A program made the position numbers and the translations under genes. DNA of 5,809 nucleotides from a virus (taxonomy: Duplodnaviria > Heunggongvirae > Uroviricota > Caudoviricetes): IMG/VR virus record IMGVR_UViG_2563366935_000009; one strand, 5' to 3'. Below the pieces are notes generated by a model. It worked only from the letters and a program-made list of their open reading frames with translations. It made no database searches and was not told the origin of the DNA. Of the stretch, positions 1 through 5,809 are shown one piece after another; positions within the stretch are counted from its first letter, which is position 1; every line of letters starts with the position of its first letter.

Positions 1-153
1 AACCCAGACACGCAGAGTCTCTGGCGTACAGCCAATCTTTGGAGCAATGGAACAAATTGCCGCCCATTGTGAGTGATATTCGCCCTGACTTTCCAGAACC
101 ATACGAACTGCCCGTTGACGGACTTCGGGGGAAAAACGAGTATTTTTAGTCAT
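1..153 (-). CDS. IS3-family transposase OrfA, N-terminal 51 codons (partial; continues beyond the window)
   Basis: The - strand ATG at 153-151 opens a frame reading [51 protein letters not shown], which is the helix-turn-helix N-terminus characteristic of IS3-group OrfA proteins. The frame is open to position 1. Confidence 0.75.
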
Positions 154-207
154 CCTGTTTACCTCTTTCTCAGGAAGTTTAGTCTCCAGGATTTCCGGGG
201 CGGTTCA
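1..207 (-). mobile_element. End of an IS3-family insertion sequence (IS629/IS1203-like), truncated by the window edge; the element terminus is at about 207
   Basis: The reverse complement of 154-207 reads TGAACCGCCCCGGAAATCCTGGAGACTAAACTTCCTGAGAAAGAGGTAAACAGG and is followed directly by the orfA ATG. The terminal TGA... end and the 50-60 bp leader before orfA are typical of IS3-family left ends. The IS629 assignment is from memory, not a search. Confidence 0.7.
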
Positions 208-474
208 CTTTAACATTGATGGGATTGTCCCGCCGAAATGCGGGAACCAAAGAGTAGTTGGCTTTGGGGTGACGTGAAGTGCAGCTGCACGACGGCAACC
301 GGAAGATAAGCACCCGGCGCGTCACCGCCAAAGTCAATTCCATAGGCGTTATGCAGCCGCCACCATATTCAAGAAAGCTGCACAAGAGGTAGGAGGATTT
401 ATGTGAATGCATAACTTCAAAACCGAGGTTAATTAAATCTCTCGATCCGAGCATCGACCTATTAGGTGGCGAGA

Positions 475-503
475 TGCTCTTTCTGCCCCTCAGTTCGAGG
501 GGC
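475..503 (+). promoter_or_regulatory. Candidate nutL site: boxA-like TGCTCTTT (475-482) followed by a boxB-like hairpin (485-503)
   Basis: TGCTCTTT matches the boxA consensus (rrn-type TGCTCTTT, lambda CGCTCTTA). The hairpin is GCCCCTC-AGTTC-GAGGGGC (7-bp stem, 5-nt loop) with no downstream T-tract, so it is not a terminator. It lies 56 bp upstream of the N-like ATG. The boxA-boxB spacing (2 nt) is shorter than in lambda. Confidence 0.4.
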
Positions 504-558
504 CAGAAACCACTTTGCAATCACTATCAATTCCAAAGTTGTTTCATCGGAGGTCAAC

Positions 559-858
559 ATGACAGTAGTCATTACATATCTGGCTGACGATAACGCCAGA
601 AATCGCCGCAGAGCACGCAGACAGGCTCAACGTGAACAGGCGATGCAAGAACAGCGACTGGCGCGAAAAATTGCGCTAAAGCTCTCTGGTTGCGTCAGAG
701 CGGATAAAGCAGCATCACTCGGAATCCTTCGCTGCAAGAAGGCAGATGAAGTCGAGAGTAAACAGAATCGTATTTACTACCGCAAGCCACGCAGTGAAAT
801 GGGTGTGACTTGTGTTGGTCGCCAGAAAATGAAATTAGGCAGCAAACCACTTATTTGA
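559..858 (+). CDS. N: N-like transcription antitermination protein (99 aa)
   Basis: RBS GGAGG at 549-553, then ATG 559. There is an N-terminal arginine-rich motif (NARNRRRARRQAQREQ). The C-terminus RIYYRKPRSEMGVTCVGRQKMKLGSKPLI closely parallels the lambda N C-terminus as I recall it (RTWYSKPGERGITCSGRQKIKGKSIPLI). The track ORF 466..858 is an upstream extension with no RBS. Confidence 0.75.
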   Translation: MTVVITYLADDNARNRRRARRQAQREQAMQEQRLARKIALKLSGCVRADKAASLGILRCKKADEVESKQNRIYYRKPRSEMGVTCVGRQKMKLGSKPLI

Positions 859-866
859 GGTGATAT

Positions 867-1337
867 ATGACAAAATCATGGAGCGTACCTTTTCCTGAAT
901 CAGAAACTGAACATGATGGAATGCCTGTTTTCTGGAGATTCCAAGCGACAGTTGAAGAAGATGGAATCAAAATATTCGCACTTCAATATATAGCTTTTCA
1001 TCAGACAGAGCATTATGCATGGTTGGTTCCTGCGCATTGGATTGTTAATTTTAAACCAGCACCAAATCAGTGGTTACAGGAATGGAAACAAAGGAGAAAT
1101 AGATATGCAATTAAGAAAGTAGCAAAAAATGCAGAAAGATCTTTTGCATTCCCGACGAAGAAACTTGCCATTGAAAGTTTATTGCGCCGGAAGAAATACC
1201 ATTTGATGAGAATCAAACAAGATTTGGCTGTTGTATCAACTCTTGTTGATGGGATGAAGAATATTGATACATCAACACCAGGTATTGAATATAACTTTGG
1301 ACACAACCAAGAAACAGAAAACTGGGTGTTTTATTAG
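867..1337 (+). CDS. Hypothetical protein (156 aa), encoded in an AT-rich segment
   Basis: RBS GAGGTGA at 857-863, ATG 867, stop TAG 1335-1337. The region is markedly more AT-rich than its flanks. The C-terminal half is Lys/Arg-rich. I recognise no family. It occupies the slot between N and cIII that holds ral/sieB-type accessory genes in lambda. Confidence 0.65.
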   Translation: MTKSWSVPFPESETEHDGMPVFWRFQATVEEDGIKIFALQYIAFHQTEHYAWLVPAHWIVNFKPAPNQWLQEWKQRRNRYAIKKVAKNAERSFAFPTKKLAIESLLRRKKYHLMRIKQDLAVVSTLVDGMKNIDTSTPGIEYNFGHNQETENWVFY

Positions 1338-1350
1338 TACGAATAAGCAC

Positions 1351-1379
1351 TGTGTATTCATTCCAACGAGTGAATACAC
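1351..1379 (+). repeat. Perfect 9-bp inverted repeat (GTGTATTCA / TGAATACAC) around a 10-nt spacer
   Basis: Read directly: 1352-1360 GTGTATTCA and 1371-1379 TGAATACAC. There is no T-tract after it, so it is not a canonical intrinsic terminator. Confidence 0.5.
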
Positions 1380-1441
1380 GGAGCAATGTCGCTCGTAACT
1401 AAACAGGAGCCGACTTGTTCTGATTATTGGAAATCTTCTTT

Positions 1442-1467
1442 GCCCTCCAGTGTGAGGGCTTTTTTAT
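1442..1467 (+). terminator. Rho-independent terminator (tL-like), first of a tandem pair
   Basis: GCCCTC (1442-1447), loop CAGTGT, GAGGGC (1454-1459), followed by TTTTTTAT. Confidence 0.65.
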
Positions 1468-1479
1468 ATGCATACCAAT

Positions 1480-1507
1480 AACGCTTCACTCGAGGCGTTT
1501 TCGTTAT
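1480..1507 (+). terminator. Second hairpin with a U-rich tail (weaker terminator)
   Basis: AACGCTTC / GAGGCGTT stem (8 bp with one G-U pair), ACTC tetraloop, followed by TTCGTTAT. It lies immediately upstream of the cIII-like RBS. Confidence 0.4.
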
Positions 1508-1531
1508 GCAATCAAACAGAAGGAGCATCCT

Positions 1532-1702
1532 ATGCAACAGTTCGCTATTGCAGGGGCGGCATCGGTTCGCCCTTTCAACCCGATTTTATCGGTACAGCAT
1601 TCACGAAAAAACATTTTAACCGGAGCAGACTTTAAACAACCAAGAATGAAAAGCTTGCTCGAAAAGCTTTGGGATATTTTGAAACAACAAGGCCGTCCAT
1701 GA
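1532..1702 (+). CDS. cIII: cIII-like small protein (56 aa), a putative FtsH-inhibitor family member
   Basis: RBS AGGAG at 1521-1525, ATG 1532. The N-terminus MQQFAIAG and the segment SLLEKLWDILKQQG resemble lambda CIII (MQYAIAG ... SLLERITRKLRDGWKRLIDILNQPG, from memory). Its position after N and the tL terminators matches lambda cIII. Confidence 0.5.
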   Translation: MQQFAIAGAASVRPFNPILSVQHSRKNILTGADFKQPRMKSLLEKLWDILKQQGRP

Positions 1703-1857
1703 GTTTTACGGATAACTGGTCAGACGAAGAATTCATTCGTCAGATAAAAGAATTAATCGGTAACGAAGGAGATATTCATGTCACTTGCAACCACAGTGAA
1801 GGAGAGCAAGTTACAGAGACGCATGTACACGCAGAAAGCTCTCTGGTATCGCCATAA
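1699..1857 (+). CDS. Small strongly acidic hypothetical protein (52 aa), in the kil/gam-equivalent position
   Basis: ATG 1699 overlaps the cIII-like stop (ATGA). The product MSFTDNWSDEEFIRQIKELIGNEGDIHVTCNHSEGEQVTETHVHAESSLVSP has about 11 acidic and 2 basic residues. There is no strong RBS; translational coupling is likely. Confidence 0.45.
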   Translation: MSFTDNWSDEEFIRQIKELIGNEGDIHVTCNHSEGEQVTETHVHAESSLVSP

Positions 1858-1958
1858 TGGTGACCGCGAAGGAATGCGGGTATGCCTTAATTTGTCCCGA
1901 GTCGAAGTATTAAATCAGCGTTATTTCCTTGGGCCGTGTCCATTCTGAGAGCAATCAT

Positions 1959-2564
1959 ATGAGCAAAGAATTTTACGCAAGACTGGCAGCTATTCAGGAG
2001 AATCTGAACGCGCCAAAGAATCAGTACAACTCATTCGGCAAATATAAATACAGAAGCTGCGAAGATATTCTTGAAGGCGTTAAGCCGTTACTGAACGGTC
2101 TGTTTTTATCAATCAGCGATGAAGTTGTGTTGATTGGTGATCGGTATTACGTGAAAGCCACGGCAACTATTACCGATGGCGAAAACAGTCATACGGCAAC
2201 CGCTCTTGCACGAGAGGAAGAAAGCAAGAAAGGAATGGATTCTGCACAAGTTACGGGAGCTACAAGCTCTTATGCACGCAAGTATTGCCTCAATGGTTTG
2301 TTCGGCATTGATGATGCGAAAGATGCAGATACAGACGAGCATAAACATCAGCAGAACGCAGCAGCAAAGCAATCAAAACCATCACTTACACCTGAACAGG
2401 TTCTAAAAGCATTCACTGACGCAGCAATGCAGAAAAACACCGTAGAAGAGCTTAAACAGGCGTTCGCCAAAGCGTGGAAGATGCTCGAAGGGACGCCGGA
2501 GCAGCACAAAGCGCAGGACGTTTACAACATCAGACGAGACGAATTAGAAGGGGCAACTGCTTAA
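1959..2564 (+). CDS. erf: Erf-family single-strand annealing recombinase (201 aa)
   Basis: The translation from ATG 1959 (MSKEFYARLAAIQENLNAPKNQYNSFGKYKYRSCEDILEGVKPLLNGL ... SSYARKYCLNGLFGIDD) matches the P22 Erf sequence as I recall it almost residue for residue at the N-terminus. The track start at 1929 is a TTG extension. Confidence 0.85.
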   Translation: MSKEFYARLAAIQENLNAPKNQYNSFGKYKYRSCEDILEGVKPLLNGLFLSISDEVVLIGDRYYVKATATITDGENSHTATALAREEESKKGMDSAQVTGATSSYARKYCLNGLFGIDDAKDADTDEHKHQQNAAAKQSKPSLTPEQVLKAFTDAAMQKNTVEELKQAFAKAWKMLEGTPEQHKAQDVYNIRRDELEGATA

Positions 2565-2947
2565 TGGCACATTCGATTACAGTAAGACTAAACAAACCCG
2601 CAAGAGAGTTTCAGGGCGGGGAAAATATCGGATTCAACATCCGTGCTGGCGTTCAGTATTACGATCGCCAGACAAAAAAGAAAGAATGGACAAACTACAG
2701 CGCCGTTGTATTTGCCAAGCCGGGAGCGCAAGCGGATTACTATCGTAGCGTTCTGGTTGAAGGAGGCATTGTAGAAATTACCGGAGAAAACATCAGGGTT
2801 GATGTTTATCAGGGGCAAAATGGTCAATCAATCACTCTTGAATTACTGAATGCAAAGATTGGATTTGCAACTTCAGGAAACAGCCAACAGCAGCAAAGTA
2901 GCAATCATCAAAATAATCCTGAATACGACGATTCCATCCCATTCTGA
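2564..2947 (+). CDS. ssb: SSB-like single-stranded DNA-binding protein (127 aa) with an acidic C-terminal tail
   Basis: ATG 2564 overlaps the erf stop (TAATG). The OB-fold-like core (EWTNYSAVVFAK ... GGIVEITGENIRVDVYQGQNGQSITLELL) is followed by a Gln/Ser-rich linker and a C-terminal PEYDDSIPF, resembling the E. coli SSB tail DDDIPF. Confidence 0.65.
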   Translation: MAHSITVRLNKPAREFQGGENIGFNIRAGVQYYDRQTKKKEWTNYSAVVFAKPGAQADYYRSVLVEGGIVEITGENIRVDVYQGQNGQSITLELLNAKIGFATSGNSQQQQSSNHQNNPEYDDSIPF

Positions 2948-2970
2948 TTTAGAAAAATAAGGATTTAATT

Positions 2971-3267
2971 ATGCCAGCGCCTTTGTATGGTGCGGATGAC
3001 CCGCGCCGCTGTTCCGGCAATTCCGTATCGGAGGTGCTGGATAAATTCAGAAAAAACTACGATCGAATAATGTCTCTACCGCAGGAAACGAAAGAGGAAA
3101 AGGAATTTCGCCACTGTATATGGCTTGCAGAGAAAGAAGAACGCGAGCGAATTTACCAGACATCAATCCGACCATTCCGCAAAGCCACATATACCCACTT
3201 CCCTGAATATATCGACCCGCGCCTGCGTAATTACCGCTCACGCTATGGCGCTATCAGTAATGACTGA
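2971..3267 (+). CDS. Hypothetical basic protein (98 aa); positional candidate for an Abc2-like anti-RecBCD function
   Basis: RBS AAGGA at 2959-2963, ATG 2971. Directly downstream of the erf-ssb module, where P22 carries abc2. The product is proline-containing and basic. The family assignment is not verified. Confidence 0.55.
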   Translation: MPAPLYGADDPRRCSGNSVSEVLDKFRKNYDRIMSLPQETKEEKEFRHCIWLAEKEERERIYQTSIRPFRKATYTHFPEYIDPRLRNYRSRYGAISND

Positions 3268-3361
3268 GGAATTTACCATGAGAGGACTTGCTTAAGAGAA
3301 AGAGTTTCGGTTCTGTTAATGACAACAAATATCTGAATGCGATGTGGCGGAGTGGGAAGAA

Positions 3362-3880
3362 ATGAAACAAATGTCACTAATTGAGATGGATGGTTTTCTG
3401 AAAGGTAAATGCATCCCAAGTGATTTAAAGGTTAACGAAACAAACGCTGAATACCTTGTCCGTAAGTTCGGTGAACTTGAATCAAAACTGGAAACGGCGT
3501 TGCGGGAGTGTAGTTCTGCTGGAATCACGATTGATAACCTTGAGGCTAAATGCGCGAAGATGGCTGCTGAAAATACCTCACTTAAGCAATCTGAGAAGGA
3601 ATTTAATGACTTTTGTCGTGAGGAGTTTAGCGAATGGGAAGATGATGTTACTGAAACCCCAGCCACCGATGCTTTTCTGGCTGAAGTGCGGGCGCAGGGG
3701 GTGGATGCTGCTATAGAAGCTGCAAAAAATCTGGTGGCCCAAGAATATGAGTATAAGGATTTCAAAGCGGCGCAGAGTGATTGCTGTATGCACCCTGGTT
3801 CAGACCTGGTAGGGAAGGTTGAAATGACTGAGTGGTTAGTTGACTTTGCTGCCCAGCTTCGCAAAGGAGGCAACCAGTGA
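3362..3880 (+). CDS. Coiled-coil hypothetical protein (172 aa), Ea22-like by composition and position
   Basis: GGAG at 3349-3352, ATG 3362 (an in-frame GTG at 3344 is an alternative). The product is Glu/Ala/Lys-rich with heptad-like segments (LESKLETALREC, NLEAKCAKMAAENTSLKQSEKE). The stop overlaps the next start (GTGA). Confidence 0.6.
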   Translation: MKQMSLIEMDGFLKGKCIPSDLKVNETNAEYLVRKFGELESKLETALRECSSAGITIDNLEAKCAKMAAENTSLKQSEKEFNDFCREEFSEWEDDVTETPATDAFLAEVRAQGVDAAIEAAKNLVAQEYEYKDFKAAQSDCCMHPGSDLVGKVEMTEWLVDFAAQLRKGGNQ

Positions 3881-4176
3881 CTGTATGTCTTATTGATAAA
3901 CGTCGACGTGGGCAACAAATACCATCTGTTGAAATGCCGAATCACACATGGTTTTGCGTACTTGATATCGATGGTATGGATACGTTGGTTGACACTCGTC
4001 ATTACTGCGATACCGCAACAGCTACTCCGGCGAAAGCAAAGAAAATGGCTGCTCTGATAGAAAACTGGACTCCACCTGATGGTTGGTGCAATGGGAATGA
4101 TCGAGATTGGCACGAAAAAATGAAGGGCTATATCTGCGATTTTTTACGTAAATGCAACGGCTTCAGGGGGATGTGA
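3877..4176 (+). CDS. Hypothetical protein (99 aa)
   Basis: AGGAGG at 3864-3869, then GTG 3877 overlapping the upstream stop. Stop TGA 4174-4176. I recognise no family. Confidence 0.5.
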   Translation: MTVCLIDKRRRGQQIPSVEMPNHTWFCVLDIDGMDTLVDTRHYCDTATATPAKAKKMAALIENWTPPDGWCNGNDRDWHEKMKGYICDFLRKCNGFRGM

Positions 4177-4177
4177 T

Positions 4178-4750
4178 ATGACCAAAATTAACTATCAGGC
4201 ACTGCGTGAGGCGGCAGAACGTGCAATTCCGGCAATGGAACGCCTGTTAATGTTGCCAGTTGATGATGATTTGTTAAGTGAACAGGAACTTAAGGATTAC
4301 GGTGTGGATATTGATGCGCTCAACGCCTTCAAATTTCTGACCGGACCAGAAACCGTGCTGGCGCTGCTGGATGAACGGGAAAGAAACCAGCAATACATCA
4401 AACGCCGCGACCAGGAGAACGAGGAAATTGCGCTAACGGTAGGGAAGCTGCGCGTTGAGCTGGAAGCTGCAGAGAAGCGCATTGCAGAACTGGAAGCCGA
4501 ACCTGTAAGCCAAACTTACAAGTTGAACGAGCTGTCGGGCAACTATCCGGTAACTCCGGATGGTTGGATAAGCTGTAGTGAGCGAATGCCCGCTCAAGAT
4601 GATTGGATTTTAATTTATTCAAAGCACGGCGAGTATATGGCAGGACAGGTACAAGGGGAATACGTGGAGTTGAGCGACGGCACTTTATCGTGGTTAGGGA
4701 ACGCCTTGTACTGGATGCCTCTACCGGAACCGCCGCAGGAGGTTAATTGA
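4178..4750 (+). CDS. Phage protein with an N-terminal coiled coil and a C-terminal DUF551 domain (190 aa)
   Basis: AGGGGG at 4165-4170, ATG 4178. The C-terminus DGWISCSERMPAQDDWILIYSKHGEYMAGQ ... LYWMPLPEPP has the DUF551 signature (W..... ERLP ... WMPLPEPP). The N-terminus resembles Ea22-like coiled-coil proteins. Confidence 0.7.
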   Translation: MTKINYQALREAAERAIPAMERLLMLPVDDDLLSEQELKDYGVDIDALNAFKFLTGPETVLALLDERERNQQYIKRRDQENEEIALTVGKLRVELEAAEKRIAELEAEPVSQTYKLNELSGNYPVTPDGWISCSERMPAQDDWILIYSKHGEYMAGQVQGEYVELSDGTLSWLGNALYWMPLPEPPQEVN

Positions 4751-5034
4751 TGGTCTCCTTCGCGAAATATACGATTATTGACTGGATAGCATTCATTCAG
4801 GTTTTGCTCATCTGGTTTTATATGGCTTACAGGAGTGGACAGTGGATTGTCAGTGTAGCCTGTAGCAATGGATGGCGTTGGTGGAACCGAAAGAATAAAA
4901 AAGCGCTGGCCTTGGCTTCGTTTTACGAAGCATTCAATCTTAACAGTCTTCAGCCTGGTTCTGTCGTTGTAGTCACCACTCAAAGCGGCATGACGATACA
5001 AATTCACAAGCCAAAGGAGGAAGGTCGTGGCTAA
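4750..5034 (+). CDS. Small predicted single-pass membrane protein (94 aa)
   Basis: AGGAGG at 4737-4742, ATG 4750 overlapping the upstream stop (TGATG). Hydrophobic segment YTIIDWIAFIQVLLIWFYMAY, followed by basic RWWNRKNKK. The 3' end overlaps the next gene by 8 nt. Confidence 0.55.
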   Translation: MVSFAKYTIIDWIAFIQVLLIWFYMAYRSGQWIVSVACSNGWRWWNRKNKKALALASFYEAFNLNSLQPGSVVVVTTQSGMTIQIHKPKEEGRG

Positions 5035-5311
5035 CCTGCAACTTGCCGTTAAAGGTGAATACTTCGATGCCATGATTCGCGGAGAGAAAACGGAAGAGTA
5101 TCGCCTGTGTAATGACTACTGGAATAAGCGAATTATGTTCCGCGAGTATGACCGCCTGATTATCACAAAGGGATATCCGAAGCGCGACGATTCCAGCCGC
5201 AGAATTGACGTCCCGTATGACGGATATGAAATCAAGACAATCACACATCCGCACTTCGGCGATAAACCGGTAAAGGTGTTCGCTATAAAGGTGAATATCG
5301 ACAATGAATGA
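5027..5311 (+). CDS. ASCH/PUA-like fold protein (94 aa), tentative (DUF3850-like)
   Basis: AAGGAGG at 5014-5020, then GTG 5027. The N-terminal pattern LQLAVKGEYFDAMIRGEKTEEYRL ... YDRLIITKGY resembles the beta-barrel signature of ASCH-type domains (from memory of HELKI.PEYFEAV.SGKKTFEIR ... GD.L.L). Confidence 0.5.
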   Translation: MANLQLAVKGEYFDAMIRGEKTEEYRLCNDYWNKRIMFREYDRLIITKGYPKRDDSSRRIDVPYDGYEIKTITHPHFGDKPVKVFAIKVNIDNE

Positions 5312-5315
5312 TAAT

Positions 5316-5342
5316 CCTCGCACTCGCGGGGATTTCTTTTAT
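5316..5342 (+). terminator. Rho-independent terminator, first of a tandem pair downstream of the ASCH-like gene
   Basis: CCTCGC (5316-5321), ACTC loop, GCGGGG (5326-5331), followed by ATTTCTTTTAT. Confidence 0.5.
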
Positions 5343-5347
5343 CTGAA

Positions 5348-5370
5348 CTCGCTACGGCGGGTTTTGTTTT
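5348..5370 (+). terminator. Second terminator-like hairpin with a UNCG-type loop
   Basis: CTCGC (5348-5352), TACG loop, GCGGG (5357-5361), followed by TTTTGTTTT. Confidence 0.5.
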
Positions 5371-5383
5371 ATGGAGATGATAA

Positions 5384-5551
5384 ATGCACTTCCGAGTCAC
5401 AGGTGAATGGAATGGAGAGCCATTCAACAGAGTTATCGAAGCAGAGAACATCAACGACTGCTATGACCACTGGATGCTGTGGGCGCAGATAGCACATGCA
5501 GACGTAACTAATATTCGAATTGAAGAACTGAAAGAACACCAAGCCGCCTGA
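5384..5551 (+). CDS. Small hypothetical protein (55 aa), not in the supplied ORF track
   Basis: GGAG at 5373-5376, 7-nt spacer, ATG 5384. The product is MHFRVTGEWNGEPFNRVIEAENINDCYDHWMLWAQIAHADVTNIRIEELKEHQAA. The stop TGA 5549-5551 sits in the loop of the downstream terminator. Confidence 0.45.
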   Translation: MHFRVTGEWNGEPFNRVIEAENINDCYDHWMLWAQIAHADVTNIRIEELKEHQAA

Positions 5552-5566
5552 TGGCGGTTTTTTATT
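5541..5566 (+). terminator. Rho-independent terminator immediately upstream of xis
   Basis: CCGCC (5544-5548), TGAT loop, GGCGG (5553-5557), followed by TTTTTTATT. Confidence 0.65.
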
Positions 5567-5608
5567 GCCTGATTTGCAGGTTCGATTCCCTATTCGGAGA
5601 TAGCACTC

Positions 5609-5809
5609 ATGCAACACGAACTACAACCTGATTCACTGGTTGATTTGAAATTCATCATGGCCGATACTGGCTTCGGTAAAACCTTCATCTATGACCGGAT
5701 TAAGTCCGGCGACCTGCCAAAAGCCAAAGTTATCCACGGGCGAGCAAGATGGTTATATCGTGACCATTGTGAATTCAAAAATAAGCTCTTAAGCCGCGCC
5801 AATGGGTAA
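5609..5809 (+). CDS. xis: AlpA-family excisionase / DNA-binding protein (66 aa)
   Basis: GGAGA at 5596-5600, ATG 5609, stop TAA 5807-5809. The winged-helix pattern TGFGKTFIYDRIKSGDLPKAKVIHGRARWLYRDHCEF matches the AlpA/Xis family motif (TG.S...IY ... G.FP.P.K.G.R...W...D...W). It sits at the distal end of the early-left operon, where xis-int is expected. Confidence 0.7.
   Translation: MQHELQPDSLVDLKFIMADTGFGKTFIYDRIKSGDLPKAKVIHGRARWLYRDHCEFKNKLLSRANG

Follow-up and report, generated by a model that had tools for sequence, protein, structure and literature searches.

A short acidic reading frame upstream of the prophage gene erf carries an Arf-like N-terminal module and overlaps a second small gene

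Introduction

The short acidic reading frame that follows a cIII-like gene in an Escherichia coli prophage raises a simple question: is it a genuine gene and, if so, which part of its product is likely to act? The frame, here termed ORF A, lies in a stretch of 5,809 nucleotides (IMG/VR virus record IMGVR_UViG_2563366935_000009; the window). It begins with an ATG at position 1699 and ends with a stop codon at 1855–1857, and its product, MSFTDNWSDEEFIRQIKELIGNEGDIHVTCNHSEGEQVTETHVHAESSLVSP, has 52 residues.

An initial annotation of the window proposed that this product is a DNA mimic or an analogue of the phage proteins Gam or Kil. The acidity is as described there, with 11 Asp/Glu against 2 Lys/Arg and a net charge of −9, and both the ATGA overlap between the cIII stop and the ORF A start and the weak ribosome-binding site (Shine–Dalgarno AAGG, 1689–1692) are present in the sequence. 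As the window contains 70 ORFs of at least 30 aa, a 52-aa ORF is unremarkable per se. Comparative data nevertheless indicate that the 5′ third of ORF A is truly coding. The original observation is partly confirmed, and its interpretation in terms of a DNA mimic, Gam or Kil is mostly unsupported.

Operon setting of ORF A

The window covers the early left (PL) operon of an E. coli prophage of the lambdoid type (Table 1). Its left edge, upstream of the N gene, is occupied by a piece of IS3 OrfA, where related prophages have the repressor region. Two terminator-like hairpins precede cIII, and the HK97 record carries a putative terminator annotated at the equivalent place. The 250 nt that extend from ORF A to the stop codon of a second small gene, ORF B, are 100% identical to prophages of E. 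coli ATCC 11775, S88, APEC O1 and others, and matches to this stretch were found in 1,101 of 5,426 complete E. coli genomes. RefSeq PGAP annotation includes neither ORF A nor ORF B (for ORF B, in E. coli ATCC 11775).

ORF A had been placed directly before the recombinase gene. This does not hold, as ORF B intervenes and is the true neighbour of erf. The statement that no Gam homologue is visible in the window is literally true, but the window does encode Abc2, the P22-type functional counterpart of Gam with anti-RecBCD activity. Between erf and abc2 lies a gene for an SSB-like protein whose C-terminus, ...EYDDSIPF, resembles the acidic tip by which bacterial SSBs recruit partners. SSB-like proteins of this HK97 gp40 type carry the name SSB-1b (PMC12315714).

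Table 1. Features of the window and the evidence for each.
Feature	Position	Strand	Evidence or remark
IS3-family transposase fragment	1–150	−	N-terminal part of OrfA, HTH_Tnp_1 E=4e-5
N-type antiterminator	559–858
HK97 gp45-like protein	867–1337
Two terminator-like hairpins, T-runs after each	1442–1459 and 1480–1499	+	between gp45-like gene and cIII
cIII-like gene, 56 aa	1532–1702	+	phrog_550 CIII E=1e-22; same gene annotated CIII in HK542
ORF A, 52 aa, net charge −9	1699–1857	+	phrog_2123 E=3e-41
ATGA start/stop overlap, cIII/ORF A	1699–1702	+	sequence
Arf-type N-terminal module, ORF A codons 1–22	1699–1764	+	purifying selection, hhalign, AF2 helix
Shine–Dalgarno AAGGAG of ORF B, inside ORF A (encodes conserved 'EG')	1766–1771	+	sequence
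ORF A/ORF B overlap, 80 nt: ORF A residues 27–52, ORF B residues 1–27	1778–1857	+
ORF B, 56 aa	1778–1948	+	phrog_1723 E=9e-36; family alignment; AF2
erf, single-strand annealing protein	1959–2564	+	PF04404 ERF E=3.5e-44
SSB-like protein, HK97 gp40 type	2564–2947	+	phrog_44 SSB E=3e-29; TIGR00621 weak
abc2, anti-RecBCD protein	2971–3267	+	PF11043 Anti-RecBCD_p2 E=4.3e-62, 206.8 bits
Ea-type genes	beyond 3267

The ORF A family and its contexts

Homologues of ORF A occur in 77 phage records, including Sf6, HK022, HK97 and CUS-3. In 29 of 30 distinct family forms, the start overlaps the preceding gene, be it cIII or kil, as ATGA or GTGA. ORF A was intact in 79 of 80 loci, a sample collected by a scan with ORF B, confined to loci with the identical protein, therefore biased for ORF B and used only to assess ORF A integrity. 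The GTDB scan returned 8 loci and a profile search of a representative library 26 clusters, and the family is apparently narrow within the reach of HMMER. Sequence searches with ORF A against Pfam, NCBIfam and PDB, and with 13 family members against Pfam, gave no match that reached threshold. The initial annotation is upheld in that ORF A is probably a real gene, is coupled to cIII and lies in that part of the early left operon which serves recombination.

What the family members share is their N-terminus. The N-terminal ~17–22 residues (MSFTDNWSDEEFIRQM...) lead ORFs with differing tails and in differing contexts, and follow the pattern M-S-F-T-D-N-W-S-D-E-E-F-I-R-Q-(I/M)-K-E-L-I, with a family core motif of W-S-D-E/D-E/A-F-I-R-x-M-K-D/E-L. 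A very common 35-aa form stands before a 102-aa gene that is followed by RecT, and a 60-aa form stands before an AAA_22/Sak4-like gene and Abc2. Forms of 32–34 aa have K/P/Q-rich tails, further forms have 51 and 54 aa, and an A-like N-module also heads Rad52-like and Erf modules.

Several arrangements were observed alongside these forms. In RecT-type modules (L006–L011, 3089–3397; L110, 1586–1897), a conserved, uncharacterised protein of 102–103 aa comes after the 35-aa Arf-like ORF and occupies the slot of ORF B. In L121, these two ORFs stand before a PD-(D/E)XK nuclease (DUF3799). In the ORF A homologues P0001 and P0027, the conserved helix contains the 7-residue unit FIRQMKE twice or three times in tandem (MSFTDNWSDEEFIRQMKEFIRQMKEFIRQMKELIG...). 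P0014, an 80-aa protein present on 4 contigs, carries an arginine-rich peptide of the lambda N type (Pfam N36) joined in frame to ORF A from its residue 6 onward, and implies that a deletion has brought N and ORF A together in some prophages.

Relationship of the N-terminal module to P22 Arf

The P22 protein Arf assists homologous recombination of the phage without being essential (PMC12315714), and its molecular function is described as unknown (PMC12315714; PMC9836394). Genetic evidence dating from 1991 shows that it stimulates Erf-dependent recombination and phage growth (Poteete et al. 1991, cited in PMC12315714). Residues 7–16 of ORF A, WSDEEFIRQI, match the Arf N-terminal motif (W/F)-x-D-(D/E)-(A/E)-F-I-x-(L/Q)-(M/I). 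The Arf C-terminal motif, NLAAERQNP-x-I-x-W-x-EFAG, is absent from ORF A.

Direct comparison of the two proteins gave a faint signal. The Pfam model Phage_Arf (PF17585) matched neither ORF A at E≤1 nor 13 family members at E≤10, and the PHROG Arf profile gave a weak match to ORF A (E=0.041). Aligned directly, the ORF A and P22 Arf families scored 18.4–18.6, with a weak hhalign probability of 12–17%. The corresponding column-shuffle null was 8.7 ± 2.0; the observed score was reached by 0/300 and 1/300 shuffles and so exceeded 599 of 600.

A stronger link was provided by bridge proteins, which were found by a viral-contig scan with the L106 variant. These proteins have 52 aa; their N-terminus is of the ORF A type and their C-terminus is that of P22 Arf (MQHEFSDEEFIALISPEIEEEVEQQINLAAERQNPIIGWDEFAGYYS), an example being L139 (MIVAERWDDDAFIRLMADLILADPDERDEPVNLAAERQNPIISWAEFAGDFT). 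They score 40–49 bits against PF17585, for which the cut-off is 27, and align with the P22 Arf family over their full length (hhalign 99.1%, E=8.5e-19). The ORF A family in turn aligns with the bridge proteins over residues 1–22 (hhalign 95.9%, E=5.6e-9). By way of the bridge proteins, the N-terminal module of ORF A is homologous to the N-terminus of P22 Arf. A protein 88% identical to ORF A, P0017, is publicly labelled 'accessory recombination function protein'. Because the Pfam model failed and the C-terminal motif is absent, ORF A is classed as a truncated, Arf-related variant and not as a full member of the family. If the C-terminal motif carries Arf activity, ORF A may be devoid of that activity.

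Selection by reading frame

ORF B is in the +1 frame relative to ORF A and overlaps its last 80 nt. Substitutions were counted by the Nei–Gojobori method with the diverged loci L105, L106 (Pseudocitrobacter), L099, L095, L096 and L107. Over codons 2–20 of ORF A, comparison of the window with L106 gave a pS of 0.885 and a pN of 0.214. For the 13-codon core, 18 diverged haplotypes gave a pS of 0.78 versus a pN of 0.20; in two control frames, the ratio was 1.13 and 2.44. Correspondingly, the peptide WSDDAFIRLMKDLM is written in at least seven synonymous DNA versions. The comparison of the window with L099 showed no selection signal for ORF A (pS 0.41, pN 0.40).

Within the overlap, the two frames behave differently. 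Frame B had a pS of 0.73–0.92 and a pN of 0.11–0.31 in five comparisons with the window (0.91 and 0.20 with L106), and purifying selection on ORF B is strong throughout, the overlap included. Frame A had a pS of 0.14–0.26 and a pN of 0.28–0.36, an excess of pN over pS such as an out-of-frame reading free of selection would be expected to show. The two ORFs form an overlapping, or overprinted, gene pair in which frame B is constrained over the shared 80 nt and frame A is not. On these counts, constraint in ORF A is limited to its N-terminal ~22 residues.

Not all conservation of the N-module can be credited to selection. In E. coli, ORF A has the same first 49 nt whether its context is Erf, RecT or Sak4, so part of the conservation in this species is attributed to recent mosaic exchange. 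Such identity across recombination modules suggests a recombination joint, and ORF A could accordingly be vestigial or structural: a remnant of a mosaic joint, or a frame kept open so that ribosomes ending cIII proceed to ORF B, in either case giving a functionless peptide. Its weak Shine–Dalgarno with ATGA coupling, the loss of the Arf C-terminal motif, the omission by PGAP and the existence of ORF B without ORF A in several lineages would fit such an origin. However, the N-module is under purifying selection at the amino-acid level in diverged lineages in which synonymous change is saturated, and ORF A is intact in nearly all of the loci picked on ORF B identity. Furthermore, ORF B has a strong Shine–Dalgarno of its own and needs no coupling, and the A/B junction shows neither an RNA folding signal (z = −0.28) nor an Rfam match. 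A functionless ORF A is therefore considered unlikely.

Structure and charge of the ORF A product

The AF2 model of ORF A contains a single helix at residues 9–20 (nt 1723–1758), predicted to be amphipathic, and the remainder is low-confidence coil (pLDDT 63). Residues 27–52, HVTCNHSEGEQVTETHVHAESSLVSP, are encoded by the overlap with ORF B. Across the ORF A family, net charge ranges from −11 to +2. In L160 and L162, A-like and B-like genes are adjacent and overlap by just 4 nt. Given these adjacent forms, the lack of constraint in frame A and the occurrence of ORF B without ORF A, the acidic C-terminal half of ORF A is best seen as an unconstrained, predicted disordered and incidental extension into ORF B.

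This has direct consequences for the proposal that ORF A is a DNA mimic or nuclease inhibitor, an acidic polypeptide that would inhibit RecBCD, a different exonuclease or a restriction enzyme of type I and thereby protect linear phage DNA. The proposal is not new: Wilkinson et al. 2022 (PMC9836394) considered P22 Arf (net charge −11) a possible mimic because it is small and acidic. It draws on the charge of −9 in 52 aa and on the acidic tails of many family members, such as DDDSDSE. The tail of ORF A is, however, out-of-frame ORF B sequence, and the same conserved core occurs at a net charge of 0 to +2 in the 32-aa forms. The conserved element is a 13-residue, predicted amphipathic helix with no charge array. 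Similarity to the Gam, Ocr, ArdA and gp5.9 families was not found, and Pfam, NCBIfam and PDB sequence searches gave no membership of Gam, GamL or Anti-RecBCD_p2. The suggested analogy with Gam also fails in that ORF A has no homology to Gam or Abc2, and anti-RecBCD activity is already supplied by the Abc2 encoded in the same operon. Mimicry of DNA by ORF A, conceivably in a disordered state, is disfavoured and given a low probability.

ORF B, a second small gene beside erf

The Shine–Dalgarno of ORF B, AAGGAG, is near-perfect, lies 6 nt 5′ of its ATG within ORF A and is retained in the diverged locus L099. The family alignment shows a conserved N-terminus, MSLATT.KES. AF2 predicts a helical hairpin (pLDDT 92; helices 7–27 and 30–51), the first helix of which is encoded by the overlap. 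Homologues occur in L095–L099, L106, L107 and L160 (1581–1763), and more distant relatives of 60 aa were detected (hhalign 96%). In L095–L098 and L107, ORF B stands without ORF A, because frame A contains stop codons. The annealing-protein genes that ORF B immediately precedes belong to at least three families (Erf, Rad52-like and AAA_24/Sak4).

ORF B has no Pfam, NCBIfam or PDB sequence match, and fold searches of BFVD and PDB returned generic helical hairpins only, none at E≤0.001. A kinship with Kil, noticed by eye from a GD..M pattern, was dropped, as the fold searches gave no match at E≤0.001. ORF B may be an unrecognised component of the recombination module.

Public records contain forms in which the two frames are joined. 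HK97 (L001, 1901–2152) differs from the window (1699–1948) in having two additional single bases, separated by 7 nt, which create Gp42.1 and are absent in CUS-3 and HK542. Both ORFs also bear the label 'recombinase' (PHROGs 2123 and 1723; RefSeq records of HK97, HK106, Sf6, Sf101 and mEpX2). No evidence in support of this name was found, and it looks like a propagated label.

Such joined forms invite the reading that ORF A and ORF B are halves of one gene, either expressed as an ~83-aa fusion through +1 frameshifting or split by a mutation or sequencing artefact. HK97, with its single 83-aa ORF, and the public A–B fusions P0007, P0030, P0040 and P0059 would fit it, but the fusions are rare, join at differing positions and come mostly from single contigs. 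A programmed frameshift joining A and B was rejected on the grounds of this rarity and of the differing join positions. The split arrangement is seen in all 80 IMG/VR loci with full-length matches and also in CUS-3 and HK542. ORF B has its own Shine–Dalgarno and conserved N-terminus and stands alone elsewhere, and A-like genes without ORF B exist (in RecT and AAA_22/Sak4 contexts). This suggests that the A–B fusions reflect sporadic indels or sequencing errors and not a programmed event, and a single split gene is very unlikely.

The weakest reading, that ORF A is a Kil-type inhibitor of host cell division, draws on position only (kil of lambda and P22 lies between cIII and the recombination genes) and is contradicted by the lack of a match to Lambda_Kil (PF06301), KilR or P22 Kil and by a separate, recognisable kil (PF06301) that immediately precedes this ORF in HK97, CUS-3 and many prophages with a RecT context, which leaves it hardly credible.

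Proposed role of ORF A

The reading that is favoured here, with modest confidence, is that ORF A is probably a genuine small PL-operon gene, a truncated variant of P22 Arf that works through its N-terminal helix as an adaptor. Translation of ORF A would start by ATGA coupling to cIII. By analogy with the action of Arf for Erf in P22, the N-terminal helix may serve as a small protein-binding adaptor that aids recombination dependent on the annealing protein. Since the module precedes Erf, RecT, Rad52-like and Sak4-like modules, a partner specific to Erf is improbable; a host factor of replication or recombination that all of them share would be the likelier one. The last 26 codons of ORF A represent the 5′ end of ORF B read in another frame, in place of the Arf C-terminal motif, and the acidic tail of this allele would be an incidental appendage and not the active part.

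A broader proposal can be formulated, although we consider it rather unlikely. The 13-residue helix, W-S-D-D/E-A/E-F-I-R-L/Q-M-K-D/E-L, might be a portable adaptor shared by Arf and by proteins of 32–60 aa at the head of lambdoid recombination modules with any of the annealing proteins (Erf, RecT, Rad52-like or Sak4), docking on one common host factor (RecBCD, SSB or a replisome component) and thereby licensing recombination, with ORF B as a second, universal accessory subunit. If this were so, Arf would gain a molecular mechanism and recombination modules two new core components.

For the reading of ORF A as an Arf-related gene, the wider family of mini-proteins is informative in that its members have only the short N-terminal helix in common, which narrows the site of activity and argues for a target that is not specific to Erf. 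The comparison has also brought to light ORF B, a conserved gene with a predicted structured product beside the annealing-protein gene. The acidic tail that first drew attention to the locus is best taken as a by-product of gene overlap.

Comparison with known systems

Among the small proteins encoded near cIII, Kil of lambda and P22 resembles ORF A in size and in lying downstream of cIII. The two show no homology, and kil coexists with homologues of ORF A in HK97, CUS-3 and RecT-type prophages. Lambda Gam and P22 Abc2 are likewise small proteins encoded in the same operon segment beside the recombinase, with no sequence relation to ORF A. Gam forms a folded dimer that mimics DNA, and RecC is the protein bound by Abc2 (PMC9836394; PMC12315714).

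Counterparts of both ORFs are recorded in other phages. HK97 Gp42.1/Gp42, CUS-3 ECRS218_0052/0053 and hypothetical proteins of HK022, Sf6 and HK542 represent the same genes, with 86–100% identity and in the same position. Their annotation differs: both ORFs are annotated in CUS-3, only ORF A in HK542, and an 83-aa fusion, Gp42.1, plus Gp42 in HK97. None of the HK97, CUS-3, HK022, Sf6 and HK542 records draws a link to Arf, and a literature search on HK97 gp42 found nothing relevant.

P22 Arf (47 aa, PF17585) is the characterised relative of ORF A. Like ORF A, it is tiny and acidic, its gene lies in the PL operon with c3/kil on one side and the annealing-protein gene on the other, its start overlaps the upstream gene, and its N-terminus contains (W/F)-S-D-E-E-F-I. 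Unlike P22 Arf, ORF A lacks the C-terminal motif, falls below the Pfam threshold and has a C-terminal half that overlaps another gene. P22 arf adjoins erf and P22 has no ORF B, whereas here ORF B lies between ORF A and erf. The resulting gene orders are c3–kil–arf–erf in P22, cIII–A–B–erf in the window and cIII–kil–A/B–erf in HK97.

Follow-up and report, generated by a model that had tools for sequence, protein, structure and literature searches.

That phage annealing proteins can be paired with a cognate SSB ending in an acidic tip is already known. The compatibility of annealing proteins with SSB tails is a topic of current interest, and the C-terminal tails of SSBs are regarded as a main factor in the activity and host range of annealing proteins (PMC12054835; PMC13490951). 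In phage HK620, the SSB (HkaK, DUF669, "SSB-2") stimulates the neighbouring annealase Sak4 in vivo as well as in vitro, and the final six residues of this SSB, NDYPPF, are needed for this effect (PMC5928155). Redβ has been cited as binding SSB (PMC12315714). A survey of 325 lambdoid phages (Genome Research 2025; PMC12315714) describes, in its passages on the subject, SSB genes that sit within recombination modules, among them HK97 gp40, which was named "SSB-1b" from an AlphaFold 3 fold resembling that of bacterial SSB, with sequence similarity nearly gone. The SSB likeness of the SSB-1b family is thus not new to the literature. The same passages describe a module class composed of an anti-RecBCD protein, an SSB and an annealing protein without a nuclease, with HK75 as its prototype and 27 phages as members. 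The anti-RecBCD protein Abc2 turns RecBCD into a resection machine that is proposed to load Erf (PMC9836394).

The window analysed here, the whole stretch of 5,809 nucleotides, can be placed by nucleotide identity as part of a CUS-3-like P22-type prophage within an E. coli chromosome. From base 208 to base 5809 it has 100% identity with a prophage in the chromosome of E. coli ST95-32, and phage CUS-3 matches ~80% of the window at 98.8%, with 100% identity over the interval 1959-2947. CUS-3 is a P22-like Lederbergvirus, with E. coli K1 strain RS218 as its source. All real genes of the window are on the + strand and succeed one another as in a lambdoid early-left operon, beginning with an N-like antiterminator, a gp45-like open-reading frame (ORF), cIII, and kil with small ORFs, and continuing with erf, a 127-aa ORF (ssb), abc2, a set of ea-type genes (Ead/Ea22 with DUF551, DUF7739, ASCH-like), the attR core and the host gene torI. 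The 56-aa ORF directly upstream of erf occupies the slot of P22 arf and HK97 gp42 (gp42/42.1), and the order erf, ssb, abc2 is common to the window, CUS-3 and HK97. By the description of the HK75-type module class in the survey's passages on it (PMC12315714), the window belongs to this class. The features discussed below are the following.

559-858, + strand: N-like antiterminator (weak match to PF25694)
1778..1948, + strand: small ORF of 56 aa directly 5′ of erf (from the ORF list)
1959..2564, + strand: erf, Erf-family single-strand annealing protein, 201 aa (PF04404; phrog_155, E=5.9e-57)
1971..2381, + strand: N-terminal annealing (ERF) domain of Erf, aa 5-141 (extent of the PF04404 match)
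2394..2549, + strand: C-terminal module of Erf, ~52 aa, aa 146-197 (predicted three-helix bundle)
2546..2553, + strand: Shine-Dalgarno-like AGAAGGGG within the 3′ end of erf, 10 nt 5′ of the ssb ATG (direct reading)
2562..2566, + strand: TAATG overlap of erf stop and ssb start (direct reading)
2564..2947, + strand: ssb, divergent SSB gene, 127 aa with stop TGA at 2945-2947 (HK97 gp40 ortholog; phrog_44)
2564..2872, + strand: OB-fold core, predicted to bind ssDNA, aa 1-103 (AF2 model, fold matches and hhalign)
2873..2923, + strand: Q/S/N-rich linker, predicted disordered, aa 104-120 (pLDDT and composition)
2924..2944, + strand: C-terminal tip YDDSIPF, aa 121-127 (counterpart of FDDDIPF in E. 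coli SSB)
2971..3267, + strand: abc2, anti-RecBCD protein 2, third gene of the recombination module (PF11043, E=4.3e-62; phrog_656, E=7.8e-57)

A first-pass annotation of this DNA, made from the letters alone, had called an Erf recombinase whose stop codon overlaps the start of an SSB-like gene as TAATG, and both calls are correct, the coordinates of the overlap being exact. The 201-aa protein belongs to the ERF family, matching PF04404 at 150.9 bits (cutoff 25; E=3.5e-44), and is 75% identical to P22 Erf. The erf gene begins with ATG at 1959 and ends with TAA at 2562-2564, and the ATG of ssb at 2564-2566 has a single base, A2564, in common with that stop. An in-frame GTG at 2474 was considered as an alternative start for ssb and was ruled out by the N-termini of the aligned homologs, all 47 of which read M(A/S)HSITV or MHSITV and thus begin at the ATG at 2564. 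A 1-base overlap with the upstream gene was also found in HK97, a Serratia prophage and a Vibrio phage, while in Edwardsiella phage GF-2 the overlap with the upstream recombination gene takes the form ATGA, and P22 has an overlap of the same kind between erf and abc1. Nowhere in the window, including between erf and ssb, did a sigma-70-like promoter show up.

The 127-aa protein is a member of the family of HK97 gp40, to which it is 93.7% identical across 127 aa (E=1e-63). Direct comparison by sequence leads only weakly to SSB. In Pfam the protein found no match (no PF00436 at E<0.1), the NCBIfam model TIGR00621 scored 19.1 bits against a cutoff of 53.95, the GF-2 homolog scored 18.1 bits against PF00436, under the cutoff of 26, and searches of the PDB by sequence and by profile returned E values of 0.04-0.5. 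The identification as an SSB rests for this reason on PHROGs, on profile-profile comparison with hhalign and on the predicted fold. In PHROGs, the protein matched phrog_44, "single strand DNA binding protein", at E=3.4e-29. An alignment of 47 diverse homologs, from which column conservation was also taken, aligned with E. coli SSB in hhalign at 92.3% probability (E=5.7e-7) over 57 columns, the E. coli reference sequence having been checked as identical to PDB 1EQQ/4MZ9. Comparison with SSB profiles, which had been suggested along with the first calls, accordingly gave a divided answer: remote homology is upheld by hhalign and phrog_44, but the thresholds of PF00436 and TIGR00621 are not reached.

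The AF2 model of the protein has a mean pLDDT of 85, with most of residues 1-100 above 90, and consists of strands at 3-8, 14-18, 21-34 and 39-51, a helix at 55-63, and strands at 69-74, 76-84, 87-95 and 98-103. This is the SSB topology of the OB fold, with a helix between strands 3 and 4 and long beta-hairpins, as modelled. Foldseek against the PDB returned 33 matches at E<=1e-3, all of them bacterial SSB, mitochondrial SSB or PriB, the top match having an E of 7e-5 and the TM values lying at 0.4-0.55. Trp40, Trp54, Phe60 and Trp88 are the classical ssDNA-contacting aromatics of E. coli SSB, and hhalign pairs them with Y32, W42, F50 and Y82 of the phage protein. These columns are nearly invariant among the 47 homologs, with Y at position 32 in all 47, W at 42 in 46, F at 50 in all 47, and an aromatic at 82 throughout (Y in 37, F in 10). 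Given the OB model, the alignment with E. coli SSB and the conservation of the aromatic columns, we assign the 127-aa protein, as modelled, to the SSB lineage as a real but very diverged OB protein, and the earlier expectation of an SSB-like protein with an OB fold is borne out by the AF2 model and its SSB-type Foldseek matches. A profile search of 1.84 billion representatives recovered 215 relatives at E<=1e-3 and did not reach the canonical SSBs. With only 215 relatives in a collection of that size, the SSB-1b family forms a small, discrete clade.

The C-terminus of the protein reads SGNSQQQQSSNHQNNPEYDDSIPF, ending ...PEYDDSIPF after a Gln/Ser-rich linker, as the first-pass annotation had read it from these positions. 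Residues 107-121 have a pLDDT below 50 in the AF2 model and are for this reason predicted to be disordered, and the protein thus has the disordered linker and acidic (I/P)PF tip by which bacterial SSBs are recognised. Among the matches listed, the exact DDSIPF end was present in 40 of 120 homolog clusters, and the majority of the other listed clusters finish with acidic residues and then (I/P)PF, with the pattern D/E-x-(I/P)PF and variants such as FDDSIPF, WDDEPPF, FEDDIPF and WDSDIPF; sublineages from Serratia and Rahnella carry ...PPF tips. A PF end was found in 63 of 117 full-length representatives (50% identity), and in 8 further representatives D(I/P)PF lies within the last 15 residues, ahead of a short extension. 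The tip is missing in ~40% of the distant SSB-1b family members. Linker and tip together extend for 23-81 residues beyond the OB core in the aligned homologs, a stretch that is hypervariable and not alignable. Members from GF-2 and a Leminorella prophage end in NEPPMDFDDDIPF and PPMDFDDDIPF, respectively, which is the terminus of E. coli SSB, and in members of this type the last 11-13 residues are identical to those of the host protein.

The possibility that the C-terminal motif is a chance match had been raised with the original call, and the family-wide conservation of the motif argues otherwise. Because a constrained tip stands on an unconstrained linker, as in bacterial SSBs, this comparison excludes a chance match for the DDSIPF tail. 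The claim that the tail mimics the tip of E. coli SSB holds for the resemblance between the tips, but mimicry is probably the wrong word, since the protein looks like a very diverged true SSB that has kept or regained the tail of its own family. The tail was probably retained from or exchanged with a host-type SSB, rather than having arisen by convergent mimicry.

Among the described systems, HK97 is the closest to this locus, with the same order of erf, gp40 and abc2, the same one-base overlap and a predicted fold that is SSB-like. It differs in that the deposited HK97 sequence contains one extra A, which turns the end of the protein into ...DDSNPILI instead of ...DDSIPF. With the tip replaced in this way, the record of the HK97 prototype is left without a tail. 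The main-text passages of the survey that deal with SSB, SSB-1b or gp40 contain no mention of an SSB-1b tail (PMC12315714), and the family-wide conservation of the tip may have escaped notice on account of the additional A in the HK97 record.

With E. coli SSB (PDB 1EQQ, 4MZ9, 1EYG), the phage protein shares the OB fold, the four aromatics, the disordered linker and the acidic IPF tip, although the two are only about 15-19% identical. The linker is ~17 aa and Q/S/N-rich in the phage protein, whereas that of E. coli SSB is much longer and Gly/Gln/Pro-rich, and the phage tip has Ser at the position of the third Asp in the E. coli tip.

The SSB of HK620 offers the best functional analogy, since it occupies the same slot between annealase and abc2 in a P22-like module and ends in a host-like hexapeptide (PMC5928155). 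It belongs, however, to an unrelated SSB family, its tip is NDYPPF where that of the window is DDSIPF, and its partner is a RecA-like ATPase, whereas Erf is Rad52-like. In Sf6 and ES18, Erf is directly followed by an "SSB-1" that ends in ...EPPMNFDDSDIPF, with abc2 further on; in contrast to the protein described here, Sf6 gp27 is a canonical SSB closely homologous to that of E. coli, and an HNH nuclease gene lies between gp27 and abc2. P22 has the same abc2, the 75% identical Erf already mentioned and the same overlap between the erf stop and the next start, but the slot of ssb is occupied by abc1 (94 aa). We also considered ssb as a diverged form of P22 Abc1, which was ruled out, as BLASTP gave no alignment at E<=100; the matches of P22 Abc1 are helix-turn-helix and sigma-70 region 4-like.

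Taken together with these systems, erf, ssb and abc2 probably constitute a lambdoid recombination module of the CUS-3/HK97 type within the early-left operon, in which the diverged SSB would coat ssDNA and recruit Erf through its tips, a reading we hold with good though not full confidence. Abc2-modified RecBCD, or another nuclease, would expose ssDNA that is then coated by the phage SSB, and the exposed SSB tips would dock Erf onto the coated strand, probably via the C-terminal three-helix module of Erf. The stop/start overlap would couple the synthesis of Erf and SSB in roughly matched amounts. We infer that the tail binds Erf or host SSB partners by analogy with the HK620 Sak4-SSB and Redβ-SSB pairs, and, given its likeness to the host's own, the tip may engage SSB-interacting proteins of the host as well. 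Beyond the modules of HK620, Sf6, ES18 and HK97 type, the conceptual gain is small; in practical terms, the locus provides a compact candidate of 127 aa as a cognate SSB for Erf-based recombineering.

The explanation that competes best with docking of Erf, and one compatible with it, is that the tail is mainly directed at the host, where it would recruit PriA, chi, RecQ, RecJ, ExoI, RecO and other SSB-binding proteins to the phage's ssDNA or titrate them, and thereby protect or process recombination or replication intermediates, with Erf not being its main ligand. The terminal Pro-Phe and the acidic residues ahead of it in the tip of E. coli SSB contact host partners (Shereda et al. 2008, as cited in PMC5928155), and the phage tail keeps both; this reading is also favoured by the family members with exactly the last 11-13 host residues, and by P22 Erf, which has a related C-terminal module and works without a phage SSB. 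Set against this, ssb is recurrently and tightly coupled to annealing genes of two families, and in the only tested analog, the HK620 SSB, the tip serves the annealase that belongs with it (PMC5928155). The ...PPF tips of the Serratia and Rahnella sublineages, moreover, depart from the host IPF in the same manner as NDYPPF of HK620. We therefore regard a mainly host-directed tail as possible but doubtful. The gene is of relevance to any host system that senses SSB tips or depends on them.

SSBs serve replication as well as recombination, and replication being among their roles, the protein could be a general replication SSB that came to lie beside erf by chance and has no specific part in Erf recombination; the occurrence of the family beside annealing proteins of more than one kind, and in one case with none in the vicinity, would agree with this. 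The position of the gene inside the erf, ssb, abc2 module, at the slot of P22 abc1, speaks against such an accident, as do the placement of SSB genes in recombination modules in the passages of the 325-phage survey (PMC12315714) and the conserved overlap with a recombinase or exonuclease gene, and we consider it unlikely. The remaining alternative is an OB protein that does not coat ssDNA, such as a PriB-like adaptor, with a tail resemblance that is functionally meaningless. His55 of E. coli SSB is classically tied to tetramer stability, and its alignment with Thr43 of the phage protein, the rejection of the protein by canonical SSB sequence models and the presence of PriB and RNA-editing OB proteins among the fold matches would all suit that alternative, which is nonetheless very improbable given the conservation of all four ssDNA-stacking aromatic positions, the layout of OB core, disordered linker and acidic tip kept over 215 representative clusters, and the match to phrog_44.

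If the SSB tips recruit Erf, the C-terminal module of Erf is the part of the protein most likely to receive them. A low-complexity linker connects this module with the core, and the 62-aa segment covering it (Erf 140-201) was predicted by AF2 at a pLDDT of 86.7 with helices at positions 6-19, 23-36 and 42-60 of the segment. A module 52% identical to it (E=1e-15) ends the AAA_24 (Sak4-like) protein of Erwinia phage vB_EhrS_59, and tblastn against phages found it at the end of the phiV10 RecET fusion and of SPN1S-like RecT (45-46% identity), with more distant copies in the Erf proteins of P22 and Sf6. A search of a large database with the C-terminal 62 aa of Erf brought up nothing beyond short pieces of closely related Erf proteins.

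The module is thus a shuffled one, carried by three different annealase cores both with and without a phage SSB. P22 Erf works without any phage SSB although it has the homologous module, and in phiV10 and EhrS_59 the module is present with no SSB adjoining; on account of these three, it is not specific to SSB-1b. This distribution fits a candidate docking domain for something common to enterobacterial hosts, e.g., the SSB tip. Redβ also has a small helical C-terminal domain apart from its annealing core. Foldseek of the module model against the PDB gave no match at E<1, the Redβ C-terminal domain being absent among the best 50, and the proposal that the module resembles the Redβ C-terminal domain or a known SSB-tail binder found no support there. 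A comparison of the Erf C-terminus with the type of SSB tip (IPF or PPF, present or absent) covered HK97, P22, GF-2, Serratia and the metagenome contig, too few independent lineages, with the C-termini of the distant ones not alignable, for co-variation to be read from them.

We tentatively propose, as a further step that is well short of probable, that the module, found on Erf, RecT, RecET and Sak4-like cores, is a portable adaptor that binds SSB tips, that SSB-1b is a co-translated source of host-type tips, and that the erf-ssb pair is a self-contained unit for loading annealase. Should this hold, domain shuffling would explain how annealing proteins of unrelated fold use the same SSB hub, and the erf-ssb pair could be exploited for portable recombineering.

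The ssb gene is common. In E. coli, Salmonella, Citrobacter and allied phages and prophages it comes after Erf, as it also does in a Serratia prophage, in Edwardsiella phage GF-2 and on a metagenome-derived phage contig, and in a Vibrio phage it follows RecT and an exonuclease; one metagenomic phage contig with a homolog has no recognisable annealing protein upstream. Out of 5,426 complete genomes of E. coli, 579 contain the gene, and so do about 50 sequenced phages, Stx-converting phages among them. Recognising it as an SSB with a tail of the working type would improve the annotation of these prophages, as the family is covered by no Pfam or NCBIfam model and nearly all of its records bear the label "hypothetical protein". 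This is the name given to ssb in CUS-3, and in the E. coli records listed, RefSeq always assigns the same name to the gene even as it adjoins an "ERF family protein".

In HK97 gp40, the counterpart of window 2930-2947 lies at 2870-2890 of the deposited record (L002, AF069529.1), and the gene carries one additional A at this point (GATTCCAATCCC compared to GATTCC-ATCCC in the window). Because of this additional base the frame is shifted and gp40 ends in ...YDDSNPILI rather than ...YDDSIPF, leaving the literature prototype of the SSB-1b family without the conserved tip. The additional A could be either a true mutation of the laboratory strain or a sequencing error dating from 2000.

In the SSB-1b homologs of Edwardsiella phage GF-2 (comparison locus L003, 2501-2899) and Leminorella (P0096), the final 11-13 residues are those of E. 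coli SSB, (NE)PPMDFDDDIPF, while the linker is otherwise diverged. An exact E. coli SSB tail on a diverged linker suggests that these tails were exchanged through recombination with an ssb gene of host or plasmid type. In phage Sf6 (L014, NC_005344.1, 2187-3149), RefSeq places the note "14 contiguous amino acids identical to E. coli SSB" on gp26. This protein is an HNH-type endonuclease, and its translation has no SSB-type tail at the C-terminus, ending in ...TLPFPRHAIHAI; the adjoining canonical SSB, gp27, ends in EPPMNFDDSDIPF. Judged from these translations, the note looks like a misplaced annotation.

The other features, by window position, were as follows.

1-207 (approximately the first 207 bases): end of an IS3-family element, with the transposase start on the minus strand
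486-504: GC-rich hairpin, GCCCCTCAGTTCGAGGGGC, 5′ of the N-like gene
1442-1459 and 1480-1499: two terminator-like hairpins, after the gp45-like ORF and before the cIII/kil region
2394-2549: C-terminal module of Erf, ~52 aa (residues 146-197), also at 2501-2656 in comparison phage locus L005 and about 2500-2686 in L013
4178-4750: intact ORF of 190 aa, Ead/Ea22-like (PF13935) in its N-terminal part and DUF551 in its C-terminal part
5574-5589: CUS-3 attR core, a tRNA 3′-end-like GGTTCGATTCC sequence
5609-5809: torI, 3′ of the attR core (attR-torI region, 5574-5809)

The C-terminal segment of Erf is a portable module, predicted to form three helices. It also ends the Sak4-like AAA_24 ATPase of Erwinia phage vB_EhrS_59, the phiV10 RecET fusion and the SPN1S-type RecT, and thus a single tail domain is found on three unrelated annealase cores.

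A consensus scan of window 1-5809 returned no sigma-70-like promoter sites on either strand, a strong depletion compared to the 8.7 +/- 2.0 expected from dinucleotide-preserving shuffles and consistent with a single long antiterminated operon. The GC-rich hairpin may be a nutL boxB, and HK97 has an annotated terminator at the position equivalent to the hairpins at 1442-1499. At the left edge, the IS3-family element occurs in thousands of copies across E. coli genomes, and the match to intact CUS-3-like prophages does not start until base 208, within the cI-to-N intergenic region, indicating that in the source strain the element lies between the repressor/pL region and the N-erf-ssb operon, whose expression it may affect.

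The Ead/Ea22-DUF551 ORF is intact in the window, whereas the RefSeq annotation of E. coli ST95-32 divides the identical sequence into an incomplete ead/Ea22-like pseudogene and a separate small ORF. At the right edge, torI encodes the excisionase and Tor inhibitor of the KplE1/CPS-53 prophage remnant and adjoins dsdC in ST95-32. The order of attR core followed by torI therefore indicates that the CUS-3-like prophage abuts an older prophage remnant at a common tRNA site.

Follow-up and report, generated by a model that had tools for sequence, protein, structure and literature searches.

What does the gene that directly follows the erf and SSB-type genes in this stretch of phage DNA encode? The window (the whole analysed stretch of 5,809 nucleotides) has a reading frame in this slot, for which a sequence-only reading had suggested either an Abc2-type protein, i.e. 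a relative of the anti-RecBCD protein 2 of phage P22, or else some unknown function in a conserved position. We found that the first suggestion is almost certainly right: we have very little doubt that the product is an orthologue of P22 Abc2 that looks functional, and that the gene belongs to a CUS-3-like (P22-like) prophage of Escherichia coli. The gene and its ribosome-binding signal are as follows.

2959–2963, plus strand: Shine–Dalgarno sequence AAGGA of abc2, 7 nt 5′ of the ATG, read from the sequence
2971–3267, plus strand: abc2, anti-RecBCD protein 2, 98 aa (PF11043, 206.8 bits; PHROG 656; 92.9% identity to P22 Abc2; named as an anti-RecBCD protein in RefSeq)

As read from the sequence, this frame runs from an ATG to a TGA and specifies a product of 98 aa, and a spacer of 23 nt separates it from the end of the SSB-type gene. 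Its coding status is secure because it has full-length, high-scoring matches to curated families and also matches 240 protein clusters. An open reading frame on the minus strand (3047–3241, 64 aa) was considered as an alternative coding reading and dropped, as it is the plus-strand frame that has the full-length family matches. The general description of the gene given earlier is accurate: it is the first gene after erf (1956–2564) and the SSB-type gene (2564–2947), its 98-aa product is basic, if mildly so (pI 8.95, with 19 lysines and arginines versus 16 aspartates and glutamates and a net charge of about +3), and several prolines are present (seven, at positions 2, 4, 11, 37, 68, 78 and 83).

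Family membership is supported by several collections. In Pfam, residues 1–98 align with positions 1–97 of the 97 positions of the PF11043 profile (Bacteriophage P22, anti-RecBCD protein 2), and the score is 206.8 bits where the family's gathering score is 25; PHROG 656 (abc2 anti-RecBCD) is matched with an E-value of 7.8e-57; and the sole PDB match is the Abc2 chain of 8B1T/8B1U ('Anti-RecBCD protein 2', chain A of 8B1T; E 1.4e-56, residues 1–98 on 1–97). No NCBIfam model matches the protein. The RefSeq name for the identical protein is 'phage anti-RecBCD protein' (WP_001111304.1), i.e. this is a well-known gene that had already been annotated in public genomes.

An alignment to P22 Abc2 had been proposed as the check on the assignment, with a lack of detectable similarity as the outcome that would count against it; the similarity is in fact very high, with 92.9% identity in a tblastn comparison over the full length (97–98 residues). 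There are seven differences from P22 Abc2 (L32R, A65S, K76H, I78P, an inserted Y80, D87N and N98D). Residues 1–64 are the same in both proteins apart from L32R, whereas the differences are concentrated in the C-terminal tail (K76H, I78P, D87N, N98D and Y80, the last of which makes the window protein one residue longer). Arginine at position 32 is the only change from P22 within the ordered region, and it is common as a natural variant, with 17 out of 95 cluster representatives carrying it. Both phages carry abc2 in the early-left operon, downstream of erf, but their hosts differ: E. coli for the window prophage and Salmonella for P22.

The residues known to matter for the function of Abc2 are conserved as well. 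In the cryo-EM complex, Abc2 contacts RecC through A3, R13, C14, S15, G16, Y30, I33, M34, L36, E39, K41, K44, E45, R47 and H48 (Figure 4-source data 1, PMC9836394); the window protein has the same residue at each of these 15 positions, and none of the seven differences from P22 falls on one of them. The link of Abc2 to a host prolyl isomerase, which the sequence-only reading had brought up, is real: Abc2 co-purifies with E. coli PpiB, the mutation P68A abolishes this co-purification, and Pro68 has been placed in the isomerase active site of PpiB (PMC9836394). Pro68 is present in the window protein and is invariant in all 95 cluster representatives and at all 271 loci of the family survey described below; of the seven prolines, it is the one with a known role. 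Judging by sequence, then, the predicted binding surface for RecC and Pro68 are both intact. Both RecBCD and PpiB in the published structural work came from E. coli (PMC9836394), which is also the host of the window prophage.

The genomic context agrees with this identification. The window is an early-left operon, that of a CUS-3-like (P22-like) prophage adjacent to dsdC, and its genes are, in order, an N-like antiterminator, a 156-aa gene, cIII, the arf-position gene, erf, ssb, abc2, several ea-type genes and TorI/Xis. The part from 1699 to the end shares 99.9% identity with CUS-3 and phiv205-1, both phages of E. coli, the recombination module (1699–3294) is 96% identical to HK97, and from 208 onwards the window has 99.98% identity to prophages adjoining dsdC in ATCC 11775 (the type strain of E. 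coli) and others. Of 5,426 complete E. coli genomes, 1,101 carry abc2, and so do 226 phage records; the family as a whole makes up just 240 clusters in a collection of 5.8 billion proteins, and those with a name all come from Escherichia or Salmonella.

Several other features of the operon were observed. The cIII allele (1532–1702, 56 aa) is of the HK140/Gally/PhiR12 type; it was detected by profile search alone (PHROG 550, E 1e-22) and missed by tblastn with the P22 query. The window does not have the segment 1526–1698 in common with HK97, CUS-3 or phiv205-1. A kil gene, present in these three phages, is absent between cIII and the arf-position gene of the window, and Kil of P22 was not found in the window by tblastn. 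Directly after abc2 there is a remnant of a DUF2737 gene (3279–3365, at the position of P22 orf56 and HK97 gp38), which RefSeq gives as incomplete, with the N-terminus missing: about 60 bp are missing compared with HK97, and a 15-bp stretch (3280–3294) aligns on either side of the gap. RefSeq gives the last gene (5609–5809) as TorI, an inhibitor of a response regulator that doubles as an excisionase. Its place is at the end of the prophage, beside attR and dsdC, and this side has no integrase.

At the other end, positions 1–207 of the window are the end of an IS3-family insertion sequence: the start of OrfA, on the minus strand, matches Pfam HTH_Tnp_1, the segment has 97% identity with an IS3-family copy that is annotated in L008, and the terminal repeat ends at 207. 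The element abuts the leader of the early-left operon at 207/208, downstream of the likely PL promoter. In an intact relative (L009), the sole sigma-70-like site between cI and N is TTGACC-17-TAAATT (2423–2451), and the 207/208 junction corresponds to a point about 50 bp downstream of this site. Homology to intact prophages begins at 208, past the likely PL, and therefore PL is separated from the genes N through abc2 in this genome, so that expression of abc2 from PL may be disturbed here. A scan of both strands of the window (1–5809), based on consensus match only, found no sigma-70-like promoter site, versus 8.7 ± 2.0 in dinucleotide-preserving shuffles; this lack may be due to selection that keeps internal promoters out of a long, antiterminated operon.

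These observations give rise to the most serious of the alternatives, namely that the gene is an intact Abc2 orthologue but silent, a passenger in a crippled prophage whose N-to-abc2 operon has been split from PL by the IS3-family insertion. The insertion-sequence end itself, the start of homology at exactly 208, just past the only cI–N sigma-70-like site, and the complete lack of such sites in the window would all fit a silent gene. The abc2 reading frame, however, is unbroken, and many intact prophages have an identical copy of it; PL may sit about 1.3 kb further upstream, beyond the insertion sequence and outside the window; and N-mediated antitermination or an outward-reading promoter of the insertion sequence could drive expression. 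We consider silence of the gene unlikely on balance, but a possibility to be reckoned with in this particular genome.

The genes upstream of abc2 show what kind of recombination module the orthologue belongs to.

1699–1857, plus strand: small gene at the position of arf with an acidic product, 52 aa when counted from the ATG at 1699 (PHROG 2123, residues 11–62 of a 62-aa open reading frame)
1956–2564, plus strand: erf, single-strand annealing protein, the recombinase thought to be fed by Abc2-modified RecBCD (PF04404 ERF, 150.9 bits; PHROG 155)
2564–2947, plus strand: SSB-type gene, 127 aa, in the abc1 slot of P22 (PHROG 44 'single strand DNA binding protein', E 3.4e-29)

The window Erf is 75% identical to P22 Erf over residues 1–201. 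The start of the SSB-type gene overlaps the erf stop codon by 1 nt. Its product is recognised by PHROG 44 only: it has no Pfam match, its match to TIGR00621 is weak (19.1 bits versus a cut-off of 53.95) and RefSeq labels it as hypothetical. The equivalent protein of HK97, gp40, likewise matches PHROG 44. The SSB-type protein ends in DDSIPF, the kind of acidic tip by which SSBs recruit partners. The arf-position gene is equivalent to arf by position and at most a putative homologue; all that it has in common with P22 Arf is a 10-residue SDEEFI motif (pairwise E 0.007).

In one respect the earlier description of P22 has to be corrected. It had the anti-RecBCD genes in the order erf, abc2, abc1, whereas the order on the P22 transcript is erf, abc1, abc2. 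No abc1 was found in the window by tblastn with P22 Abc1 (best E 2.5), and it is the SSB-type gene that occupies the slot. Erf, SSB and Abc2 are all present, but this is not a full copy of the P22 module, given the absence of abc1. In P22, Abc1 is needed for full recombination activity (PMC9836394).

The window module is instead of the HK97/CUS-3 type (Erf, SSB and Abc2, without Abc1). The order erf–ssb–abc2 is common to the window, HK97, CUS-3 and phiv205-1, whose module DNA is 96–99.9% identical to that of the window, and an SSB-type gene in the abc1 slot is found in these three lambdoid relatives as well as in the distant phage MagusPhagus. The Abc2 proteins of HK97 (gp39), HK022, HK620 (HkaJ), CUS-3 (hkaJ) and phiv205-1 are 96–100% identical to the window Abc2; that of HK97 is without the Y80 insertion. 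Other pairings exist: in HK620 and in Stx phages such as TL-2011a, abc2 is paired with Sak4 and a different type of SSB, not with Erf. The HK620 gene called 'abc1' has been shown to encode an SSB (PMC5928155), and a 2025 survey catalogues lambdoid recombination modules with SSBs and Abc2 (PMC12315714), i.e. the erf–ssb–abc2 arrangement has been published before.

We surveyed the family at 271 loci encoding 116 distinct Abc2 proteins, and could identify the upstream gene at 266 of these loci. The genes found directly upstream of abc2 were the following.

PHROG 44-type SSB: 92 loci
HK620-type SSB: 57 loci
Abc1: 57 loci
Rv2179c-like 3′–5′ exonuclease: 47 loci
HNH-like gene: 12 loci
other: 1 locus

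The HNH-like gene (12 out of 266 loci) encodes 155 aa. The Rv2179c-like 3′–5′ exonuclease (182 aa; PF16473, 244 bits) before abc2 at 47 out of 266 loci is noteworthy because phages encoding Abc2 have been said to be without an exonuclease of their own (PMC9836394).

The C-terminal tail, residues 67–98 (window positions 3169–3264), is absent from the cryo-EM models of Abc2 (PMC9836394). It is nevertheless the best-conserved third of the protein, with a mean frequency of the commonest residue of 0.875, versus 0.760 for residues 1–52. In the Abc2 of MagusPhagus (35% identical), the tail keeps 17 out of 32 positions, versus 12 out of 52 in the N-terminal part. The tail holds the invariant Pro68 and a motif with the consensus E-x-DPR-x-R-x-YR-x-R-x-G. 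We tentatively suggest that it may be the real effector arm, adapted either to RecB/PpiB of the host or to whichever phage partner takes over the single-stranded DNA, a proposal to which we give only a limited chance of being correct.

Residues 78–80 of the tail occur in two states: F-I-E goes with Abc1 upstream (53 out of 57 loci) and F-P-E(Y), the variant that the window protein carries, goes with an SSB upstream (145 out of 149 loci). But the host genus shows the same split: residue 78 is isoleucine in 36 and proline in 2 cases in Salmonella, and proline in 22 and isoleucine in none in Escherichia. As the tail variant follows the upstream gene and the host genus equally well, partner and host effects are inseparable in this set of loci and we make no claim of partner specificity.

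The two tail states bear on a further alternative, in which this is an Abc2-family protein whose function has shifted: with an SSB in place of Abc1 and with P78 and Y80 in its tail, it might couple RecBCD to another partner, or act mainly as a shield against RecBCD. Besides the association of tail and upstream gene, it could draw on the report that co-expression of HK620 abc2 and sak4 gave no stimulation of oligonucleotide recombineering (PMC5928155). Such recombineering, however, has no need of end resection, so this result says little about RecBCD hijacking; the tail split matches host genus too; and the whole RecC-binding surface is unchanged. A shifted function therefore seems quite improbable to us. 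The remaining alternative, a DNA-mimic inhibitor of RecBCD that blocks the DNA-binding site like lambda Gam or T7 gp5.9, has nothing in its favour other than the position in a recombination module and a general anti-RecBCD role, and we reject it with hardly any reservation on grounds of charge and homology: with its pI of 8.95 the protein is basic, unlike the strongly acidic DNA mimics, it is not similar to either Gam or gp5.9 and its only PDB match is Abc2, and the site on RecC to which Abc2 binds is away from where DNA enters, so that the helicase is not inhibited by it (PMC9836394).

Gam, gp5.9 and Abc2 are all phage early proteins that counter RecBCD, encoded in or near recombination modules, but the first two are unrelated to Abc2 in sequence and in mechanism: both form acidic dimers that sit in the DNA-binding site and shut off every activity of RecBCD, whereas Abc2 leaves its helicase and nuclease active (PMC9836394). 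It is for P22 Abc2 that binding to RecC, loss of the response to Chi and co-purification with PpiB have been shown (PMC9836394), and it is by homology with P22 Abc2 that the following biochemical steps are proposed for the window orthologue; what the window itself contributes is the sequence identity, a full set of the listed contact residues together with Pro68, and the position of the gene.

By this analogy, the N-terminal helices (residues about 3–52) would bind to the Chi-recognition ('inactivated helicase') domains of host RecC, at a site which, in the P22 case, lies beside the latch and the channel through which single-stranded DNA is proposed to leave. With Abc2 bound, RecBCD would keep its helicase and nuclease and lose its response to Chi and its support of RecA-dependent recombination. 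The proposed consequence, which even for P22 is an inferred one, is that the single-stranded DNA made by RecBCD would be passed to the phage annealing protein Erf rather than to RecA, and in the window prophage the phage SSB probably assists Erf. Pro68 would dock in the active site of host PpiB, after which the conserved C-terminal tail may extend in the direction of RecB; any role of proline isomerisation in this is likewise putative, in P22 as well as here.

The value of the locus as a discovery is small, as the gene, the family, the RecBCD-bound structure and the erf–ssb–abc2 type of module have all been published and annotated. Its practical value lies in a clean annotation: a prophage with a RecBCD-hijacking module of the HK97/CUS-3 type. 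The only lead is the tail of Abc2, which is missing from the structures, is under the strongest constraint, and varies with the host genus and the partner gene; this constraint points to where the remaining part of the Abc2 mechanism might lie.

What the first reader, a model, noticed from the sequence alone, without database searches (positions are those of the whole stretch)
5316..5566. Unannotated 55-aa ORF insulated by tandem terminators upstream and a terminator over its stop codon
Two hairpin-plus-T-tract elements (5316-5342 and 5348-5370, with ACUC and UACG loops) sit directly before a good RBS and ATG at 5384. The 55-aa frame ends in the loop of a third terminator (5541-5566), just before xis. 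The supplied ORF track missed this ORF. Such insulation suggests a separately regulated small gene, or a structured RNA region, at the boundary between the delayed-early genes and the xis-int module.
Basis: seen in the sequence. Interest (0 to 1): 0.47.

Follow-up and report, generated by a model that had tools for sequence, protein, structure and literature searches.

The report
Phage lambda orf55 gene between terminators
This is the well-known small gene orf55 of phage lambda and its relatives, flanked by transcription terminators that were already catalogued, so the sighting is correct but ordinary; only the protein's function is still unknown.

Summary
Two hairpin-plus-T-tract elements (5313-5344, 5345-5374) precede a GGAG ribosome-binding site and the ATG at 5384. 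A 55-codon frame ends with its TGA in the loop of a third terminator (5541-5570), 38 nt before a TorI-type excisionase gene.

None of this is new. The ORF is phage lambda orf55 (lambdap35, 98% identical), 434 'ORF55', PHROG 676 and RefSeq WP_000545737.1. Hairpin 1 is annotated 'tL4' in the 434 and HK022 GenBank records. Hairpin 3 is annotated as a terminator in HK140 and occupies the same position as 434 t'I.

The frame is a real protein gene:
- It is intact in 75 of 77 loci sampled without regard to coding content, with pN/pS 0.24.
- dN/dS is about 0.1 against Klebsiella-type copies.
- Same-length homologues exist down to 38% identity.
- The AlphaFold model is confident (pLDDT 89, beta-beta-alpha-beta).

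There is no promoter between terminators and gene. The operon starts with an N-like antiterminator and a nut-like site. The terminators are therefore best read as gates in the antiterminated early-left operon, not as insulation of a separately regulated gene.

The protein's function is unknown. The published T7 Gp2-like idea is weakly supported.

Verdict: already known, low interest.

The parts
5313..5344 (+). Intrinsic terminator 1 (= 'tL4' of the 434 and HK022 records): stem AATCCTCGC/GCGGGGATT, loop ACTC, T tract TCTTTTATCT
   Evidence: -13.7 kcal/mol, z -4.5. Annotated tL4 at the homologous position in X51962 and M60848. Identical in lambda. At least five different stems precede the same T tract in other phages.
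5345..5374 (+). Intrinsic terminator 2, directly abutting terminator 1 and resembling it (possible tandem duplicate): stem GAACTCGC/GCGGGTTT, loop TACG, T tract TGTTTTAT
   Evidence: -11.0 kcal/mol, z -4.1. Present in all 77 sampled loci. The main polymorphism, G/A at the partner of U, switches U.G to U-A. Similarity to terminator 1 was reached by 0 of 2000 shuffles.
5373..5376 (+). Ribosome-binding site GGAG, 7 nt before the start codon, overlapping the end of the T tract of terminator 2
   Evidence: Read directly. Annotated as a ribosome-binding site in the 434 record OL657226.
5384..5551 (+). orf55 coding sequence (55 aa, acidic; predicted beta-beta-alpha-beta fold); homologue of lambda lambdap35 / 434 ORF55 / PHROG 676
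   Evidence: Intact in 75 of 77 loci with pN/pS 0.24. dN/dS 0.08-0.12 against Klebsiella-type copies. Distant same-length homologues. AlphaFold pLDDT 89.
5541..5570 (+). Intrinsic terminator 3, overlapping the last three codons and the stop codon (TGA in the loop). It occupies the position of t'I just upstream of xis in lambda-type phages.
   Evidence: -13.0 kcal/mol. Annotated as a rho-independent terminator in HK140. The lambda copy shares its T tract and downstream sequence with 434 t'I.
5574..5589 (+). 16-nt copy of the T-arm segment of tRNA gene argW (TTGCAGGTTCGATTCC), at the start of the xis (torI) upstream module. It marks the right mosaic boundary of the orf55 cassette.
   Evidence: Also upstream of torI in E. 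coli K-12 KplE1, which lacks orf55.
5609..5809 (+). TorI-type excisionase (recombination directionality factor) gene, the next gene of the operon
   Evidence: RefSeq annotation torI. Annotated as excisionase in HF4s, Kapi1 and N7. PHROG 66, E 2.7e-8.
5027..5311 (+). Upstream neighbour, an ASCH-domain gene; its stop codon lies just before terminator 1
   Evidence: PHROG 625.
475..858 (+). Start of the same operon: nut-like site (boxA-like TGCTCTTTC plus hairpin GCCCCTC-AGTTC-GAGGGGC, about 475-503) and an N-like antiterminator gene with an arginine-rich motif (559-858)
   Evidence: hairpin, z -3.6. (Pfam N_peptide, E 0.0016, below the family cut-off). CUS-3 annotates an N gene in the same operon. 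The nut assignment is an inference from consensus.

Best explanation
The region is the conserved lambdoid 'tL4 - orf55 - terminator' cassette. It is the last accessory gene of the early-left (pL) operon, here in a CUS-3/P22-like prophage of E. coli.

Transcription starts at pL, passes a nut-like site and an N-like antiterminator gene, and runs co-directionally through about 5 kb of accessory genes.

RNA polymerase that has not been modified by the antiterminator stops at the two tandem intrinsic terminators before orf55. Any that escapes stops at the third terminator over the orf55 stop codon. N-modified polymerase reads through all three. As a result, orf55 and then the excisionase gene are expressed only as delayed-early genes after induction or infection. 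In a lysogen, stray transcription cannot reach xis.

orf55 is translated from its own GGAG/ATG into a 55-aa acidic beta-beta-alpha-beta protein. Its most likely role is as a small binder or inhibitor of a host protein, contributing to the host-directed effects of the exo-xis region. Its target is unknown.

Shown here: the structures, the coding status, the homology, the synteny, and the absence of a promoter-like site. Inferred: actual termination, read-through by N, and the protein's activity.
For: Identity:
- 98% protein identity to lambda lambdap35, and the whole 250-nt block aligns with lambda, 434, HK022, HK140 and HF4s.
- 434 record: 'ORF55' and 't-L4'. HK022 record: 'tL4 terminator'. 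HK140: terminator over the stop codon.
- The tL3 fragment used in CRIM plasmids maps to lambda 31255-31285, upstream in the operon, so this hairpin is the next terminator in line.

Coding:
- 75 of 77 loci anchored only on the ribosome-binding site keep a 55-aa frame, with pN/pS 0.24.
- dN/dS is 0.08-0.12, with 27-31 of 43-48 differences at third positions, against Klebsiella-type copies.
- The HK022 1-nt deletion is rescued by an upstream in-frame ATG.
- Homologues at 38-54% identity are 51-57 aa long.
- The AlphaFold model has pLDDT 89.

Terminators:
- They fold well.
- Pairing is kept in 91% of cells against at most 54% when partners are slid.
- Alternative stems with the same T tract occur in other phages.

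Operon logic:
- All genes are co-directional and no promoter-like site is found.
- An N-like protein and a nut-like hairpin lie at the start.
- Lambda's pL operon shows the same series of hairpins.

Synteny: the gene always lies just before xis/int modules of at least three different families.

Literature: orf55 is listed as the last exo-xis gene (PMC3824215, PMC8614690, PMC9239242).
Against: - No experimental data on termination or read-through at these sites could be retrieved. The classic papers are not in the library.
- Formal covariation is weak because the copies are too similar: only 2 pairs have changes on both sides.
- The N assignment rests on a sub-threshold Pfam hit plus an arginine-rich motif.
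- The promoter scan is a simple consensus scan and could miss a weak or activator-dependent promoter.
- Some phages lack hairpin 1 (8 of 77 loci) or both upstream hairpins (Kapi1). The upstream gate is therefore dispensable.
- In Klebsiella-type copies the hairpins are degenerate.
Confidence: 0.85

Rival explanations
1. The cassette is an autonomous 'moron'. It would be a separately regulated gene with its own promoter, insulated from the operon by terminators on both sides and expressed, for example, in the lysogen.
For: - The cassette is a mosaic unit. Homology to lambda, 434 and HK022 begins at or within hairpin 1 and ends right after the T tract of hairpin 3, with at least five different contexts on each side.
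- A terminator at the 3' end is typical of morons.
Against: - No sigma-70-like promoter is found in the window.
- The T tract of hairpin 2 ends 9 nt before the ATG and overlaps the GGAG site, so there is no room for a promoter downstream of the terminators.
- Any promoter upstream of them would be terminated.
Confidence: 0.05
2. The conserved element is an RNA (an sRNA, or a processed or regulatory structure spanning 5310-5570), and the 55-codon frame is incidental.
For: - Three stable hairpins lie within 260 nt.
- The region is highly conserved at the nucleotide level in thousands of E. coli genomes.
Against: - Substitutions concentrate at third codon positions, with dN/dS about 0.1.
- The frame is intact in 97% of an unbiased sample.
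- Protein homologues at 38-54% identity keep the same length.
- The predicted fold is confident.
- Rfam has no match at gathering score, and only sub-threshold chance-level matches.
Confidence: 0.03
3. The hairpins act mainly after read-through rather than as gates. They would serve as processing or stability elements that set the relative amounts of orf55 and xis message, for example as 3'-end protection of upstream message or as RNase III targets, by analogy with retroregulation at sib.
For: - In antiterminated transcripts the hairpins are still present in the RNA.
- Hairpin 3 overlaps the stop codon, so translating ribosomes would melt it.
- The position right before xis is conserved across different xis families.
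Against: - The hairpins have the canonical anatomy of intrinsic terminators (short G+C stem, tetraloop, U tract) rather than long RNase III-type duplexes.
- They are annotated as terminators in four records.
- No data here address RNA stability.
Confidence: 0.07

Closest known systems
Phage lambda orf55 (lambdap35, NP_597778) with its flanking hairpins, between ea8.5 and xis
   Same: - The protein is 98% identical.
- Both upstream hairpins, the ribosome-binding site and the terminator over the stop codon align base for base.
- It holds the same place as the last gene before xis in the pL operon.
   Different: - The upstream neighbour is an ASCH gene instead of ea8.5.
- The downstream excisionase is TorI-type, with attP lying between xis and int, instead of lambda Xis.
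- The host phage is P22-like rather than lambda-like.
Phage 434 ORF55 / t-L4 / t'-I (GenBank M60848) and HK022 tL4 (X51962)
   Same: Same ORF and same first hairpin, explicitly annotated as ORF55 and tL4.
   Different: - 434 and HK022 carry an extra gene (ORF114) inserted in the T tract of the orf55 terminator, followed by a second hairpin (t'I).
- The 434 hairpin 1 has a variant stem.
- HK022 has a 1-nt deletion after the start codon, compensated by an upstream ATG.
T7 Gp2, the small acidic inhibitor of host RNA polymerase (proposed analogue in PMC8614690)
   Same: - Similar size, net negative charge and beta-beta-alpha-beta topology.
   Different: - No sequence homology.
- Of the two arginines critical in Gp2, one is Asn in Orf55. 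The other (R45) is not conserved in distant family members.
- No binding data exist.
Morons of lambdoid phages (promoter-gene-terminator insertions)
   Same: A short mosaic cassette with its own terminator, inserted between conserved neighbours.
   Different: No promoter of its own. It is preceded, not followed, by extra terminators and depends on operon read-through.

Membership tests
Lambda Orf55 family (PHROG 676) | Significant full-length sequence similarity to lambda lambdap35 / 434 ORF55 | tested here: met
   98% identity to lambda over 55 of 55 residues. PHROG 676, E 3.7e-40 over 1-55 of 55.
Lambda Orf55 family (PHROG 676) | Small size (about 55 aa) and position as the last early-left gene before the excision/integration module | tested here: met
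   55 aa. xis follows after 57 nt here. The same synteny holds in lambda, HF4s, Kapi1 and the Klebsiella-type loci.
Lambda Orf55 family (PHROG 676) | Evidence that the frame is translated and under protein-level selection | tested here: met
   pN/pS 0.24 in an unbiased sample, and dN/dS about 0.1 between lineages. Direct translation evidence was not obtainable.
Intrinsic (Rho-independent) terminators | G+C-rich stem-loop immediately followed by a U-rich tract, on the transcribed strand | tested here: met
   Three sites on the + strand, with 8-9 pairs, tetraloops and 5-7 T in the next 8-10 nt.
Intrinsic (Rho-independent) terminators | Conservation of pairing across relatives | tested here: inconclusive
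   91% of cells are paired, against at most 54% for slid partners, but only 2 pairs have changes on both sides. Non-homologous replacement stems each fold on their own.
Intrinsic (Rho-independent) terminators | Measured termination of transcription | not testable with these tools
   Only database annotations are available (tL4, t'I, 'rho-independent terminator').
N/nut-antiterminated pL operon of lambdoid phages | N-type antiterminator with an arginine-rich motif encoded as the first gene, preceded by a boxA/boxB nut site | tested here: inconclusive
   - The protein at 559-858 has the motif NARNRRRARRQAQ.
- Pfam N_peptide gives E 0.0016, 19.4 bits, below the cut-off of 27.9.
- A boxA-like TGCTCTTTC plus a 7-bp hairpin lies at about 475-503.
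- CUS-3 annotates N.
N/nut-antiterminated pL operon of lambdoid phages | Read-through of the downstream terminators depends on N | not testable with these tools
   Inferred from established lambda biology only.
T7 Gp2-like RNA polymerase inhibitors | Specific structural similarity to Gp2 | tested here: inconclusive
T7 Gp2-like RNA polymerase inhibitors | Conserved arginine pair needed for binding the beta' jaw. The equivalents named in PMC8614690 are N43 and R45. | tested here: not met
   Position 43 is Asn. Position 45 is Arg only in close relatives and is V/E/E/N/H/D/D/E in the distant homologues.
Morons | Own promoter upstream of the gene | tested here: not met
   The scan finds 0 promoter-like sites in the window. 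The terminator T tract abuts the ribosome-binding site.

The most novel reading that the evidence does not exclude
Orf55 is a small acidic inhibitor that targets a host machine, either RNA polymerase as modelled in PMC8614690 or the replication-initiation or nucleoid proteins implicated for the exo-xis region.

Its invariable placement immediately upstream of unrelated excisionase families, behind a double terminator, reflects a functional coupling. Its dose would be tied to the commitment to excise, and the conserved E-A-E-D-x-x-D patch would be the binding surface.
Probability: 0.12. Interest if true: 0.45.

Novelty: already known. Interest (0 to 1): 0.1.

Why it matters
It matters little as a discovery. 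The gene and its terminators are long-catalogued parts of the lambda early-left operon, present in about two thirds of complete E. coli genomes.

The remaining value is practical:
- orf55 is one of the few lambda genes with no assigned function. It was not even testable in the CRISPRi essentiality screen, for lack of PAM sites (PMC10695390).
- The data here show it is under purifying selection, has a confident fold and a conserved acidic patch, and always sits before the excision module. That makes it a reasonable target for a pull-down or deletion study.
- The terminator T tracts coincide with mosaic junctions, a tidy illustration of how lambdoid accessory cassettes are exchanged.

Tried and rejected
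Searches that gave nothing for the 55-aa protein or the region:
- Pfam, NCBIfam and PADLOC: no family.
- Profile search of PDB sequences: nothing below E 0.28.
- Rfam on the region at permissive E-value and on the whole window at gathering score: nothing credible.

A biased sample:
- The first sample of related loci was ranked by protein identity and therefore biased towards synonymous variants.
- I discarded it for selection analysis and re-sampled with a DNA pattern on the ribosome-binding site.

Covariation and duplication tests:
- The formal covariation count on hairpins 1 and 2 was not decisive.
- A tandem-duplication origin of hairpins 1 and 2 is suggested by alignment. It cannot be separated from convergence of two terminators.

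Literature:
- The lambda review, the lambda ribosome-profiling paper and the CRIM plasmid paper are not held.
- The position of tL3 was instead recovered from plasmid files in the supplement of PMC6883643.
- A literal sequence search of papers found nothing.

Ideas rejected:
- That E. coli K-12 ypdJ is an orf55 remnant. It is unrelated.
- That the CUS-3 'attR core' marks the prophage end before xis. The true core is after xis.

Full report
**What is in the sequence**

On the + strand, the ASCH-domain gene ends at 5311. Then follow:
- Hairpin 1: AATCCTCGC-ACTC-GCGGGGATT at 5313-5334, followed by TCTTTTATCT.
- Hairpin 2, immediately after: GAACTCGC-TACG-GCGGGTTT at 5345-5364, followed by TGTTTTATGG.
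- GGAG at 5373-5376 and the ATG at 5384.
- A 55-codon frame ending in TGA at 5549-5551.
- Hairpin 3: AAGCCGCC-TGAT-GGCGGTTT at 5541-5560, followed by TTTATTGCCT, with the stop codon in its loop.

The hairpins fold at -13.7, -11.0 and -13.0 kcal/mol, with z-scores of -4.5, -4.1 and -3.1 against shuffles. The window has 10 terminator-like sites against 6.0 +/- 2.2 expected, and three of the best lie in these 260 nt. The next gene, 5609-5809, is a TorI-type excisionase.

**What it is**

A 371-nt query around the ORF matches 3463 of 5426 complete E. coli genomes and 385 phage records.

In RefSeq the frame is annotated as WP_000545737.1, between an ASCH-domain gene and torI. It is the same gene as:
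- lambda lambdap35 (NP_597778, between ea8.5 and xis);
- 'ORF55' of the 1990-era phage 434 record M60848;
- a CDS noted in HK022 as 'undocumented homolog present in lambda';
- HK140_031;
- PHROG 676, function unknown.

The alignment of the window with lambda, 434, HK022, HK140 and HF4s shows that both upstream hairpins, the ribosome-binding site, the ORF and the terminator over the stop codon are shared nearly base for base.

Hairpin 1 is annotated 'tL4 terminator' in HK022 (X51962) and 't-L4' in 434. Hairpin 3 is annotated 'rho-independent terminator' in HK140.

The 'tL3' fragment used in CRIM plasmids contains the hairpin GGCTGGGTATTTCCCGGCC (supplement of PMC6883643). That hairpin maps to lambda 31255-31285, inside orf60a. 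The name tL4 for the next strong hairpin downstream is therefore coherent.

In lambda, hairpin 3 is followed by TTTTCTTGCGTGTAATTGCGGAGACTTTGCG-ATG(xis). In 434 exactly this T tract and downstream sequence follow a different stem, which the record calls t'-I. Hairpin 3 of lambda is thus the positional equivalent of t'I. From memory, the paper cited in the newer 434 record (PMID 6305007) is Benedik, Mascarenhas and Campbell 1983, on the integrase promoter and t'I terminator of lambda and 434. I could not read it.

**Is the frame a protein gene?**

My first sample of relatives was ranked by protein identity and so was biased. I re-sampled IMG/VR with a 21-nt pattern covering only the T tract, ribosome-binding site and start codon.

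Results from the 77 usable loci:
- 75 have an intact 55-aa frame. One has a nonsense codon and one a frameshift.
- 49 distinct intact sequences give 11, 10 and 19 polymorphic sites at codon positions 1, 2 and 3.
- pN/pS is 0.24.

Against Klebsiella-type copies (75% protein identity), 27-31 of 43-48 nucleotide differences are at third positions. Synonymous sites are near saturation and dN/dS is 0.08-0.12.

HK022 has a 1-nt deletion right after the ATG. The frame is restored from an ATG 13 nt upstream, giving an annotated 59-aa product.

An exhaustive HMMER search finds further homologues at 38-54% identity, all 51-57 aa long. The conserved residues are F3, T6, W9, F14, E19, E21, D22, D25, W33 and A39.

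AlphaFold2 on a 17-sequence alignment gives pLDDT 89, with strands 2-9, 12-19 and 41-49 and a helix at 23-36.

This is a protein gene, not merely an RNA element. Rfam finds nothing at gathering score, and only chance-level matches at permissive thresholds.

**The hairpins across relatives**

Hairpin 2:
- It is present in all 77 loci.
- The main polymorphism (39 against 29 loci) is G/A opposite a U, switching U.G to U-A.

Hairpin 1:
- It lies on a mosaic junction. Most loci carry the lambda stem.
- Other upstream modules bring different stems (CCTCG/CGAGG, ACCCGC/GCGGGT, CCGC/GCGG, ACCTCG/CGAGGT) in front of the same T tract.
- Eight loci have no hairpin 1, one has only a weak stem, and Kapi1 lacks both upstream hairpins.

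Hairpin 3:
- It keeps its GCCGCC/GGCGG core.
- Its 5' arm encodes the C-terminal Ala-Ala.
- Variation at residues 53-54 weakens the base of the stem.

A formal count gives 91% paired cells against at most 54% for slid partners, but only two pairs with changes on both sides. Covariation as such is not decisive.

In Klebsiella-type copies the upstream hairpin is reduced to 3-4 pairs. The downstream one is kept or weakened, still with the stop codon in the loop.

Homology to lambda, 434 and HK022 ends within a few bases after the T tract of hairpin 3, with at least five different downstream contexts. The cassette from hairpin 1 to hairpin 3 is therefore an exchangeable unit bounded by terminators.

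**How it most likely works**

- All genes in the window run in the same direction.
- The consensus scan finds no promoter-like site.
- The T tract of hairpin 2 ends 9 nt before the ATG and overlaps the GGAG site. orf55 therefore has no room for its own promoter after the terminators.
- At the start of the window there is a boxA-like TGCTCTTTC followed by a 7-bp hairpin (about 475-503).
- Next comes a 99-aa protein with an arginine-rich motif that weakly matches Pfam N_peptide (E 0.0016, below the cut-off).
- CUS-3 annotates an N gene in this operon.
- Lambda's own pL operon shows the same chain of hairpins, two of which (near 33.9 and 33.5 kb) recur in the window at 1442-1459 and 1480-1499.

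By established lambda biology, N-modified polymerase reads through such terminators and unmodified polymerase stops.

The best-supported reading is therefore that the three hairpins are gates. They make orf55 and, beyond it, xis strictly dependent on antiterminated pL transcription, and they shield xis from stray transcription in the lysogen. They do not insulate an independently regulated gene. Termination and read-through themselves are inferred, not shown.

**The protein**

Orf55 is acidic: 10 Asp/Glu against 4 Lys/Arg, read from the sequence.

PMC8614690 modelled lambda Orf55, noted similarity to phi29 p56, the Gram-positive RNA polymerase epsilon subunit and T7 Gp2, and speculated that it modulates RNA polymerase.

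Of the two Gp2-critical arginines, the proposed equivalents are N43 and R45. R45 is not conserved in the distant homologues. Membership in the Gp2 family is therefore not supported, although a small acidic binder of a host protein remains the most plausible kind of function.

Other papers list orf55 as the last gene of the exo-xis region. They cite earlier work implicating orf73, ea22, ea8.5 and orf55 in inhibition of host replication initiation (PMC3824215; PMC9239242). lambdap35 was not tested in the lambda CRISPRi screen (PMC10695390).

**Verdict**

The interpretation of 'insulation for separate regulation' is not supported, and the feature is already known in every structural respect. Only the biochemical role of Orf55 is open.

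Noticed in passing
window 5574-5589; L004 6632-6650; L236 1-32: The CUS-3 GenBank record ends at a 16-nt 'attR core' (TTGCAGGTTCGATTCC) between orf55 and xis. This is only a repeat of the argW T-arm segment. The recombining core CTGCAGGGGACACCATT lies about 90 nt after the TorI-type xis, as in Kapi1, HF4s and K-12 pawZ. The record therefore probably omits the phage's own excisionase. The 16-mer is also upstream of torI in K-12 KplE1 and sits exactly at the mosaic junction with the orf55 cassette.
   Followed up: partly
window 475-503 and 559-858: A nut-like site (boxA-like TGCTCTTTC plus hairpin GCCCCTC-AGTTC-GAGGGGC) precedes a 99-aa protein with the arginine-rich motif NARNRRRARRQAQ. RefSeq calls the protein hypothetical. 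It gives a sub-threshold match to Pfam N_peptide.
   Followed up: partly
window 1442-1459 and 1480-1499: Two further terminator-like hairpins (GCCCTCCAGTGTGAGGGC and AACGCTTCACTCGAGGCGTT) are the same sequences as hairpins in lambda's pL operon near 33.9 kb and 33.5 kb. The terminator series of the operon is therefore shared between a P22-like and a lambda-like phage.
   Followed up: no
L002 536-1000 (phage 434) compared with L005 (lambda): In 434 and HK022 the ORF114 gene sits inside the T tract of the orf55 terminator. It ends with its own, different hairpin (t'I), which reuses the lambda T tract and downstream sequence. This looks like a cassette insertion that carried its own terminator stem.
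   Followed up: partly
L001 / L010 (HK022), equivalent to window 5371-5388: HK022 has a 1-nt deletion right after the orf55 ATG. The reading frame is kept by an ATG 13 nt upstream, inside the T tract region, giving a 59-aa product.
   Followed up: yes
window 5313-5374: Hairpins 1 and 2 resemble each other (CTCGC stem arm, GCGGG arm, T-rich tail ending in TTTTAT). They may be a tandem duplication; 0 of 2000 shuffles align as well.
   Followed up: partly
L097-L113 (genome-contig hits): Copies 98% identical to lambda orf55 occur in assemblies labelled Shewanella, Pseudomonas, Bradyrhizobium, Oceanobacillus, Kitasatospora and others. They often lie on low-coverage contigs, four of them about 48.4-48.5 kb long. 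This is almost certainly lambda DNA contamination of those assemblies.
   Followed up: no
L114 764-1650: A 48%-identical orf55 homologue lies about 490 nt downstream of an N-like gene (MTIVMTILADDNARNRRRAKR...) in a metagenome bin labelled Bacillales. The bin is probably mis-assigned. In that locus the homologue is not adjacent to an obvious xis.
   Followed up: no
L237 2595-2810 (E. coli K-12 KplE1): K-12 has ypdJ, not orf55, upstream of torI. ypdJ is unrelated to Orf55, but the sequence before torI keeps a degenerate copy of the 434 t'I region.
   Followed up: partly
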